Below, piece by piece: positions 1 through 64,000 of a stretch of 64,000 nucleotides of DNA (position 1 is the first letter of the stretch; every line of letters starts with the position of its first letter). The DNA lies in NCBI GenBank assembly GCA_018817165.1, contig JAHITY010000101.1, positions 278 to 64,277 on the forward strand, written 5' to 3'. The notes below the pieces were generated by a model. The model saw only the letters and a list, made by a program, of their open reading frames with translations. It did no database searches and was not told where the DNA came from. Both the position numbers and the translations under genes were made by a program. The DNA comes from Candidatus Omnitrophota bacterium (GTDB lineage: Bacteria > Omnitrophota > Gorgyraeia > B26-G9).

Positions 1-110
1 GTACACGTAAAGGACCGCTTCGTAATATCACTAGAAAAAAATAGGACAATATGTTTGTTCTAAGTTCATTCGTCCTAATATTAATTAGGGGCTCATGAAG
101 GAGAGGGATT

Positions 111-503
111 GTGGCAAATAAGAAAAAAGTAAAAGCACGCAAAAAAGTTGTCAGGCATGTAACTGAGGGTGTTGCCCATATTCAAGCAACATTCAATAAT
201 ACAATTATTACAATTACCGATAATCAAGGTAATGCGATATCCTGGGCAAGCGCTGGCACAAGTGGTTTTAAGGGGTCAAGAAAATCAACTCCTTTTGCAG
301 CGCAGGTAGCAGCAACTAATGCAGCAAAAAGAGCTAAAGAATCAGGTATGAAGGAAATCTCGGTATATGTTAAGGGACCTGGTTCGGGTAGAGAGTCTGC
401 TATTAGGGCAATACAAGCAGCAGGGATACAGGTAACTTTCATTAAGGATGTTACTCCAGTTCCACATAATGGATGCCGTCCTCCGAAGCGAAGACGTGTA
501 TAA
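111..503 (+). CDS. rpsK: 30S ribosomal protein S11
   Basis: 130 aa; the sequence (…[23 protein letters not shown]…[14 protein letters not shown]…) matches S11 throughout; followed by rpsD and rpoA in canonical order. Confidence 0.95.
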
Positions 504-571
504 TACTGGTTTAGTTTAAAGAGAATAGTTAAAGTTAAAAATAGAAAAGAAAGAGAATAATTGGAGGAATA

Positions 572-1210
572 ATGGCACGATACACAGGACCGTCTTGTAG
601 GATTTGTCGTCGAGAGGGATCTAAATTGTTTCTAAAGGGTGCACGTTGCGCAACTGATAAGTGTGCTTTTACAAGACGCAGTTATCCATCAGGACAGCAT
701 GGCGCGAGCAGAGGAAAAGGGCGCAGTAAGGTATCTGATTACGGATTGCAGCTTCGAGAAAAGCAAAAAGTTAAAAGAATTTACGGGGTTCTTGAACGTC
801 AGTTTAGAAGATATTTCTATGAGGCTGATCGTTTGGAAGGTGTTACCGGTGAATTACTGTTGCAGTTATTGGAAAGAAGACTTGATAATGTTATTCTGCG
901 TAGTGGATTTGCAGTGTCATTAACTCAAGCTAGGCAGTTTGTTCGTTATGGGCATGTTCAGGTAAATGGGAAAAAGGTGGATATTCCTTCTTTTATGGTT
1001 GTTCCTGGATTAAGCATTCAGATGAAAGCAAAGCCTAGTGTTATAAAGTTAGTTAATGAAAATTTAGAGATCACCAAGTCTAGGACAATTCCTTCTTGGT
1101 TAAAAATTGATACAGCGAATCTTAAATCTGAGGTTATTAAATTGCCTTTGAGAGATGAAGTGCCTTTTGCTGTACAGGAACAGTTGATTGTTGAATTGTA
1201 CTCCAAATAA
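572..1210 (+). CDS. rpsD: 30S ribosomal protein S4
   Basis: MARYTGPSCRICRREG… N-terminal zinc-ribbon and S4 domain; 212 aa. Confidence 0.95.
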   Translation: MARYTGPSCRICRREGSKLFLKGARCATDKCAFTRRSYPSGQHGASRGKGRSKVSDYGLQLREKQKVKRIYGVLERQFRRYFYEADRLEGVTGELLLQLLERRLDNVILRSGFAVSLTQARQFVRYGHVQVNGKKVDIPSFMVVPGLSIQMKAKPSVIKLVNENLEITKSRTIPSWLKIDTANLKSEVIKLPLRDEVPFAVQEQLIVELYSK

Positions 1211-1240
1211 TAAATATTTGGAGCCTAAGGAGGTATGTTT

Positions 1241-2227
1241 ATGGGTGCACGCTGGAAAGATTTTCAAATGCCAAAAAGCATTATATGCGAAGAAGAGACC
1301 TTAACGAATACTTATGGTAAATTTATCGCTGAACCTTTTGAACGTGGTTATGGAATCACAATAGGAAATACTTTAAGACGCGTATTGCTTTCTTCGATTG
1401 AAGGAGCAGCGATTACTTCTGTTAAAATCGACAGTGTTTTGCATGAGTTTTCTTCAGTTGAAGGAGTTAAAGAAGATATTGCTCAGATAATTCTTAATTT
1501 AAAACGGGTTGTTTTAAAAGTTCATGGCAGCGGAACTAAAAAGATTTATTTAAAAGTTGAAAAGAAGGAAGAAGCTACTGCTGGAGATTTGATTGTTGAT
1601 GAAACAATCGAGATTATGAATCCAGATTGGCATATTGCTACATTAGCAAAAGATGCAAAATTGAGTATGGAACTTACCGTTACAAAGGGTAGAGGCTATG
1701 TCACTACGGAACGTTTAAACAGTGATGGTAAAACTATTGGCGATATTAAAATAGATGCTATTTATACCCCGGTAACAAAAGTAAATTTCAATGTTGAGAA
1801 TGCGAGAGTTGGACAAATTACTGACTATGACCGCTTGATTCTTGAAATATGGACAAATGGCAGTATTGTCCCGGGCGATGCTTTATTGCATGCCGCTAAT
1901 ATTTCGCAAAGACATTTGGATATCTTCATGAAATTTGGACATATTGAAGAAGAGGAAGTTGAAGAAGCAAAACCCGATGTAGATGAAGAACTTTTAGAAA
2001 AATTAAAAATGCAAGTTAGCGAATTGGATTTGTCAGTAAGAAGCGCTAATTGTTTAAAAGAAGCCAGACTGAAGACTGTGGAAGAAGTAGTTCAAAGAAC
2101 TGAACTTGAAATGTTGAAATATCGTAATTTCGGAAAGAAATCTCTAACGGAAATTAATGCAATTTTGCAAACCATGGGATTATCTTTTGGAATGAAGCTC
2201 GATACTATTCTAAAGAAAAAGGGATAA
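1241..2227 (+). CDS. rpoA: DNA-directed RNA polymerase alpha subunit
   Basis: …FIAEPFERGYGITIGNTLRRVLLSSIEGAAI… NTD and CTD conserved; start placed at the second ATG, 7 nt after the AAGGAGG RBS (the first ATG at 1235 is too close to the RBS). Confidence 0.92.
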   Translation: MGARWKDFQMPKSIICEEETLTNTYGKFIAEPFERGYGITIGNTLRRVLLSSIEGAAITSVKIDSVLHEFSSVEGVKEDIAQIILNLKRVVLKVHGSGTKKIYLKVEKKEEATAGDLIVDETIEIMNPDWHIATLAKDAKLSMELTVTKGRGYVTTERLNSDGKTIGDIKIDAIYTPVTKVNFNVENARVGQITDYDRLILEIWTNGSIVPGDALLHAANISQRHLDIFMKFGHIEEEEVEEAKPDVDEELLEKLKMQVSELDLSVRSANCLKEARLKTVEEVVQRTELEMLKYRNFGKKSLTEINAILQTMGLSFGMKLDTILKKKG

Positions 2228-2231
2228 TGAT

Positions 2232-2798
2232 ATGCGTCATAGAAATGGTAATAAGCGTTTAGGCAGACAAAGCGCTCATAGAAAAGCGGTTTTAAAAAAT
2301 CAGGTTAAAAGTCTTTTAACTAAAGAAAGAATCAGCACTACCTTGAGTTTAGCTAAAGAATCGAGGCGTTTAGCTGAAAAGCTTATTACCTTGGGTAAAA
2401 ATGATACTGTTGCTGCTCGCAGACAGGCATTTGAAGTCTTAGCTGATAGAGATCTGGTGAAACTTTTATTTTCTGAGCTTGCGCCTCGTTTTGCTAGTAG
2501 GGCTGGAGGATATACGAGAATTGTTCATTTAGGAAATAGACGCGGAGATAATGCTGAACTGGCGATTCTTGAATTAACTGAAATGAAAAAAGTAGAAGAA
2601 AAAACAGTTAAAGAAAAGAAACCAAAAAAAGCAAAAAAAGAGACTGTTGCGAAAATAGAGAAAAAAGAAACAAAAACAACAGCTAAGTCTAAAAAAACAG
2701 AAGAAAAAGCAAAAGAAAATAAAAAAACAGAAGAAGAAGATAAAAAAGGGTTCATGGGCGGATTAAGGAAATTTCTTAAGCAAGATAAGGCGGAATAA
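2232..2798 (+). CDS. rplQ: 50S ribosomal protein L17 with lysine/glutamate-rich C-terminal extension
   Basis: MRHRNGNKRLGRQSAHRKA… typical L17 core (about 120 aa) followed by about 70 aa of K/E-rich low-complexity tail. Confidence 0.9.
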   Translation: MRHRNGNKRLGRQSAHRKAVLKNQVKSLLTKERISTTLSLAKESRRLAEKLITLGKNDTVAARRQAFEVLADRDLVKLLFSELAPRFASRAGGYTRIVHLGNRRGDNAELAILELTEMKKVEEKTVKEKKPKKAKKETVAKIEKKETKTTAKSKKTEEKAKENKKTEEEDKKGFMGGLRKFLKQDKAE

Positions 2799-2805
2799 AT
2801 AAAAC

Positions 2806-3969
2806 ATGAAATTTGCAGCGCGTGTTAAGAGTTTAACATCATCACCAACATTGGCAATTACCAGCAAGGCAAAGCAGCTTAAAAAAAATGGTATTGATGT
2901 TATAAGTTTTGGCGCTGGGGAGCCGGATTTTGATACTCCATCGCATATTAAGAAAAAAGCTATTCAAGCAATTCATGATGGTTTTACAAAATACACACCG
3001 TCTACAGGAACAGCTGAATTAAAGAAGGCAATTGTTGATAAATTCAGCAGGGATAATAATCTGCATTATGAGCCTTCGCAAATTGTTGTTTCAAATGGGG
3101 CTAAACATTGTTTGTATAGTATTCTGCAAGTTATTTGCGACAAAGATGATGAAATTTTAATCCCTTCACCTTATTGGGTCTCTTATCCTCAGATGGTTAA
3201 AGTTGCCGGCGGCAAACCAGTTTATTTAAAGACAGCAGAGAGAAATAATTTCAAAATTACTCCAGAACAATTTGAAAAAGCAATCAAGGATAAAACAAAA
3301 GCTTTGATCATTAACTCTCCGTCTAATCCCACAGGTTGCGTTTATACACGAGAGGAATTGCAAAGCATTGCGGATATTGCTGCTGATTATGGGATTTATA
3401 TTATCAGCGATGAAATATATGAAAAGCTTATTTATGATGATGCCGAACATGTTTCCATCGCATCATTAAATGAAAAAATGTATTCGCTGACCTTTACGGT
3501 AAATGGCCTATCCAAGGCTTTTTCTATGACTGGTTGGCGGATCGGATATCTTGCAGGGCCCAAAGAGGCAGTGGCAAAGATATCGAATCTACAGGATCAT
3601 TCAACATCGTGCCCTAATTCTATAGCGCAGGTAGCAGCCTTGGAAGCATTAAATGGCGGTGAAGGTTGTATTAATACGATGAAGAAAGAATTTGTAAAGC
3701 GACGTGATTATATTGTGCATCGGATTAATTCTATTGATAAATTAAGTGTAATTAATCCCAAAGGCGCGTTTTATGTTTTTGTTAATATTTCAAAAACAGG
3801 GCTTTCTTCTTTAGATTTTTCCCAAAAGCTACTAGATGAAGCGCAAGTCGCGGTTATTCCGGGCATTGGCTTTGGTGAAGATAAATTTATAAGACTTAGT
3901 TTTGCGACAAGCATGGAGCAGATTGTTAAAGGTCTTGATAGAATAGAAAAGTGGGTAGAACAATTATAA
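2806..3969 (+). CDS. class I/II pyridoxal-phosphate aminotransferase (aspartate aminotransferase-like)
   Basis: FGAGEPDFDTP…, SPSNPTG, NGLSKAFSMTGWRIGY (PLP-lysine region) typical of AspB/AspC-family aminotransferases. Confidence 0.85.
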   Translation: MKFAARVKSLTSSPTLAITSKAKQLKKNGIDVISFGAGEPDFDTPSHIKKKAIQAIHDGFTKYTPSTGTAELKKAIVDKFSRDNNLHYEPSQIVVSNGAKHCLYSILQVICDKDDEILIPSPYWVSYPQMVKVAGGKPVYLKTAERNNFKITPEQFEKAIKDKTKALIINSPSNPTGCVYTREELQSIADIAADYGIYIISDEIYEKLIYDDAEHVSIASLNEKMYSLTFTVNGLSKAFSMTGWRIGYLAGPKEAVAKISNLQDHSTSCPNSIAQVAALEALNGGEGCINTMKKEFVKRRDYIVHRINSIDKLSVINPKGAFYVFVNISKTGLSSLDFSQKLLDEAQVAVIPGIGFGEDKFIRLSFATSMEQIVKGLDRIEKWVEQL

Positions 3970-4011
3970 TCTGCAGTTTACATAATCTGATACCACATGA
4001 TTGTAACTACA

Positions 4012-4048
4012 AATATTACCATGCTCAACATGGTAATATTTTTATTTA
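4012..4048 (+). terminator. perfect 12-bp inverted repeat AATATTACCATG-N5-CATGGTAATATT followed by a T-run; putative terminator or operator
   Basis: seen directly; located between the aminotransferase stop and the icd RBS. Confidence 0.4.
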
Positions 4049-4127
4049 GACTAAAAATCTAATTATTCCGCCGCAAAAATAGGAATCTAAATTTCTCGCA
4101 AACATTAGTCAAATAAGGAGGTTAAAA

Positions 4128-5228
4128 TTGGCAAAACATACAGTTACGTTTATCCCGGGCGATGGAATTGGGCCGGAAGTTTCCGATGCAGCAAAGCGGT
4201 GTGTTCTGGCTACCGGAGTTGATATTTATTTCGAAGAAGTGCATGCTGGGGCTGATATCCTTGAAAAAACCGGCACTTTATTGCCTGGATCAGTATTAGA
4301 ATCAATTAAGAAGAATAAAGTTGCGATTAAAGGGCCGATAACTACGCCGGTGGGAAGCGGATTCCGTTCAGTTAATGTTGCTCTGCGCAAAGCTAATGAT
4401 CTTTATGCTTGTGTTCGTCCGTGTAAGACATATAAAGGGGTTCAGACTAAATACGATAATATTGATTTGGTTATTGTCAGAGAAAATACAGAGGATTTAT
4501 ACGCGGGTATTGAGTTTGAATTAGATAAGCCTGAGACTTTGGATTTAATTAGTAAAATTGAAGCAATGTCTGGAGCAAAGATCAGAAAAGATTCTGGGAT
4601 TAGTATTAAACCGATATCGGTTACGGGAACACGGCGGATTGTTAAATACGCATTTGAATACGCGATTAAGCATGGCAGGAAAAAAGTTACCGCAGTGCAT
4701 AAAGCGAATATTATGAAATTCAGTGATGGATTATTTTTAAGCGTTGCCCGAGAGGTAGCCAAAGAGTACGAGGGAGAAGTAGAATTTGAAGATAAAATAG
4801 TTGATAATATGTGTATGCAGCTTGTTCAGCGGCCACAAAATTTTGATGTGCTTGTTCTTCCGAATCTTTACGGGGATATAATTTCTGATTTATGTGCGGG
4901 TTTAATCGGCGGATTAGGTGTTGCCCCGGGAGCAAATATCGGAGAGGAAATTGCTTTGTTTGAAGCAACTCATGGCAGTGCTCCGAAATATAAAGGTAAA
5001 AATCAGATGAATCCTTGCGCAATGATTTTTTCAGCTGTGTTAATGCTTGATTATTTAAAAGAAGAAAAGGCCGCGCAATTACTTGAGCAAGCAACGGCAG
5101 AAATTATTGCTGAAGGTAAATCAGTTACTTATGATTTTAAATCAGATAGGAATGACTCTTCAATAGTCGGAACAAAAGAAATGGCTGATGCTATTATCGA
5201 GAGAATTAAACAACTTAAAAGTGCTTAA
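4128..5228 (+). CDS. icd: NAD-dependent isocitrate dehydrogenase (IDH3/homoisocitrate DH type of the isocitrate/isopropylmalate DH family)
   Basis: TTG start after AAGGAGG; motifs GFRSVNVALRKANDLYACVRP, VRENTEDLYAGIEF and NLYGDIISDLCAGLIGGLGVAPGANIG resemble IDH3 rather than LeuB; adjacent to mdh and aconitase. Confidence 0.75.
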   Translation: MAKHTVTFIPGDGIGPEVSDAAKRCVLATGVDIYFEEVHAGADILEKTGTLLPGSVLESIKKNKVAIKGPITTPVGSGFRSVNVALRKANDLYACVRPCKTYKGVQTKYDNIDLVIVRENTEDLYAGIEFELDKPETLDLISKIEAMSGAKIRKDSGISIKPISVTGTRRIVKYAFEYAIKHGRKKVTAVHKANIMKFSDGLFLSVAREVAKEYEGEVEFEDKIVDNMCMQLVQRPQNFDVLVLPNLYGDIISDLCAGLIGGLGVAPGANIGEEIALFEATHGSAPKYKGKNQMNPCAMIFSAVLMLDYLKEEKAAQLLEQATAEIIAEGKSVTYDFKSDRNDSSIVGTKEMADAIIERIKQLKSA

Positions 5229-5260
5229 AATAAAGAAACATTAATCTAAAAGGATTTGAT

Positions 5261-6178
5261 ATGAAAGTAAGTGTTATTGGAGCTGGTAATGTGGGAGCAA
5301 CTTTAGCCCAAAGAATAGCTGAGGCAGATATTGCGGATATTGTATTATTGGATATTGCGCAGGGATTGGCCAAGGGCAAGGGGTTGGATTTGTCAGACGC
5401 GCGTTCAATTATTGGACATGATCGCAATATCCTGGGCACAAGTGATTATAATGATATTGCTGATTCTAAAATAGTTGTTATAACTGCCGGATTGGCTCGT
5501 CAGCCGGGGATGACCAGAGAAGATCTTGTAAATAAAAATACGGCGACTATAAAAAAAGTTATTGCTTGTATTTGCGAAAAAGCGCCCGAAGCTATAATAA
5601 TCATGGTTACAAATCCTTTAGATATTTTAACTAATATTGCTTTAAAGATCAGTGGGTTTAATCATAAAAAAGTAATTGGCATGGGCGGATTGCTTGATTC
5701 TTCCCGCTTTGCCAATCTGATAGCCGAAAGATTAAATGCCTCTCCCAGTGAAATTGAGGCCATGGTAATTGGAGCACATGGTCAAAGCATGTTACCTTTG
5801 CCTAGATTTACAAAAGTGGCAGGCAAAAAATTAACGGAATTACTTTCTCAAGCGGAATGTGAAGAACTGTCTAAAGATACAGTTAATCGAGGGGCTAAAA
5901 TTGTAGAGTGTTTGGGCAATGGCAGTGCTTATTATGCGCCTTCCGCCGCGGCATTCGCGATGGTTCAGGCAATAGTAAAAGATGAAAAAAAAGTATTGTC
6001 GGCTTGCGTCTATTTAAATGGAGAATACGGGATAAAAGATGTCTGTATTGGAGTCCCGATAATTTTAGGAGCATCTGGGGTTGAGCAGATTGTTGAATTA
6101 GAACTTACAAAGCAAGAAACTGAAAGCCTAGTTAGCTCGGCAAACGCGGTTAAGTCAGCGGTTGCTGCTTTATCATGA
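5261..6178 (+). CDS. mdh: malate dehydrogenase (LDH-like MDH family)
   Basis: MKVSVIGAGNVGATLA… Rossmann N-terminus, ITAGLARQPGMTREDL, catalytic-His region IGAHGQSMLP. Confidence 0.9.
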   Translation: MKVSVIGAGNVGATLAQRIAEADIADIVLLDIAQGLAKGKGLDLSDARSIIGHDRNILGTSDYNDIADSKIVVITAGLARQPGMTREDLVNKNTATIKKVIACICEKAPEAIIIMVTNPLDILTNIALKISGFNHKKVIGMGGLLDSSRFANLIAERLNASPSEIEAMVIGAHGQSMLPLPRFTKVAGKKLTELLSQAECEELSKDTVNRGAKIVECLGNGSAYYAPSAAAFAMVQAIVKDEKKVLSACVYLNGEYGIKDVCIGVPIILGASGVEQIVELELTKQETESLVSSANAVKSAVAALS

Positions 6179-7101
6179 TTAAAAAAAACATAGTTTTTAG
6201 TTTTTTGCTTTTTGTTTTTTTCCTTTCCCAAATAATTTTACTCATATCAGCCAAGCGCGAAATAAGCCGAGAGATGTTGATTATGGGCACTGTTTGCCGG
6301 ATCAGCATTGTTTCAGGAAAAAATCTTAGTCCGCAGCAGGCAGAAGCCGCGCTTAATAATGCATTTGCTTTGCTTAAAGATTATGAGCGCAGATGGAATT
6401 TTTACGCCAAAGACAGCGAGCTTAGCTTGATCAATGCGCAGGCTTTTAACCAGTCTGTAAAATTATTGCCAGACACCCGCGAGATTGTCAGCAAATCTTT
6501 AGAACTTTCTGCTTTAACCAATGGCGCTTTTGATATTACAGCAACCTCTTTACAGCGGCAAGGTGGCTATGGTACTATTATTTTAGAGCCTCATGCTCAA
6601 TCGGTTATGTTTAGTGATTTGCAGACAAAAATAGATCTGGGCGGTATTGCAACAGGTTATGCCATTGATCAGGTTCGGGAAGTTTTTAAGAATAATAAAG
6701 TGAATAATTACTTGATTGATATTGGCGGAGATATTTACGCGTCTGGGAAAAATCAAAAAAATAAATTTTGGGAAATTGGAGTGCGGAATCCCTTTGACCA
6801 AAATATTATAATTTCCGATTTTCCGATTAAAGATCAAGCGGTTACTACCTCGGGTAATTATCTGAAAAAGCATATTATTGATCCGCAGACAGCTGTTTTG
6901 GCGGATAATAATATTGAAAGTGTTACAGTAATTAGCGATAGTTGTTTAGAGGCAGATGCCTTAGCTACAGCTTTTTTTATTATGGGCATAGAGCAATCAA
7001 AAGTTTTTATTGATAATTATAAAAATGATATTCAAGTATTGTTTGTGAAAAACATGAAAAATACTCCTGAGATTGTGAAATATAATTGGAAAAAAGATTA
7101 G
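6175..7101 (+). CDS. apbE: FAD:protein FMN transferase (ApbE family), exported
   Basis: N-terminal signal/TM segment; IDLGGIATGYAID… and DIGGDIYASG motifs of ApbE; overlaps the mdh stop by 4 nt. Confidence 0.8.
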   Translation: MIKKNIVFSFLLFVFFLSQIILLISAKREISREMLIMGTVCRISIVSGKNLSPQQAEAALNNAFALLKDYERRWNFYAKDSELSLINAQAFNQSVKLLPDTREIVSKSLELSALTNGAFDITATSLQRQGGYGTIILEPHAQSVMFSDLQTKIDLGGIATGYAIDQVREVFKNNKVNNYLIDIGGDIYASGKNQKNKFWEIGVRNPFDQNIIISDFPIKDQAVTTSGNYLKKHIIDPQTAVLADNNIESVTVISDSCLEADALATAFFIMGIEQSKVFIDNYKNDIQVLFVKNMKNTPEIVKYNWKKD

Positions 7102-7155
7102 CAATATAGTTTAATTTAAGAATTATTAATTTTATCAGACAAACATGAGGTTGAT

Positions 7156-9099
7156 ATGGCAGATAATCTTACGTATAAAATTCTGCGCAAACATCTGGCA
7201 GAAGGGGAACTTGTTCCAGGCAAGGAAATCGGGATAACAATTGATCAAACATTAACTCAAGATGCTACTGGAACAATGGCTTATTTGCAGTTTGAATCCA
7301 TGGGTATTGATAAGATTAGAACAGAAATATCGGTGAGCTATGTTGATCATAATACCTTGCAGCAGGGCTTTGAAAATGCTGATGACCATAAATATTTACA
7401 AACAGTAGCGGCTAAATACGGAGTCCATTTTTCCCGGCCGGGCAATGGGATATGCCATCAAGTTCATTTGGAGCGTTTTGGTAAACCAGCTAAAACTTTA
7501 TTGGGCAGCGATAGCCATACTCCTACTGGCGGCGGGATAGGGATGATATCCATTGGTGCCGGAGGCTTGGATGTCGCGGTCGCTATGGGTGGGGGATTAT
7601 TTTATTTAATTGCCCCTGAGGTTATTAAAATTGAACTTAATGGTAAATTGCGGCCATGGGTTTCGGCAAAAGACATTATTTTACATGTCCTGAGCATTCT
7701 TTCAACTAAAGGTAATGTGAATAAAGTTTTAGAATATTGTGGCGAGGGAATAAAAAATCTGAGTGTTCCTGAGCGTGCCACGATTACCAATATGGGCGCG
7801 GAAACAGGTGTCACAACCAGTATTTTTCCTTCAGATGAAGTCACGCGAGATTTTTTAAAAGCTCAGTCAAGAATTACTGATTGGCAGGAGATGAGTGCTG
7901 ATAAGGATGCACAGTATTCCCAAATTATAAAAATAGATTTAGACCAAGTTGTTCCCATGGTTGCTTTACCGCATTCTCCGGGGAATGTTGTTTGTGTAAA
8001 AGAATTGGCTGGGAAAAAAGTTGATCAGGTTGAAATCGGAAGCTGTACAAATGCATCGCTTAGTGATTTAACAATTGTGGGCAATATTTTGAAAAATAAA
8101 AAAGTTCATTGGGATGTATCCGTGTCTATTGCTCCTGGCTCTCGACAGGTTTTTTCAATGATTTCCAAAAGCGGAGTTTTGGCGATGATGATCGATGCCG
8201 GAGCGAGAATCATGGAAAGTGTATGCGGTTTTTGTATTGGTTGCGGACAAGCTCCCCAAACTAATGCTGTATCTGTGCGGACAAATAATCGCAATTTTGA
8301 AGGTAGAAGCGGAACTGCCAGTGCGGGGATTTATCTGGTATCGCCTCAAATAGCAGCGCTTTGCGCTATTTATGGTGAATTTATTGATCCTTTAACCACT
8401 GATGTTGGGCAAATACCGGCAATTGATTTGCCCAAGAATTTTGATATTGATGATAGCATGATTATTTTCCCACAGGAGGCCTCGTTAAACATAGATGTTT
8501 TTAGAGGTCCGAATATTGGAGCTCCGCCAAAAAATATGGCTTTAAATAATCAGCTGAAGGGGCAGATAGGGATAAAAGTGGGTGATAAAATCACTACTGA
8601 TCATATTATGCCGGCTGGGCCAAGGCTGAAATTTCGCTCAAATATTAAAAAGTATTCAACATTTGTCTTTGAAGGCTTGGATCCTAATTTTTCTAAAAAT
8701 GCCGAAAAACTTCGCGATTCGGGTAATGCGGTTTTTATTCTTGCCGGCGATAGTTATGGGCAGGGGTCAAGTCGGGAGCATGCCGCATTATGTCCGATGT
8801 ATTTAGGAGTAAAGGCGGTGCTTGCTAAGTCTTTGGAACGGATACATGCCGCTAATCTGGTTAATTTTGGAATTTTGCCATTGATTTTTTCTGAGGCAAA
8901 AGACTATGCTAATATGGCCCAAGGGGATCAGCTGGTGATAAGTAATATTATTGAAGCTTTAGATAATAATCAAGACCTGATTATTGAAAATTTAACTAAA
9001 AAAACAAAAGCGAAAATGAAATACACCTTGTCTTTGAGGCAAAAAGAAATTCTTAAATCAGGTGGACTATTAAATTATACTAAAATTAAATCAGAATAG
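7156..9099 (+). CDS. acn: aconitate hydratase (647-aa aconitase-family protein)
   Basis: aconitase catalytic domain (GSDSHTPTGGGIGMISIGAGG; Fe-S ligand region GSCTNAS… and CGFCIGCG) plus C-terminal swivel domain (GDSYGQGSSREHAA). Confidence 0.85.
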   Translation: MADNLTYKILRKHLAEGELVPGKEIGITIDQTLTQDATGTMAYLQFESMGIDKIRTEISVSYVDHNTLQQGFENADDHKYLQTVAAKYGVHFSRPGNGICHQVHLERFGKPAKTLLGSDSHTPTGGGIGMISIGAGGLDVAVAMGGGLFYLIAPEVIKIELNGKLRPWVSAKDIILHVLSILSTKGNVNKVLEYCGEGIKNLSVPERATITNMGAETGVTTSIFPSDEVTRDFLKAQSRITDWQEMSADKDAQYSQIIKIDLDQVVPMVALPHSPGNVVCVKELAGKKVDQVEIGSCTNASLSDLTIVGNILKNKKVHWDVSVSIAPGSRQVFSMISKSGVLAMMIDAGARIMESVCGFCIGCGQAPQTNAVSVRTNNRNFEGRSGTASAGIYLVSPQIAALCAIYGEFIDPLTTDVGQIPAIDLPKNFDIDDSMIIFPQEASLNIDVFRGPNIGAPPKNMALNNQLKGQIGIKVGDKITTDHIMPAGPRLKFRSNIKKYSTFVFEGLDPNFSKNAEKLRDSGNAVFILAGDSYGQGSSREHAALCPMYLGVKAVLAKSLERIHAANLVNFGILPLIFSEAKDYANMAQGDQLVISNIIEALDNNQDLIIENLTKKTKAKMKYTLSLRQKEILKSGGLLNYTKIKSE

Positions 9100-9127
9100 A
9101 ATTAGGCGCAAAGAAAGGTTTTGGATT

Positions 9128-9799
9128 ATGTCTAGACTTGTATTTGATATCGAGACTGTTGGAGTAGAATTTGAAAGTCTGGATAAAACTTCGCAAGAAG
9201 CTTTATTAAAAAATGCAAAAACAGAAGAAGAACAGCAATTGGTTAAAGACTCCTTAGCGCTTTCGCCACTTACCGGGCAGATTGTGGCAATTGGGGTTGT
9301 GGATTATGATACTAATGATGGAATCGTTTTTTTTCAAAGTTCAAATAGTAAAGATAAGAATTTCGAAAAAGATAATAGTAAGTATGTTATCTGCAGCGAA
9401 AAAGAAATCATAGAGAATTTTTGGAAAATAGTTACTAAATATACTCAAATAGTTACTTATAATGGCCGCGGGTTTGATTGTCCGTTTATTATGCTTAGAT
9501 CCGCTGTGCACAGATGCAAGCCAACCCGAGATATTATGCCCTATCGTTTTGACATAAAATCGCATATTGATTTATACGATCAAATCACCTTTTATGGTGC
9601 AATGCGTAGAGGGTTTAGTTTGCATATGGTCAGCCAGGCATTAGGGATTAAAAGTCCTAAAGAAGAAGGTGTTAGCGGCGCAATGGTCAGTGATTATTTC
9701 AAACAGGGAAAGTCACTTGAAATAGCGGAGTATTGTTTGCGGGATGTTAGAGCAACAAAAGAATTGTGTGAGATTTGGCAGAAGCATATTAAGCTTTAA
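9128..9799 (+). CDS. predicted RNase-H-like 3'-5' exonuclease (PolB-exonuclease-related, COG3298-type)
   Basis: VFDIET (Exo I motif) … IVTYNGRGFDCPFI (Exo II-like) pattern. Confidence 0.6.
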   Translation: MSRLVFDIETVGVEFESLDKTSQEALLKNAKTEEEQQLVKDSLALSPLTGQIVAIGVVDYDTNDGIVFFQSSNSKDKNFEKDNSKYVICSEKEIIENFWKIVTKYTQIVTYNGRGFDCPFIMLRSAVHRCKPTRDIMPYRFDIKSHIDLYDQITFYGAMRRGFSLHMVSQALGIKSPKEEGVSGAMVSDYFKQGKSLEIAEYCLRDVRATKELCEIWQKHIKL

Positions 9800-9843
9800 T
9801 TTTAAAATTAGTATTTATCGGAGCAGATAAATAGGAGAGAAAT

Positions 9844-10239
9844 ATGGAGCTTATTGTCGATTATAAGGGAAAAATGAGTTTCGCAGCTCAATGCGGTAAT
9901 CATCAGTTAATCATTGATTTGCCGCAGACAAATGGCGGTGCAGATCAAGGGGCAACGCCTCCTCAGCTGTTTTTGGTGAGTCTTGCCAGTTGTGTTGGTG
10001 TGTATATTGCTAGTTATTGTAATAATGTGGGAATTAATACCGCGGGTATGCAAATAAAAATTAGCGCGGAAAAAGCGCATAACCCTGATCGATTGGATAA
10101 GATAAAGGTTGATGTTAAGATGCCCAATGCAGAATTGGGAAAACGGAAAAGTGCAGTTTTAGCTGTTGCTAAGAAATGCTTAATCCATAATACAATCCAC
10201 AATAATCCTGCTGTTGATATTGATATTATTGCGGAGTAA
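9844..10239 (+). CDS. OsmC/Ohr family peroxiredoxin-like protein
   Basis: 131 aa; paired Cys pattern and length typical of OsmC family. Confidence 0.75.
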   Translation: MELIVDYKGKMSFAAQCGNHQLIIDLPQTNGGADQGATPPQLFLVSLASCVGVYIASYCNNVGINTAGMQIKISAEKAHNPDRLDKIKVDVKMPNAELGKRKSAVLAVAKKCLIHNTIHNNPAVDIDIIAE

Positions 10240-10257
10240 AAATAATGGTGTAAATAA

Positions 10258-10707
10258 ATGAATAAATGCAGAGTTTTTACTCTTAAGAAAATAAAACCGC
10301 AAAAAATCACAAAACAAAGTTTTAAAAAATACGGTTCTATTATCGAATGGGATGGTCCTGAAAATAAAGCGGAAAAAAATCAATTTAGAATTGTAATCCG
10401 TGATAGTAAAGTCACTGGATGGAGAATCGCTTATCTGATTGTTCGCAAAAAAAAAGTTGATTTTTTGGAGCAACATCCGCGTTCTTATGAGAGTTTTGAG
10501 CCGATTAAAGGAAAGTCGATTATTTATGTTGCAAATAAGAAAAATTCTAAAAATATAGAGGCTTTTATTCTGGATAAGCCGATAGTATTGCGTAAGGGGC
10601 TTTGGCATAATGTAGTTACAGTAGGAAAAGAGGCTCATATTAAAATTACTGAGAATAATGATGTTGCTCTTATAAAGCAGTTTTTAGGTTATTGGCTTAC
10701 AGCTTAA
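10258..10707 (+). CDS. ureidoglycolate lyase (AllA)-like cupin protein
   Basis: FKKYGSIIE…, LEQHPRSYESFEPIKGKSIIYVA… and GLWHNVV resemble AllA motifs (FSAYGDVIE / LERHPLGTQAFIPM / NYHRNVWHHP). Confidence 0.5.
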   Translation: MNKCRVFTLKKIKPQKITKQSFKKYGSIIEWDGPENKAEKNQFRIVIRDSKVTGWRIAYLIVRKKKVDFLEQHPRSYESFEPIKGKSIIYVANKKNSKNIEAFILDKPIVLRKGLWHNVVTVGKEAHIKITENNDVALIKQFLGYWLTA

Positions 10708-10918
10708 AATAATAAGGATCCCGACAATATCTGCTAGGCCGCAGCTATTTCGGACTAAATTCGAGCAGGCTGACTTGATGTCGCTTGATGCTCCATAAGT
10801 CAGGCTTAAATAATAATGATTCCGAAAATATCTGCTAGGCCGCAGCTATTTCGGACTAAATTCGAGCAGGCTGACTTGACGTCGTAAAGAACACTCCGTA
10901 AGTCAGGCTCTCATTTAA
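10708..10918. repeat. two tandem copies of an about 105-bp dispersed repeat (third copy at 35927-36036)
   Basis: direct reading: aataataa(g/t)gat(c/t)ccga(c/a)aatatctgctaggccgcagctatttcggactaaattcgagcaggctgacttga(t/c)gtcg…taagtcaggct; internal hairpin (see findings). Confidence 0.85.
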
Positions 10919-10984
10919 TTGACGGGGTGTGTTTTTTATGCTATCGTATAATCCAATATATTGAGTCGAGGTGTATAAATAATC

Positions 10985-11263
10985 ATGGAATATCAAATAT
11001 ATCAGCTCGAAAAAGAAAAAAAATTTGAAGCAACCTGTCTGCGCTGTGGTAATTGCTGCGGGGCACAAGATGATCCCTGTATGCATCTAGTAATCCAGCC
11101 TCATGGAGAGTATTTTTGTGATATTTATGATTCTCGAGGAGGAGTGCAGAAAACACGTTCGGGTAAATTTTTTGAATGTGTTTCTATCCGAGATATTCTG
11201 CATGAAGATTGGTCGGGTAATTGGAATTGTGCTTATAAAAAACAGAATAATATCATAACATAA
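10985..11263 (+). CDS. YkgJ-family (CxxCxxCC) putative zinc/iron-sulfur-binding small protein
   Basis: CLRCGNCC motif plus additional Cys/His; 92 aa. Confidence 0.55.
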
Positions 11264-11289
11264 TATGGATTTTAATTAAAAGAGGCCAG

Positions 11290-11532
11290 ATGATTGATCA
11301 GCGAATAATATTAAGTAAAAAGGAACTTCCTAAATCTTGGTATAATATTCAAGCTGATTTTTCTAAGCCAGTAACTCCGGCATTAAATCCGGTAACTGGC
11401 AAACCAGCTACTGCTGATTCGGGCTCGCATAAGACGAAGACTGCGCTTGCCCAAGCTTATTATAATAATAAACAAGCGGGAGTCAAGAGAATCGCTACAG
11501 AAATAGGCGCGGGACAGTGGGAAGCGCATTAG
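11290..11532 (+). pseudogene. remnant of a tryptophan synthase beta-like (TrpB2-type) gene with an internal in-frame deletion and 3' truncation
   Basis: [28 protein letters not shown] (TrpB2 N-terminus) joined directly to [34 protein letters not shown] (PLP-lysine GSHK and ETGAGQWG regions, normally about 55 aa downstream); ORF stops after 80 aa, whereas TrpB is about 400-450 aa. Confidence 0.55.
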
Positions 11533-11622
11533 CTTTCGCGACTAATTTCTTTGGTATTGAATGCGTGGTTTATATGGTAAAAATAATCTTGGATCTGTGA
11601 GTTTTAGGCGGAAAGCGGAATA

Positions 11623-11883
11623 ATGTTTATTAATATAAAAGTAATTACTAATGCGGCTAAAAACGAAATAACCGAGCAAGCAAAAGGGCAATATTTAGTC
11701 AAAGTGACTGCTTCGCCGGAAAGAGGCAAGGCAAATAAAAGAGTAATGGAATTGCTGGCAGAATATTTCGCGGTTCCGAAAATGGATATACTCATAGTCA
11801 AGGGTAAGTATAATTCTAAAAAATTGCTAAATATTATAAATAAAAAACAAATAAACAAACAAACAGATGAGGAGGAAGTATGA
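11623..11883 (+). CDS. DUF167 (YggU/UPF0235) family protein
   Basis: …NAAKNEI…LVKVTASPERGKANKRVMELLAEYF… typical YggU pattern; 4-nt ATGA overlap with the next gene. Confidence 0.7.
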   Translation: MFINIKVITNAAKNEITEQAKGQYLVKVTASPERGKANKRVMELLAEYFAVPKMDILIVKGKYNSKKLLNIINKKQINKQTDEEEV

Positions 11884-12101
11884 AAGAACAGGTAGAAAAG
11901 ATACTTGAGGAGATAAGACCAATGCTTCAGGCTGATGGTGGAAATGTTGAATTGGTAGCAGTTACTGCCGATGGGATTGTTCAGGTTAGGCTTAAAGGCG
12001 CCTGTGGATCATGTCCAATGTCTCAGATGACATTAAAGATGGGTATAGAGAAAAGAATTAAAGAGGCACTTCCTTCAATCAAGGAAGTAGTAGCTGTATA
12101 A
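11880..12101 (+). CDS. NifU-like (Nfu-type) Fe-S cluster scaffold domain protein
   Basis: 73 aa; GGNVELVAV…VRLKGACGSCPMSQMTLKMGIE matches the Nfu C-terminal domain CxxC. Confidence 0.8.
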   Translation: MKEQVEKILEEIRPMLQADGGNVELVAVTADGIVQVRLKGACGSCPMSQMTLKMGIEKRIKEALPSIKEVVAV

Positions 12102-12125
12102 TTTTTTGATAAAAAAGGGATTCTT

Positions 12126-12545
12126 GTGGCAAAACTGATTAGGTTTGGGGTTTCGATTGATAAGAAATTGCTGGATAAATTTGATGCTTTAATTTTAAAG
12201 CATCAATATTCTAATCGGTCACAAGCAATTGCTGATTTTATGCGGGAAAAGCTGATTGAACAGGATTGGAATACTCAGAAAAAGAAGGTTGCGGCAACTA
12301 TTAGTTTAGTTTACAGTCATCATCACAGAACAATGCTTAATAAAGTGATGGATATTCAGCATGACTTTGAGAAATTAATCATATCAACGCAGCATATTCA
12401 TCTTGATCATGATAATTGTTTAGAAATTATTGCGGCATTTGGAAAAGGACAGGATATTTTAGAGCTGGCGCAGAGGCTGCGTGCGGTTAAAGGGATAAAA
12501 CATGCTTCTTTTACAATGACAACTAGCGGTAAGCAAATAAGTTAG
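12126..12545 (+). CDS. nikR: nickel-responsive transcriptional regulator NikR
   Basis: GTG start; N-terminal ribbon-helix-helix (RFGVSIDKKLLDKFD…NRSQAIADFMRE) plus C-terminal metal-binding domain with His cluster (VYSHHHR…HIHLDHDNCLE). Confidence 0.8.
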   Translation: MAKLIRFGVSIDKKLLDKFDALILKHQYSNRSQAIADFMREKLIEQDWNTQKKKVAATISLVYSHHHRTMLNKVMDIQHDFEKLIISTQHIHLDHDNCLEIIAAFGKGQDILELAQRLRAVKGIKHASFTMTTSGKQIS

Positions 12546-12565
12546 TTATCACAGCTTAATGATTA

Positions 12566-12607
12566 AAAGCGGCAACTTTCAATTTTTAAGTTGCCGCTTT
12601 TTTTTAT
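12566..12607 (+). terminator. rho-independent terminator
   Basis: AAGCGGCAACT-loop-AGTTGCCGCTT followed by a run of 9 T. Confidence 0.8.
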
Positions 12608-12698
12608 TAAGGGTTTTAATCGTTTACTGTTTTGGCTTTATAATGTTGGAAAGACTTGCTATGTAAGGGGATATCTGCTAAAATTAAGGTGGTGAATT

Positions 12699-13355
12699 AT
12701 GCACAAAAAACAAGCTTTTATAATTAGTTTTGAGGGAATTGAAGGAACCGGGAAAAGTACTCAATCTCGTTTATTAAGTAGTTTTTTAGCCAAACAAGGT
12801 TTTAAAACTGCTTTTTTCAGAGAGCCGGGGTCTTCAGTCTTTGGCGAACAAATCCGGAATATTTTATTGCATGGAAAAAGTAAGCTTAGTGCTTTGTCTG
12901 AAACATTGCTGTTTATTGCAGCGCGGGAACAATTAAGGATTGAAAAAATACAGCCGAATATCGCAAAAAAAGATATAGTGATCATTGATCGCTATATTGA
13001 TGCTACAGTTGCTTATCAAGGGTATGGCTCGGGGGTAGATATTGAGCTGATAAATCAATTGAATAAAGTAGTAATCGGCAAGTGTATTCCCAATTTAACT
13101 ATTTTATTTGATATTGATCCAAAAATCGGGCTTGTGCGGAGTGGAAGAGGTGATCGTTTTGAAAAACGCAAAATCTCTTTTCATCAAAGGGTAAGGATGG
13201 GGTATCTAAAGATAGCAAAAGAAAACCCTGATAGGATAAAAATAATCAAAGTGGATACTGATATTAAAACGATTCAAAATCAGTTAAGGACTATCCTAAA
13301 TAATGAGTTTAATTTTAAAAAAAGAAAACACAAAAAAAGTGCAGATAAAAAATAG
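12699..13355 (+). CDS. tmk: thymidylate kinase
   Basis: FEGIEGTGKSTQ P-loop, DRY motif region, lid region; conserved tmk-holB synteny. Confidence 0.9.
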   Translation: MHKKQAFIISFEGIEGTGKSTQSRLLSSFLAKQGFKTAFFREPGSSVFGEQIRNILLHGKSKLSALSETLLFIAAREQLRIEKIQPNIAKKDIVIIDRYIDATVAYQGYGSGVDIELINQLNKVVIGKCIPNLTILFDIDPKIGLVRSGRGDRFEKRKISFHQRVRMGYLKIAKENPDRIKIIKVDTDIKTIQNQLRTILNNEFNFKKRKHKKSADKK

Positions 13356-14232
13356 TTATGTTTTTAACGATTCGCAAAGTATTGCCAGGGTTTTTGCTAA
13401 TGGCGGGAGCTTTTTATTTGTGGGCGATAATAAAAATCAAATAGAAACGGTTATTGAATCTTTATCTAAGCAAGAAGCATGTTTGAATAAAGTTAATCCT
13501 GGTCAGGATGATGTTTATTGCGGACAGTGCCGCGATTGTCAATTAATTGCTGCTAGACAGCATCCTGATGTTCATTGGATTGAACCCAAAGGGGCTTCAG
13601 CTTCAATTAAAATAGAAGATATCAGGGGGCTAAATGAGCAGATAAACCTGAAGCCTTTTCAGGCACAGAGAAAAACTTTTATTATTCAAGATGCGCAAAG
13701 AATGGGTCCGGAAGCAGCTAATGCTTTACTGAAAACACTTGAAGAACCGCCGCAGAATGCAAGTTTAGTTTTAATTTCAAAAAGTTTAACAGAGCTTTTG
13801 CCGACGATTGTTTCTCGTTGTAAGCTTGTACGCTTTTCTCAAGGCGGCAATGATTTAACTGAAGCTCAACCTCTGATTGATCAGCTTGTTCAGCGTTTTT
13901 TTGAACAGGATGATATCCCCAGTGACAATAGTTTGTATGAAGATATGGGGGCCTTAGACCGGAGCAGGGTGGAGCAGGTTTTATATGAATTGGCTTGTGT
14001 AATGCGGGACATATTGATTATTGGCTTAAAAACTGAGAGGGTTAAGTTTTTAAGCAATCAATCTCCAGAAAAAATAAAGCAATGGTCAGGACTTTTTCAA
14101 CAATCTTTTTTAGAACAGATATTGGAACAGGTTATAATCACGAAGAGCAATGTTAGTAGAAATGCTAATGTTAAGCTGGCAATTGATTTATTGGTAAAAT
14201 CAATTGATAAGTATAAGTTTGTAAACAACTAA
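13303..14232 (+). CDS. holB: DNA polymerase III delta' subunit
   Basis: AAA+ clamp-loader fold with zinc module CGQCRDCQ and SRC motif (IVSRCKL); start uncertain (overlaps tmk 3' end). Confidence 0.8.
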   Translation: MSLILKKENTKKVQIKNSYVFNDSQSIARVFANGGSFLFVGDNKNQIETVIESLSKQEACLNKVNPGQDDVYCGQCRDCQLIAARQHPDVHWIEPKGASASIKIEDIRGLNEQINLKPFQAQRKTFIIQDAQRMGPEAANALLKTLEEPPQNASLVLISKSLTELLPTIVSRCKLVRFSQGGNDLTEAQPLIDQLVQRFFEQDDIPSDNSLYEDMGALDRSRVEQVLYELACVMRDILIIGLKTERVKFLSNQSPEKIKQWSGLFQQSFLEQILEQVIITKSNVSRNANVKLAIDLLVKSIDKYKFVNN

Positions 14233-14285
14233 ATTCAGGAAAACTGTTTAATAATTAAATGTTGCTAAACATTTCGGAGTAAAAT

Positions 14286-15125
14286 ATGGTGAAAATAGTA
14301 AAGGTGAAATTGAAAGATCAGGTAAAGCCGGTGCCTTATAACGCGAACAATTTAAATCTCAATCCGAATGATATGGTTATTGTTGAATCTGAACGCGGGC
14401 AGGATTGCGCGGAAGTTATTTCTGTTGGGGAAAAAAATGCTCAGGATATAAAAGGCGCGGTTAAAAAAGTTATAAGATTGATGACTCCTCAGGACCATGA
14501 ACAGATGTTAACTAATAAAAAAGAGATAAAAGCGATTTTTAAAACAACGCAAAAGAAGATTGTTGAGCGCAAGCTGGAAATGAAGCTTGTTGAAGCGGAA
14601 TATTCTTTTGACCGCAGTAAGATAATTTTCTATTTTACTGCTGAAGGCCGAGTTGATTTTCGAGAATTAGTTCGCGATCTTGCTCACCTTTTTAAGGCAA
14701 GAATAGAATTGAAGCAAATCGGGGTGCGGGATGAAGTGAAGATGTTTGGCGGATACGGCTGTTGCGGCAGAGAGCTTTGCTGCGCGGCGTTTCTTAAGGA
14801 TTTTGAGCCGGTTACTATCCGGATGGCTAAACAGCAGAATATGCCGCTTAATCCGGAAAAAATATCAGGTCTTTGCGGCAGACTAATGTGTTGTTTAGGC
14901 TATGAATATCAGACCTATAAAGAATTTTGCAAAAAACTGCCTAAAGAGGGACAATATATCGAGACACCGGAAGGCAAAGGCAGAGTTTTAAGTGTGCATA
15001 CGCTTAAACAAACGGTTTTAGTGGAATTAGAAGATGAACGTAAAATTGAGGTTTCGCTGAAATCCAAATGCGCGCAAAATCAAGATAAAGGGAAATGTAA
15101 ACAAAATCATGAAAGCGAAAAATAA
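14286..15125 (+). CDS. ricT: PSP1 C-terminal domain protein (RicT/YaaT-like)
   Basis: N-terminal …MVIVESERGQDCAEVIS… and Cys-rich GCCGRELCC…CGRLMCC cluster; conserved position after holB as in Firmicutes. Confidence 0.75.
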   Translation: MVKIVKVKLKDQVKPVPYNANNLNLNPNDMVIVESERGQDCAEVISVGEKNAQDIKGAVKKVIRLMTPQDHEQMLTNKKEIKAIFKTTQKKIVERKLEMKLVEAEYSFDRSKIIFYFTAEGRVDFRELVRDLAHLFKARIELKQIGVRDEVKMFGGYGCCGRELCCAAFLKDFEPVTIRMAKQQNMPLNPEKISGLCGRLMCCLGYEYQTYKEFCKKLPKEGQYIETPEGKGRVLSVHTLKQTVLVELEDERKIEVSLKSKCAQNQDKGKCKQNHESEK

Positions 15126-16581
15126 TTTTTATATAACTACAGCGATTGATTATCCTTCAGGGAAACCGCATATCGGACATGCCTATGAAAAAATCCTGGC
15201 TGATACTATTGCGCGTTGGCAAAGAAGCCAGAAGCGGAATGTTTTTTTTCTTACCGGAACAGATGAACATGGTCAGAAGATTGAGAAGTATGCTAAGCAG
15301 GATAATAAGAGTCCGGAAGAATTTGTCATAGCCATGACAGCGGAATTTATCGGGCTTTGTAAAATGCTTAATATCTCAAATGATGATTTTATTCGGACTA
15401 CGGAAAAAAGACATATTGATGTTGCTTTGGCTATCCTTAAAAAAGCGATGGATAAAGGGGATATTTATAAAGATAAATACGAAGGGTATTATTGCGTTGA
15501 TTGCGAATGTTTTTATCTGGAGCGGGATTTAATTGATGGGAAGTGCGCTGTGCATAAAAAGCCAGCTGATTGGATTGAAGAAGATGGTTATTTTTTTAAG
15601 ATGAGTATGTATCAGCAAAAAGTTCTAGATCACATAGCTAATAATCAGGATTTTATTTTTCCGAAAACTCGGCGTAATGAAATAATTAATCGGATAAAAG
15701 AGGGGGTTAGGGATTTAAGTATTTCCCGTTCTAATTTCAGCTGGGGCATTCCTTTTCCTGCTGATAAAGAACATGTGATTTTTGTCTGGTTTGACGCGTT
15801 GATAAATTATGTAAGCGGAATCGGGTATCCTGATAGTCCGAGATTTGAGGATTTCTGGCCGGCAGATATTCATCTTATCGGCAAGGATATCCTTTGGTTT
15901 CATACTATGGTCTGGATGGCGATTTTAATGTCGGCTGATATTGAGCTGCCAAAAGCTGTTTTTGTTCATGGGTTTATTAATTTACAGGGAGAAAAGATAT
16001 CAAAGAGCTCGGGAGTATTAGTTGATCCGGTTGCGTTAATAGAGAAATACGGGGCAGATAGTTTGCGCTATTTTCTTTTAAGAGAGATGTCTTTTGGGGA
16101 AGATGGTAATTTTTCCGAACAAGCGCTTATTCGCAGAATAAACAGTGACTTGGCAAATGACTTGGGAAATCTAATCCATCGAAGCGCGACAATGATTGAA
16201 AAATATGTGCAAGGTAATGTTCCGATCAAGCGGATTGCTGAGCATCAAGTGACTTTGTGGGAATTCGCGGAAAATCTTAATAATTCGGTTGCTGAGCAAA
16301 TGCAGATTTATAATTTTGCCCAAGCCTTATCGAAGATATGGGAAGTGATTAATTTAGCGAATAAATTTATCGAAGATACAAAACCATGGGTTTTATTTAA
16401 GGAAAATAAACAGGAACAGTTATCTGATTTTATTTTTATTTTAAATTTTGTGATTAATAAGGTGCAGGAAAATTTGCAACCGTTTATGCCTGAGACTGCG
16501 GATAAAATTCAGCAGCAATTCAGTTCAGGCTGTATTAAAAAGCAAGAACCCCTTTTTCCGAGGATTGAAGATGCTGATTGA
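15109..16581 (+). CDS. metG: methionyl-tRNA synthetase (short form)
   Basis: HIGH motif (PHIGHAYE), zinc knuckle CVDCECFY…GKCAVH, KMSKS motif (KISKSSG). Confidence 0.92.
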   Translation: MKAKNNFYITTAIDYPSGKPHIGHAYEKILADTIARWQRSQKRNVFFLTGTDEHGQKIEKYAKQDNKSPEEFVIAMTAEFIGLCKMLNISNDDFIRTTEKRHIDVALAILKKAMDKGDIYKDKYEGYYCVDCECFYLERDLIDGKCAVHKKPADWIEEDGYFFKMSMYQQKVLDHIANNQDFIFPKTRRNEIINRIKEGVRDLSISRSNFSWGIPFPADKEHVIFVWFDALINYVSGIGYPDSPRFEDFWPADIHLIGKDILWFHTMVWMAILMSADIELPKAVFVHGFINLQGEKISKSSGVLVDPVALIEKYGADSLRYFLLREMSFGEDGNFSEQALIRRINSDLANDLGNLIHRSATMIEKYVQGNVPIKRIAEHQVTLWEFAENLNNSVAEQMQIYNFAQALSKIWEVINLANKFIEDTKPWVLFKENKQEQLSDFIFILNFVINKVQENLQPFMPETADKIQQQFSSGCIKKQEPLFPRIEDAD

Positions 16582-17362
16582 TACGCATTGTCATATTGAC
16601 TTTAAGCAATTTGATCAAGATAGGGATGAAGTTATTAAACGCGCTGAGCAAGCAGGTGTAAAATATCTGGTAAATGTGGGGGCCGATATAAGAGGTTCGG
16701 AAGAATCAATAAAATTAGCAAAACAGTATGCTAATATCTTTGCTGCTGTGGGAATCCATCCGCACTATGCCCAGCAGGTAAACAGTCAAGACATTCAATA
16801 TATTGGGGAATTAGCGGGTTCTCAAAAAGTTGTCGCGATTGGCGAAATAGGACTAGATTATTTTGACCATAATAATCCGAAAGTTTTGATCGAAAAGGTT
16901 TTACAGGCAAAGCAACAGGATGTTTTAATCAAGTTTATTGATTTAGCTGTGTGGAAAAAACTGCCGATTATTTTTCATTGTCGTAATGCCGCTGATGATC
17001 TTTTAGCAATAATATCAGAAAATATTAATAGGCAAAATTCGGCAGTAGTTCATTGTTTTGCCCAAAGTAAAGAGTTTTTGCGCAAATGTTTGGACAAAGG
17101 GATTTATGTTTCTTTTACCGCGAACATTACTTATAAAAAAGCGGATGAATTAAGAACGTTGATTGCTTTTACCCCTTTGGATAGAATTTTTTTGGAAACT
17201 GACGCGCCGTATCTTGCTCCTCAGGGGAAACGGGGGCAGCGCAATGAGCCGGCTTATATAACTTTTTTAGCAAGTGAGGTAGCTCGGATAAAACAGATCA
17301 GCCTAGAAAAATTAGCTCAAGTTACAACTGATAGCGCGAAAAGTTTTTTTAAGATTAGTTAA
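16565..17362 (+). CDS. tatD: TatD-family metal-dependent DNase/hydrolase
   Basis: LIDTHCHID… and ETDAPYLAP motifs. Confidence 0.9.
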   Translation: MKMLIDTHCHIDFKQFDQDRDEVIKRAEQAGVKYLVNVGADIRGSEESIKLAKQYANIFAAVGIHPHYAQQVNSQDIQYIGELAGSQKVVAIGEIGLDYFDHNNPKVLIEKVLQAKQQDVLIKFIDLAVWKKLPIIFHCRNAADDLLAIISENINRQNSAVVHCFAQSKEFLRKCLDKGIYVSFTANITYKKADELRTLIAFTPLDRIFLETDAPYLAPQGKRGQRNEPAYITFLASEVARIKQISLEKLAQVTTDSAKSFFKIS

Positions 17363-17414
17363 TATTAAAATGTTTCAGCTAAATTTATAACAATATTAAA
17401 ATTAAGCAGGGTTT

Positions 17415-18509
17415 ATGTCGCAAGTTAGTATAATTCGCTGTGCTGATTATGAAGTAAACGCGCTTTATCAATCTGTAAAACAGTCAGTTGACGCGATTGG
17501 TGGAATCGATAAATTTATTAAAAAAGGGCAATCAGTATTGCTCAAGCCTAATTTTCTTAAAATCGCCAGGCCGGAGGAAGCGGTAATAACTCACCCGGAA
17601 TTTATTCGGGCAGTTATTCGGTTGGTAAAAACCGTTACGGATAAAATATTTATTGGGGATAGTCCCGGGGGATTAGTTAAAGCCGAAGATATTTATGAAC
17701 AATGCGGGATCAAGCAAGTTGCTCAGGAAGAAAACGCGGAGCTGGTTAGATTTGATAAAATTAAACAAATAGAGGGGATTCCCTTTGCCAGGATAAAAGA
17801 CGAGGTTGATGTTGTAATATCATTGCCTAAGCTTAAAACGCATAATCTGACAACCTTAACCTGCGCGATTAAAAATGTTTTTGGTCTTGTTCCTGGTTTG
17901 TATAAAGTCCATTGTCATAAGAAAGCGCCGAATTTTCAGGTTTTTGCCAAAGAATTAGTAAGAATATATTCAATGGCTATTCCTGATTTAAGTATTATCG
18001 ATGGGGTTCTGGCTATGCAAGGAGAAGGCCCTTCCGGAGGCGATCCATATAAACTTGGATTGGTGATTGCATCGGCAGATGCGGTTGCGGCGGATGCTGT
18101 TGTATCCAAAATAATTGGCCTTGACCCGTTTTCTGTGCCGAGTATAAAAATAGCGCATGATCGGAAATTGGGACAGGGGGATTTGAATAATATTCAAGTA
18201 ATCGGAGAGTCCATAGCTAAAGTATTAGTTAATGATTTTGCTTTACCTGAAATAATGGGCATATATAAAATACCCAATTTTTTATTAAAAAGTATTTTAC
18301 GGTTTATTCCGTTAATGTTGACTATCGATGCTAAGAAATGTAATAATTGTTTAATGTGCGTAAAAATTTGCCCGCAAAAAACAATTGAACAATTAAATTT
18401 AAAAGTAAAAATTAATCCAAAAAAATGTATACTTTGTCTTTGCTGTAGTGAAATGTGCCCGAATAATGCAATATATTTGCGTTTTTTAAAGGGGAGAAGA
18501 AAAAAATGA
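17415..18509 (+). CDS. DUF362 domain protein with C-terminal 2x[4Fe-4S] ferredoxin domain
   Basis: DUF362-like N-terminal region; C-terminal CNNCLMCVKICP and CILCLCCSEMCP motifs. Confidence 0.7.
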   Translation: MSQVSIIRCADYEVNALYQSVKQSVDAIGGIDKFIKKGQSVLLKPNFLKIARPEEAVITHPEFIRAVIRLVKTVTDKIFIGDSPGGLVKAEDIYEQCGIKQVAQEENAELVRFDKIKQIEGIPFARIKDEVDVVISLPKLKTHNLTTLTCAIKNVFGLVPGLYKVHCHKKAPNFQVFAKELVRIYSMAIPDLSIIDGVLAMQGEGPSGGDPYKLGLVIASADAVAADAVVSKIIGLDPFSVPSIKIAHDRKLGQGDLNNIQVIGESIAKVLVNDFALPEIMGIYKIPNFLLKSILRFIPLMLTIDAKKCNNCLMCVKICPQKTIEQLNLKVKINPKKCILCLCCSEMCPNNAIYLRFLKGRRKK

Positions 18510-19402
18510 CGAGCAAAATTCTTATTGTTGAAGATACTCAAAAAGATTTTGATTCCTTTCAACAAACATTAGTAAATGAGAAATTTATTATTGTGCGCTC
18601 ATCAGATGGAAAAAATCTGTTTGAGCTTATGGAAAAAGAAAATCCGGATTTGATTATCCTTGATCTTATTTTACCCGAAACTGATGGATTCGAATTGTGC
18701 AAAATAATTCGTTCGGAAGAACGTTTTCTAAATATTCCGATACTCTTCTTTAGCTCATCCTTGAATATGGATAATAAACTTCTTGGTTTGCAACTGGGAG
18801 CTTCGGATTTTTTAAGCAAAGATTGTGATAGCCGAGAGCTTATTATTAAAATTAAAAATTTATTACGCACTAAAAGGCTGTATGATGATGTGGTCCGGCT
18901 TTCGGTTGTTGATAGTTTAACTCATGTTTATAATCGCAGATATTTTCAGCATAGATTGCGGGATGAGTTTGAACGCGCACGGCGCTATGATCGGGATTTT
19001 TGTTGTTTAATTATCGATGTGGATAAATTTAAAGAAGTTAATGATACTTTGGGGCATCCGATCGGTGATAAAGCGCTTAAGTCTATAGCCGATATCCTGC
19101 GCAGCAATATCCGAACCGCGGATATTTTATGCCGCTATGGTGGTGATGAATTTGGTTTGCTTTTACCGGAAACTAATTTTCAGAGGGCTTATGTTACTGC
19201 GGAGCGCGTGCGCAGTAAGGTGGAAAAAATAAATCTGGCAACTGAAGAAAAACCGGTTTTTATATCGCTTAGCTGCGGCATAAGCTCGTTGGTAGAAGGG
19301 GGCGCTTTAGGTATGGAGGAGCTGGTGACACAGGCTGATGTTGCTTTGTATAAAGCGAAAAAAGCGGGAAGAAACCAAATAAGTTTTTATGGTAGAAAAT
19401 AG
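18506..19402 (+). CDS. response regulator receiver-GGDEF diguanylate cyclase (PleD-like), paralog 1
   Basis: REC domain (ILIVEDT…DLIILDLILPETDG) plus GGDEF domain with intact RYGGDEFGLLL. Confidence 0.85.
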   Translation: MTSKILIVEDTQKDFDSFQQTLVNEKFIIVRSSDGKNLFELMEKENPDLIILDLILPETDGFELCKIIRSEERFLNIPILFFSSSLNMDNKLLGLQLGASDFLSKDCDSRELIIKIKNLLRTKRLYDDVVRLSVVDSLTHVYNRRYFQHRLRDEFERARRYDRDFCCLIIDVDKFKEVNDTLGHPIGDKALKSIADILRSNIRTADILCRYGGDEFGLLLPETNFQRAYVTAERVRSKVEKINLATEEKPVFISLSCGISSLVEGGALGMEELVTQADVALYKAKKAGRNQISFYGRK

Positions 19403-19458
19403 GATTCTTGCGGGTTTTAATTTTACAAATAAACAGGGTTTAGCGAAAGGGGGATGTC

Positions 19459-20364
19459 TTGGAACATAAGATACTCGTTGTTGAGGATAATACTAATGAT
19501 CTAGAGACATTAAAGAATAAGTTAAAAAATGAGCCTTATGAGCTTATTCATGCGCCTGATGGAAAATCAGCATTTCTTCTATTGGAAAGAGAAAAGCCGG
19601 ATTTGATTATTTTAGATGTTCTGCTGCCAGATACAGACGGTTTTGAAATATGCCGCAGAATAAGAAAAAGTGAACAGCATGTTAGTCTGCCGATATTGTT
19701 TCACACGACGGTTAATACAACGGATGAAAAGCTTATTGGTCTGGAGATGGGTGCCTCTGACTTTTTAAATAAAAATTCTGATGAACGCGAATTGATTGTT
19801 AGAATAAGAAATTTGTTAAATTTAAAAAAAACCATTGATAATCAGATTAAATTTTCAGTTATTGATAGTCTGACCACAGTATATAATAAAACCTATTTTC
19901 ATCATCGGATCAGTGATGAGCTTGCTCGCGGCCGGAGATATAAACGTAATTTTTGCTGCGCGATAATTGATGTCGATTATTTTAAACAAGTAAATGATCT
20001 TTTTGGTTATGTAACCGGAGACATGGTGCTTAAAAAATTAGCGGCGATTTTTCTGCAAAATATTCGAGGAGCTGATATTTTATGCCGTTATGGTGGCGAT
20101 GAGTTTGCTTGGCTGCTTCCGGAAACAGAAATGGATGATGCTTATTTAGCGGTAGAACGAATGCGCCAGTTTGTTGTTACCAGTGAATTAGGCAAGGATG
20201 AATGTCGGGTAAGCCTGACAATAAGTTGTGGTTTAAGCTGCTTGGAAGATGTTTGTGCGAACAAGGCAGAAGAAATTTTCGCTAATGCGTTAAATGCTTT
20301 GAATAAGGCAAAAGCCCAAGGAAGAAATCAAACTCGCGTTTATGGAAAGGAAAAAGAACATTGA
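19459..20364 (+). CDS. response regulator receiver-GGDEF diguanylate cyclase, paralog 2
   Basis: same architecture as the upstream gene; RYGGDEFAWLL; clearly a paralog of the preceding gene by eye. Confidence 0.85.
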   Translation: MEHKILVVEDNTNDLETLKNKLKNEPYELIHAPDGKSAFLLLEREKPDLIILDVLLPDTDGFEICRRIRKSEQHVSLPILFHTTVNTTDEKLIGLEMGASDFLNKNSDERELIVRIRNLLNLKKTIDNQIKFSVIDSLTTVYNKTYFHHRISDELARGRRYKRNFCCAIIDVDYFKQVNDLFGYVTGDMVLKKLAAIFLQNIRGADILCRYGGDEFAWLLPETEMDDAYLAVERMRQFVVTSELGKDECRVSLTISCGLSCLEDVCANKAEEIFANALNALNKAKAQGRNQTRVYGKEKEH

Positions 20365-21404
20365 AATTTGCAACAATCACTTGGAAAAATAGAAAAGTTG
20401 TTTTAATTGATCAAACTAAATTGCCCGGAAAAATTGTGTTTGTTGAATGTTCAACCGTAAAACAGGTTTGGCAGGCAATTAAAACCTTAAAAGTTAGAGG
20501 CGCCCCGGCGATTGGAGCGGCAGCTGCCTTGGGCATGGCTTTGGGGATAAGCAAAAAAAATGAAAACTGTTTTTCTGCTTTTGAAAAAAATTTAAACGAT
20601 TTATTTAATTATCTTGCGTCTTCTCGGCCGACAGCAGTTAATCTGGTTTGGGCTCTTGAGCGGATGAGAAATATTGCTTTGCAAAATAAAGATAAATCTA
20701 TTGTTTTAATTAAAAAAATAATGTTTAAAGAAGCGCAGAAGATTATTGCCGAAGATAAGCAAAGTTGCGCTGAGATGGCAAATAATGCACAAGTCTTGAT
20801 TAAAAAAAATGATCGAATAATGACTTACTGCAATGCGGGGATGCTGGCAACTGTTGGAATGGGTACAGCACTGGGAGTTATTTACAGGGCTAATCAATTG
20901 GCTAAAAACGTAAAAGTATTTTCTTGTGAAACTCGCCCTCTGCTGCAGGGCGCGCGATTAACTTGCTGGGAATTAAGTGTAAATAAAGTTGATGTAACTG
21001 TGCTTTGCGATAATATGGCAGGATATTTTATGCAGCAGAAAAAAATCGATAAAATTTTTGTCGGCGCAGATCGGATAGCGGCAAATGGAGACGCGGCGAA
21101 TAAAATCGGTTCATATTCATTGGCAGTATTAGCAAAATTTCATAAAGTGCCTTTTTATGTTGTGGCTCCGGCATCGACATTTGATTTAAGTTTAGCTAGT
21201 GGAAATCAGATTCCGATTGAACAGCGCAGCGCGAGTGAAATCAGACAAAACTGGTATAAGCGTCCGATGGTCGCGGAGCAAGTAAAGGTTTATAACCCGG
21301 CATTCGATGTTGTTCCGGCTAAACTTATTAGTGCGATTGTTACGGATTTTGGCTTGATCGAAGCGCCGGATAAAAACAAGATTAAACGTGTTTTAAAAAT
21401 ATGA
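20361..21404 (+). CDS. mtnA: S-methyl-5-thioribose-1-phosphate isomerase (eIF-2B alpha/beta/delta family)
   Basis: RGAPAIGAAAALG…, CNAG and GADRIAANGD motifs. Confidence 0.8.
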   Translation: MKFATITWKNRKVVLIDQTKLPGKIVFVECSTVKQVWQAIKTLKVRGAPAIGAAAALGMALGISKKNENCFSAFEKNLNDLFNYLASSRPTAVNLVWALERMRNIALQNKDKSIVLIKKIMFKEAQKIIAEDKQSCAEMANNAQVLIKKNDRIMTYCNAGMLATVGMGTALGVIYRANQLAKNVKVFSCETRPLLQGARLTCWELSVNKVDVTVLCDNMAGYFMQQKKIDKIFVGADRIAANGDAANKIGSYSLAVLAKFHKVPFYVVAPASTFDLSLASGNQIPIEQRSASEIRQNWYKRPMVAEQVKVYNPAFDVVPAKLISAIVTDFGLIEAPDKNKIKRVLKI

Positions 21405-22312
21405 AGACTTTGTCCCAGCTTGGTGAATTTAATTTTATTGCTGCTATCGCAAAAAAAAAATTACGCAATAAAGCAGTTTTAAAAGGGATTGGCGATGATG
21501 CCGCGGTAGTAAGTATTTCCCCGAAAGACTGTTTGCTTTTTACCGCGGATATGCTGATTGAAGATGTTCATTTTCTGAGAAGCGCTGATCCTCAAGCTAT
21601 TGGACACAAAGCTCTTGCTTGTTCTTTAAGCGATATTGCCGCAATGGGCGGTTGGCCGCTTTATGCGATTGTTAGCGTGGCTTTTCCTAAAAAACTAGAT
21701 AGCGAGTTTGCCAAAAAAATTTACAAAGGAATACAAAAAACAGCGCTAAAATATTCAGTGGATATTATTGGGGGAGATACCAATGCCGCGGAAAAAATCA
21801 TTATTGATGTTTTTTTATGCGGCCAAGTTAAGCGCAAGCAATTAGTTTTAAGAAGTAATGCTCAAACAGGGGATTATATTTTTGTGACCGGCGAGCTGGG
21901 CGGTTCTCGCTTTGGAGGACATTTGAATTTTACTCCGAGAATAGCGGAATCAAGATTTTTAGTATCTAATTATAAATTAAATTCAATGCTGGATATTTCT
22001 GATGGATTAATTGCTGATTTAGGGCACATTTTAAAACAAAGCAAAAAAGGGGCAATCTTGGAGCAGGAGGATATTCCAGTAGATGCCAAAGCCGGTGGCT
22101 TAGACAATGCTTTTTATGCGGGTGAGGATTTTGAACTATTATTTACTTTAAGCGAAAAAGCGGCGAAGAAATTAATCTTAGCTTGGCCGTTTAAAAAAAC
22201 AAAATTATCTTGTATCGGCCGAATTACGGCTCAAGAAGCAAGCCTGCAATTGATCAGTAAACAGGGTAAATCAACTAAAATAAAACCGGGCGGATATCGT
22301 CATTTTAATTAA
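21401..22312 (+). CDS. thiL: thiamine-monophosphate kinase
   Basis: AIR-synthase-related fold; GDDAAVV…, FTADMLIEDVHF, IIGGDTN. Confidence 0.85.
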   Translation: MKTLSQLGEFNFIAAIAKKKLRNKAVLKGIGDDAAVVSISPKDCLLFTADMLIEDVHFLRSADPQAIGHKALACSLSDIAAMGGWPLYAIVSVAFPKKLDSEFAKKIYKGIQKTALKYSVDIIGGDTNAAEKIIIDVFLCGQVKRKQLVLRSNAQTGDYIFVTGELGGSRFGGHLNFTPRIAESRFLVSNYKLNSMLDISDGLIADLGHILKQSKKGAILEQEDIPVDAKAGGLDNAFYAGEDFELLFTLSEKAAKKLILAWPFKKTKLSCIGRITAQEASLQLISKQGKSTKIKPGGYRHFN

Positions 22313-22338
22313 AATAACAGATATTCGAGTTTGATTAT

Positions 22339-22809
22339 ATGCTAAATTTAACAACCAATACTCCTGAGCAAACAATCGCTATGGGAAAACAACTGGCTGA
22401 GTTTTTAAAGCCAGGGGATGTGATTGCTTTATCGGGAAATTTGGGGGCTGGCAAAACAACTCTAGTCAAAGGGATTGCTCAGGGTATGGGGATTAATGAA
22501 AAAAAAGTTAATAGCCCTAGTTATGTTTTGATTCGGGAGTATAAAGGGAAAAACATACAGCTGTTTCATTGTGATTTATATCGGCTGAATAATGTTGAGC
22601 AGATATCTTTTTTGGGGATTGAAGATTATTTTGACCGTGAGGGAGTTTTTGTTATTGAATGGGCCAAAAGAGCCGGCGATTTGCTGCCAGATGAGTATTT
22701 GGACATTAATATTGATTTGCTGGGCGAGGAGAAGCGGGGATTTAGGCTGAAAGCCCGGGGGGATAAATATCAGCGCTTGCTTAATAAATTTAAAAATTTA
22801 ATTAAATAA
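22339..22809 (+). CDS. tsaE: tRNA t6A biosynthesis protein TsaE (YjeE)
   Basis: LSGNLGAGKTTLVKGI… and SPSYVLIREY. Confidence 0.85.
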   Translation: MLNLTTNTPEQTIAMGKQLAEFLKPGDVIALSGNLGAGKTTLVKGIAQGMGINEKKVNSPSYVLIREYKGKNIQLFHCDLYRLNNVEQISFLGIEDYFDREGVFVIEWAKRAGDLLPDEYLDINIDLLGEEKRGFRLKARGDKYQRLLNKFKNLIK

Positions 22810-22834
22810 TTATTAAATTATCGATAAGGATACT

Positions 22835-23536
22835 ATGATTTGTTTAGCGATAGATACATCAAGCAAATTTTTGTGCATTGTGCTTATGGAAAATGAGCGT
22901 GTTTTAAGGAAATTTAATCAAGCTAAAGCGCGGGCTCATGGACAGTTTTTAATCCCGGAAATCCAAAAGATATTAGACAAACAAAAAATCAGACTTCAAG
23001 ACCTGGATTGTTTGGCGGTAAATATCGGGCCAGGCTCATTTACCGGATTGCGCATTGGAATTGCGGCGGTAAAAGGATTGAGTCTGGGTTTGAATCTTCC
23101 GATTATCAGTCTGAGCAGTTTGGATCTTATCGCGCATAATTGTCTTGATTCTAAAAAAACTATATGTTCAATTATTGACGCAAAACGTAAACAAGCATAT
23201 GCCGCGATTTTTAAAAATTCAGGAAATAACTTGAAAAAACAGGGCAAGTATTTTTTAGGGCCGATTGAGGATTTGATGGTTAATCTAAATCCAGAGGTCG
23301 TGTTTAGCGGAGACGGGGTGGGTTTATATAAAGAACAAATAAGCAGCTATAAAAACCTAAATCCTAGTTTTGCTCGGGAAAAATTATGGTATACTGACCC
23401 AAATGTTTTTGCCAAGTTATGTTATCGGGAATATCAAAGCAAAAAATTAAAACAAGCCAAAGAAATCGTGCCAATGTATTTATACGCAAATACTTGTACA
23501 GTAAGAAAAACCCAAAAGAATAATAATGCTAAATAA
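22835..23536 (+). CDS. tsaB: tRNA t6A biosynthesis protein TsaB (YeaZ)
   Basis: MICLAIDTSS… and GPGSFTGLRIG. Confidence 0.8.
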   Translation: MICLAIDTSSKFLCIVLMENERVLRKFNQAKARAHGQFLIPEIQKILDKQKIRLQDLDCLAVNIGPGSFTGLRIGIAAVKGLSLGLNLPIISLSSLDLIAHNCLDSKKTICSIIDAKRKQAYAAIFKNSGNNLKKQGKYFLGPIEDLMVNLNPEVVFSGDGVGLYKEQISSYKNLNPSFAREKLWYTDPNVFAKLCYREYQSKKLKQAKEIVPMYLYANTCTVRKTQKNNNAK

Positions 23537-24674
23537 AAAGACAATTCATTATCCGGCTTGGGCTGAAATTAATTTGGCAAATATTAAGTCAAATTTTTTT
23601 CAGTTGAAACGCCAAGCCGGTAAAGGCGTTAAAATGCTTGCGGCTGTAAAAGCCGATGCGTATGGTCATGGCATGCTGGAAGTTTCTCGGCAGCTGGAAA
23701 GATGTGGGGTTGATTATCTGGGAGTTGCCAGTGTTAATGAGGCAATGGTTTTGCGAGCCGGGAAAATTAAAGCTCCAATTTTGGTTATGGGTAATGTGGT
23801 TGATAAAAGTCAGATGAAACAAGCAATTAATGCACAAATAAGTTTGACGGTCGCGGATCTGAGGGGCGCTTTAAAGCTAAATAATAATGTTTCTGCTGGA
23901 AAAAAAGCAAAGGTTCATATTAAAGTCGATACAGGTATGGGGCGAATTGGAATATGGCATCAGGAAGCTTATGAGCAGATAATTAAAATTTTTAAAATGA
24001 AAAATCTGCTGATTGAAGGGGTTTTTACTCATTTCCCCAGCGCGGATACGGATCTTGAATTTACTAAACAGCAAATAATTATTTTTGAGAAATTGATTAA
24101 TAAATTAAAACAAAATAATATTACTATTTCGCTGGTTCATGGGGCAAATAGCAGCGCGGTTTTTCACTTAAAAAATTTCAAACCAAAACTATTTAATATG
24201 GTTCGGCCGGGGCTAATGCTTTATGGTATGTATCCGGACCGAGCAATGAAAGCAAAGTCTTGTTTTAAGTTAAAGCCAGTATTAGAGTTAAAGAGCAGGA
24301 TAGTTTTTTTAAAAACAGTTGATCAAGGCAGAGCAATCAGCTATGGCCGGACTTATATTACCCAAACTAAAACTAAAATTGCCACTGTATCTATAGGCTA
24401 TGCCGATGGATATTCACGAGCTTTGTCCAATAAAGCGCAGGTTTTAATCAAAGGTAAATTATTGCCGGTTGTCGGGAGAATTTGTATGGACCAGCTTATG
24501 GTTGATATTGGTCTGGCTTCTCGGGTAAAGCTAGGCGATATTGTTACTTTGATCGGCAGGGAAAAAAGGCAAGCAATATTTAGCGAGACTCTTGCAACTT
24601 TATGTGATACTATTCCTTATGAGATTACTTGCGGTATCTCTGCCAGGGTCAAGCGGGTATTCAAAAAACATTGA
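23526..24674 (+). CDS. alr: alanine racemase
   Basis: AVKADAYGHG PLP-lysine motif; C-terminal beta domain. Confidence 0.9.
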   Translation: MLNKKTIHYPAWAEINLANIKSNFFQLKRQAGKGVKMLAAVKADAYGHGMLEVSRQLERCGVDYLGVASVNEAMVLRAGKIKAPILVMGNVVDKSQMKQAINAQISLTVADLRGALKLNNNVSAGKKAKVHIKVDTGMGRIGIWHQEAYEQIIKIFKMKNLLIEGVFTHFPSADTDLEFTKQQIIIFEKLINKLKQNNITISLVHGANSSAVFHLKNFKPKLFNMVRPGLMLYGMYPDRAMKAKSCFKLKPVLELKSRIVFLKTVDQGRAISYGRTYITQTKTKIATVSIGYADGYSRALSNKAQVLIKGKLLPVVGRICMDQLMVDIGLASRVKLGDIVTLIGREKRQAIFSETLATLCDTIPYEITCGISARVKRVFKKH

Positions 24675-24715
24675 CTTTAAAAGGCATAATGTTATAATTA
24701 AATTCAGGATTATTA

Positions 24716-25065
24716 TGGATAAAAAATGCTTAAATAAAAAAGGGTTATCTTTAGTAGAAGTTGTGCTATCAGCACTATTACTTACTGTAGTAGTGGCGGC
24801 TTTGCTTGCTACTTATCGAAATGCCAGTAATTTAATGGGTCTTGCGCGGAATAAGCTGATTGCTTTAAATTGGGCGGAATCTATTATTGAACGAGAAAGA
24901 TCGGATTGTAGAAACGCTTATATTGACCCGGCTGATACTGCGGCTAATCGAAACTATCTGATAGACGAAAAGGCTGCTCTGGCTCCTGTTATTACAAGAA
25001 TAAATCACGGCGCGCCGCAAGTGCATTTACAAGAGATTAAAGTTACGATAAACTGGACTGAATAA
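24716..25065 (+). CDS. type IV pilin-like / pseudopilin (prepilin N-terminal motif)
   Basis: KKG|LSLVEVVLSALLL… class III signal-peptide-like N-terminus; ATG at 24716 chosen because the upstream in-frame ATG overlaps alr. Confidence 0.6.
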
Positions 25066-25066
25066 T

Positions 25067-25828
25067 ATGAAAATAAATCGTGGTTTTACCTTAATCGAAG
25101 TGCAGATTTCCGCAATGTTAATGGTTGTTGTCCTTGTCGCCACTGGAGTGATTTTTTATTTTTCTTTAGCAACAATAAGATATATGCAGGATGCTTTTAG
25201 TGTTTATACAAATGCTTCAACAGCAATGAATCTGATTACCAATGAGGTCATCCGTTCTAATTGTTATGGATCATGGACAGCGCCTGCACACGCACAGCCT
25301 GTAGGCAGCTTTTACGGTGCTAATGGTTATCAACAGGAGCTTAGCCCCGGGGTCTTTGGTCTTGACGCTGCTAATTCTTATAATGCGGATATGCCGACAT
25401 TGGGAGATTCCAATGCGATGAATGTTTGTGATATGACTGTGGGAACAGGTCTTTTTTTGCGCCAGGCAACACAAGCTTCGTTTATTAGGGGTGATTTATC
25501 AGATGTTGCCGGGGATTTTCCTTCGCATGAAAAAGTGCAAATTTATGGGGAGAATTACTTTGATCCTGAGTGGACGAGAAATCGCTTGATGATTGATCGA
25601 AATGATGGAAATCCGCCTCAAGCAATCGCGGATAATCTCATTCAGTTTGATTTTCAGCCGATTGCCTATAATTGCGTGCATGTTCTTTTAACCGTAGAGG
25701 GTATGGTTGATGATCCGATGGCTGGTGTGGGAGTGAGAAGGCATCGAATTACGCTGAGCAAACAGATCACTTTGCGCTGCGCTCCTTCGGTTACGCCAAT
25801 ACCTGGCCCAACTGGAACAACATGGTGA
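25067..25828 (+). CDS. prepilin-type N-terminal cleavage/methylation domain protein (minor pilin)
   Basis: MKINRG|FTLIEVQISAM… canonical G-FTLIE motif. Confidence 0.7.
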   Translation: MKINRGFTLIEVQISAMLMVVVLVATGVIFYFSLATIRYMQDAFSVYTNASTAMNLITNEVIRSNCYGSWTAPAHAQPVGSFYGANGYQQELSPGVFGLDAANSYNADMPTLGDSNAMNVCDMTVGTGLFLRQATQASFIRGDLSDVAGDFPSHEKVQIYGENYFDPEWTRNRLMIDRNDGNPPQAIADNLIQFDFQPIAYNCVHVLLTVEGMVDDPMAGVGVRRHRITLSKQITLRCAPSVTPIPGPTGTTW

Positions 25829-25829
25829 A

Positions 25830-26171
25830 TTGATGAGCAAAATAAAATTTTTATTGGATAGAAATATCCAGAAGAAGACAACCAGAGAAAAAGCCCAGGC
25901 AATGGTTGTGGCATTTATTTATATTAGTATTGTTTCCTTGATCGCGGTTTATATGATGGCTTATGCGAATAATCTGCATAATGTTGTGGTCAGAAATATT
26001 AAGCACAGTATGTCGTTTTATGCGGCAGAAGGGGCTTTAATCCGGGTGATGTCCTTACTTTCCTTAGGGCAAGCAACTCCCGCGGCGATGAATACTGCGC
26101 CGATGACTGTTGGAATAGATATAGTTGTTGTGGGAACGAATCAAAAAATTAGAGCAACTGTTAATTGGTAG
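25830..26171 (+). CDS. PilX-N-like pilus assembly protein
   Basis: single N-terminal TM plus YAAEGAL motif reminiscent of the PilX N-terminal domain. Confidence 0.4.
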   Translation: MMSKIKFLLDRNIQKKTTREKAQAMVVAFIYISIVSLIAVYMMAYANNLHNVVVRNIKHSMSFYAAEGALIRVMSLLSLGQATPAAMNTAPMTVGIDIVVVGTNQKIRATVNW

Positions 26172-26226
26172 TAATTATTGACTTGTTTTTATAATTTCAA
26201 TCTAAATAATATGGCGGAGGCAAATA

Positions 26227-27045
26227 ATGGTGCCAAAAATTAAACGATTTTTGCAAAAAATAAAGCAGCTAAATAAAGAATATTTATTACTTTGTGTGAT
26301 AGTTACTTTGATCGGAATATTGATCTATTCTTCCACGGCAACATCGCAAACATCTCCGGAAGAAATAACTTTAACAACTTTTTATCCTTGTCCGTTTGGG
26401 ATTTATGATCAGCTTACTTCTTCTATATATATTGATTTTGATAATGTGGCTCGTTGGTTTGATCCTAGCGGAGAGAGTCAGCTGGAATCTTTACGGATTT
26501 TTAATGGGATGATTGTAAATTTAGTTGCTGGGCCAAGCGGTACATGGACTATTAATTTTGTGACCGGCAATGCGTTTCTTAATATTGTTACGGCAGATAA
26601 GCTGGTAATGACTGGGCCAGCGCCTCCGCCAACATATGAAATAAATGGCGGTAATTATGTGTGGGATATTGCTGAAGGCATGCTAATTACAGAATGTACG
26701 GCGGGTGATGTTGTGATCATCGGCGATGATCCGGAAAAAGGTTTGGTTAAATCAACTGAAAAATTTGATTGTCGAATTGCCGGGATTGTTTCTTCTGACC
26801 CCAAAATATATATGGGAGCAGGAGAAGATAGCACGCCATTAGCTTTAGCCGGGATTGTCCCATGCAATGCAATCACAGAAAATGGAGCGATCAAACGAGG
26901 TGATTTGCTGGTAAGTTCTTCAATGCCAGGTTACGCGATGAGGGCTTCGAGCAAAGAAGTCAAGCCTGGGATGTTGGTCGGCAAAGCTTTGCAGGAATTA
27001 ACTTCAGGTCAGGCTAAAATTTTTGTTTTAGTCAATAAAAATTAA
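26227..27045 (+). CDS. hypothetical membrane-anchored protein, paralog A of tandem pair
   Basis: N-terminal TM; shares with the next gene DPSG(E/Q)S(Q/D)L, VWDIAEG, PKIYMG, IKRGD(L/I)LV(S/T)SS(M/E)PGYAM, PGM(L/I)VG. Confidence 0.6.
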   Translation: MVPKIKRFLQKIKQLNKEYLLLCVIVTLIGILIYSSTATSQTSPEEITLTTFYPCPFGIYDQLTSSIYIDFDNVARWFDPSGESQLESLRIFNGMIVNLVAGPSGTWTINFVTGNAFLNIVTADKLVMTGPAPPPTYEINGGNYVWDIAEGMLITECTAGDVVIIGDDPEKGLVKSTEKFDCRIAGIVSSDPKIYMGAGEDSTPLALAGIVPCNAITENGAIKRGDLLVSSSMPGYAMRASSKEVKPGMLVGKALQELTSGQAKIFVLVNKN

Positions 27046-27061
27046 AATTAAGAGCTTATTT

Positions 27062-27904
27062 ATGAAGAAAAAAACAAATCATTTTATAATAGTTTTTATT
27101 CAGATAATCCTGCTATTGTTAGGATCAGCGGTTTTGAGTTTTGCCCAGCAAGGGGCTATTAAATCGCTAGTTTTGGATACTCATGGATTCCGTTATGATA
27201 CCGCCGGGGGTGAAGTCAGAGCGGTGTATAATACTTTAGTCGCTAAACAGTTTAATGATTCACAGCTAGATGTCTTGAACCGTACTTGTTTTGGGGACCC
27301 TAGCGGACAGAGTGATTTGCATCATCTGACAGTTATTAATGGTTTGCAGTTTGATGATACGGATATGGGAACCATGGTTATGAGTGCTGTGCCTATGGGG
27401 GCGTACTCAATTAATTTTCAAGATAATTTTCTCGGAGGAGAAGCCCAGTTTGCTACTTGTACTGCCGTTAAATTTGTAATGGTAACTCCATATCCTGATG
27501 CGAGGAATCATGAAGGTAAAAAAGTATGGGATATTGCTGAAGGAATAAAGGTTGAAGCCGGTGACGCTTGCGATGTCGTTGTTATTAGCAAAGATAATGA
27601 TTTGACTGTTACTCGTTCAACTGTTAAATTTGATACTAAAGTGGCTGGAGTTATATCTGAGGCACCAAAAATATATATGGGAGATATGGCAGGCAATAAG
27701 CCTTTGGCTTTGTCCGGGGTTGTTAAGTGTAATGTGAATACGCAAAATGGACCGATTAAAAGAGGTGATATTCTAGTCACATCATCAGAGCCTGGGTACG
27801 CGATGAAAGCCAATGAAAATCAAGTATTGCCGGGTATGATTGTCGGCAGTGCTTTGGATAATTTTGATCAGGGCAAAGGAAAAATTGATATTCTAATTAA
27901 TTAG
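27062..27904 (+). CDS. hypothetical secreted protein, paralog B of tandem pair
   Basis: cleavable signal peptide (…SFA-QQ); full-length paralog of the previous gene. Confidence 0.6.
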   Translation: MKKKTNHFIIVFIQIILLLLGSAVLSFAQQGAIKSLVLDTHGFRYDTAGGEVRAVYNTLVAKQFNDSQLDVLNRTCFGDPSGQSDLHHLTVINGLQFDDTDMGTMVMSAVPMGAYSINFQDNFLGGEAQFATCTAVKFVMVTPYPDARNHEGKKVWDIAEGIKVEAGDACDVVVISKDNDLTVTRSTVKFDTKVAGVISEAPKIYMGDMAGNKPLALSGVVKCNVNTQNGPIKRGDILVTSSEPGYAMKANENQVLPGMIVGSALDNFDQGKGKIDILIN

Positions 27905-27930
27905 TAATGTATTTTAAATTTTTAATTCAA

Positions 27931-27962
27931 AAAGCAGAAGACAGATTATTCTGTCTTCTTTG
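27931..27962 (+). terminator. rho-independent terminator
   Basis: GAAGACAG-attatt-CTGTCTTC then TTTGTT. Confidence 0.6.
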
Positions 27963-28017
27963 TTCTCATATAGGGTTTGTTGGTTTAAGTTGCAAGTAAA
28001 ATTAAGGAGAAATAATT

Positions 28018-29676
28018 TTGCGTAGTGATCAAATTAAAAAAGGGTTGGAACGTGCACCGCATAGAGCTTTGCTGTTTGGCACAGGTATTTCTAAAAAAGA
28101 TTTGAGTAAGCCGTTTATTGCTGTAGCTAGCTCGGTTAATGATTTTATCCCAGGGCATGTTGGGATGCGCGATTTGGAAAGATTTGTCGAACGAGGTATA
28201 GTCAGTCAGGGCGCAGTGCCGTTTTTCTTTGGAGTGCCCGGGATTTGTGATGGGCTTGCTATGGGGCATGAGGGCATGCATTATCCGCTTGCTTCCCGGG
28301 AATTGATTGCTGATTCTGTGGAATCAGTGGTCAAAGCGCATTGTGCCGATGGACTGGTTTGTATTACAAATTGCGATAAAATTACTCCCGGCATGCTTAT
28401 GGCCGTAGCGCGTCTAAATATTCCGGCAATTATTTTGACTGCCGGGCCAATGCTTTCCGGCAGACAGGGAATGAAACGTTTATCTTTTGTCCGGGATACC
28501 TTTGAAGCTTTGTCTTTGACTAAAAGAGGCGAGATGAGCAAACAGGAACTTTCCTGCTTGGAAATGGAAGCTTGCCCCGGTCAGGGCTCTTGTCAGGGAT
28601 TATATACAGCGAATACCATGGCCTGTTTGACTGAAGCCATGGGAATGTCTTTGCCAGGTTGCGGTACTGGATTAGCTGGTATGGCAAAAAAGAAACGATT
28701 GGCTCAGGCAAGTGGAGAGCGGATCGTGGAATTAGTCAAAGAAAATATTACGCCCAGCATGATCATGAATAAAAAATCTCTGGAAAACGCGATTATGGTG
28801 GATATGGCTTTGGGCGGTTCAAGCAATACTGTCCTGCATCTTATGGCTATTGCTCATGAATGCGGCATAGAAATTTCTTTGAATGAGTTTGATGAAATAA
28901 GCAAAAAAACTCCGCATATAACTGATCTGAGGCCTGGCGGAGAATATTTTATGGAAGACCTTGAATACTCCGGGGGAATTCCCGCGGTAATGCATAGGCT
29001 TAAAGATCGTTTGAATGATAATCCGACTGTTTGCGGAACTAATGTAAAAAAGCTGGCAAATGAGTCTCAAGTACTTAATGAAGAGATTGTCCGGCCGCTT
29101 AATAAAGCGCATCATAAAGAAGGAGGGATAGCAGTACTGTTTGGCAACTTAGCCCCAGAAGGCGCAGTTGTAAAACAGTCCGCTGTCAGTGAGAAGATGA
29201 TGTACTTTAAAGGTAAGGCGCGTGTCTATAATAGTGAAGAAGCGGTGATGAAAGATATTCTTTCTGCTAAAGTTGAAAAAGGCACGGTTTTGGTTGTGCG
29301 TTATGAAGGTCCGCGCGGCGGGCCGGGTATGCGGGAAATGCTTGCGCCGACAGCGGCGATTGTCGGAATGGGCATGTCGGATGATGTTGCTTTAATTACT
29401 GACGGCAGATTTTCCGGGGGAACCAGAGGTCCTTGCTTAGGGCATATTTCTCCTGAAGCAGCAGCGGGTGGTCCGATCGCGGCGGTAAAAAACAATGATG
29501 AAATAATCATTGATATAAAAAATAGAAAATTACATTTAAATTTAACTGATCAGGAAATAGCCGAAAGACTGCGCCATGTAAAACATCCGCCACCAAAGAT
29601 AAATACCGGGTGGCTTAAGCGTTACGCGAAGATGGTAAGCTCAGCCAGCAAAGGCGCGGTTTTAGATATTGAATGA
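28018..29676 (+). CDS. ilvD: dihydroxy-acid dehydratase
   Basis: TTG start; IlvD/EDD family motifs ([11 protein letters not shown], Fe-S Cys ligands, GGPIA…). Confidence 0.95.
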
Positions 29677-29698
29677 TAAAAAATAAGAAGGAAATATT

Positions 29699-31369
29699 AT
29701 GAAAAAGACAGGTGCGGAGATTATTGTTGAGTCACTATTAAAAGAAGGAGTACGGGTTTTATTTGGTTATCCTGGTGGTTCGGTTTTGCCGCTTACTGAC
29801 GCGCTGTACGATGCTCCCATTGATTTTATTCTGGTTCGTCATGAACAGGCCGCGGCACATGCTGCTGATGGCTATGCCCGGGCAACCGGCAAGGTCGGGG
29901 TTTGCATGGCAACATCTGGTCCAGGGGCAACTAATTTAGTAACTGGTTTGGCAACAGCGCATATGGATTCTATTCCCATGGTTGCGATTACCGGACAGGT
30001 AAACAGTGCTTTGATTGGTAATGATGCTTTTCAGGAAGCGGATGTTACTGGAATAACAAGATCGATTACAAAACACAATTATCTGGTTAAGGATATATCT
30101 GAACTGGCCAGTACTATAAAAGAAGCTTTTTATATTGCCGCGACTGGCAGGCCGGGCCCGGTTGTTGTTGATGTTCCGGTGGATATTCAAAAACAGAGCA
30201 TGGAATTTCATTATCCGGAAACAATTAAAATGCGTTCTTATAATCCGGAAATTGCCGTGCCGATGGAGCAGATTAAAAAGGCAGCCAAGCTGATTGAAAA
30301 AAGCAAAAGACCAGTTGTTTATGCCGGCGGCGGAATTATAATTTCCCAAGCGCATGATCAGCTGTTGGAATTCGCGGTAAAGATCAATGCGCCGGTAACC
30401 ACGACTTTAATGGGTTTGGGCGGCTTTCCGGAAACCAATGAACTGGCTTTGGGAATGCTCGGGATGCATGGAACAGCATACGCAAATCATGCGATAATGG
30501 AAAGTGATTTGATTATCGCTGTGGGCGCGCGGTTTGATGATCGGGTAACCGGTCGGATTGATAAGTTTGCCCCGGATGCAAAAGTAATTCATCTGGATAT
30601 TGACCCCACCGCGATCAGCAAAAATATTCGGGTAGATATTCCGGTTATTTGCGATGCAAAGCAGGGTTTGCAGGCTTTGAATAAAATTGTAAAAAGATTA
30701 CAAACAGATGCTTGGCTTAAAAAAATTCATGGCTGGAAAACAAAAGCGCCTTTGCAGTATAAAGTAGCTGGTCAAAAAATCAGACCACAGTATGTTGTCG
30801 AGCAGATTTATAAGATAACTAAAGGTGAGGCGATTATTTGTACTGAAGTTGGCCAGAATCAGATGTGGGCAGCGCAGTATTATAAATATACGAGGCCGCG
30901 CACCTGGATTTCATCCGGTGGGCTGGGGACAATGGGCTATGGTTTTCCGGCGGCGATTGGCGCGAAATTGGGCAGGCCGGATAAAATAGTTTTTGATATC
31001 GCGGGAGATGGTTCGATTCAAATGAATATCCAAGAACTGGCGACTGCTGTAGCGAACAAGGTAAATGTTAAAGTGGCGATATTGAATAATGGATATTTGG
31101 GAATGGTCAGACAATGGCAAGAGCTGTTCTATAATCGCCGATACGCGAATACGCCAATCACTGGTCCGGATTTTGTGAAATTAGCGGAAAGTTATGGCGC
31201 TGCCGGGATTAGAGTTAACAAAAAAGCGGATGTTGCCGCGGCAATTAAGCAGGCAATTGCTATTCCCAATGTCGTTTTTCTTGATTTTGTAGTTGAACCA
31301 GAAGAAAATGTTTTTCCGATGGTTCCTGCGGGTGAGGCGATAGACCGGATGATCGGAGGAATGGCTTAA
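29699..31369 (+). CDS. ilvB: acetolactate synthase large subunit
   Basis: ThDP enzyme; GYPGGSVLPL…, GIDPTAISKN… and GSIQMNIQELAT. Confidence 0.95.
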   Translation: MKKTGAEIIVESLLKEGVRVLFGYPGGSVLPLTDALYDAPIDFILVRHEQAAAHAADGYARATGKVGVCMATSGPGATNLVTGLATAHMDSIPMVAITGQVNSALIGNDAFQEADVTGITRSITKHNYLVKDISELASTIKEAFYIAATGRPGPVVVDVPVDIQKQSMEFHYPETIKMRSYNPEIAVPMEQIKKAAKLIEKSKRPVVYAGGGIIISQAHDQLLEFAVKINAPVTTTLMGLGGFPETNELALGMLGMHGTAYANHAIMESDLIIAVGARFDDRVTGRIDKFAPDAKVIHLDIDPTAISKNIRVDIPVICDAKQGLQALNKIVKRLQTDAWLKKIHGWKTKAPLQYKVAGQKIRPQYVVEQIYKITKGEAIICTEVGQNQMWAAQYYKYTRPRTWISSGGLGTMGYGFPAAIGAKLGRPDKIVFDIAGDGSIQMNIQELATAVANKVNVKVAILNNGYLGMVRQWQELFYNRRYANTPITGPDFVKLAESYGAAGIRVNKKADVAAAIKQAIAIPNVVFLDFVVEPEENVFPMVPAGEAIDRMIGGMA

Positions 31370-31374
31370 AAGCG

Positions 31375-31583
31375 GTATTGAGTATCGAGTATTGAGTATT
31401 GAGAAAAAACATGAAACAGAAAAAGCGGTAAAAGGTTTGACGGTTACGAAGCCCGTATCGGTAATGTTAACGGTCACGGTTTAAAATAATAAATTTTAAG
31501 CCGATAGACTTTGCCCTAAAACGAAACGGGCATCGTAACCTTAAACGTAACCTTTGTCTTTTAAATAATAGGGAGTTAAAAAC
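31375..31583. repeat. GTATYGM heptamer tandem array (x4) followed by an about 180-nt region with long-range inverted repeats (GGTTACGAAGCCCGT … ACGGGCATCGTAACC)
   Basis: direct reading; occupies the unusual 214-bp gap between ilvB and ilvN. Confidence 0.6.
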
Positions 31584-32057
31584 ATGAAACATATAATTTA
31601 TGCTTTGGTAGAAAATAAGCCCGGAGTTCTGGCGCGAATGTCCAGTTTGTTTAGTGCGCGCGGTTTTAATATTGATTCATTGGCTGTGGGCGAAACGCAT
31701 GATCCGACAATGTCGAGAGTTAGCTTGGTAGTTGATGCTAAAGAAGAAAAAATCTTGGATCAAATTAAAAAACAGCTGGAGAAACTTGTCGATGTAATAT
31801 CAGTAACTGATCTGACAAAAAAGAAATTTTTTGAAAGAGAATTAATTTTAGTTAAAGTTAAAACCGCTAAAACATCTAAGCTGAAATTAGTAAGTTTAGT
31901 TAAGAAATTTTCAGCGACTATTTTATCTTATGATGCAAAGCTTGCGGTAATCGAAGCTGTTGTTGAGAAAAAACAATTGATTGATTTGCTTGATTGCTTA
32001 GCGCCCCTGGGGATTGAAGAACTGGTGAGAACTGGTAGGATTGCCATAGCGCAGTAA
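31584..32057 (+). CDS. ilvN: acetolactate synthase small (regulatory) subunit
   Basis: ACT domain (IIYALVENKPGVLARMSSLFSARGFNIDSL). Confidence 0.9.
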   Translation: MKHIIYALVENKPGVLARMSSLFSARGFNIDSLAVGETHDPTMSRVSLVVDAKEEKILDQIKKQLEKLVDVISVTDLTKKKFFERELILVKVKTAKTSKLKLVSLVKKFSATILSYDAKLAVIEAVVEKKQLIDLLDCLAPLGIEELVRTGRIAIAQ

Positions 32058-32098
32058 TATGTTTTAAATAACCGGTTTATCGGGAAACGGAGTGAATT

Positions 32099-33175
32099 AT
32101 GCTGACAATGGATTTCTTGCTCAAGCTGATTGTTGATAGAGGCGCCTCGGATTTACATCTTACAGTAGGGATTCCGCCGCAGTTGCGGATTGGCGGGCAA
32201 TTAACTTATACGACCAGTGAGCCGGTAGATCCAGAAACACTAAAAACATTGGCATATAGCCTTTTGACCAGTGATCAGATAGCATGGTTTGAACAAAGAA
32301 AAGAACTTGATTTTTCCTGCGGTTTGGAGGGAGTCAGTCGTTTTAGAATAAACTTATATTATCAGCGCGGATCGATTGCCATGGCCGCAAGGGTTATTCC
32401 GTTTATTATTCCGACAATTGAACAGTTGGGATTACCGGAGATAGTTAAAGAATACGCGGATAAACCAAATGGATTAGTTCTGCTTACTGGGGCAACTGGT
32501 AGTGGTAAATCAACTACTCAGGCAGCGATCATTGATTATATTAATAAGCGCAGAAGAGCGCATATAATTTCTGTGGAAGATCCGATTGAGTATTTGCACA
32601 AGCATCAGCTTTGTACAATTAATCAACGCCAGCTGGGTACAGATACTCTTTCTTTTGCTGAAGCATTAAAGCATGTATTGCGTCAGGATCCGGATATTGT
32701 AGTTATTGGCGAAATGCGGGATCTTGAGACAATTCAGGCAGCTTTGACTCTAGCGGAAACCGGGCATTTAGTTTTTGCCACATTGCATACCAGCAGTGCG
32801 GTTAATTCAATTACCCGAATAGTCGATGTGTTTCCAGCGCATCAGCAGCAGCAAATACGGGTGCAGCTTTCATTGGTATTAGTCGGAGTTTTAGTTCAGA
32901 GATTAATTCCTAATGCTCAAGGAGAAGGCAGGTCCTTAGCAATGGAGATTATGACTATGATTTCGGGAATCCAGAACCTGATCAGAGAAAATCAAGTACA
33001 TCAGATCTATTCACTGATTCAAACCGGACGACGTTTCGGGATGAGAACAATGAATCAGGCATTGTGTGATTTAGTATTAAGCAATAAGATAACTTTTGGC
33101 GAGGCTTTAAAACAAACAGCAGATGAGCAAGAATTAAATTCATTAGTTCAGAAGCAAAACAATAAAAACAAGTAA
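32099..33175 (+). CDS. pilT: type IV pilus retraction ATPase PilT
   Basis: Walker A (GATGSGKST), AIRNLIRE-type region, His box; 358 aa. Confidence 0.9.
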   Translation: MLTMDFLLKLIVDRGASDLHLTVGIPPQLRIGGQLTYTTSEPVDPETLKTLAYSLLTSDQIAWFEQRKELDFSCGLEGVSRFRINLYYQRGSIAMAARVIPFIIPTIEQLGLPEIVKEYADKPNGLVLLTGATGSGKSTTQAAIIDYINKRRRAHIISVEDPIEYLHKHQLCTINQRQLGTDTLSFAEALKHVLRQDPDIVVIGEMRDLETIQAALTLAETGHLVFATLHTSSAVNSITRIVDVFPAHQQQQIRVQLSLVLVGVLVQRLIPNAQGEGRSLAMEIMTMISGIQNLIRENQVHQIYSLIQTGRRFGMRTMNQALCDLVLSNKITFGEALKQTADEQELNSLVQKQNNKNK

Positions 33176-33190
33176 GAAAGGAAGATTATT

Positions 33191-34192
33191 ATGGCAAAGA
33201 TGTATTATGATAATGACGCGGATTTAAAATTACTCGATGGAAAAATAATTGGAATTATTGGTTATGGCAGTCAGGGGCATGCTCAGGCGCAGAATTTAAG
33301 AGATTCTGGATTAACCGTTATTGTCTCAGAAATGCCGGGAAATAAAAATTTTGACTTGGCTAAGTCACATGGTTTTCAACCAATGACCGCGGCTGAGCTT
33401 ACTAAAAAAGCGGATATTATTCAAATTTTAGTTCCTGATGAATACCAGGGCGAGCTTTATGAAAAAGAAATCAAGCCAAGCTTAACAGCAGGCAAAGCAA
33501 TTATGTTCTCGCATGGTTTTAATATTCATTTTAAACATATTGTTCCGAATAAAGATATTGATGTGTTTATGATCGCGCCAAAAGGCCCTGGCCATTTAGT
33601 ACGTAGTGAATATGAAAAAGGCGGCGGAGTTCCCTGCTTAATAGCTGTGTTTCAGAATGCAACGGGCAAGGCAAAAGAAATTGCTTTAGCTTATGGTAAA
33701 GGTGTTGGCGGAACACGCGGCGGGATTATTGAAACAACTTTTGAAGAAGAAACAGAAACAGATTTATTCGGTGAGCAGGTTGTTTTATGCGGTGGAGCAT
33801 CAGAGCTGGTTAAGAAAGGTTTTGAAACTCTAATTGAAGCGGGATATCAGCCGGAGATTGCTTATTTCGAATGTTTGCATGAGCTTAAATTAATTGTCGA
33901 TCTTTTTTATCAGGGCGGAATTGATTATATGCGCTATTCTGTTTCTAATACCGCGGAGTACGGTGATTTGACTCGCGGTAAGAGGATTGTTAATGATAAG
34001 ACAAAAGAAGAGATGAAAAAGATCCTTACGGAAATCCAAGATGGTACTTTTGCCAAAGAATGGATCAATGAATGTAAAACAGGCAAAAAGAACTTTAAGC
34101 GGATGGAAGAAGAAGAAAAAAACCATCCGATTGAAGTTGTCGGACGTAAACTAAGAAAAATGATGAAATGGATAGATTCTAAAGAAGTATAA
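33191..34192 (+). CDS. ilvC: ketol-acid reductoisomerase
   Basis: [13 protein letters not shown]… Rossmann and KARI knotted domain. Confidence 0.95.
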
Positions 34193-34296
34193 AACACTTT
34201 CCAAGGAAGTATAAAACACTTGCGAAAAAAGGCTAATCTGACCTTTCCATAATCAGGGATTGTGGAAATTAGAATATATGGATGTGGAGAAAGAAA

Positions 34297-35832
34297 ATGG
34301 AAAAGAAAATAAAGATATTTGATACCACATTAAGAGATGGCGAACAAGCTCCGGGGGCGAGTCTGAGTGATCAGGAAAAACTGGAAGTCGCGCGTCAGCT
34401 TGTCCGTTTAGGTGTTGATATTATTGAAGCCGGTTTTCCGATTTCCTCTCCGGGTGATTTTGATAGTGTGCAGCAGATCGCCCGGCAGGTTAAAGGCGCG
34501 ATTATTTGCGGCTTAGCAAGATCATTAAATAAAGATATTGAAGCAGCCGCGCAGGCGCTTAAGCCGGCTAAAAGAAAACGGATTCATGTTTTTTTGGCTA
34601 CTTCAAAAATCCATATGAAGTACAAATTAAAAAAAGCGGAAAGTGAAATTCTAAAGATAGCGGAAGCCGCGGTTAAATACGCCGGTAAATTTACTGATGA
34701 TATTCAGTTTTCACCGGAAGATGCTTCACGAACCGAAAAAGATTTCCTTTTTCGAGTGATTGAAAAAGTTATTAAAGCCGGAGCAACTACAGTGAATATT
34801 CCGGATACAGTTGGTTTTGCCCAGCCTGATGAATTTGGTCAGCTGATTCATGATATTTGTAATAAAGTGCCGAATATAAACAAAGCGATTATCGCGGTAC
34901 ATTGTCATAATGATCTGGGTTTGGCTGTGGCTAATTCCTTGGCAGCGATTAAAAATGGCGCGGGACAGATTGAATGTACGATTAATGGCATAGGCGAGCG
35001 CGCGGGTAATGCGGCTTTGGAAGAAATTGTGCTTAGCTTGATTACCCGGAAAGATCATTTTAAAAACATGTATTGTGGCATTAAAACAAAAGAGATTTAT
35101 AAAACTAGTAGATTGGTCAGTAAGCTGACGGGTTTTTTGGTTGCTCCGAATAAGGCAATTGTCGGCGGTAATGCTTTTCGCCATGAATCCGGGATTCATC
35201 AGGACGGCGTACTGAAAAAACGCCAGACTTATGAAATTATCAGTCCGGAAACCGTGGGATTTTACGGTGAAGGCTTGGTGATGGGCAAACATTCAGGCCG
35301 ACATGCTTTGTCTGATCGGCTGGAGCGGCTTGGGTTTAAACTGAATAAAAAACAGCTGGATATTGCGTTTAGCCGGTTTAAAGATCTGGCGGATAAGAAA
35401 AAAGAAGTATTTGAAGAAGATCTTATCGCGATTGTCGAAGAGCAGTCTAAAGAAATGGAACAGGTCTGGAGTCTGGAAGCTTTGGAATTTTTTGGCGGAA
35501 TAAATGTTCAGCCTAAAGCAACAGTTAAGCTGAAAAATAAGAAAATGGTTTTTAGCGCCACTTCCGATGGCGATGGCCCGGTTGATGCTTGTTATAAAGC
35601 AATTGAAAAAATTATAAAGCTTAAAGCTGTATTGCTTGATTATTCAATTCAGGCAGTTACGCGGGGAAAAGATGCTTTAGGGGAAGTTAATGTAAAGCTC
35701 TTGATCAATAAGGAAGAAATTTCCGGCAGAGGCGCAAGCACAGATATTATTGAGGCATCAGCCAAGGCATATCTTAATGCGGTCAATCGGGTTTTATTTA
35801 AAAAAGAAAAGTCTAAAAAAATAAAATTGTAA
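34297..35832 (+). CDS. leuA: 2-isopropylmalate synthase (or citramalate synthase) with LeuA-dimer regulatory domain
   Basis: [11 protein letters not shown]…, [12 protein letters not shown]; start set at MEKK… after a GGAGAAAG RBS. Confidence 0.85.
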
Positions 35833-35926
35833 TGATTAACAGCGTGTGGGACTAAGGTAAAATATATCTTTTCATTTATCCTGAGCTTGTCGAAGGGCTA
35901 AGCCCAAGTTTAGTAAGTGAGGCATG

Positions 35927-36036
35927 AATAATAAGGATTCCGAAAATATCTGCTAGGCCGCAGCTATTTCGGACTAAATTCGAGCAGGCTGACTTGACGT
36001 CGTGAAAAACACTCCGTAAGTCAGGCTCTCATTTAA
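35927..36036. repeat. third copy of the about 105-bp dispersed repeat
   Basis: near-identical to copy 2 at 10808-10918. Confidence 0.85.
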
Positions 36037-36263
36037 AGCGCCGCTAAAAGAGAAATTTTGACCTAAATAGTTTGTAAAGCCACAAGGATGCAAAGTTAAG
36101 AGGGCTAGAATAATCATTTTAGCGGGTTTGAAGCCTGATTTTGATAGGACTGTCAAAATCAGAGATTCATCCTCGGAGCCTTACAGGAAGTAAGGCGAGA
36201 ATGAGCAGAAATGATTGATTCTAGACCGCCATTGACTTGCTGGCTACAAGACAGGGATTCAGC

Positions 36264-37157
36264 ATGATAAGTAAACAGAAAGTTTATGGTCTTATCGGTT
36301 ATCCGGTAAAGCACAGTTTTTCAGCGGCAATGCATAATGCCGCTTTTTCTCATTTAGGGATAAATGCTTTGTATACTTTATTTGAGATAAAGCCTGATGA
36401 TTTGGAAGCTTTTTTGCTGGAAAGAACTGATCTGGCTGGGTTTAATATTACAATTCCGCATAAAGTTTATGCGAAAAAAATTCTAGAAACAAAATTTAAG
36501 GGTAGTAATCCCGGAGCTGATCAATACAGCGAACTTGTCGGAGCAATTAATACCGTTGGTCGTATAGATGATGGAAAAGTTTGGTGGGCAAACACAGATG
36601 CTCCGGGTTTTGTAAAATCATTAAAGATGGATTTAGGATTTGCAAAAACAAAAAATAAAGACGCATTGGTTTTGGGCTGCGGCGGAGCCGGTAGGGCTGT
36701 TATTGCTGGGTTAAGCTCAGAAGATAATGGTTTGGTCAGAGATATATATGTTAGTGAAATTAATAAGGATAATGTTACTGCTGTAAAAAAACAGTTTGAA
36801 TGTTTTTCAAAGGTTACTGATAAATTAAAATTTATTCAGAAAGAAGAAATCGCGGAAAAAATAAAGGATTGCTCTTTACTTGTGAATACAACTCCCATTG
36901 GCATGAAAGATGACAATATCAGTTTGATTGATAAAGAGCTTTTACATAATAATTTAATGGTTTATGATGTTGTGTATAATCGAGAAACTAAGCTGATAAA
37001 AGATGCAAAAGCGCAAGGATTGAAAGCTATCGGTGGTTTAGGCATGCTTTTATACCAAGGAGTACTTGGTTTTAATTATTGGGCAGGCAAAGATATTGCT
37101 CCTGTGGATATAATGCGACAGGCTTTAGAAGGAGAACTGGAAAAATGCCGGATTTGA
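36264..37157 (+). CDS. aroE: shikimate dehydrogenase
   Basis: VYGLIGYPVKHSFSAAMHN… and NITIPHK motifs. Confidence 0.85.
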   Translation: MISKQKVYGLIGYPVKHSFSAAMHNAAFSHLGINALYTLFEIKPDDLEAFLLERTDLAGFNITIPHKVYAKKILETKFKGSNPGADQYSELVGAINTVGRIDDGKVWWANTDAPGFVKSLKMDLGFAKTKNKDALVLGCGGAGRAVIAGLSSEDNGLVRDIYVSEINKDNVTAVKKQFECFSKVTDKLKFIQKEEIAEKIKDCSLLVNTTPIGMKDDNISLIDKELLHNNLMVYDVVYNRETKLIKDAKAQGLKAIGGLGMLLYQGVLGFNYWAGKDIAPVDIMRQALEGELEKCRI

Positions 37158-38155
37158 TTATAAAAAGTATGGTTGTTCTTTTTGGTTGTTTGATCGGTAG
37201 TTTTCTTAATGTTTGTATCTATCGCATGCCGCGTTCTGGGAAAGTCGCGCCTGAAGATTTTTTGAAAATATCCGGGAGTAAGGAGCATTCAGATAAACTT
37301 TGGGAAGATTTGATAAGCAGCGGATATATTGATGAAGATGGTTATGTTGAGAAAAAATTTAAAAAGCTTAGAAAAAAAAACCAGCTGGCGAAATTCGAAT
37401 TAGCCGGTGCCTACGCGAAAAGCAAAAAACAAATTTTTAGAATTCTCGATAAATCCTGTGAATTATCAATAGATAAACCCAAACGTTCTTTTTGTCCGAA
37501 TTGTCAAAAACAAGTTCTTTGGTATGATAATATCCCGCTTTTAAGCTATTTAGCCTTAGGCGGAAAATGTCGTTTTTGCAAAAAGCCGATTCCTTTTCGC
37601 TATTTCTTTGTAGAGTTTCTTACGGCCAGTCTTTTATTGGTAGTCTATAGTTTTTTTGGCTTGTCAGTGCAATTTTTTACTTATGGAGTTTTGACTTGTG
37701 CCTTGATTGTCTCGACATTTATTGATTTCGATTTTTTTATTATTCCTGATGAAATAACTTTGGGCGGCTTAATTGTCGGGATAGTTTTGTCAGGAATTTT
37801 TCCGCAACTTCATGGCGCATCCTCTTGGCTTGACTCATTGATTAAATCCGGCTTGGGTATTTTGGCTGGCGGCGGAAGTATTTATCTGATCGGGCAGTTT
37901 GGTGAAATTATTTTTAAAAAAGAAAGTATGGGCGGAGGAGATGTGGAATTTCTCGCCATGATCGGATCAGTTTTGGGGTGGCAGATGGCTTTGCTGATAT
38001 TTTTTCTCGCTCCTTTTTTTGGAGCGGGTGTGGGAATCTTTGCTAGGCTTACCAAGGGTGCTGAAATAATCCCTTATGGTCCGTATCTTTCATTAGCTAC
38101 ATTTATCGTTATTTTATGGGGAAATAATATTCTGAAATTTTTATTCTATTTTTAA
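37145..38155 (+). CDS. pilD: prepilin peptidase (A24 family, PilD-like) with an about 75-aa insertion in the N-terminal cytoplasmic domain
   Basis: FGCLIGSFLNVCIYRMP…, zinc tetracysteine CPNCQ…CRFC, and catalytic region DFDFFIIPDE…. Confidence 0.85.
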   Translation: MPDLIIKSMVVLFGCLIGSFLNVCIYRMPRSGKVAPEDFLKISGSKEHSDKLWEDLISSGYIDEDGYVEKKFKKLRKKNQLAKFELAGAYAKSKKQIFRILDKSCELSIDKPKRSFCPNCQKQVLWYDNIPLLSYLALGGKCRFCKKPIPFRYFFVEFLTASLLLVVYSFFGLSVQFFTYGVLTCALIVSTFIDFDFFIIPDEITLGGLIVGIVLSGIFPQLHGASSWLDSLIKSGLGILAGGGSIYLIGQFGEIIFKKESMGGGDVEFLAMIGSVLGWQMALLIFFLAPFFGAGVGIFARLTKGAEIIPYGPYLSLATFIVILWGNNILKFLFYF

Positions 38156-38164
38156 AAAAGTAGT

Positions 38165-38242
38165 GAGTATCGCGTATCGCGTATTGAGTGAAAAACAAAG
38201 GAAAAGAAAAACTAAACGCTAATCGCTTGACGCTATACGCTA
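38165..38242. repeat. GTATCGC/GTATTGA heptamer array plus downstream partial inverted copy
   Basis: gagtatcgcgtatcgcgtattgagtg … acgctaatcgcttgacgctatacgct. Confidence 0.6.
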
Positions 38243-38257
38243 AAAAAGGAGCAGGTT

Positions 38258-39283
38258 ATGTTACGGTTTATGAGTGCCGGAGAATCGCATGGGGAATGCA
38301 TGGTTGCTATTATTGAAGGTCTTCCCGCGGGTTTATATATTGATGAAAATATTATTAATCAGGATTTATTCCGCCGTCAACAGGGGTATGGCCGTGGCGG
38401 GAGAATGCAGATAGAAAGAGATACAGTTAAAATCATTACGGGTCTAAAAGCAAAAAAAACATTAGGCAGTCCGATTACTTTAATGATAAAAAATAAGGAT
38501 TTTAAAATAAATGAATTGCCGGCAATTACGCAGCCGCGGCCGGGGCATGCGGATTTAAGCGGCGCGATAAAGTATGGTTTTTCTGATATGCGTTGTGTTT
38601 TAGAGCGCGCTTCAGCGCGGGAAACAGTTGTTCGAGTTGCGGCCGGAGCAATTGCCAAGATATTTCTTAATGAATTTGGCGTGAAGTTTTCCAGCAAGGT
38701 GATAAGTGTTGGCGGAGAGAAAAACAGCAAAAAGATCAAAGATAAAATTGATTTTGCCAGAAATAAAAAAGATACTTTGGGGGGTATTTTTGAAGTTGAA
38801 ATAATAAATGTTCCGGCTGGTCTGGGCAGTTATGTGCATTATGACCGGAGGCTTGATGCCCGGCTTGCTTTAGCACTTATGTCTATTCCGGCTATTAAGG
38901 CGGTGGAATTTGGTATGGGGTTTGAGGCGGCGAATAAATTAGGGTCTCAAGTTCATGATCAGATAAGTTATTCCCCTAAAAAAGGTTTTTATCGGATGAC
39001 AAATAATGCGGGAGGGCTTGAGGGGGGGATGAGCAATGCTGAGACTATAATCGCTCGCTGCGGTATGAAACCGATCGCGACATTGGGAAATCCCTTAAAA
39101 ACCATTGATCTTAAAACTAAAAAACCAGTTAGAGCTTCTGTTCAGCGCTCTGATATATCCGCGGTTCAGGCCGCAGGGATTATTGGCGAAGCAATGAGTG
39201 CTTTGGTTATTGCTGATGCGTTTATGGAAAGATTCGGCAATGATCAGATGGGAAGAATTAAAAAAACATTTAAAATTAAATAG
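38258..39283 (+). CDS. aroC: chorismate synthase
   Basis: LRFMSAGESHG… and GRSSARETV… motifs. Confidence 0.9.
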   Translation: MLRFMSAGESHGECMVAIIEGLPAGLYIDENIINQDLFRRQQGYGRGGRMQIERDTVKIITGLKAKKTLGSPITLMIKNKDFKINELPAITQPRPGHADLSGAIKYGFSDMRCVLERASARETVVRVAAGAIAKIFLNEFGVKFSSKVISVGGEKNSKKIKDKIDFARNKKDTLGGIFEVEIINVPAGLGSYVHYDRRLDARLALALMSIPAIKAVEFGMGFEAANKLGSQVHDQISYSPKKGFYRMTNNAGGLEGGMSNAETIIARCGMKPIATLGNPLKTIDLKTKKPVRASVQRSDISAVQAAGIIGEAMSALVIADAFMERFGNDQMGRIKKTFKIK

Positions 39284-39293
39284 AAAATTAAAA

Positions 39294-39827
39294 ATGGAAC
39301 AAATTGTTAAGCAGGAAAAAGTAAGATTAATTATTGGGCTTATTGCTCGACAAGAATTTTTAAATATTGCCCATGATAGGTTATTAAAGGTTTTTGGAGG
39401 AATTGATTATAAAAGTGAAATTTTAGAGTTTGATTCTACGAGGTATTATGCTAACGAAATGGGCACAGGGCTTAAACGCCAATTTATAAGTTTTTCCAAC
39501 CTGATTTGCCCAGAAGAGCTTCCGAGTATAAAATTAAAAACCAATAAGATTGAAAGGGAGTTTTTTTCCAATCAGAATAATAGATTTGTAAATATTGATC
39601 CAGGATATCTTTCTCTGTCAAAATTGGTATTAGCAACCACAAAAGATCATCAGCATCGGATTTATTTGGATAAAGGGATTTTTGCTGAAGTCACTCTTCG
39701 TTATCGTGATAAGACTTTCCGCCCATGGCCGTGGACTTACGCGGATTATTGCAAGCCAGAATATATTAAAATTTTCAATTTTATCCGTAATCAATTGTTT
39801 ACTCAGAGGAATAAAACTTGTGCTTGA
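39294..39827 (+). CDS. hypothetical protein (possibly DUF4416-like)
   Basis: 177-aa ORF with good coding look; NIDPGYLSLSKLVLATTKDH motif; family assignment from memory only. Confidence 0.45.
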   Translation: MEQIVKQEKVRLIIGLIARQEFLNIAHDRLLKVFGGIDYKSEILEFDSTRYYANEMGTGLKRQFISFSNLICPEELPSIKLKTNKIEREFFSNQNNRFVNIDPGYLSLSKLVLATTKDHQHRIYLDKGIFAEVTLRYRDKTFRPWPWTYADYCKPEYIKIFNFIRNQLFTQRNKTCA

Positions 39828-40917
39828 TGCTTTGATCGCAAAATTCAATTCAAACAGAAAAACCATTTTTAGCGCGCTTGAGATTATTTGTGCAATTGTG
39901 TATCTTTTTATTATGGCGTATGGGTTTTCCCGTCCTTTGCGCGATGCTGTAGGTCTGATGACGGGAAACTCGATTATTGTAATAACTTTATACTTTTCTG
40001 TATTTTATACCCTATATTTTATTTTTTCTTTGCCCTTGAAATATTTTCAGAATTTAGCGTATATAAGGGCTAATAGTTTTGTCGAGTGGCTGCAGGTTGT
40101 ATCTAAAAAGGAAATCAGCGTGTTTTTTGTAATGTTTTTTGTTGTGCAGGTTATCTACTTTTTTCTGGAGACTGATGTCTTCTGGTGGTGGATGCCAGTA
40201 TCCTTTTTATGTATTGCTTCGCTTTATACTTGGGAACTTGCTCCTAAATATTTAGCTACTTTGTTTTTTAAGGCCAAAGCTTTAGCTCCTTCAGCATTTA
40301 AACAGCGACTTATTGAATTAGCTGCTTTGGGGGATATGAAAGTTATTGAGGTGTTTTCTCTGGCTTATGCTAAATCAGAAGTGGTTTTTATCGGACAATC
40401 GCCTGAGCGCAAGTTAATCCTTAGCGAAAAAATTATGGCTTATTCTCCAGAGGAAATAGAAATACTTGTTGCCCGAGAAACGGCGGAGCATTATTATGGA
40501 CATATTCGCTTTAAATTAATTATTCAAGCATTGGTTATTCTGCTTTCTTTTTTTATAGTTAATTTTGTATTTAAACCAACAGCTAATTATTTTGGTTTTG
40601 AATTTATATTTGATATTGAGACCTTACCTGTTTTGACTGGTATTTTATATATTGTATTTGTGCTAATGTCTTTGATTCAAAATCATTATTTGCGTTCTAT
40701 GGTTGAACAATCCGATATGTATGTACTCAAGGCGACCCAAGCTCCCGCGGCTTTTATTTCTTTGCTTTTTCGTCAGCAGGATAATGAAAATAAACAGACA
40801 ATAAATTATTTTTCAAGCCGAATTTTAAATGGCAGCATTTCGGATATTAAACGGATCACTTGCGCTCAGGACTATGCGCAGGCAATGGCATTAAAAGAAA
40901 AAGGCAAACAAAAATGA
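39820..40917 (+). CDS. polytopic membrane protein (possible degenerate M48/CAAX-protease-like)
   Basis: several hydrophobic helices; RETAEHYYGH; start uncertain (GTG at 39820 or ATG at 39913). Confidence 0.45.
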   Translation: MLDALIAKFNSNRKTIFSALEIICAIVYLFIMAYGFSRPLRDAVGLMTGNSIIVITLYFSVFYTLYFIFSLPLKYFQNLAYIRANSFVEWLQVVSKKEISVFFVMFFVVQVIYFFLETDVFWWWMPVSFLCIASLYTWELAPKYLATLFFKAKALAPSAFKQRLIELAALGDMKVIEVFSLAYAKSEVVFIGQSPERKLILSEKIMAYSPEEIEILVARETAEHYYGHIRFKLIIQALVILLSFFIVNFVFKPTANYFGFEFIFDIETLPVLTGILYIVFVLMSLIQNHYLRSMVEQSDMYVLKATQAPAAFISLLFRQQDNENKQTINYFSSRILNGSISDIKRITCAQDYAQAMALKEKGKQK

Positions 40918-42128
40918 TTTTTAATTTAACGGAATTTATTATTAAAAAAGCAAATCTTTCCGGCCAAGACAGTCAAGATCCTGCTGTCCGGGCCCGTTTT
41001 GGTTATTTGGAGGGCTGGATCAGTCTGGGGATAAACTTTTTTATTTTCTTGCTTAAGTTAGGCATGGGAATGATCAGCGGCAGTATTAGTATTATTGCTG
41101 ACGCGGTTCATACGATTTCTGATGTGGCCACTTCCGCTGTTGTTATCTGGGGTTTTAAAATCGCTCAAAAACCAGCCGATAAAGATCATCCTTTTGGCCA
41201 TGGAAGAATGGAGGATATTGCTACACTGATTATTGCTGTTGTTTTGACTCTAGTGGGTTTGGAATTATTGCATGGCGCGGTTTTAAGAATATTTAAACCG
41301 ATTGCTGTTGCCGGAAAACCTTTGTTTATAATATTTCTCGGGATAACTGTGGTGATCAAAGAATGGTTAGCTAGATTTTCCTTTTATCTGGGTCAGAAAA
41401 TTAAATCAAAAGCTCTAGCTGCCGATGCGTGGCATCACCGCAGTGATGCGATTTCAACTATATTGGTAATTATCGCGGTTATCGGATCAATGTTTAAAGT
41501 GTTTTGGCTGGATGCTTTTTTTGGGGCAATTGTTGCTTTGTATATTATGTTTATGGGGATACAGCTTGTTCGGGAATCGACTTTTCATCTTTTAGGTAAA
41601 GCAGCTGATAAAGAATTGATCGCGCTGATTAAAAAAATTGCTTTGTCGGTTGTCGGGGTTGAAGGCGTGCATGATATTATTGCCCATGATTATGGACAGC
41701 TGAAGGCAATTTCTCTGCATGTAGAAGTAGATATTACTTTGGATTCTGTGCGGGCACATCAGATCGCTACTTCAGTAGAAACCTTGATTGCTAAAAATAT
41801 TAAATCTAGTCCGATTGTCCATATAGATTTAAAAAGAATGATTCAGGAAAAAAAATCAGATGCCGCTAAAATGCTGGACCAGGTTTTTAAAAAATATCCC
41901 GAAGTGATAAATTTCCATAGTTTTGAATTGCTGAGTAATGAGAGTGGTGATTTTATGAGCTTGCATGTGGTAATTTCTAAGTCGATGAGTGTCGATCAGG
42001 CGCATCATTTAGAACATCAATTAGCGGAATCATTGAATAGTAATTTTAAAAATAGAACAATTAATATTCATATTGAACCTTGTGATTCAAAATGTGCTTT
42101 ATGTTCATTGGATTGTAAAGATATTTAA
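40914..42128 (+). CDS. cation diffusion facilitator (CDF) family metal efflux transporter
   Basis: GSISIIADAVHTISD…, HPFGHGRME; C-terminal cytoplasmic domain plus Cys-rich tail CDSKCALCSLDC. Confidence 0.85.
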   Translation: MIFNLTEFIIKKANLSGQDSQDPAVRARFGYLEGWISLGINFFIFLLKLGMGMISGSISIIADAVHTISDVATSAVVIWGFKIAQKPADKDHPFGHGRMEDIATLIIAVVLTLVGLELLHGAVLRIFKPIAVAGKPLFIIFLGITVVIKEWLARFSFYLGQKIKSKALAADAWHHRSDAISTILVIIAVIGSMFKVFWLDAFFGAIVALYIMFMGIQLVRESTFHLLGKAADKELIALIKKIALSVVGVEGVHDIIAHDYGQLKAISLHVEVDITLDSVRAHQIATSVETLIAKNIKSSPIVHIDLKRMIQEKKSDAAKMLDQVFKKYPEVINFHSFELLSNESGDFMSLHVVISKSMSVDQAHHLEHQLAESLNSNFKNRTINIHIEPCDSKCALCSLDCKDI

Positions 42129-42143
42129 GATGCAAGAACATGA

Positions 42144-42243
42144 CCGTATCGCGTATTGAGTATTGCGTATTGAGTCTAAATATAAAACAAAAGCAAAAAA
42201 TAGTTCTTTTTGCGCAATACGCGATACGCACGACGCAATACGG
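42144..42243. repeat. inverted pair of GTATYGM heptamer arrays (4 units each) flanking an about 36-nt A-rich spacer
   Basis: ccgtatcgcgtattgagtattgcgtattgag … gcgcaatacgcgatacgcacgacgcaatacgg. Confidence 0.7.
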
Positions 42244-42262
42244 GAAATAGAAAAGAGAGATA

Positions 42263-43177
42263 ATGGAAAAAAATAAAAGTTTTAAATCAGGTTATGTGGC
42301 TTTAATGGGTAAACCTAATGTGGGAAAATCAACACTATTAAATTATTTTTTAGCGGAAAAATTATCAATTATTTCGGATAAGCCCCAAACAACGCGGGAT
42401 GCGATTTTAGGCATTCTCAGTGATGAACAATCGCAAATAATTTTTGTCGATACTCCCGGAGTGCATAAACCTTTAACAAATCTAGGGCAGTGCATGGTTA
42501 GAAGCGCTTTGGGGGCAGTGGAAGACGCGGATATTGTAATTTTAATTATTGACGCGGAAAGCGGAATAACAAAAGCGGATCAGCATATTTTTAAAACTTT
42601 AAAAGAAAAAAAAATAGCAGATAATTGTCGCTGGGCAGCTGTGCTGATCAATAAAATTGATTTAATTCCCAAGGAAAATATTCTTGCTTTGCTTGATGCT
42701 TGCAGTAGGCAAATATCTTTTGATGATTATATTCCTGTTTCAGGAAAGACGGGAGAAAATTGCGCATTAGTTTTAGAAAAGATCAAAGAGAAATTGCCCG
42801 AAGGTCCTGAATATTTTCCTAATGATCAGCTAACTGATAAGAATGAACGCTTTGTAGTGGCTGAACTTATTCGTGAACAGGTTTTATGTTTGTGTCGGGA
42901 AGAGATCCCGCATTCTGTGGCAGTTGAGGTGCATAAATTCGCGGATAATCCTGGCCGAAAAACACTTATTCAGGCAACCATTTTTCTGGAAAGAGATGCT
43001 CAGAAAAAAATTGTAATCGGCAGTCAAGGGAAAATGCTTAAAAATATTGGTTCAGCAGCCAGAACTAATATTGAGGAGTTTATTGGCAGAAAAGTTTATT
43101 TAGAATTATGGGTGAAAGTGCAGGATAATTGGCGTAAAGATGAAAGTTTTTTGCGGCGTTTAGGTTATGAAAAATAG
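42263..43177 (+). CDS. era: GTPase Era
   Basis: GKPNVGKSTL, DTPG, NKID; C-terminal KH domain. Confidence 0.9.
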   Translation: MEKNKSFKSGYVALMGKPNVGKSTLLNYFLAEKLSIISDKPQTTRDAILGILSDEQSQIIFVDTPGVHKPLTNLGQCMVRSALGAVEDADIVILIIDAESGITKADQHIFKTLKEKKIADNCRWAAVLINKIDLIPKENILALLDACSRQISFDDYIPVSGKTGENCALVLEKIKEKLPEGPEYFPNDQLTDKNERFVVAELIREQVLCLCREEIPHSVAVEVHKFADNPGRKTLIQATIFLERDAQKKIVIGSQGKMLKNIGSAARTNIEEFIGRKVYLELWVKVQDNWRKDESFLRRLGYEK

Positions 43178-43197
43178 TAAATGGGGTAATATTTATA

Positions 43198-43225
43198 TTG
43201 ACATAGTAAACCGGCACTGTAAAAT
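43198..43225 (+). promoter_or_regulatory. sigma70-like promoter (TTGACA-16 nt-TAAAAT) upstream of the hydrogenase operon
   Basis: consensus hexamers read directly. Confidence 0.45.
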
Positions 43226-43275
43226 GTAGACAAAGGTTTCATATTTAATAGGGGATTTATAACAAGGAGGGGATA

Positions 43276-44205
43276 ATGAAACTTACCCGCAGACAATTCC
43301 TCAAGATATTTGGGGCTTCAGCTGTTGGCGCAGGGATTACGAGCTTGTATAATCCTGGATTAATTGAGGCTTTAGCTGCCGATGATGGAAAACCACCGGT
43401 TATTTGGATTCAAGGTTCAGGTTGCAACGGCTGTTCAGTATCACTTTTAAATACTGTGCATCCCAAAATTTCGGAAGTTTTATTACAGATCATAAGCTTA
43501 AGGTATCATCCTACTGTAATGGCTGGTACTGGAAAAACTGCTTTTGATGTTATCTACGAAGTGGCCGAAGAATTTAAGGGCAAATATATCGTTGTTCTCG
43601 AAGGCGGAATTCCTACCGCGGAAGAGGGTGGATATTGCACTGTTGGAGAGCATAATGGCCATCATGTTAAATTAACAGATTTGATTGATTTTCTGGCGCC
43701 TAATGCCGCTGCTTTGGTTGCTGTAGGAACTTGTGCTACTTTTGGCGGAATTCCTAAAGGCAAGCCTAATCCTACCGGGGTTAAAGGTTTTGCCGAATAT
43801 ACTGGCAAAACAGTAGTTAATGTCTCGGGGTGTCCAGCCCATCCTGATTGGATTGTCGGAACTCTGGTTCATGTTCTGCTGTTCGGCATGCCTGAATTGG
43901 ATAAGCATAATAGACCGAAATTGTTTTATGGTAAAAATCTCCACGATAATTGTCCAAATTATTCCTATTTTGCGAATGGTAAATTCGCGGAAAAATTAAG
44001 TGATGACGGTTGTTTGATAAATATTGGCTGTAAAGGGCCAATGGCTTATGCTGATTGTCCTCTGCGTCATTGGAATAGCGGCGTAAACTGGTGCATCGGA
44101 TCTGGGACAGGATGTATTGCCTGTACTGAGCCGAATTTTCCCGATGCTGCTTCGCCGATGTACGCTAAATTACCTGAAGATATGATTCCTAACCGAATAG
44201 TTTAA
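43276..44205 (+). CDS. [NiFe] hydrogenase small subunit, Tat-exported
   Basis: twin-arginine signal (TRRQFLKIFGASAVGAG); WIQGSGCNGCSVS proximal cluster; distal/medial cluster cysteines present. Confidence 0.9.
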   Translation: MKLTRRQFLKIFGASAVGAGITSLYNPGLIEALAADDGKPPVIWIQGSGCNGCSVSLLNTVHPKISEVLLQIISLRYHPTVMAGTGKTAFDVIYEVAEEFKGKYIVVLEGGIPTAEEGGYCTVGEHNGHHVKLTDLIDFLAPNAAALVAVGTCATFGGIPKGKPNPTGVKGFAEYTGKTVVNVSGCPAHPDWIVGTLVHVLLFGMPELDKHNRPKLFYGKNLHDNCPNYSYFANGKFAEKLSDDGCLINIGCKGPMAYADCPLRHWNSGVNWCIGSGTGCIACTEPNFPDAASPMYAKLPEDMIPNRIV

Positions 44206-44225
44206 TAAGATAAAAGGAGCTGGCC

Positions 44226-45638
44226 ATGGCCAAACAAACCATAAGTATTGATCCGATTACCCGAATTGAAGGGCATCTTAAAATAGAAGTTGATGTGGAT
44301 AATGGAAAAGTCATTGATGCGCGTTCGATTGGAACATTGTTTCGAGGTTTTGAAACCATATTAAAGGGTAGAGACCCGAGAGATGCTCAGATGATAACTC
44401 AGCGAATCTGCGGAGTTTGTCCGATTAGTCATGGGATTGCCGCTACGCTGAATCTTGATTCAGCTTTTAATGTAACTCCGCCATCAAATGGCAGGATTGT
44501 GCGGAATCTAATTCTGAGCGGTAATTATCTTCAGTCGCATATATTGCATTTTTACCATCTTGCGGCGCTTGATTTTGTTACCGGTCCGGATGTAGCTCCA
44601 TTTGTTCCCAGATACAAAGGAGATTACTTATTGCCTAAAAAAGTTAATGATGCGGCAGTTGAGCATTATATTCAGGCTTTGGCTATGCGGATGAAAGCGC
44701 ATGAATTAACCGCCTTGTGGTCAGGAAAGGTTCCCATGGCGCAGTCGATAACGCCGGGTGGAGTTTCCCAAAAAGTGTCTGTGGATAGAATAGCCTCAAC
44801 TTTATGGCGAATCCGTGAACTCAAAGAATTTATAAAAAATGTTTATATCCCGGATGTTTTAGCGATTGCTGATGTATATAAAGACTATGGTAATGTGGGT
44901 ATTGGTTATAAAAACTTTTTGTCTTTTGGGGTTTTTGCTGAAGATGACGCGCAAACAGAATTTTTGTTTAAGCCAGGACGCTATACTGCGGATCTTGATT
45001 TGGATGTTAATTCGCAAAAGATTACCGAAGATGTTGAATTTTCCTGGTATAAAAAAGAAATCGGGAGAAAACATCCTTCTGAGGGGCAGACTGATCCGGA
45101 TATGCACAAAGAAAATGCTTATTCATGGGTAAAAGCGCCGCGTTATGATGGTATCCCTCACGAAGTAGGCCCATTGGCCAGAATGTGGATCAATGGAGAT
45201 TATCGAAAAGGTGCTTCGCTTTTAGATCGTCATGCAGCGCGTGCTTTGGAAACTCTCAAAGTTGCTGAGGCCATGGAAAAGTGGGTATTGCAATTAAAAC
45301 CGGGTGAGCCGGTTTTTACGCCTTTTGAAATTCCGGCTAATGCTCAAGGCATGGGTTTAACCGAAGCTCCGCGGGGTGCGCTGGGTCATTGGATAAAAAT
45401 CGAAAATAAAAAAATAGCTAATTACCAGGCAGTTGTCCCTTCTACTTGGAATTTAAGTCCGAAAGATGAGGATTTTCAGCGTGGTCCGGTTGAGGAAGCT
45501 TTGATTGGTTGCCCGGTGCCGGACGCGGATAATCCAATCAATGTAGCAAGAATTGTCCGTTCTTTTGATCCTTGCCTGGCTTGTGCGGTTCATTTGACAA
45601 AACCAAATGGGGAAATTAAAAAATTTAGAGTTTGCTAG
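44226..45638 (+). CDS. [NiFe] hydrogenase large subunit
   Basis: N-terminal RIEGH…RICGVCPISHG and C-terminal DPCLACAVH Ni-binding motifs. Confidence 0.9.
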   Translation: MAKQTISIDPITRIEGHLKIEVDVDNGKVIDARSIGTLFRGFETILKGRDPRDAQMITQRICGVCPISHGIAATLNLDSAFNVTPPSNGRIVRNLILSGNYLQSHILHFYHLAALDFVTGPDVAPFVPRYKGDYLLPKKVNDAAVEHYIQALAMRMKAHELTALWSGKVPMAQSITPGGVSQKVSVDRIASTLWRIRELKEFIKNVYIPDVLAIADVYKDYGNVGIGYKNFLSFGVFAEDDAQTEFLFKPGRYTADLDLDVNSQKITEDVEFSWYKKEIGRKHPSEGQTDPDMHKENAYSWVKAPRYDGIPHEVGPLARMWINGDYRKGASLLDRHAARALETLKVAEAMEKWVLQLKPGEPVFTPFEIPANAQGMGLTEAPRGALGHWIKIENKKIANYQAVVPSTWNLSPKDEDFQRGPVEEALIGCPVPDADNPINVARIVRSFDPCLACAVHLTKPNGEIKKFRVC

Positions 45639-45674
45639 AATAAAATAATTTAAGCTTAAGAATTTGGGTGTTTT

Positions 45675-46130
45675 TTGTTTAAGAAAAAAATAACAATATT
45701 AGGAATTGGTAATTTATTACTCAAAGATGAAGGTGTGGGGATTCACGCGATTGAGGCATTAAAAAAAGAATCGCTGCCTGATAATGTTGAGCTTGTAGAC
45801 GGAGCGGCCTCAGGATTTGATTTATTGCCGATAATTGAGCAATGTGATAAGTTGATTGTAATTGACGCGATCAAGACAGCTGAGCCGGCGGGGACAATAT
45901 ATCAATTTGATCCCAAGCAGATCGATGTTGAACGAGATTTAAATATGTCACTGCATGATGTTGATTTTTTTCAAGTGCTTGAATTTGCCAGTAAACATAA
46001 GTGGTTACCAGAGATATTAATGATCGGGATTGTTCCGAATGAGATTTGTTTGAGTATGGAGCTGTCGGATATTATTAAAGCTAAAATGCCGAAGATTGTA
46101 GATTTGGTTAAGCAAGCAATAGCGGCTTAG
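45675..46130 (+). CDS. hydrogenase maturation endopeptidase (HyaD/HybD family)
   Basis: ILGIGNLLLKDEGVGIHA… and DAI motifs. Confidence 0.85.
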   Translation: MFKKKITILGIGNLLLKDEGVGIHAIEALKKESLPDNVELVDGAASGFDLLPIIEQCDKLIVIDAIKTAEPAGTIYQFDPKQIDVERDLNMSLHDVDFFQVLEFASKHKWLPEILMIGIVPNEICLSMELSDIIKAKMPKIVDLVKQAIAA

Positions 46131-46181
46131 CGTTATATTTTTATTCGATTATTATGGAGTTTTAAAGAAAGGAGTATTTTT

Positions 46182-46619
46182 TTGAAAAAAGTGATATTTC
46201 TGGTATTTGTTATCGGATTTTTATTTATGTTTAATTATAATTATGCCTCGGCGGAAGGTAATACTATTGAGTATGTTGGGGTTGAGCAATGCGCGGGCTG
46301 TCATCCCGCGGAATATCAGGATTATAAGCAGCGTAAATTTAATAAGTCCTGGCGGGTATTAAAAATGCGTGGGGCGGATAAAGATGAAAAATGCTTAAAA
46401 TGTCATGTTACCGGTTTTGGACAGGGCGGTTTTATTAGTGAAGAGAAAACTCCTCATTTAGTCGGTAAACAATGCGAAGCATGTCATGGGCCCGGGGGTA
46501 ATCATGTAAGTAATCCGGTTGACGCGGATTTTAAAAAACAGATGAGTGTAGTTAGTAAGCAAAATATCTGTATTGAATGTCATGCGTGCATGACTACGCA
46601 TAAATCAAATGATTTTTAA
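46182..46619 (+). CDS. tetraheme cytochrome c3-like periplasmic cytochrome
   Basis: signal peptide; four CxxCH motifs (CAGCH, CLKCH, CEACH, CIECH) in 145 aa. Confidence 0.8.
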   Translation: MKKVIFLVFVIGFLFMFNYNYASAEGNTIEYVGVEQCAGCHPAEYQDYKQRKFNKSWRVLKMRGADKDEKCLKCHVTGFGQGGFISEEKTPHLVGKQCEACHGPGGNHVSNPVDADFKKQMSVVSKQNICIECHACMTTHKSNDF

Positions 46620-46644
46620 ATGAATATTTAGTCATCAAAATATA

Positions 46645-46673
46645 TTGACAATAGTTTTTATTTATGTTAATTT
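46645..46673 (+). promoter_or_regulatory. sigma70-like promoter (TTGACA-17 nt-TAATTT), candidate promoter of the porin gene with an about 230-nt leader
   Basis: hexamers read directly; weak -10. Confidence 0.3.
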
Positions 46674-46909
46674 AATGATATATGTAATGTGCCGTAATTG
46701 GAGAGGTTTTCTGAGTAAAGGCTGAATTCATCATATATAACTTTAATCTGGCGACAAGGAGGTGGGGGAAAATAGAGCCTGGAGTTATAATCATATGGTG
46801 ATAATGGAATAAAATAGAAATAACCTGGGCAACTATAGACAAATTAATATCTGTAGACCTAGTTGGACAAATAAATCAAATTAAATTATTTCCTAAGGAG
46901 GAAAATATA

Positions 46910-48226
46910 ATGAAGAGAATGTTAACAATTGTTTTAGCAATAAGCATGATTGCGCTTGTAGCAATGCCTGCTTTTGCTGAAGTACAGAATATCAAAGTAA
47001 GTGGTGGAATTACAATCAGAGGTTTTCTAAGAGATAATTATGGAACATTAGGTTCCAATGGTGGAATTTCTTTCACAGATCAAAATGCTGCTATTGTTGG
47101 TACTCAGGAATTTGGTGCTGGAAGTAGAGATTGGTACAATACAACCACTACTCTGGGTGTTGCGGCTGATTTAACAGACAATGTATCAGCAACAATGGTA
47201 TTAGGAAACGAAAGAGATTGGGCTGATAATAGTGGCACAAGTACTCAGGGGATTAATCTTTATTCTGGATATATCACAATGCAGGAAATGCTGTATTCAG
47301 CTTTAACTGTTAAAGCTGGTAGAATGCCTATGGTTATTGCTGATGGCCTAATTATTGGTGATGGCACAACCGGCGAAACTCTTCTGGGATCAGATTATTC
47401 TGCACAGACAGAGTTTGACGCGATTGCTGGTATTTTAGATTATGATCCTTTAACAGTGATCATGGGAACAGCTAAAGTAAGAGATACCGCTCAAACAAGC
47501 AATGGAGATGTGGATCTTTATATGTTGGATGCGATCTACAAGTTCGAAGATGATAAAAACACTGTGTTAGATGCTTATTTTGCCACAGCGCATTATAGTT
47601 CAGCTGATGCTTTCACTGGTCTTTTATCTAACAGCGCGACATCAATGGATGTAAATATACTTGCAGCATGCTTGACAATGACACCAGTAGAAGCTTTATC
47701 AGCTAAATTAGGCTTGGCTTATCAGTTTGGTGATTATACATCTAGCCGTGATCTTGCGGCAATGGCATATGATCTTGGTTTAAATTATGCGATTGATAAT
47801 GAATATGCACCAGTAGTTGGTTTGAAATATGTATATCGTTCAGGTGATGATAAGGCAACCGGAACTAATGCTGATTATACCGGATGGCAAGCACTTTTTG
47901 AAAATCAGTTGAATGGCGCGATTTATGATCCAAATACAAATATCAGCGCGATTGCTTTAACCGCAACTGTAGTACCTGCTGACAGATTGACTGTTGGGAT
48001 TGAGTATTGGATGTATACATTAGCAGAATCTTTGAATGCTGTAGCTAATCAGTATTCAACAAGTGATGATGCTGGTCAAGAGCTTGATCTTAATGCAACT
48101 TATGCTTATACCGAAGATGTTAGTATCGGTCTAAGCCTTGCTTGGTTCTTTCCTGGGGATCTTTATGTAGCAGGAAATGATGAAACAGCTATGCAGGCAT
48201 TATTAGAATTAGGCGTAAAGTTCTAA
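46910..48226 (+). CDS. outer-membrane beta-barrel porin-like protein
   Basis: signal peptide (…AMPAFA-EVQ), G/T/Y/D-rich amphipathic repeats, C-terminal …LELGVKF (terminal Phe); strong RBS AAGGAGG. Confidence 0.65.
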   Translation: MKRMLTIVLAISMIALVAMPAFAEVQNIKVSGGITIRGFLRDNYGTLGSNGGISFTDQNAAIVGTQEFGAGSRDWYNTTTTLGVAADLTDNVSATMVLGNERDWADNSGTSTQGINLYSGYITMQEMLYSALTVKAGRMPMVIADGLIIGDGTTGETLLGSDYSAQTEFDAIAGILDYDPLTVIMGTAKVRDTAQTSNGDVDLYMLDAIYKFEDDKNTVLDAYFATAHYSSADAFTGLLSNSATSMDVNILAACLTMTPVEALSAKLGLAYQFGDYTSSRDLAAMAYDLGLNYAIDNEYAPVVGLKYVYRSGDDKATGTNADYTGWQALFENQLNGAIYDPNTNISAIALTATVVPADRLTVGIEYWMYTLAESLNAVANQYSTSDDAGQELDLNATYAYTEDVSIGLSLAWFFPGDLYVAGNDETAMQALLELGVKF

Positions 48227-48240
48227 ATTAAACGAATACA

Positions 48241-48276
48241 AAACCCCCGCTTCTTTGGAAGCGGGGGTTTTTTTAT
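48241..48276 (+). terminator. rho-independent terminator
   Basis: ACCCCCGCTTC-tttg-GAAGCGGGGGT followed by TTTTTTT. Confidence 0.85.
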
Positions 48277-48377
48277 AAGAATATTTCATCGTATTATAAA
48301 ATTTAATTTTTTTCAGTTTTTAATTATCTTGCCGGCATTTTTTCAGTTAAATTATTCGAATATTCGGAATTTTATGC

Positions 48378-48406
48378 TTGACACTATCGACGTTTTTGAG
48401 TAATAT
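48378..48406 (+). promoter_or_regulatory. sigma70-like promoter TTGACA-17 nt-TAATAT upstream of the MCP/che operon
   Basis: consensus hexamers and spacing read directly. Confidence 0.5.
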
Positions 48407-48466
48407 GAATAATATCGCAACTTATGATTTAGCAGTTTGTTCAGTAAAAAATAATGGGGGGGGTAA

Positions 48467-50176
48467 ATGTTTAAATTTTTGCCGAAAAATCTAGAGTTTA
48501 AAATAATTTTTTCTGTGGGGATTGCTTTATTTGTTGTTTTGGGGTTAAGTGCAATAATAAATATTACATCACAGACTCGAGTTTTGATTGATCAGGAAAA
48601 GATGCTTGCCGGGGCATTGAGTAATAGTATTCTTAATGGTATTTCTTATCCCATGCTTGCGGGCGATCAAGATGTTGTCCAGACTATCTTTAATTATTTT
48701 GTTGCTGAAAAACAAATAGATTTGCTTTTTTTAGCTAATAATGATGGGGAAATTAAGCGGTGCACTTCCAAGGAAAGGATTGGTCAAAAGATTGATTTCC
48801 TGGGGATTGTCAGCGAAATTGAATCTGATGATAAAACTCATAAGTTGCAAAAACTTAAAGCAAGTGATAAAAATCAAAATAAGAGAGTTTTTGCCACATA
48901 TATCCCTGTTTATAATGAGTTGGCCTGTAATTCTTGCCATGGTAAAAATGCAAAAGTTTTAGGACTGCTGGGTGTTGAGCTAGAGTGGGATAATGCAAGA
49001 AAAGCTACTGCTGAGACTGTAAAAAGAGGGATACTAATCGCATTGTTAAGTATTTTTTTAATCAGTGTTTTAGTTACTATTTTGCTGAGAAAGCTAGTTA
49101 TCAAGCCAATTAATATTTTAGTAAAAGCCAGTGAGCCTGCTGTAAGAGGTGATTTAACTCAAACAATAGAAAATAATTCTGAAGATGAAATAGGTACACT
49201 TACAGTGGCTTATAATGCAATTATTAAAAATATGCATGATATGGTAAGCCGAATTAAAGAGCTAGCATCAAAAGTTTCTAGTTTTGCCCAAGAGATTTCG
49301 ACTTCTTCTAAAGAGATGAATGCTTCTACACAGGAAATTTCTTCGACAATCCAAAAAATTGCTAAAGGGGTTACTACTCAGGCAAAACGAGTTGAAGATA
49401 CCTCGAGGCTTATGGAAAGATTATCTGATTCAGTACGTCGGGTTGCTGATAATGCGACTTCCGCGACACAGTCTTCAGAGAAGTCGCTGGAACAGGCGCA
49501 AAGCGGTGGATATGCTACTAATGAAGCTGTAGAAAAAATGAATAAAATAACAACAACCGTTTCTAATGCAGCAGCCGTAATCGCTTCATTAGGTGAAAAA
49601 TCACAGCAAATTGGTCAGATTACTGAAACAATAACAAGTATTGCTGATCAGACAAATCTGCTGGCTTTAAATGCTGCTATTGAGGCAGCGAGAGCCGGAG
49701 ACGCAGGCCGGGGGTTTGCGGTAGTTGCTGAGGAAGTTAGAAAATTAGCTGAGGGATCTGCCGAGGCAGCGCGGAGAATCGGAAGTCTTATAAAGGGAAT
49801 TCAGGTTGAGACACCGAAAGCCGTAAGCTCAATAGAAGCTGGAACAAAAGAAGTTGCTGAAGGGGCTACAATTGTATCTAAGGTTTCAGAAGCTCTTGCG
49901 GAAATTATTGGCGCGGTTAGAACATCCGCGACTATGGTAGAGGAAATTACTAAAGCTACTCAGCAGCAATTAGCTGATTCTGAAAAAATAGTTAAAGCTG
50001 TCGATGAGGTAGCTGTGGTTGCTGAGGAATCAGCCTCTGCTACTGAAGAAGCTTCAAGTTCCGCGGAAGAGCAGACTGCTTCAATGGAAGAGTTGACTGC
50101 GTCTGCTGAGGAATTAGCGCGTCTGGCTTTAGATCTCCAAGGCCTTGTGGATAAATTTCAATTAAAGAAGAAATAA
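48467..50176 (+). CDS. methyl-accepting chemotaxis protein with periplasmic sensor domain carrying a CxxCH haem-c motif
   Basis: TM1, about 150-aa periplasmic region containing ACNSCHG, TM2, HAMP, MCP signalling domain (…[30 protein letters not shown]…). Confidence 0.9.
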
Positions 50177-50219
50177 AAAATGATCACTAATTTGTTTATT
50201 AAGTGGGGAGGCATAAGAA

Positions 50220-50723
50220 ATGTCTGAAGCAAAAAAAGGCGGCGGAGAAATTCAGCTTGTTGTATTTAAAATCGGAGAAGAAGAATTTGGAGTAGAAATT
50301 AACCAAGTTCGAGAAATTGTTAAGCTTGTTTCAATTACGCGCATGCCAAAGTCTCCGGCTTTTATTGAAGGAGTTGTTAATTTAAGAGGTCAAATCATTA
50401 CGGTTATTGACTTATCAAAAAGATTAGATTTGCCTTCTGCGGGACGCAGTGAATCTACGAGAATTATGGTTGTCGAGATTGGTGATAATATAGTGGGAAT
50501 GATCGTTGATTCTGTTTCAGAAGTGCTGAGATTATCAGAAAGTAATATAGAAGACACTCCTTCGCTTATAGAAACTGAGGTGCATGAAAGATATTTGCGC
50601 GGTGTGGGTAAAAGCGAAGATAGATTACTGATATTGCTTGATTTGAATGAGGTATTAAGTGTTGACGAAATAAAACATGTAGCAAAGCCAGAAATTTTAA
50701 AAGATGGTACAGAAAAAAAATAG
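50220..50723 (+). CDS. cheW: chemotaxis coupling protein CheW
   Basis: FGVEINQVREIV…VVNLRGQIITVIDL. Confidence 0.9.
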   Translation: MSEAKKGGGEIQLVVFKIGEEEFGVEINQVREIVKLVSITRMPKSPAFIEGVVNLRGQIITVIDLSKRLDLPSAGRSESTRIMVVEIGDNIVGMIVDSVSEVLRLSESNIEDTPSLIETEVHERYLRGVGKSEDRLLILLDLNEVLSVDEIKHVAKPEILKDGTEKK

Positions 50724-50751
50724 AGTAACTGAAAAGGAAGGAGCGTTTTAG

Positions 50752-51126
50752 ATGGGAGTTAAAGTTTTAGTTGTTGACGATGCTGTTTTTATGCGTAAGA
50801 TGATTGGAGATATTCTAAAAAAAGAAGGATATGAGGTTGTGGGTGAAGCAGAGAACGGAAAAGAGGCGGTTGCTAAATATTTAGAGCTTAAACCTGATTT
50901 GGTTACCATGGATATTGTTATGCCGAAAGTCGGAGACATAGATGGAATCGGAGCTGTTAAGGAAATAATGGAAAAAGATGACAAGGCAAAGATTCTGATG
51001 GTAAGTGCTATGGGACAGCATGCTTTAGTTGTTGAGGCGATTCAGGCAGGAGCGAAAGATTTTGTTACTAAGCCTTTTCAGCCTTCACGTGTGCTTGAAG
51101 CAGCAAAGCGTGTGCTTGAAAGCTAA
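50752..51126 (+). CDS. cheY: chemotaxis response regulator CheY
   Basis: VLVVDDAVFMRKMI…DLVTMDIVMPK…. Confidence 0.9.
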   Translation: MGVKVLVVDDAVFMRKMIGDILKKEGYEVVGEAENGKEAVAKYLELKPDLVTMDIVMPKVGDIDGIGAVKEIMEKDDKAKILMVSAMGQHALVVEAIQAGAKDFVTKPFQPSRVLEAAKRVLES

Positions 51127-51188
51127 TCACTTAAAACACCACTAATTTTTCTTAAATAATTAAATTAATTAAGTAGGGTGTTTATAAA

Positions 51189-51815
51189 TTGCTAAATAAA
51201 AAGATAGTCTTAGACGCTCATGAGAAAGATCTTCTCAAGGAAATAGCTAATATCTGTGCTGGAAACGCAGCAACCTCACTTTCTCAGTTATTGAGCAAAA
51301 AAATAGAAATGAACGTGCCGAATGTTCATTTTATACCAATATCTGAAGTTCCAAAAGCTGTAGGCGGAGCTGAGACATTGGTTGTAAGTATTGTGTTTCA
51401 AGTCTTTGGTGATGCTCCGGGAATTATTTTATTGTTGTTTTCACAGTCTGATGCAAGAACCTTAGCAGGAATTCTTAATGGGGAAGCAGTTAAAAATGGA
51501 GTTTTAACTGAGATGGATCAATCAGCTCTTAAGGAGGCTGGGAGTATCCTGGCGGCTGCTTATCTAAATACTCTTTCTGCTGTGACTAAAATAGCGCTTA
51601 TCCCCTCTACCCCTGGTATTTTGATTGATATGGCTGGGGCTCTTATTGATTACATATTAATCGAACTGAGTACTGTTACAGAATATGCATTATTGCTTGA
51701 TTCAGTATTTATTGATGCTGGAAAAAGTGTCCAAGGTCATTTCTTTTTATTGCCAAATTCAGGAAGCTTGGAATTAATTTTAAAAGCTATTGGAGAATCA
51801 GTTAATGGATCCTAA
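51189..51815 (+). CDS. cheC: CheC-family CheY-P phosphatase
   Basis: EIANICAGNAATSLSQLL… repeated CheC motif in second half (EAGSILAAAYLN). Confidence 0.8.
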   Translation: MLNKKIVLDAHEKDLLKEIANICAGNAATSLSQLLSKKIEMNVPNVHFIPISEVPKAVGGAETLVVSIVFQVFGDAPGIILLLFSQSDARTLAGILNGEAVKNGVLTEMDQSALKEAGSILAAAYLNTLSAVTKIALIPSTPGILIDMAGALIDYILIELSTVTEYALLLDSVFIDAGKSVQGHFFLLPNSGSLELILKAIGESVNGS

Positions 51816-52311
51816 GGAATATAATCCAGCCGAAGAAATTCATGTTGGTATGGCGGATATGAAAGTTGCTCAAGCTCCGATTGTGCTTACTTCTTTGGGG
51901 CTAGGTTCTTGTGTGGGGATAATTTTATATTATCCCAGAACCCAAATTGGCGGGCTTGCGCATATAATGCTTCCGGATGTTGCTTTAGTTAAGAACAGAA
52001 CTAATCGCGCAAAATTCGCGAATACAGCTATTCCAGATTTATTGGAAAAATTAGAGAAAATGGGCGCAGAAAGAAGATTTGTAAAGGCAAAAATTATGGG
52101 CGGTGCGCATATGTTTGGTTTTGCTAAAACTAATAAAGTTTTTAATGTGGGTGTTAGGAATGTTGAAAAAGTGAAAGAGGTTCTTAAAGACTTGAAAATT
52201 AGATTAGTTGCTGAAGATGTAGGGGGCTCATACGGAAGGTCTTTATATTTTTATCTTTCTACAGGTGAAGTTCGCGTCAGAACTATAAATCATGGAGAAA
52301 GAATAATATGA
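51790..52311 (+). CDS. cheD: chemoreceptor glutamine deamidase CheD
   Basis: TSLGLGSCVGIILY…GGLAHIMLP. Confidence 0.85.
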   Translation: MENQLMDPKEYNPAEEIHVGMADMKVAQAPIVLTSLGLGSCVGIILYYPRTQIGGLAHIMLPDVALVKNRTNRAKFANTAIPDLLEKLEKMGAERRFVKAKIMGGAHMFGFAKTNKVFNVGVRNVEKVKEVLKDLKIRLVAEDVGGSYGRSLYFYLSTGEVRVRTINHGERII

Positions 52312-53348
52312 TCAGAGTTCTAGTTGTTGATGATTCAGCATTAATGCGTAGAAAAATAACAGATATATTAGCATCCGATAGCCAAATTGAGGTTATTGAT
52401 ATTGCTAAAACAGGTAATGACGCGATTAAAAAAGTTGTTCACTTAAAACCAGATGTTGTTATCATGGATATTGTTATGCCTGATATCGATGGATTAACCG
52501 CGCTTACATATATAATGAATGAAGTGCCAACTCCAGTTGTAATTATTAGCGCAAATGTTGCTCCGGGAAGCGTTAATGCTTTAAAAGCGGTTGAATTAGG
52601 GGCAGTTGATACTATTCTTAAACCGAGTGGTGAAATTTCAGTGGATATCGAAACTCTTAGTAAAGAAATTATTACTAAGGTTAAAGCAGCAAGTCGGGTA
52701 GATGTAAACAGAGTGCAGAATTTTTTAAATAGAATATCACAGTATTCCAAAGCGTCCGCGCAAAAAAATTCACATTTAAGGCATATTGTCGCGATTGGCG
52801 CTTCAACTGGCGGTCCGAAAGCAATAAAAGAAATTCTGCCTTATTTATCTCCAGAAGCAGAAGCGGCTTTTTTAATTGTACAGCATATGCCAGCGGCTTT
52901 TACTAAATCAATGGCGCAGCGAATGGATTGTATTTCCCAAATTAAAGTAAAGGAAGCAGAGGATGGAGATATCGTAGAACAGGGAGTAGCCTATGTGGCT
53001 CCCGGAGATTTTCATATGGCGGTTTCGATGGAAAATAATATCCCTACGATCAGACTTAACTCTGATCCTAAAGTTCATAGTGTTAGACCCTCAGTAAGTG
53101 TTATGATGAACTCAGTAGCTGAGTGCTTTGGGAATAAAACTTTGGGAGTTTTGCTTACGGGCATGGGGCAAGATGGAGTAGAAGGTATGAGAAACATTAA
53201 AAAAGTGGGCGGTTTTACTTTAGCAGAAGATGAGTCTACTTGTGTTGTTTTTGGAATGCCGCGGGTTGCTATTCAAGAGGGCGTTGTTGACAAAGTTATT
53301 CCTCTGGGATATATGGGTATTGAAATAATGAAACACATCAGCAGATAA
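52308..53348 (+). CDS. cheB: chemotaxis methylesterase/response regulator CheB
   Basis: REC domain plus methylesterase domain (IGASTGGP…, GMGQDG). Confidence 0.9.
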   Translation: MIRVLVVDDSALMRRKITDILASDSQIEVIDIAKTGNDAIKKVVHLKPDVVIMDIVMPDIDGLTALTYIMNEVPTPVVIISANVAPGSVNALKAVELGAVDTILKPSGEISVDIETLSKEIITKVKAASRVDVNRVQNFLNRISQYSKASAQKNSHLRHIVAIGASTGGPKAIKEILPYLSPEAEAAFLIVQHMPAAFTKSMAQRMDCISQIKVKEAEDGDIVEQGVAYVAPGDFHMAVSMENNIPTIRLNSDPKVHSVRPSVSVMMNSVAECFGNKTLGVLLTGMGQDGVEGMRNIKKVGGFTLAEDESTCVVFGMPRVAIQEGVVDKVIPLGYMGIEIMKHISR

Positions 53349-53363
53349 AAAGGATTTTATTTT

Positions 53364-55376
53364 ATGGGAGTAGAGCAATATAAGGAGTTATTTGTCGCGG
53401 AATCTGAAGAACATCTGCAGATTATTAATAATTCCGTGCTGAGCCTTGAAAAAGACCCAGCAAATTTAACTATTTTAAATGAAATTTTCCGCTGCGCTCA
53501 TACCTTAAAAGGTATGTCAGCAACAATGGGATTTGAATCGTTAACGCGGCTTACCCATAAAATGGAAGATGTTTTGGATATCTTTCGCAGTCAAAAAATT
53601 CCAGTTACCTCCGAAGTAGTAGATAAGCTTTTTAGCTGCCTAGATATTCTTCAAATGTTGCTTGAGGAAATTAAAACAGGAGAAGACCTTAATTTAGATA
53701 TAGAGTCGATAATTCTGCAGCTGCAAAGCGTTACTCCTAATATTTCCTCAGCAGAGTTAGACCAAAAAATAGATGAAAAAAAAGAGCTTTTAATAACAGC
53801 ACTTGAAAAAGAACACCTTTTAAATGTTATGAAAGATAAAGACACGAGGATTTATAAAATCAATATTTCCCTTAGCCACGATTGTCAATTAAAATCTGTT
53901 CGGGCTTTTATGGTTTTTAATAAATTGAATTCAATCGGAGAAATAATTAAATCCGTACCTTCAAGCGAAGAATTAGAGTCAAACCATTTTGGCTTATCTT
54001 TTTGTTTGCTGTTGATGACGAATAGTTTGGCTAAAAAGATAGAACAAATATTATCCAAAGTAATGGAAGTTGAAAAAGCTGTTGTAACTCAAATAAGAGA
54101 TATTAATCTTATCCCGCTGGAAAAAATAAAAGAAATAAAAGTTAAAGATACTGTTCAAACAGGTTCTGCTGATATTGACTCAGCTCAGCAAAAAGATTTA
54201 GCTAAGCAATTTGGCTTTAAAAAAATTCAAAGTATCAGAGTCAGTACTCAGCGCTTGGATAAATTGATGAATTTTGTGGGAGAATTAGTTATTTCTAAAA
54301 TCCGTCTGATGCAGATAGCACAGACACATCAATTGCAGCCTTTAAATGAAATATTAACCAATATTGACCGTTTGACTGGTGATTTGCAGGATGAAGTTAT
54401 GCAGGCCAGACTTATTCCCATGGCTCAGGTATTTGACCGTTTTCCGCGGATGGTAAGGGATTTAGCGAGAAGTGAGAAAAAACAAATAAACTTTGATATT
54501 TCCGGAGGAGAAATAGAACTGGATAGAACAGTTCTTGATGAAATAGCCGATCCTTTGGTTCATCTTCTACGCAATAGCGTTGATCATGGGATAGAATTGC
54601 CTAGTGTGCGTAAAGAAAACAATAAAAACCCAGTAGGGACTATAAAATTAAGCGCGTATAGAGAAAGGACTTTTGTTTTAATTGAAGTCTCTGATGATGG
54701 AAAAGGTATAGATCCAGCCACTATGCGTGAAGTTGCTGTAAAAAAAGGATTTATGACTGAAGAGGAATTGGCAAAACTCAGTGACAGAGATATCTTGAAC
54801 CTGATAACAATGCCTGGTTTTAGTTCAACTTCAGAAATAACCGATACTTCCGGCCGTGGTGTGGGAATGGATGTTGTAAAAATGAAGATTGAGTCTCTGG
54901 GCGGTAGTTTAGTATTTGACTCTGTAGCGGGAAAAGGCAGTAATTTTAAACTAAAACTACCGTTGACAGTCGCTATAATAAGGGCAATGTTGGTGGAAAT
55001 AAACAAAGAAATATACGCGACTCCCATAGCGAGTATTGTAGAAACAGTAAAGGTTTCTAAAAAAAGAATCAAGCATATAGAAAAATTCGAAGTAATTAAT
55101 TTGCGGGATGAAGTACTTCCGCTTTTAAGATTAGAAAAGATCTTAGGTGTGCCTATTCGGGAAGCAGAAAGTTCTAGTGAAGACATTTCCATAGTAGTTG
55201 TGGATAATGCCGGGAAAAAGGCAGGATTAGTTGTGGATCGGGTGGTGGGGCAGCAAGAGGTTGTAATTAAAACGGTGGGGTCTTTATTAAAAGGAATAAA
55301 AGGATTCTCGGGGGCAACAATTTTAGGCGATGGCAGTGTGGCTTTAATTCTGGATGTTGCTACATTAGTCGGCTAG
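53364..55376 (+). CDS. cheA: chemotaxis histidine kinase CheA
   Basis: HPt (HTLKGMSATMGF), dimerisation, HATPase (DDGKGID…GRGVGMDVV) and CheW-like C-terminal domain. Confidence 0.95.
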   Translation: MGVEQYKELFVAESEEHLQIINNSVLSLEKDPANLTILNEIFRCAHTLKGMSATMGFESLTRLTHKMEDVLDIFRSQKIPVTSEVVDKLFSCLDILQMLLEEIKTGEDLNLDIESIILQLQSVTPNISSAELDQKIDEKKELLITALEKEHLLNVMKDKDTRIYKINISLSHDCQLKSVRAFMVFNKLNSIGEIIKSVPSSEELESNHFGLSFCLLLMTNSLAKKIEQILSKVMEVEKAVVTQIRDINLIPLEKIKEIKVKDTVQTGSADIDSAQQKDLAKQFGFKKIQSIRVSTQRLDKLMNFVGELVISKIRLMQIAQTHQLQPLNEILTNIDRLTGDLQDEVMQARLIPMAQVFDRFPRMVRDLARSEKKQINFDISGGEIELDRTVLDEIADPLVHLLRNSVDHGIELPSVRKENNKNPVGTIKLSAYRERTFVLIEVSDDGKGIDPATMREVAVKKGFMTEEELAKLSDRDILNLITMPGFSSTSEITDTSGRGVGMDVVKMKIESLGGSLVFDSVAGKGSNFKLKLPLTVAIIRAMLVEINKEIYATPIASIVETVKVSKKRIKHIEKFEVINLRDEVLPLLRLEKILGVPIREAESSSEDISIVVVDNAGKKAGLVVDRVVGQQEVVIKTVGSLLKGIKGFSGATILGDGSVALILDVATLVG

Positions 55377-55453
55377 ATTATAATATGCTGTATTTTTACT
55401 AGATCAAATCGGAAATTAAAAACCTGATTTATGTCTTATTGGGAGGATTTAAA

Positions 55454-56053
55454 ATGGCTGAGTTAACAAGCGTTCAACTCGATGCTTTAAAAGAGATGGG
55501 TAATATTGGAGCGGGGAACGCGGCAACTTCGCTTGCTCAGTTAATTGGTGAAATAGTTAACATTAGTGTTCCGGAAGTAAAAGTACTTCCGATTGAATCT
55601 GTTGCTGAAGCTCTGGGAGGAGCGGAAAAACAGGTTTATATTATTTATTTAGAAGTTGAGAAAGAGATGCAGGGAACAATGTTGACTATTTTTTCACAGG
55701 AGACAGCTTTTTTCTTTGTTAAAAAACTATTGGGTTCTAGTGAGATTGATATGACATCGGATATTGCTCAATCAGCGTTAAAAGAAGTTGGATCAATTCT
55801 CTGCGGATCTTATTTAAGCGCGCTTAGTCAGCTGGTTAATATGAGTTCGGTCGCAACGGTCCCGGCAATGGCTTTTGATATGTTGGGGGCGATGCTTAAT
55901 TTTGTTTTGGTGGAGATTGGGCAAATAGCGGATGAAGTTTTTTTAGTGGACACTGAGTTGGCTGTATCGCAAAAAAAACTGGAATGTTCTCAGCTTTTTT
56001 TACCCAAACCAGATACTTTAGAAAAAATACTGACTTCAATAGGAATGATGTGA
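55454..56053 (+). CDS. second CheC/CheX-family phosphatase
   Basis: LKEMGNIGAGNAATSLAQLI… and VGSILCGSYLSAL. Confidence 0.75.
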   Translation: MAELTSVQLDALKEMGNIGAGNAATSLAQLIGEIVNISVPEVKVLPIESVAEALGGAEKQVYIIYLEVEKEMQGTMLTIFSQETAFFFVKKLLGSSEIDMTSDIAQSALKEVGSILCGSYLSALSQLVNMSSVATVPAMAFDMLGAMLNFVLVEIGQIADEVFLVDTELAVSQKKLECSQLFLPKPDTLEKILTSIGMM

Positions 56054-56061
56054 GGGAGAGT

Positions 56062-58215
56062 ATGGATAATGCCAAAGAAGATCTAATTTTTGCGCTGGAT
56101 ATCGGAACTCGCAAGGTTGTGGGTATTATTGCTCAAAAACAAGATGATGTGATACATATTTTAGATGTGGAAAAAGTTGAACATCAAACTAGAACAATGC
56201 TGGATGGGCAGATTCATAATATTAATGAAGTTGCGAAAAGCGTAATAAATATAAAAGAGACATTAGAAAAAAGATCAGGATTGTCTTTATCTAAAGTAGG
56301 AGTTGCTGTAGCGGGCAGAGCGCTCAAGACAGTAAAGGCAAAAATTTCAAAAGAACTTTCTTCGAATAATGAAATTACCGAAGATCAGGTTTTAAATTTA
56401 GACTTAGAAGCGGTTAGTAGTATTTTAAAAAATGCGGATAATGAGATTGGCCACGAAGATTTTTATTGTGTAGGATACAGTGTTGTCTGTCATGAACTTG
56501 ATTCTGAGGTTATCGGTGATTTAGTCGGGCATTTTGGCAAAAGTATGGGCGTAGAGGTTATCGCAACATTTTTACCGCGAATAGTTCTCGATAGTATGTT
56601 GAGTGTTTTGCGCCGGGCAGGGCTTGAAGTCAGTAACCTTACGCTTGAGCCGATAGCAGCTTTAAACGCGATTATTCCTAAAGACATAAGACGCTTAAAT
56701 CTGGTGCTCTTAGATATTGGGGCCGGGACTTCTGATATAGCGCTTACCAAAGAGGGTAGCGTTTTTGCTTATGGCATGGTTCCTGAAGCCGGAGATGAAA
56801 TCACTGAGTTAATCTGCGAGAAGTTTATTCTTGATTTTAATACCGCGGAAAATGTAAAAAGACTGATATCTAAACAAGAAACAGTTTCATTTAAAGATAT
56901 TTTAGGCAAAGAGCATAATCTAGTATCCGCCGATATTATTGATCTGATCAAGCCGAGAATTGCCAAGCTTGCTGATTCAATCGCTAATCAAGTTCTTGAG
57001 CTTAATCAAAAAGTTCCTAATGCTATTATTTTAGTGGGAGGCGGCAGTTTGACTCCTCTGTTTGATCAGCAACTTTCTCGGGCTTTTCCGCTTGATTTAT
57101 CGAATATCGGCATACGTTTGCCGGAAATGGTTTCAAATATTATAGATAAATCCGGCAAACTAAATAGTCCTGATATGGTTACACCTTTGGGGATTTGCAT
57201 AATGACGGCTAATTCTACTGGTTTAAAATTTCTCGAAATATATGTTAATGAAAAAAGAGTTAATGTCTTAGATATGCAGCAAAGTCTAGATGTTTTGAGC
57301 GCGCTTGTAGTTGCCGGTGTTAGTAAAATGAAGTTGTATGGTAGGATAGGCAGGGCTATTTGCGTTGAAGTTAATGGCAAATTAACAGTAATAAAAGGTG
57401 AAATGGGCAGGCCTGCGGAAATTAAGCTTAATGACCAAGCTGCTGATCTTATGACAAAAATAAAAAGTGGAGATAAGATATTTTTTAAGGATGCGATTGA
57501 TGGCTTAGACGCTCAGGCAGTCATCGGTGATATTGTTCAAATCAAGCCTTTAAATATTCAATTTAACGGTAATCCTATGGAAATTATGCCCAAAGTTACG
57601 ATAAACGGAGAGCTAGCGGATCTTGCTGCTGATTTACCAGACCGAGCAGTTATTCAGGTTATGTCGAATGTTACGGCAAGGGATGTTTTAGAGTCAATGA
57701 GCATTAATCCTGAAGAATTGCAGGTAAGAGAGATAGTGGTCAGAGTGAATAAAGAACCTAAGATTATATCTCAAAGTAGTTTTTCTTTGCTTGTTAATGG
57801 GCAGAAAGTTGGATTATTTTCAAATCTCTCAGATGGCAGTGTTATTGAATTTGAGAAAGATAAACCTATATTTTATAAGATTAAGGATATTGTTCAAATG
57901 CCTGACAGTGGTGATGATGTCGAAGTTTTTTTGAACAAAGAAAAGCATGTTTTAAAAGGACCTCCAGGCAAGATTTATATGAATGGGCAACTTGTAGGCC
58001 CAGAAGAGTTTATTATTGACCGGGCAGAGATTATTACAAGCCGAGGCGGTATTTTGCCGCCAACAGTTGCGCAGATTTTAGAGCGCTTACCGATAAGTAT
58101 TGAAGACCAAAGAGGTAAACAGCTTAAAATTACGGTAAATGGAAATCCTGGAGGATTTACAACTCCCCTTTCTCATGGTGCGGATATTAGTATAGATTTT
58201 TTAGACAGGTATTAA
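56062..58215 (+). CDS. actin-fold (ASKHA; FtsA/PilM-like) ATPase with about 340-aa C-terminal tandem about 65-aa repeats; function unknown
   Basis: N-terminal ALDIGTRKVVGII…, DIGAGTSDIAL, ILVGGGSLTPL (phosphate 1, phosphate 2, adenosine motifs); C-terminal five repeats of a hydrophobic-x-VNG…DGxxI-like unit. Confidence 0.6.
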   Translation: MDNAKEDLIFALDIGTRKVVGIIAQKQDDVIHILDVEKVEHQTRTMLDGQIHNINEVAKSVINIKETLEKRSGLSLSKVGVAVAGRALKTVKAKISKELSSNNEITEDQVLNLDLEAVSSILKNADNEIGHEDFYCVGYSVVCHELDSEVIGDLVGHFGKSMGVEVIATFLPRIVLDSMLSVLRRAGLEVSNLTLEPIAALNAIIPKDIRRLNLVLLDIGAGTSDIALTKEGSVFAYGMVPEAGDEITELICEKFILDFNTAENVKRLISKQETVSFKDILGKEHNLVSADIIDLIKPRIAKLADSIANQVLELNQKVPNAIILVGGGSLTPLFDQQLSRAFPLDLSNIGIRLPEMVSNIIDKSGKLNSPDMVTPLGICIMTANSTGLKFLEIYVNEKRVNVLDMQQSLDVLSALVVAGVSKMKLYGRIGRAICVEVNGKLTVIKGEMGRPAEIKLNDQAADLMTKIKSGDKIFFKDAIDGLDAQAVIGDIVQIKPLNIQFNGNPMEIMPKVTINGELADLAADLPDRAVIQVMSNVTARDVLESMSINPEELQVREIVVRVNKEPKIISQSSFSLLVNGQKVGLFSNLSDGSVIEFEKDKPIFYKIKDIVQMPDSGDDVEVFLNKEKHVLKGPPGKIYMNGQLVGPEEFIIDRAEIITSRGGILPPTVAQILERLPISIEDQRGKQLKITVNGNPGGFTTPLSHGADISIDFLDRY

Positions 58216-58351
58216 TCTTTTTAATTTCTGCAGTTTCTTTTTTCTAATCAGAGCTTTGAAATTGAACAATATATTCATATAAGTGTTTGTTCCTCAGTGA
58301 ATTAAGTAGTAAAAAATATTCGAATAATTTAATATTTATTAAGCTTGGCTA

Positions 58352-58380
58352 TTGACGCAACTTTTTAAATGCGTTATTAT
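58352..58380 (+). promoter_or_regulatory. sigma70-like promoter TTGACG-17 nt-TATTAT upstream of topA
   Basis: hexamers read directly. Confidence 0.4.
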
Positions 58381-58407
58381 AACTGAAAATAAACAAGGGT
58401 AGAATTA

Positions 58408-60390
58408 ATGAAAAATTTAGTTATCGTAGAATCTCCAACCAAAGCAAGAACAATTGGCAAAATTCTGGGAAAGAATTATGCGGTTTATTCTTCTATGGGG
58501 CATATTATTGATTTACCGCGCCGTAAAATAGGGGTTGATGTTGAGCAAGATTTTGCTCCGACTTATGTTGTTATTCCCGGCAAGAAAAAGACTTTGGCTC
58601 AATTGAAAAAAGAGGTAAAAACCTCAGAAGTTGTTTATTTAGCTACTGATCAAGATCGCGAAGGGGAAGCAATCAGCTGGCATTTACAAGAACGTTTACA
58701 GGATAAGAAAAAAACCCGTAAATTTCTCAGGGTAGTGTTTCATGAAATAACTCCGGATGCGATTAAGCAGGCATTTAAAAATCCCAGCAAACTTGATCTA
58801 AACATGGTTAATGCTCAACAGGCAAGGCGAGTTTTAGACCGGGTTGTCGGCTATTTTTTAAGTCCATTATTGTGGAAAAAAGTAGCTAAAGGATTAAGTG
58901 CCGGCAGGGTGCAATCAGTATCTTTAAAACTTATAGTTATCAGAGAACGCGAAATTCAGGACTTTGTTCCCGCGGAATATTGGAAAGTGGAAGCAAATTT
59001 AAAGCGGCAACAAGATGGCCTTGAAGAGTTTACAGCAGAACTTGTCAAATGCGATGGACAGAAAATTGAGCTGGCCAAGCAGGAGCAGGTAGAGGGTATT
59101 GTTCAGGATTTAGAAAAAGCGGAATATATTGTTTCTTCAGTTAAAAAGAAAGAAAAGAAGCGTAATCCTTATCCTCCGTTTATAACCAGTACTTTACAGC
59201 AGGATGCTTTTAATAAACTTAAATATACCGCGCGCAAGACAATGATGATTGCTCAGCAGCTGTATGAAGGCATTGATCTCGGTCAACAGGACCCGATTGG
59301 GCTGATTAGTTATATGCGTACTGATTCTGTGAAAATTGCTGATGTGGCTTTAGTTCAGCTTAGAAAATATATTAATGATAACTTTGGCTCGGCTTATTTA
59401 CCAGCAAAGCCTAATGTTTATAAATCAAAAAAATCAGCGCAGGAAGCGCATGAAGCAATAAGGCCGACGTCAATTGAACGGACTCCTTCCCAGATGCAGC
59501 CTTTTTTAAGTCAGGAACAATACAAGCTTTATGAGCTTATCTGGAAAAGAACGATTGCTTCTCAAATGCAATCAGCTGTTTATATAGTTAATACAATTGA
59601 AGTAGCCGCGGGAAAGTACTTGTTTAGCGCCAGCGGATCGGTTATTAAATTCGAAGGTTTTTTAAAAGCCTATCAGGAAGATTTAAAAGAAAAAGAGAGT
59701 TTAATCCCTGAAATATCAAAAGGCGAAATTTTAACATTACTTAAATTAATGCCCAGTCAGCATTTTACTCGGCCTCCGGCTAGATATTCTGAATCTTCTC
59801 TGGTCAAGGCTTTGGAGGAAGAAGGTATTGGCCGTCCAAGTACTTATGCTCCGATTGTTCATACTTTAATTTTTCGTAATTATATTTGTAGAGAAAAAGG
59901 TTATCTTACTTGTACGGAATTGGGGATGAAGGTAAATGATATTTTAGTAGAATATTTTCCGAACATTATTGATGTGGCTTTTACCGCGACAATGGAAGAA
60001 GAGCTGGATAAAGTAGAGGAAGGAAAACTTGATTGGGTAAAAGCTTTGAAAGATTTTTACATTCCGTTTAAGGAAAAGCTTACCTTTGCTCAGACAAATT
60101 TAAAAAAAGAAGTTGTGGAAACTGATGAGAATTGCGAAAAGTGCGGTAAGCCGATGGTTATTAAATGGTCACGTTCTGGAAAATTTTTAAGCTGTTCAGG
60201 TTTTCCGGATTGTCGTAATGCCAAATCAATATCTTTAGGCGTGAAATGTCCTCAGCCAGAATGTGAGGGAGAGCTTATCCTGCGCAGATCAAAAAGAGGT
60301 ATGCAGTTTTACGGTTGCAGTACTTATCCTAAATGCACATATATAACTAAAGTACTCCCGACAACAGACAGTCAAGTAACGGATGATTAA
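58408..60390 (+). CDS. topA: DNA topoisomerase I
   Basis: TOPRIM N-terminus (LVIVESPTKARTI), catalytic Tyr region, C-terminal zinc ribbons (CEKCGKPM…CSGFPDC…; CPQPECEG…CSTYPKC). Confidence 0.95.
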   Translation: MKNLVIVESPTKARTIGKILGKNYAVYSSMGHIIDLPRRKIGVDVEQDFAPTYVVIPGKKKTLAQLKKEVKTSEVVYLATDQDREGEAISWHLQERLQDKKKTRKFLRVVFHEITPDAIKQAFKNPSKLDLNMVNAQQARRVLDRVVGYFLSPLLWKKVAKGLSAGRVQSVSLKLIVIREREIQDFVPAEYWKVEANLKRQQDGLEEFTAELVKCDGQKIELAKQEQVEGIVQDLEKAEYIVSSVKKKEKKRNPYPPFITSTLQQDAFNKLKYTARKTMMIAQQLYEGIDLGQQDPIGLISYMRTDSVKIADVALVQLRKYINDNFGSAYLPAKPNVYKSKKSAQEAHEAIRPTSIERTPSQMQPFLSQEQYKLYELIWKRTIASQMQSAVYIVNTIEVAAGKYLFSASGSVIKFEGFLKAYQEDLKEKESLIPEISKGEILTLLKLMPSQHFTRPPARYSESSLVKALEEEGIGRPSTYAPIVHTLIFRNYICREKGYLTCTELGMKVNDILVEYFPNIIDVAFTATMEEELDKVEEGKLDWVKALKDFYIPFKEKLTFAQTNLKKEVVETDENCEKCGKPMVIKWSRSGKFLSCSGFPDCRNAKSISLGVKCPQPECEGELILRRSKRGMQFYGCSTYPKCTYITKVLPTTDSQVTDD

Positions 60391-60403
60391 GCAGGATGGA
60401 TAA

Positions 60404-61270
60404 ATGGAACGTTATATTGATAAATTCCTTAATTATCTTAAGATTGAAAAAGACTCCTCGGTACATACTCTGATTAATTATAGTGTTGATCTAAAAGAAC
60501 TTTCCTTATTTATCGATTCTCGAGAACTAAAAGATATTGATGTTTTAGATGTGCGTAAATTTCTCGTAAGCTTGCGCCAAAAAGGATTTAAAAAAGTAAC
60601 TATTGCCCGAAAAATGGCCTGCCTCAGATCTTTTTTTAAATTTTTGTGCCGGGAAGGCCATCTAAAACTAAATCCAATGGTTGGTTTAGTCGGCCCAAAG
60701 TTGGATAAAAAACTGCCAATCTTTTTAAGTGAAGATGATATGTCTAAACTTCTCGATACGCCTGATATTAAGGAAATTTCTGGTTTGCGGGATAAAGCTA
60801 TTTTGGAAACATTATATAGTACGGGAGTGCGCGTCAGCGAATTAGTCGGCTTAAATATTGAACATATTGATTTTATATCCGGAGTGGTAAGGGTTTATGG
60901 TAAAGGGAAAAAGGAACGCTTAGCCCCTATCGGAGATAGGGCTTTAAGAGTTATTAAAAGTTATTTGCAGAAAAGAAGAAAAGATTCTTCAGATAGAATT
61001 TTATTTTTAAATAAAGATGGCCGGCGTTTGACTGATCGCAGTGTGCGTAACATTGTTGATAAATATATTAAGGTGGCTAGTGTGCGTAGCGATATTTCCC
61101 CCCATAGTTTGCGGCATTCATTTGCGACACATCTCCTAAATAGAGGAGCTGATTTGCGTTCCGTCCAAGAACTTCTGGGTCACGCAAATTTATCAACAAC
61201 GACGATATATACTCATCTTTCTACGGAAAAGCTCAAGAGTGTCTATGATCAAACCCATCCGCGGGCTTAA
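60404..61270 (+). CDS. tyrosine site-specific recombinase XerC/XerD
   Basis: N-terminal SAM-like domain; catalytic R…HxxR…Y (HSLRHSFATHLL…LGHANLSTTTIYTHL). Confidence 0.9.
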   Translation: MERYIDKFLNYLKIEKDSSVHTLINYSVDLKELSLFIDSRELKDIDVLDVRKFLVSLRQKGFKKVTIARKMACLRSFFKFLCREGHLKLNPMVGLVGPKLDKKLPIFLSEDDMSKLLDTPDIKEISGLRDKAILETLYSTGVRVSELVGLNIEHIDFISGVVRVYGKGKKERLAPIGDRALRVIKSYLQKRRKDSSDRILFLNKDGRRLTDRSVRNIVDKYIKVASVRSDISPHSLRHSFATHLLNRGADLRSVQELLGHANLSTTTIYTHLSTEKLKSVYDQTHPRA

Positions 61271-61345
61271 CTTAGTCAATAGCTAATAAGCTCGTGAGCT
61301 CATATAATGTCGAAAGATGATACAAGTAATATATAAGGGAATCTA

Positions 61346-62611
61346 ATGACCGTACTATTCAATATAATATATTTGATCTTGGCGATTCTTTATTTGCCGG
61401 CACTTATTTTAAAAGGCAAACATCGAGTTGGTTTTTTACAAAGATTCGGAATATATTCTCCTGCTTTAAGGCAGCGAATGGGAAAAGAAGAATTTTCTAT
61501 TTGGCTGCATGCAGTTAGTGTCGGAGAAATAAAAGCAGCCGCTCCGTTAATCAAGCGATTGCGCGAAAAAAATCCTGGATTAAAACTAATAATTTCCACA
61601 ATTACGCCTACGGGCAATAAAATTGCTCAGGCTATTGCCGGGGAAGAAGATTTGGTTATTTATTTTCCTTTTGATTTAAGTTGGATTATTAATCGAGTAT
61701 TTTTTTTATTGGCGCCAAAACTTTTACTTATTATGGAAACCGAGCTTTGGCCAAACGCAATAAGACTAGCAAAAAAAAATAATATTAAAACTGTCATAAT
61801 AAATGGGAGAATTTCAAATAAAGCTTTTCCGCGTTATAAAATGGCGGGTTTTTTGTTTAGGCCGATAATTAAAAAAATTGATTTACTCTGTATGCAGACT
61901 AATCTGGATGCCCAAAGAATTGTCGAGCTTGGGGCGGATAAACAATCTGTGCATATAGTAGGAAATATTAAATTTGATCAAATCGCGGAAATTGATAAGC
62001 ATGCTTTGCCTGATATCGGTTTAAATAAATCAGAGCGGCTTATTTTAGCCGGAAGCACGCATGATAATGAAGAACAGCAGATAGTGAAAGTTTTTAAAAA
62101 ATTAAAGCAACAATTTCCCGATATTCGACTTATGATTGCTCCGCGTCATCCGCAGCGGGTTAATCAAATATTGGAAATGCTTAGAGCTGAAGGAGTATCA
62201 GCAACGCTAATCAGTCAGATTGAAAAAAAAGAATTGGGTGAAATAAAAAATAAGGTTTTGATTTTAGATATTATGGGAGTATTAACTGATTATTATCAAT
62301 TAGCCGATATTGTTTTTGTCGGGGGAAGCTTGGTCAAGCATGGCGGACAGAATCCAATCGAACCGGCAATGCTAGGCAAGCCAATAGTTTTTGGTCAATA
62401 TATGTTTAATTTTACTGAAGTGGTAAAGCTGTTTTTAGATAATAATGCGGCTGTATTGGTCAATGATTCAGAGCAGCTGTTTACTAGCCTGCGGGATTTA
62501 TTAATGAATAAAGCTAAAATCGATAGTTTAGTTAGTAATGCCAATAAGGTGATTGGGCAAAACCGAGGCAGTGTGGCAAGAGTAATTACATTGGTTAGTG
62601 CTTTAAGTTAG
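61346..62611 (+). CDS. waaA: 3-deoxy-D-manno-octulosonic acid (Kdo) transferase
   Basis: N-terminal membrane anchor, WLHAVSVGE… and GT30 C-terminal domain. Confidence 0.85.
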   Translation: MTVLFNIIYLILAILYLPALILKGKHRVGFLQRFGIYSPALRQRMGKEEFSIWLHAVSVGEIKAAAPLIKRLREKNPGLKLIISTITPTGNKIAQAIAGEEDLVIYFPFDLSWIINRVFFLLAPKLLLIMETELWPNAIRLAKKNNIKTVIINGRISNKAFPRYKMAGFLFRPIIKKIDLLCMQTNLDAQRIVELGADKQSVHIVGNIKFDQIAEIDKHALPDIGLNKSERLILAGSTHDNEEQQIVKVFKKLKQQFPDIRLMIAPRHPQRVNQILEMLRAEGVSATLISQIEKKELGEIKNKVLILDIMGVLTDYYQLADIVFVGGSLVKHGGQNPIEPAMLGKPIVFGQYMFNFTEVVKLFLDNNAAVLVNDSEQLFTSLRDLLMNKAKIDSLVSNANKVIGQNRGSVARVITLVSALS

Positions 62612-62688
62612 ATAGGATTTATTTTTTGTAATCTTCGTCAACCTAATATTAAAAATTAGTTGACGTAAAATAAAAAGGTAATTGCTCT

Positions 62689-64000
62689 ATGGATTTTAGT
62701 CGAAGAATGAGTTTTTTTGTATTTTGTGTTATTTTTTTGATTAAGGCTAATCCTTGTTTTGGAGAAACTAATGAAAGGCAGGATTATTATCTAGAGCCAG
62801 TAGTTGTTTATCCGTCAATCCTGAATGAGTATTATTCGAATTCATTGCGTCATATCGAATATCGGGAAGATATCCAAGTTCCAATTGACCAGGATTTAAA
62901 AAAAGTCTCTTTTGCCGATATCCAAACTCGCGGGCCTTTATCTGTTCAGTCTGATTTGCAGATGCGCGGAGCGAGTTTTGAACAAACCGATGTTTTAATT
63001 GACGGAATTAAAGTTAATGATCCTCAGACCGGACACTTTAATCTGGATATTCCTTTTTCCACTGATGATATTGATAAGATAATTTTAATTCCCGGGCCGG
63101 CAGCGGTTATTAACGGAGCCGGCCGTCCCGGAGGAGCGGTGCATATTATTACCAAACAGCCGCAAGGCAAGTCAATTAAAGCTAAAGTAGTTTTGGGAGA
63201 TAATAACTTTTTGGCGCAGCAACTGTCAGTGGAACATCCAGTGGCTAGGATTAATACGCGGACTAGTATTAGCGAGAGTTCGTCAGATGGGTATAGAGAA
63301 AATACTGATTTTGATTTGATGAATTTTTCGCATATTAGTTGTTGGGAAAGCGGATATGGCGATGTCCAATTTAATCTTGGAGTTTTGGATAAGGAATTCG
63401 GAGCAAATGGGTTTTATTCAGAGTTTTTCCCTAATCAGCAGGAACATACAAAGACAACTTTTGGCAGTATCGGGATTAAATCTGAGTATGATGATTTCTA
63501 TATTAATCCTCAAATTTATGTTCGCAGACAAAGCGATCGGTTTTTATTAAATAAGGATAATCCCGCATTTTATGAAAATAACCATCTAAATTATGTTAAA
63601 GGCGTAAAAGTCGATACTGTGAACGTATGGGCGCAAGGCAAAGTCTTTGCGGGTATTGATGCTGCGCTGGAAAGCATTGACAGCAGTAATTTAAAACAGC
63701 ATGATCGTCAGCGAAATATGGTGTATACTGCTTACAGCACGAAGCTGGATCAGTGGCTTTTATCTTTTGGGCTTAGTGGTTATTTTTATCAGGGTTTTGA
63801 AAATCAGGCTGCTCCGGATATTAGTATTGGTTATTATTTTAATGATTCTTTGAAAGTAAGATCAGCATTTAGTCAATCTTTTAGAGCCCCAACTTTTACT
63901 GAACTTTATTATCAAAGCCCTTCAAATATCGGCAATGAGAATTTATTTCCGGAACGTTCAAATAATTATGAAATTGGGATTGATTGTTTAAAGCCCGATT
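62689..64000 (+). CDS. TonB-dependent outer-membrane receptor (5' part; runs off window end)
   Basis: signal peptide, plug domain (…VLIDGIKVNDPQTGHFNLDIP…PGPAAVINGAG…), no stop through position 64000 in this frame (translated by hand). Confidence 0.75.
   Translation, partial: MDFSRRMSFFVFCVIFLIKANPCFGETNERQDYYLEPVVVYPSILNEYYSNSLRHIEYREDIQVPIDQDLKKVSFADIQTRGPLSVQSDLQMRGASFEQTDVLIDGIKVNDPQTGHFNLDIPFSTDDIDKIILIPGPAAVINGAGRPGGAVHIITKQPQGKSIKAKVVLGDNNFLAQQLSVEHPVARINTRTSISESSSDGYRENTDFDLMNFSHISCWESGYGDVQFNLGVLDKEFGANGFYSEFFPNQQEHTKTTFGSIGIKSEYDDFYINPQIYVRRQSDRFLLNKDNPAFYENNHLNYVKGVKVDTVNVWAQGKVFAGIDAALESIDSSNLKQHDRQRNMVYTAYSTKLDQWLLSFGLSGYFYQGFENQAAPDISIGYYFNDSLKVRSAFSQSFRAPTFTELYYQSPSNIGNENLFPERSNNYEIGIDCLKPD

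Follow-up and report, generated by a model that had tools for sequence, protein, structure and literature searches.

A structured, tandem-repeatable intergenic repeat unit of Omnitrophota, probably the internal module of a composite repeat family

Classical MITEs (e.g., the Correia elements of Neisseria and the ERIC/IRU sequences of enterobacteria) have clear terminal inverted repeats, to which the Correia elements add a TA target duplication. BOX elements are organized as boxA-(boxB)n-boxC; those of S. suis have end modules of two kinds, with the same boxB between them (PMC3049150). REPINs commonly show compensatory changes, form tandem clusters and insert into other REPINs (PMC3116915). For the Omnitrophota, an uncultured and poorly characterised phylum, our literature search found no description of interspersed repeats. 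The sequence described here, which we call unit A, is multi-copy, dispersed and intergenic; it forms arrays, is gained and lost between relatives, takes part in composite elements, and contains two hairpins in which pairing has been kept. With moderate confidence, we take unit A to be the internal module, repeatable in tandem, of a family of composite, non-autonomous and structured intergenic repeats that belongs to a narrow group of Omnitrophota.

Within the window (i.e., the whole 64,000-nucleotide stretch of an Omnitrophota contig that was analysed), there are three copies of unit A, all intergenic and on the same strand, as an earlier note on this DNA had stated:

10708-10808, + strand: unit A copy 1, an internal array unit of 101 nt without the CTCTCATTTAA tail; covariance-model score 96.3 bits
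10809-10919, + strand: unit A copy 2, a terminal array unit with the CTCTCATTTAA tail; covariance-model score 128.2 bits
35927-36037, + strand: unit A copy 3, between leuA and aroE

Direct reading of the window sequence (10400-11200 and 35700-36300) places copies 1 and 2 head to tail at a spacing of 101 bp; Tandem Repeats Finder, run on the window, left this array of only about two copies unreported. The earlier note had described the upstream half of the unit as nearly invariant, and the 45-mer TATCTGCTAGGCCGCAGCTATTTCGGACTAAATTCGAGCAGGCTG is indeed identical in 3/3 copies, occurring exactly three times in the window with no mismatches and never in 100 dinucleotide shuffles. A repeat search of the window delimited a family of 123 nt, in which copies 2 and 3 are 95% identical to one another and 67% identical to copy 1, without gaps. 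Copy 1 starts 1 nt past the TAA stop of a 149-aa, ureidoglycolate-lyase-like ORF (10258-10707), and copy 2 ends 65 nt upstream of a 92-aa CxxC ORF, exactly at the -35-like hexamer (TTGACG) of the promoter-like site that this downstream gene shares with the corresponding loci of three relatives (L023, L025 and L026). Upstream of copy 3, leuA has its stop at 35832, and the segment immediately 5' of the copy (35912-35923, AGTAAGTGAGGC) is, by its sequence, probably a remnant of the hairpin-2 3' arm from a further, degraded unit A.

The surroundings of the copies have several features of their own. At 10687-10707, the last four codons of the ureidoglycolate-lyase-like gene are wholly different in the window from those in L023, L025 and L026, the C-terminus of the 149-aa protein reading GYWLTA* in the window against a conserved GYK(I/L)(G/S)(V/I)* with no change in length; insertion of the repeat may have remodelled the 3' end of this gene and supplied its stop codon. 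The promoter-like site 5' of the 92-aa CxxCxxCC gene has the form TTGACN-N17-TATCGTATAAT, with a TG before the -10, in four genomes:

10919-10952 in the window: promoter-like site, its -35 hexamer abutted by the repeat pair
about 4498-4535 in L023, with equivalents in L025 and L026: the same promoter-like site

Further downstream, an 80-aa ORF (11290-11532) looks like what is left of the N-terminal end of a 452-aa PALP (tryptophan-synthase-beta-like) gene; the gene is intact at the equivalent position in L023, L025 and L026, which suggests that this gene has been deleted or is a pseudogene in the genome of the window. Elsewhere in the window, heptamer tandem repeats (GTATTGA / GTATCGC), along with an inverted pair of them, are found at 31375-31403, 38160-38194, 42146-42175 and 42207-42241.

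Beyond the window, an exact 22-mer had a single match among 185,579 species-representative genomes, namely the leuA-aroE spacer of an Omnitrophota MAG (JAHITE010000125.1, locus L001), and a 21-mer search matched 11 contigs, all of metagenome Ga0180007. With nhmmer and a covariance model built here (R1), there were 20 matches, arrays included. Altogether, unit A has at least 18 copies of 101-111 nt, of which fifteen or more lie beyond the window, on Omnitrophota contigs of a single metagenome and in a single Omnitrophota MAG. Arrays contain two units in the window, two in L004, and at least three in L007, where the array reaches the contig end. In Logan assemblies of the window's own organism, breaks fall inside the repeat, as is expected of a multi-copy sequence. 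Among viral contigs, a 17-mer of hairpin 1 had seven chance matches, none of which extended, and a 21-mer of the linker had none; nor did PLSDB plasmids contain any match to the repeat. In L007 there are also two copies (5195-5245 and 5385-5440) of another hairpin repeat of about 50 nt (AAAUAACCCUGAACCGA...UUCUGGUUCCGGGGUAAA), which lie upstream of and at the start of a sigma-70-like gene, and one of which weakly matches R1 (26.7 bits).

All-against-all BLAST of the flanking sequences, together with alignments, revealed that unit A often resides within larger repeats. Repeat B is about 165 nt long and is bounded by GGCAAAAAC.../...TTTTTGCC; its 5' hairpin covaries, its center holds a UUUUGACAUCCNUGUCAAAA hairpin, and it has an 8-bp perfect terminal inverted repeat (GGCAAAAA/TTTTTGCC). 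Repeat C, of about 280 nt, is dispersed in the same Omnitrophota contigs. The locations of these carriers are as follows:

35856-35926, + strand, window: diverged 5' module of B (GGTAAAATATATCTTTTCATTTATCCTGAG...), which includes 35912-35923 and is missing in the JAHITE01 orthologue
36036-36063, + strand, window: 3' module of B (AAGCGCCGCTAAAAGAGAAATTTTGACC; family consensus AAGCGCCGCTCAAAGAGAATTTTTGCC)
L002 8323-8445; L012 2623-2745 and 11623-11745; L028 127-250; L029 2341-2463: B without A
L004 9341-9553; L008 7776-7990; L011 10795-10873; L012 2255-2484 and 11305-11532: C repeat

Unit A occupies the center of B in L003, L005, L006 and L009 (with window copy 3 as a diverged case) and the center of C in L008 and L011; C without A occurs in L004, L008, L011 and, twice, in L012. 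Within carriers the relative orientation of A is constant, and the resident central segment is replaced with sharp boundaries; A is found alone, free of carriers, as well. Because the four composites of B with A are 94-97% identical over about 200 nt, the composite itself must have multiplied. Heptamer runs of the CGCTAAT/CGCTATC type, similar to those in the window, flank C repeats in Ga0180007 contigs.

Comparison of orthologous spacers shows that the unit comes and goes while its neighbors stay. Homologues of the 149-aa protein led to the spacers orthologous to that of copies 1 and 2, and in JBPKSV01 (89% amino acid identity), JAZDHZ01 (74%) and a Logan contig (75%), i.e., at loci L023/L024, L025 and L026, the spacer lacks the unit, with which the covariance model agrees, and the downstream promoter-like site is conserved in all. 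The empty spacer of L025 has a small hairpin and then a T-run (GCGAAAAATCGCATATTTTTT) at the position that the repeat pair occupies in the window. Between leuA and aroE, the window and JAHITE01 both contain unit A; in L028, carrier B holds a 30-nt hairpin in place of A, L029 has B inverted, L027 has a fragment of B, and L030 has no spacer.

Unit A shares with MITEs its small size, lack of coding capacity, multiple copies and insertion polymorphism between relatives. According to the earlier note, terminal inverted repeats and target-site duplications would mark the unit as simply a MITE, and in this literal sense it gives no convincing sign of being one. Its ends show only a weak inverted match of 5-7 nt (TAAAT..GA / TCATTTA), in which T/G changes at column 9 are uncompensated, and the 5' and 3' flanks of 13 sites contain no consistent target-site duplication, the empty orthologous sites being too diverged to place the junction. 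TTAA or TAA is present at both junctions of the window pair and could belong to the element. The unit looks less like a classical MITE than like the inner module of a composite repeat. From the three identities that had been offered for it, site polymorphism, occurrence in both orientations, arrays and nesting favor a REP/MITE-like element; a family of small RNA genes is disfavored by the evidence on promoters, terminators, retention at orthologous loci and Rfam matches that is given below.

With respect to neighboring genes, orientations vary, about six units being sense, four antisense and two placed between convergent genes, and the 20 flanking proteins are unrelated housekeeping proteins (among them radical SAM enzymes, LptF/G, adenosine kinase, AcrB, ArsR, ABC-2, DegT, an epimerase, P-II and a sigma factor) with no common theme among the flanking genes examined. 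It is unlikely, if still worth serious consideration, that unit A is a host-beneficial cis-acting RNA module whose mobility is secondary, i.e., a protective or terminator-like element at 3' ends, or a stabiliser or translation modulator in 5' UTRs. Units do begin at or just past stop codons (window copy 1, the L007 unit at 6668, and the L001 copy, which starts 7 nt past leuA), and the L005 and L009 sites lie between convergent genes; yet sense and antisense placements are about equal, and the genes concerned are functionally unrelated. Each strand has a hairpin at its end and, after it, a tail moderately rich in U, and canonical terminator-like sites are not enriched in the genome of the window, but no U-tract at the units satisfies the terminator rule. 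At the other end, units finish at a Shine-Dalgarno sequence (within about 1-10 nt) in L004, L012 and the L007 variant; in L012 an extended -10 (TGGTATAAT) lies 7 nt 5' of the unit. The L007 variant, which has kept hairpin 1 and has a different, GC-rich second hairpin, sits directly 5' of the ribosome-binding site of a P-II gene, but it is preceded by canonical terminators. Although the hairpin and T-run in the empty L025 spacer and the complete identity of an orthologous copy across diverged genomes (see below) would both suit a cis-acting function, the unit is missing at the same sites in relatives that keep the same genes.

The identity in question concerns copy 3, which matches the same-locus copy in JAHITE010000125.1 at 111/111 positions. 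Around it, leuA has 88% nucleotide identity and AroE 71% protein identity; the flanking spacer differs by about 20-30%, and the adjacent 3' module of B also differs at many positions. With flanks about 85% identical, 111 bases would all remain unchanged with a probability on the order of 1e-8 (0.85^111). Because a selfish insertion that is decaying would diverge, such identity is unexpected, and it requires that the copies were recently converted from a master sequence common to both, were exchanged horizontally, or are strongly constrained at the level of the host. An explanation of the last two kinds, which we consider distinctly improbable, is that A is a sequence-constrained functional RNA or single-stranded DNA module (e.g., one that a dedicated protein uses as its binding platform, or a regulator that can be carried from one UTR to another) that Omnitrophota occurring together share horizontally or retain under extreme purifying selection. 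Such a role would account for the 111/111 identity, the invariant linker AAAUUCGAGC, and the repeated placement of units against Shine-Dalgarno sequences. The CUCUC tail could pair with the Shine-Dalgarno sequence, as at L012, to form a switch-like leader.

The same spacer holds another structured sequence. Just 5' of the aroE start there is an element of about 150 nt, designated D (window 36085-36230, + strand; L001 2389-2532; L028 268-419), which has 92-98% identity among three genomes, as against only 71-75% for their AroE proteins. Its fold comprises a long closing stem and internal hairpins, one of which has been swapped stem for stem (GCCUUAC/GUAAGGC vs. GUCCCGC/GCGGGAC, with four compensatory pairs). 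D is single-copy in all sequence fetched, is not in the equivalent spacer of L027, L029 or L030, and has no Rfam match; it could, judging from these sequences, be an unrecognised leader or non-coding RNA of the aroE-aroC operon.

Tandem paralogues are common among small RNAs, and arrays of unit A might therefore be taken for paralogous genes of trans-acting small RNAs, each unit or pair being transcribed alone and using the invariant linker or loop to pair with its targets. Neither the linker AAAUUCGAGC nor most of the hairpin-1 loop varies, and the units fold stably (z-scores -3.3 to -5.5), but the features expected of such genes are lacking and we regard this origin as very unlikely. At both loci, promoter-like and terminator-like sites occur at chance level, with none conserved before or behind the units; there is no intrinsic terminator, and internal units of arrays have no spacer in which a promoter could lie. 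Moreover, units overlap stop codons, are nested in other repeats in a fixed relative orientation, and are not retained at orthologous loci. The Rfam scan that the earlier note had proposed gave no matches at the gathering score in the whole window, and only chance-level ones (E>3) around both loci in permissive mode.

Several other kinds of element were considered and rejected. A small ORF, encoding a 23-aa peptide from ATGATTCCG... with start ATGATTCC, lacks its ATG in about half of the copies, and the covariation in the stem alters the peptide. Sequence inspection disposed of an internal sigma-70 promoter: the TTGACG in hairpin 2 has no -10 at the right spacing. Unit A contains no R''/R' core sites (RYYYAAC / GTTRRRY) of an integron attC, and its copies are scattered among housekeeping genes. 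Finally, an array of a toxI-like type III toxin-antitoxin system is countered by the differences among the genes 3' of arrays (a CxxC protein, a secreted protein, and in one case nothing or a contig end), and by the occurrence of units singly and in antisense.

Unit A is predicted to fold as two hairpins next to each other. The predicted hairpins, and the pair that first drew attention to them, are located as follows:

10821-10855, + strand: hairpin 1 of copy 2, predicted fold UCCGAAA(A)UA(U)CUGC-UAGGCC-GCAG(C)UAUUUCGGA
10720-10754 and 35939-35973, + strand: hairpin 1 of copies 1 and 3, respectively
10864-10912, + strand: hairpin 2 of copy 2, predicted fold GAG(C)AG(G)CUGACUU(G)ACG...CGUAAGUCAG(G)CUCUC
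35982-36030, + strand: hairpin 2 of copy 3
10770-10803, + strand: inner part of hairpin 2 of copy 1
10779 and 10795: pair at alignment columns 72/90, CG in 13 copies, UA in one and UG in one

The earlier note had singled out a stem that reads GACTT[G]ACG...CGTAAGTC in copies 2 and 3 and GACTT[G]ATG...CATAAGTC in copy 1, and had viewed its matched C-to-T and G-to-A changes as a sign of selection on structure rather than of passive duplication. Both sequences are as described, T 10779 and A 10795 of copy 1 converting C-G to U-A, and the argument can now be extended to compensatory changes in both hairpins and to 15 copies. For this we used a plain MAFFT alignment of 15 distinct copies, which, being plain, was not fitted to the structure. 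Standard pairs make up 93.5% of 449 pair cells, as against 27-40% in a control in which the 3' partners were slid by 1-3 columns. Eight pairs have double changes, compared with 3.5 +/- 1.3 in shuffles (two of 500 shuffles reach eight), and the covariation score of 0.172 exceeds that of the control (0.096) and is reached in 0/500 shuffles. Hairpin 1, whose family form has the 6-nt loop UAGGYC, has 13 pairs, 94.8% of its cells being paired and two of its pairs showing double changes; hairpin 2, with a conserved bulged G, a G.G mismatch and a variable apex, has 18 pairs, of which six show double changes, and 92.6% pairing. Among individual pairs, A-U has become G-C at 22-39 in three copies, and C-G has become U-A at 63-98. 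These compensatory changes, along with the level of pairing across 15 copies, indicate selection on the fold of unit A, and the invariance of the linker AAAUUCGAGC in 15/15 copies hints at sequence-specific recognition.

Wobble pairs favor neither strand consistently as the functional one: there are 16 G.U on the + strand vs. 9 A.C (which are G.U on the - strand), partly from misregistered divergent copies, and 2 G.U vs. 5 A.C among the best 13. For the three copies of the window, folding is slightly better on the minus strand, by a margin too small to be telling. A further stem (AAUGA/UCAUU) that would enclose both hairpins has no support, since the T/G variation at column 9 is uncompensated.

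Template switching that corrects imperfect palindromes is an established mutational process, and compensatory changes could in principle be a by-product of such switching at quasi-palindromes, of intra-hairpin repair, or of gene conversion among copies, in which case the fold would not be under selection. Loops are indeed short (that of hairpin 1 has 6 nt), and the double changes common to neighboring array units (L004a/b and L007b/c) may be single events. Nevertheless, the bulged G (column 70) and the mismatches U.C (23/38) and G.G (62/99) persist across copies, though template switching would be expected to erase them. At pair 73-89, which is G-C in seven copies, A-U in two and U-A in two, uncompensated U.C intermediates (L003 and L006) coexist with differently compensated derivatives, and in L007b and L004a the whole of hairpin 1 has essentially been resequenced (CCCGAAUCAGCAGC...GCUGCUUCUCGGG) and is still paired. 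A purely mutational origin of the covariation is, on this evidence, very improbable. Inverted repeats with short spacers, invariant sequence blocks and an intergenic location would also suit double-stranded DNA sites, i.e., palindromic half-sites for a nucleoid-associated or regulatory protein, but this is extremely unlikely, because the stems vary while complementarity stays (A-U to G-C, C-G to U-A, and whole-stem swaps), which means that the fold has been preserved and not the half-site sequence, and because the units have no tie to particular genes or promoters.

If unit A is, as we favor, the internal module of a composite mobile repeat, its spread would depend on a trans-acting enzyme that recognises a folded single strand, by analogy with REP/REPIN sequences and RAYT or with other hairpin-dependent systems. 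Among the 20 flanking proteins and the fetched loci, which are genome fragments, there is no transposase, RAYT or related IS. The fold would be selected since only foldable copies propagate, are tolerated, or both, and arrays would grow and shrink through unequal recombination or slippage. A point that counts against a mobile element is that A appears to replace resident sequence in B, in C and at the site of copies 1 and 2, and no standard transposition mechanism accounts for such replacement; recombination or gene conversion between carrier copies may add to the spread and would explain this cassette-like pattern.

Copies that are co-transcribed with their neighbors would form two stable RNA hairpins and would probably alter mRNA stability, read-through or translation, which we see as a side effect rather than the reason for the existence of the element. 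Candidate sites for such effects are those 3' of stop codons (window copy 1, L007 and L001) and that of L012, where the unit lies between a likely extended -10 and a Shine-Dalgarno sequence and probably forms a 5' UTR. Units sit on 3' ends, in 5' UTRs, and against a promoter whose -35 box they touch, and if they affect the genes that they abut, they would let regulation vary rapidly between genomes that are otherwise syntenic. The family also breaks short-read assemblies and marks recent genome rearrangement, and unit A provides a natural data set, and a clean one, for studying how folded hairpins are maintained by selection in selfish DNA.

Among described systems, the MITEs resemble unit A in being small, non-coding, dispersed and structured, in their presence/absence polymorphism, and in that they can be transcribed into neighboring mRNAs and affect them; unlike them, A alone lacks convincing terminal inverted repeats and any recognisable target duplication, the 8-bp perfect terminal inverted repeat being a feature of carrier B only. 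REP and REPIN sequences, which are associated with RAYT in Pseudomonas and E. coli (PMC3116915, PMC8266576), are likewise extragenic, multi-copy and hairpin-forming, with compensatory changes, tandem clusters, elements in or beside other elements, and some copies conserved far above neutral expectation. A REPIN, however, consists of two inverted short REPs in one long hairpin, whereas A has two unrelated hairpins side by side; A also lacks a conserved 5' tetranucleotide of the GTAG type, and no RAYT gene was seen in the fetched loci.

The BOX elements of S. pneumoniae and S. suis (PMC3049150) are similar in their modularity, with mutually pairable terminal modules around an internal module that is self-folding, optional and capable of tandem repetition (0 to n), as is A in its B and C carriers. 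Just as two kinds of end surround one boxB in S. suis, the ends of B and the ends of C both occur here around A, and both families are intergenic, present in both orientations, strongly folded, and often (for unit A, probably) co-transcribed with their neighbors. This likeness is one of architecture only, and the host phylum differs. Whereas boxB is about 45 nt long, A has 101-111 nt and two hairpins and also occurs free of carriers; furthermore, the carriers described here hold an alternative short hairpin when they are without A, and no IS with matching ends was identified, the end motifs of B being too short for a search with them to be informative. Taking the comparisons together, the best reading is that unit A works in the manner of structured interspersed repeats of the BOX/REPIN type and would not represent a new kind of system.

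Follow-up and report, generated by a model that had tools for sequence, protein, structure and literature searches.

The D4 domain of the phi29 pre-neck appendage (tail spike) protein gp12 is a trimerisation autochaperone (10.1101/216911; PMC4690869). It is a β-stranded barrel of ~163 aa (Peptidase_G2, PF11962; PDB 3SUC/3GQH) and makes up the C-terminal end of its fibre protein, which is built on a β-helix enzyme and assembled in the phage-infected cytoplasm. Release of D4 requires ATP. The Peptidase_S74 chaperone of K1F endosialidase, T5 pb1 and MYRF likewise sits at the C-terminus, acts as a template for trimer folding and afterwards cleaves itself off, but it has an α-helical core with β-hairpin tentacles and uses Ser-Lys catalysis (PMC4690869). 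Trimer-forming barrels also occur in β-tulip decoration or cement proteins, such as lambda gpD, P74-26 gp87, the phi29 gp8.5 base, Pam3 and TW1, which are stand-alone capsid binders.

PilY1 and PilC, non-pilin adhesins of >100 kDa with a C-terminal β-propeller domain, sit on the FimU-PilVWX or PilHIJK tip complex of type IV pili. In classical operons, PilY1 is encoded with, and after, pilV-pilW-pilX. The docking motif of these adhesins is C-terminal. Docking of a non-pilin adhesin on PilK/PilX proceeds via a short terminal motif that binds by β-strand augmentation, and a PilK-plug fusion is functional (10.64898/2026.09.18.752573). Modular pilins carry an effector module covalently linked behind a pilin module; PilB (vWA) and PilC (lectin) of Streptococcus sanguinis are thought to be situated at the pilus tip (PMC9934059).

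The locus studied here lies in a stretch of 64,000 nucleotides (the window) from the genome assembly of a Candidatus Omnitrophota bacterium. Its gene neighbourhood and a minor-pilin fusion in relatives suggest that two paralogous exported proteins make up a short fibre on a type IV pilus.

Two paralogs at the end of a five-gene unit

Paralog A (272 aa, 26227..27045, + strand) and paralog B (280 aa, 27062..27904, + strand) are adjacent and share 42% identity over 228 aa (BLASTP, E = 6e-55), in agreement with the paralogous pair proposed in an earlier note made from the letters of the window alone. All of the shared blocks listed there are present: DPSGESQL/DPSGQSDL, VWDIAEG, KFD, PKIYMG, PLALAG/PLALSG, IKRGD(L/I)LV(S/T)SS.PGYAM and PGM(L/I)VG(K/S)AL. 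Two antisense ORFs (26655-26894 and 27508-27813) fall inside this conserved coding sequence, are unsupported and were rejected as genes.

Both proteins had been expected to be extracytoplasmic, and their N-termini bear out the predicted export. The N-terminus of B (aa 1-28) is a typical Sec signal peptide consisting of KKK, a hydrophobic core and the site SFA↓QQG; the AF2 model has a helix at residues 2-24. This signal is followed by a degenerate version of the N-terminal motif described below, a shaft with DPSGQSDL and the C-terminal module. A instead carries a basic tail with an invariant N-K-E-Y, then a hydrophobic helix (Y19-Y34) that provides its predicted anchor (aa 19-34), the N-terminal motif, a β-rich shaft and the C-terminal module. 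Residues 29-154 of B have no usable structure in the full-length AF2 model (shaft pLDDT <50). Searches of Pfam and NCBIfam return no N_methyl or TIGR02532 match for A or B. Both were rejected as pilins: they lack a class III signal, B has the Sec-type SFA↓QQ site, and A has N-K-E-Y and a helix without Gly.

A and B are the last two genes of a five-gene unit, and three pilin-like genes come first. A sigma-70-like promoter is found between alr and the first of these (24671..24698, +; TTGACT, a 16-nt spacer and TATAAT, with TG; 11/12 consensus matches), and AGGA precedes the ATG at 24715 by 6 nt. Gene 1 (116 aa, 24715..25065, +) has the class III signal KKG↓LSLVEVV and is minor pilin-like, resembling PilV/GspI. 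Its matches to TIGR02523 PilV (E 2.7e-5) and N_methyl (E 0.0016) are both under curated cut-offs, and orthologues are present at related loci L001-L003, L009 and L013-L015. Gene 2 (253 aa, 25067..25828, +) occupies the PilW/GspJ position, carries the class III signal NRG↓FTLIEV, matches N_methyl at E 0.0084 and has conserved orthologues. Genes 1 and 2 bear the prepilin motif.

Gene 3 (113 aa, 25830..26171, +) has no canonical class III signal and may be PilX_N-like, judging from its sequence (KAQAMVVAFIYISIVSLIAVYMM...FYAAEGAL). It has no direct Pfam match itself, and its profile finds nothing in the PDB; four of nine orthologues match PF14341 PilX_N (best E 1.7e-4). A hairpin resembling a terminator (27936..27959, +; 10-bp stem, 4-nt loop) lies 32 nt past the stop codon of B, as had been noted, though its T-tract is weak and imperfect (TTGTTCTCAT). 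The five genes are therefore bracketed by promoter-like and terminator-like sites, which favours the single operon that the earlier note envisaged. The window also encodes a prepilin peptidase and a PilT-like ATPase.

The C-terminal module and the gp12 D4 barrel

The C-terminal module had been left without a family. Direct searches gave no match for A or B in Pfam (E <= 1), and hence no gathering-score match to PF11962, nor in NCBIfam, PHROGs or PDB sequences; the module profile also has no match among PDB sequences. Structure searches, hhalign and intermediate sequences were productive. The AF2 fold, Foldseek, BFVD, hhalign and PF11962 matches together assign the C-terminal ~130 aa of A and B to the gp12 D4 / Peptidase_G2 superfamily, as a divergent, predicted autochaperone barrel. 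This autochaperone-like barrel spans aa 141-272 of A (26647..27042, +) and aa 151-280 of B (27512..27901, +), with putative W↓DIAE cleavage motifs at 26665-26676 and 27530-27541, respectively.

The module of B is modelled with high confidence (pLDDT 94.4, pTM 0.87) as an all-β structure, a β-stranded (tandem β-tulip) barrel. Its best Foldseek TM-score is to pre-mature gp12 (3suc, TMq 0.70, rmsd 2.7 Å); 3gqh_A gives TMq 0.60. Matches in BFVD reach E values down to 1e-12 with TMq 0.79-0.86 and include tail fibre proteins, and a 'Preneck appendage protein barrel' scores TMq 0.82. Peptidase_S74 was rejected as an alternative because there is no match to PF13884 and an all-β model has the wrong fold.

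Sequence comparison points the same way. Module alignment A2 aligns with gp12 residues 651-854 (hhalign, E 2.9e-5, probability 74%) over only about the first 80 module residues, so that about half of a domain already shorter than D4 is matched. GVIS-E is conserved, and gp12 W-S691↓D692-F-A-E695 pairs with W-D-I-A-E at the module boundary, with D and E in register. Residues S691↓D692...E695 of gp12 are presumably the acidic cleavage-site residues. The D and E of D-x-A-E are invariant in alignment A2 and occupy 97% and 97.5% of ungapped positions among 383 module copies, but the Ser before D is not conserved. The family member P0076 matches the module profile built here (E 4e-56) and PF11962 (37.1 bits, cut-off 25), and these two matches coincide at the module start. 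PF11962 is matched by nine of 32 sampled family members and Phage_cement_2 by two.

The module family comprises 29,441 cluster representatives, most of which Pfam leaves unlabelled. Fibres of this family are surface proteins of Omnitrophota, Bacteroidota, Cyanobacteria and CPR bacteria, and the module also forms the C-terminal end of collagen-repeat proteins. With three exceptions, the genome-encoded proteins listed (84 of the 89 found) have a GD-L-S motif 51-54 residues from the C-terminus. The RGD tripeptide that the earlier note took to be invariant is so among close relatives only: R occurs in 101 of 370 ungapped module copies (~27%), while G and D are ~98-100% conserved. RGD was therefore rejected as an integrin-type motif.

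The barrel could instead be a permanent functional head, a β-tulip knob that binds protein or ligand as phage decoration proteins do, stays attached and mediates adhesion. The best PDB matches by Foldseek E-value are indeed decoration or cement proteins (Pam3, phi29 gp8.5 base, HFTV1, BB1, TW1), in keeping with the Phage_cement_2 matches. The module is internal and tandem in giant CPR proteins and hence not always terminal, and ATP for a gp12-type release is lacking outside the cell. However, the decoration proteins show 10-18% identity to the module, have no D-x-A-E boundary motif and no fibre context, and in genome-encoded fibres the module is strictly C-terminal. Conservation of the module, which exceeds that of all other parts of A and B, has been counted on both sides: adhesin tips usually vary, and a head that binds a ligand should likewise vary rather than be the most conserved region. 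With the 97% conservation of a motif that aligns on the gp12 cleavage site, a permanent head appears unlikely.

Linkage to type IV pilins in Omnitrophota

The N-terminal motif of A (ITLTTFYPCPFGIY, aa 47-60, 26365..26406, +) is an Omnitrophota-specific motif of the mature N-terminus and a candidate docking element. Its consensus, ITLTTYYPxPxGxY, is present in 12 of 24 Omnitrophota module proteins and in none of 65 elsewhere. Prepilin genes occur no more than four genes away in 12 of 19 Omnitrophota loci compared to one of 58 loci elsewhere. Likewise, 19 of 126 Omnitrophota ORFs within four genes have a prepilin motif versus 0/137 farther off; the corresponding values outside Omnitrophota are 1/445 and 0/430. 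The earlier note had proposed checking for co-occurrence with pilin clusters and held that homologues never found with pilin genes would count against a pilus role. This is nearly the case for the wider module family but not for Omnitrophota. Because the module family is almost never near pilins outside this phylum, the pilus link is a trait of the Omnitrophota subfamily with N-terminal ITLTTYYPxPxGxY and not of the module.

Pilin-adjacent Omnitrophota loci have at least four gene arrangements. The cassette between alr and ilvD, traced in related loci with an alignment of seven sequences, is conserved across MAGs, down to ~40% identity, and most cassette loci share ancestry and are not independent observations. 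An independent arrangement (L004/L020) lies inside a PilM-PilO-secretin-ATPase-PilC-pilin operon, and further independent arrangements (L017, L036 and L023) are beside pilin genes. One locus with the N-terminal motif (L005/L021) has no pilin genes nearby. In two diverged assemblies (L014 and P0195), the PilX-like gene and an A-type paralog are joined in one reading frame. The P0195 fusion (71% identity) belongs to the same cassette; in L014, the A-type part starts at the N-terminal motif. This natural PilX-like::A fusion is the counterpart of the PilK-plug fusion and, with the several independent arrangements, gives comparative support to the pilus association first proposed from the window.

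The fusions also resemble modular pilins in having a pilin-like module followed covalently by an effector module. In the window, however, these are separate genes; the effector would be a tail-fibre-like unit with an autochaperone rather than a lectin or vWA domain, and the pilin part is of the PilX_N type and lacks a canonical class III signal.

A and B might be cargo rather than tip components if the pilin-like genes build a T2SS-like pseudopilus that pushes them, or their trimers, through a secretin to become free or surface-anchored fibres. Gene 1 is also weakly like GspI/XpsI, secretin, T2SSE and T2SSF genes are directly upstream in L004, and B bears an ordinary Sec signal. Outside Omnitrophota, the module uses other export routes (a PorV/T9SS neighbourhood, eCIS). 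A released substrate is hard to square with the in-frame PilX-like::A fusion, and A has a membrane anchor, not a cleavable signal. In addition, T2SS substrates are seldom encoded within a minor pseudopilin operon. These points make secretion as cargo quite unlikely.

That A and B are a tail-fibre remnant (prophage, tailocin or eCIS) lying next to pilin genes by chance, and functionally unconnected to the pilus, is highly improbable; this reading was rejected. The module fold is phage-derived, and in a Phormidesmis homologue the module ends a protein of an eCIS baseplate and fibre locus, adjoining a Peptidase_S74 fibre. However, phage or baseplate genes are absent near A and B. The unit is flanked by housekeeping genes, thiL-tsaE-tsaB-alr on one side and ilvD-ilvB on the other, its GC content is the same as that of its surroundings, and the cassette is conserved. 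The module has no match in 50,697 phage genomes (tblastn) and one partial match only in IMG/VR, and the PilX-like::A fusion speaks for a functional link.

A proposed tip effector

We favour, with a probability of roughly 55%, the reading that A and B are tail-fibre-like proteins recruited to a type IV minor-pilin operon, where they form a tip effector (adhesin) in the slot of PilY1. Each protein would start with a signal for export or an anchor, followed by a short motif conserved near the N-terminus, a β-rich shaft of ~100 aa in place of the gp12 enzyme, and the C-terminal barrel. By analogy with gp12, the barrel would nucleate trimerisation of the shaft starting from the C-terminus and might afterwards be released by self-cleavage at [YFW]↓D-x-A-E, a motif that is near-invariant. 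A and B are exported by the bacterium, so the ATP-dependent release of gp12 cannot apply, and cleavage or release of the barrel may not occur because there is no ATP beyond the cytoplasm.

In Omnitrophota this fibre class would have been recruited to minor-pilin operons of type IV filaments. The position of A and B, non-pilin proteins encoded directly 3' of PilV-, PilW- and PilX-like genes both here and in the orthologous cassettes, is that of PilY1 in classical operons, and together they would most likely be the effector that the complex of minor pilins displays at the tip. The N-terminal helix of A, its N-terminal motif or both would tether A to the PilX-like subunit, and B would be a soluble partner of A. 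There is no sequence or fold relation to PilY1/PilC: Pfam, NCBIfam and fold searches find no β-propeller in A or B, which are only ~30 kDa, the candidate docking motif of A is N-terminal and the architecture is probably trimeric.

A more specific version is doubtful. Omnitrophota would have put a phage tail-fibre design on the pilus tip, replacing PilY1, with a conserved dock at the N-terminus, a shaft that can be exchanged and, at the C-terminus, an autochaperone that removes itself. ITLTTYYPxPxGxY would dock on the PilX-like pilin, and one anchored A and two soluble B subunits would make a hetero-trimer.

These assignments offer a way into the function of a domain family that is very large and unannotated. 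They also indicate that type IV pili may carry an effector of a kind not described before, namely a phage-type fibre at the position of PilY1, for which a natural pilin fusion gives support. The predicted W↓DIAE self-cleavage and the interactions among A, B and the PilX-like protein are open to direct tests with recombinant proteins. Because Omnitrophota and CPR bacteria are of ultra-small size and probably depend on hosts, their attachment organelles, which are experimentally untouched, are central to their biology. If the hetero-trimeric tail-fibre tip is real, ultra-small Omnitrophota would gain a swappable device for attachment to hosts or prey.

Organization of the pilin-linked unit

Paralogs A (26227-27045, forward strand, 272 aa) and B (27062-27904, forward strand, 280 aa) are 42% identical across 228 aa (E = 6e-55), and every conserved block named in the earlier note is present in both. 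B, which is 100% identical to a Candidatus Omnitrophica MAG protein (P0001), carries the proposed signal peptide, which is of the classical Sec type (MKKK, a hydrophobic core and SFA|QQG; AF2 helix 2-24). In A, the anticipated anchor consists of a basic tail followed by an N-K-E-Y tetrapeptide and then a hydrophobic helix. An N-[KG]-E-Y element directly N-terminal to this helix is invariant in all A-type paralogs (alignment A1) and differs from the class III prepilin signal (window 26227-26330; locus L015, 3114-4974).

Three pilin-like genes do precede the pair. Gene 1 (24715-25065; KKG|LSLVEV) matches the PilV (E 2.7e-5) and N_methyl (0.0016) models and gene 2 (25067-25828; G|FTLIEV) matches N_methyl (0.008), with all of these scores under curated cut-offs. 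Gene 3 (25830-26171) itself returned no match in the family model search, and PilX_N is matched by four of its nine orthologues (best E 1.7e-4). A near-consensus promoter-like site directly 3' of alr (24671-24698) and a 10-bp hairpin 3' of B (27936-27959) bound the five genes in the suggested one-operon layout. GC content equals that of the flanks, which hold housekeeping genes: thiL-tsaE-tsaB-alr on the upstream side and ilvD-ilvB on the downstream side.

Elsewhere in the window, genes for type IV filaments stand singly among amino-acid biosynthesis genes. A prepilin peptidase (37079-38155; A24_N_bact and Peptidase_A24) lies between shikimate dehydrogenase and chorismate synthase, and a PilT-like T2SSE ATPase (32099-33175) lies between ilvN and ilvC, an arrangement kept in loci L001-L003. 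Directly downstream of a CheA gene (53364-55376) lies a gene (55984-58215) whose 743-aa product has a ThiS-like region along with an actin-fold ATPase region resembling FtsA/MreB/PilM (weak PilM_2, E 1e-4). Across positions 1-64000, nearly all long ORFs are on the forward strand and GC skew stays positive throughout (0.15-0.28).

Pilin association across Omnitrophota

Three pilin-like genes and two or three paralogs form a cassette that is kept between alr and ilvD in MAGs down to about 40% identity (L001-L003, L009, L010, L012, L013, L015). Other module genes have different pilin neighbors. At L004/L020, the gene follows PilM-PilO-secretin-ATPase-PilC and two pilins and precedes two further pilin-like genes. 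The order is PilX-like, three prepilins and a 545-aa fibre at L017; PilX-like, two prepilins, three fibre paralogs and one more prepilin at L036; and PilM-like and PilO-like genes before a 532-aa fibre at L023. L017 and L036 have ExbB/ExbD-like genes 5' of their pilin clusters, a small conserved ORF (78-82 aa; ITEIGIVAG.IWHYLD) occurs at L017 (5395-5643) and L023 (6375-6611), and Cys-rich secreted proteins are encoded 3' of the fibre genes at L036 (9950-10483, 177 aa) and L023 (10369-11064, 231 aa).

Prepilin motifs around the module genes were counted with a conservative regex. Within four genes of the module gene, 19 of 126 Omnitrophota ORFs carry the motif, compared to none of 137 farther away; the corresponding values for other phyla are 1/445 and 0/430. 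Because loci are partly duplicates or of common ancestry, at least four independent arrangements were counted instead of a P-value. The expected co-occurrence with pilin genes thus holds in Omnitrophota (12 of 19 loci) and fails in other phyla (1 of 58). Most Omnitrophota loci without a match end at a contig edge, and L005/L021 is a genuine exception with no pilin match nearby. The type IV filament link is real and confined to Omnitrophota; that it reflects functional association is somewhat better than an even bet (roughly 0.55-0.6).

L014 has one 386-aa ORF in which a PilX-like protein (39% identity to gene 3 over its residues 19-113, E 4e-17) is continued by an A-type paralog (43% identity, E 1e-58). 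The A-type portion starts exactly at the segment [ED]xITLTTYYPxPxGxY, which directly follows the signal peptide or anchor in Omnitrophota fibres and is present in 12 of 24 Omnitrophota module proteins versus 0 of 65 from other phyla. The pilin-like domain therefore substitutes for A's tail and anchor. The same fusion recurs in P0195, which comes from another metagenome (71% identity, same tsaE-tsaB-alr cassette), and so this is not an assembly artefact. In both proteins, the PilX-like domain replaces the entire N-[KG]-E-Y and helix segment. The fusion offers the strongest argument for a physical partnership between A and the PilX-like subunit. The rival view, in which a T2SS-like pseudopilus exports A and B as cargo, would also account for neighboring pilin-like genes; set beside this covalent joining, it is quite unlikely.

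The fusion further suggests hetero-oligomers, since a trimer of three PilX fusions would be a poor fit for a single tip complex and one anchored chain with two soluble B-type chains would fit. Three consecutive fibre paralogs, rather than two, occur at L001 (327/298/295 aa), L015 (302/311/315 aa) and L036 (424/408/407 aa), and such rows are compatible with hetero-trimeric fibres. An A:B hetero-trimer is a speculative option.

Identity of the C-terminal module

Direct family searches with A and B gave no match, and their few full-length relatives come from Omnitrophota. Their last ~130 aa also terminate many unrelated fibre-like proteins, some of them collagen-like and others built of GNVGIGTT repeats. 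A profile of this module (alignment A2) matches 29,441 of 1.84 billion cluster representatives (E <= 1e-3). AF2 models the module alone with pLDDT 94.4 and pTM 0.87. In Foldseek searches of the PDB, beta-tulip capsid decoration proteins rank first by E-value, and the best TM-score is to pre-mature phi29 gp12, the pre-neck appendage or tail spike (3suc, TMq 0.70, rmsd 2.7 A; 3gqh_A, TMq 0.60). Matches in BFVD are much stronger (E to 1e-12, TMq 0.79-0.86, identity 24-35%) and comprise uncultured tailed-phage and giant-virus proteins, several of the phage targets being named 'Preneck appendage protein (barrel)', tail fibre or tail protein. By hhalign, A2 aligns to gp12 residues 651-854 (E 2.9e-5, probability 74%). 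PF11962 (Peptidase_G2, IMC autoproteolytic cleavage domain) matches 9 of 32 sampled family members, in P0076 exactly at the module start (37.1 bits, cut-off 25). The earlier note had found no family for this region, a view these results overturn: the module is very probably homologous to, and shares the fold of, the gp12 C-terminal D4 domain and Peptidase_G2. It belongs to a known superfamily and hence is no categorical novelty.

The scissile bond of gp12 is reportedly S691|D692 (Xiang et al., 2009), with acidic residues said to be catalytic and release ATP-dependent. The hhalign alignment pairs gp12 N-T-W-S691|D692-F-A-E695 and GVISE with module K-V-W-D-I-A-E and GVISE. At ungapped positions of 383 module copies from 244 proteins, the boundary D and E are conserved in 97% and 97.5%, and the residue preceding this D is aromatic (Y, F or W) in 213 of 342. 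Autocleavage of the module is a tentative prediction. The alternative, that the barrel stays on as a permanent binding head, would suit giant proteins (1,500-5,766 aa; P0058-P0194) with two to six internal copies; given the conserved boundary, it is unlikely. These proteins extend 215-770 aa beyond the last copy, and the three with a named source (P0058, P0076, P0244) are from CPR/Patescibacteria (Woesebacteria, Uhrbacteria); CPR giants have two or three internal copies. At 78 loci from species-representative genomes, 89 module proteins were found, and of the 84 listed all but three have a GD-L-S motif at 51-54 residues from the C-terminus. The RGD tripeptide, once thought invariant, is not: G (100%) and D (98%) are conserved and R is present in only 101 of 370 copies, which marks RGD as a subfamily accident within a structural G-D turn.

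In Chitinophaga and relatives, the module terminates collagen-triple-helix proteins (~1,000-1,200 aa) whose genes adjoin one for a PorV paralog. A conserved Bacteroidota cassette encodes, in this order, proteins of ~168 aa, the PorV paralog (~392 aa, PF19572 E 8e-42), ~135 aa and the collagen-repeat protein at L047 (5129-10411) and ~40 other loci (L025-L086) in Chitinophaga, Chryseobacterium, Emticicia and Parapedobacter, at times tandemly duplicated (L040, L050, L058, L080). In Phormidesmis, a 442-aa protein with a terminal module adjoins a Peptidase_S74 fibre in an eCIS baseplate and fibre locus. This locus (L006, 1-15329, P. priestleyi) includes Phage_base_V, PAAR, gp25, Baseplate_J and eCIS_core toxin genes, its neighboring fibre genes having two C-terminal chaperone types, gp12-D4-like (P0054) and Peptidase_S74. 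The proteins that carry the module are trimeric fibres or look like them, in keeping with a role in nucleating trimers. Such company might mark A and B as a phage or eCIS remnant. However, 50,697 cultured phage genomes contain no close relatives and IMG/VR almost none, so this module subfamily is cellular, and a remnant is highly improbable.

A proposed fibre presented by minor pilins

The classical operon order is fimU-pilVWX-pilY1, and the window resembles it in running from PilV-like through the PilW position and PilX-like to A and B. Minor pilins and PilY1 act at the pilus tip (PMC5979040, PMC7541494). PilC/PilY1 is kept there by a 12-residue plug that augments the PilK beta-sheet, and a PilK-plug fusion is functional (2026 preprint, 10.64898/2026.09.18.752573). 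Modular pilins carry covalently attached effectors (PMC9934059). The literature search found no description of the module within minor-pilin operons, of the ITLTTYYPxPxGxY segment or of the pilin fusion.

The operon order and these precedents together suggest that A and B are an effector presented by the minor-pilin complex. They probably make a trimeric fibre. The gp12 D4 domain is a tandem beta-tulip 'autochaperone' needed for trimerisation (10.1101/216911). By analogy, A and B most plausibly would form a small tail-fibre-like effector on the minor-pilin complex, its folding starting at the C-terminus through a gp12-type autochaperone that may then cut itself off.
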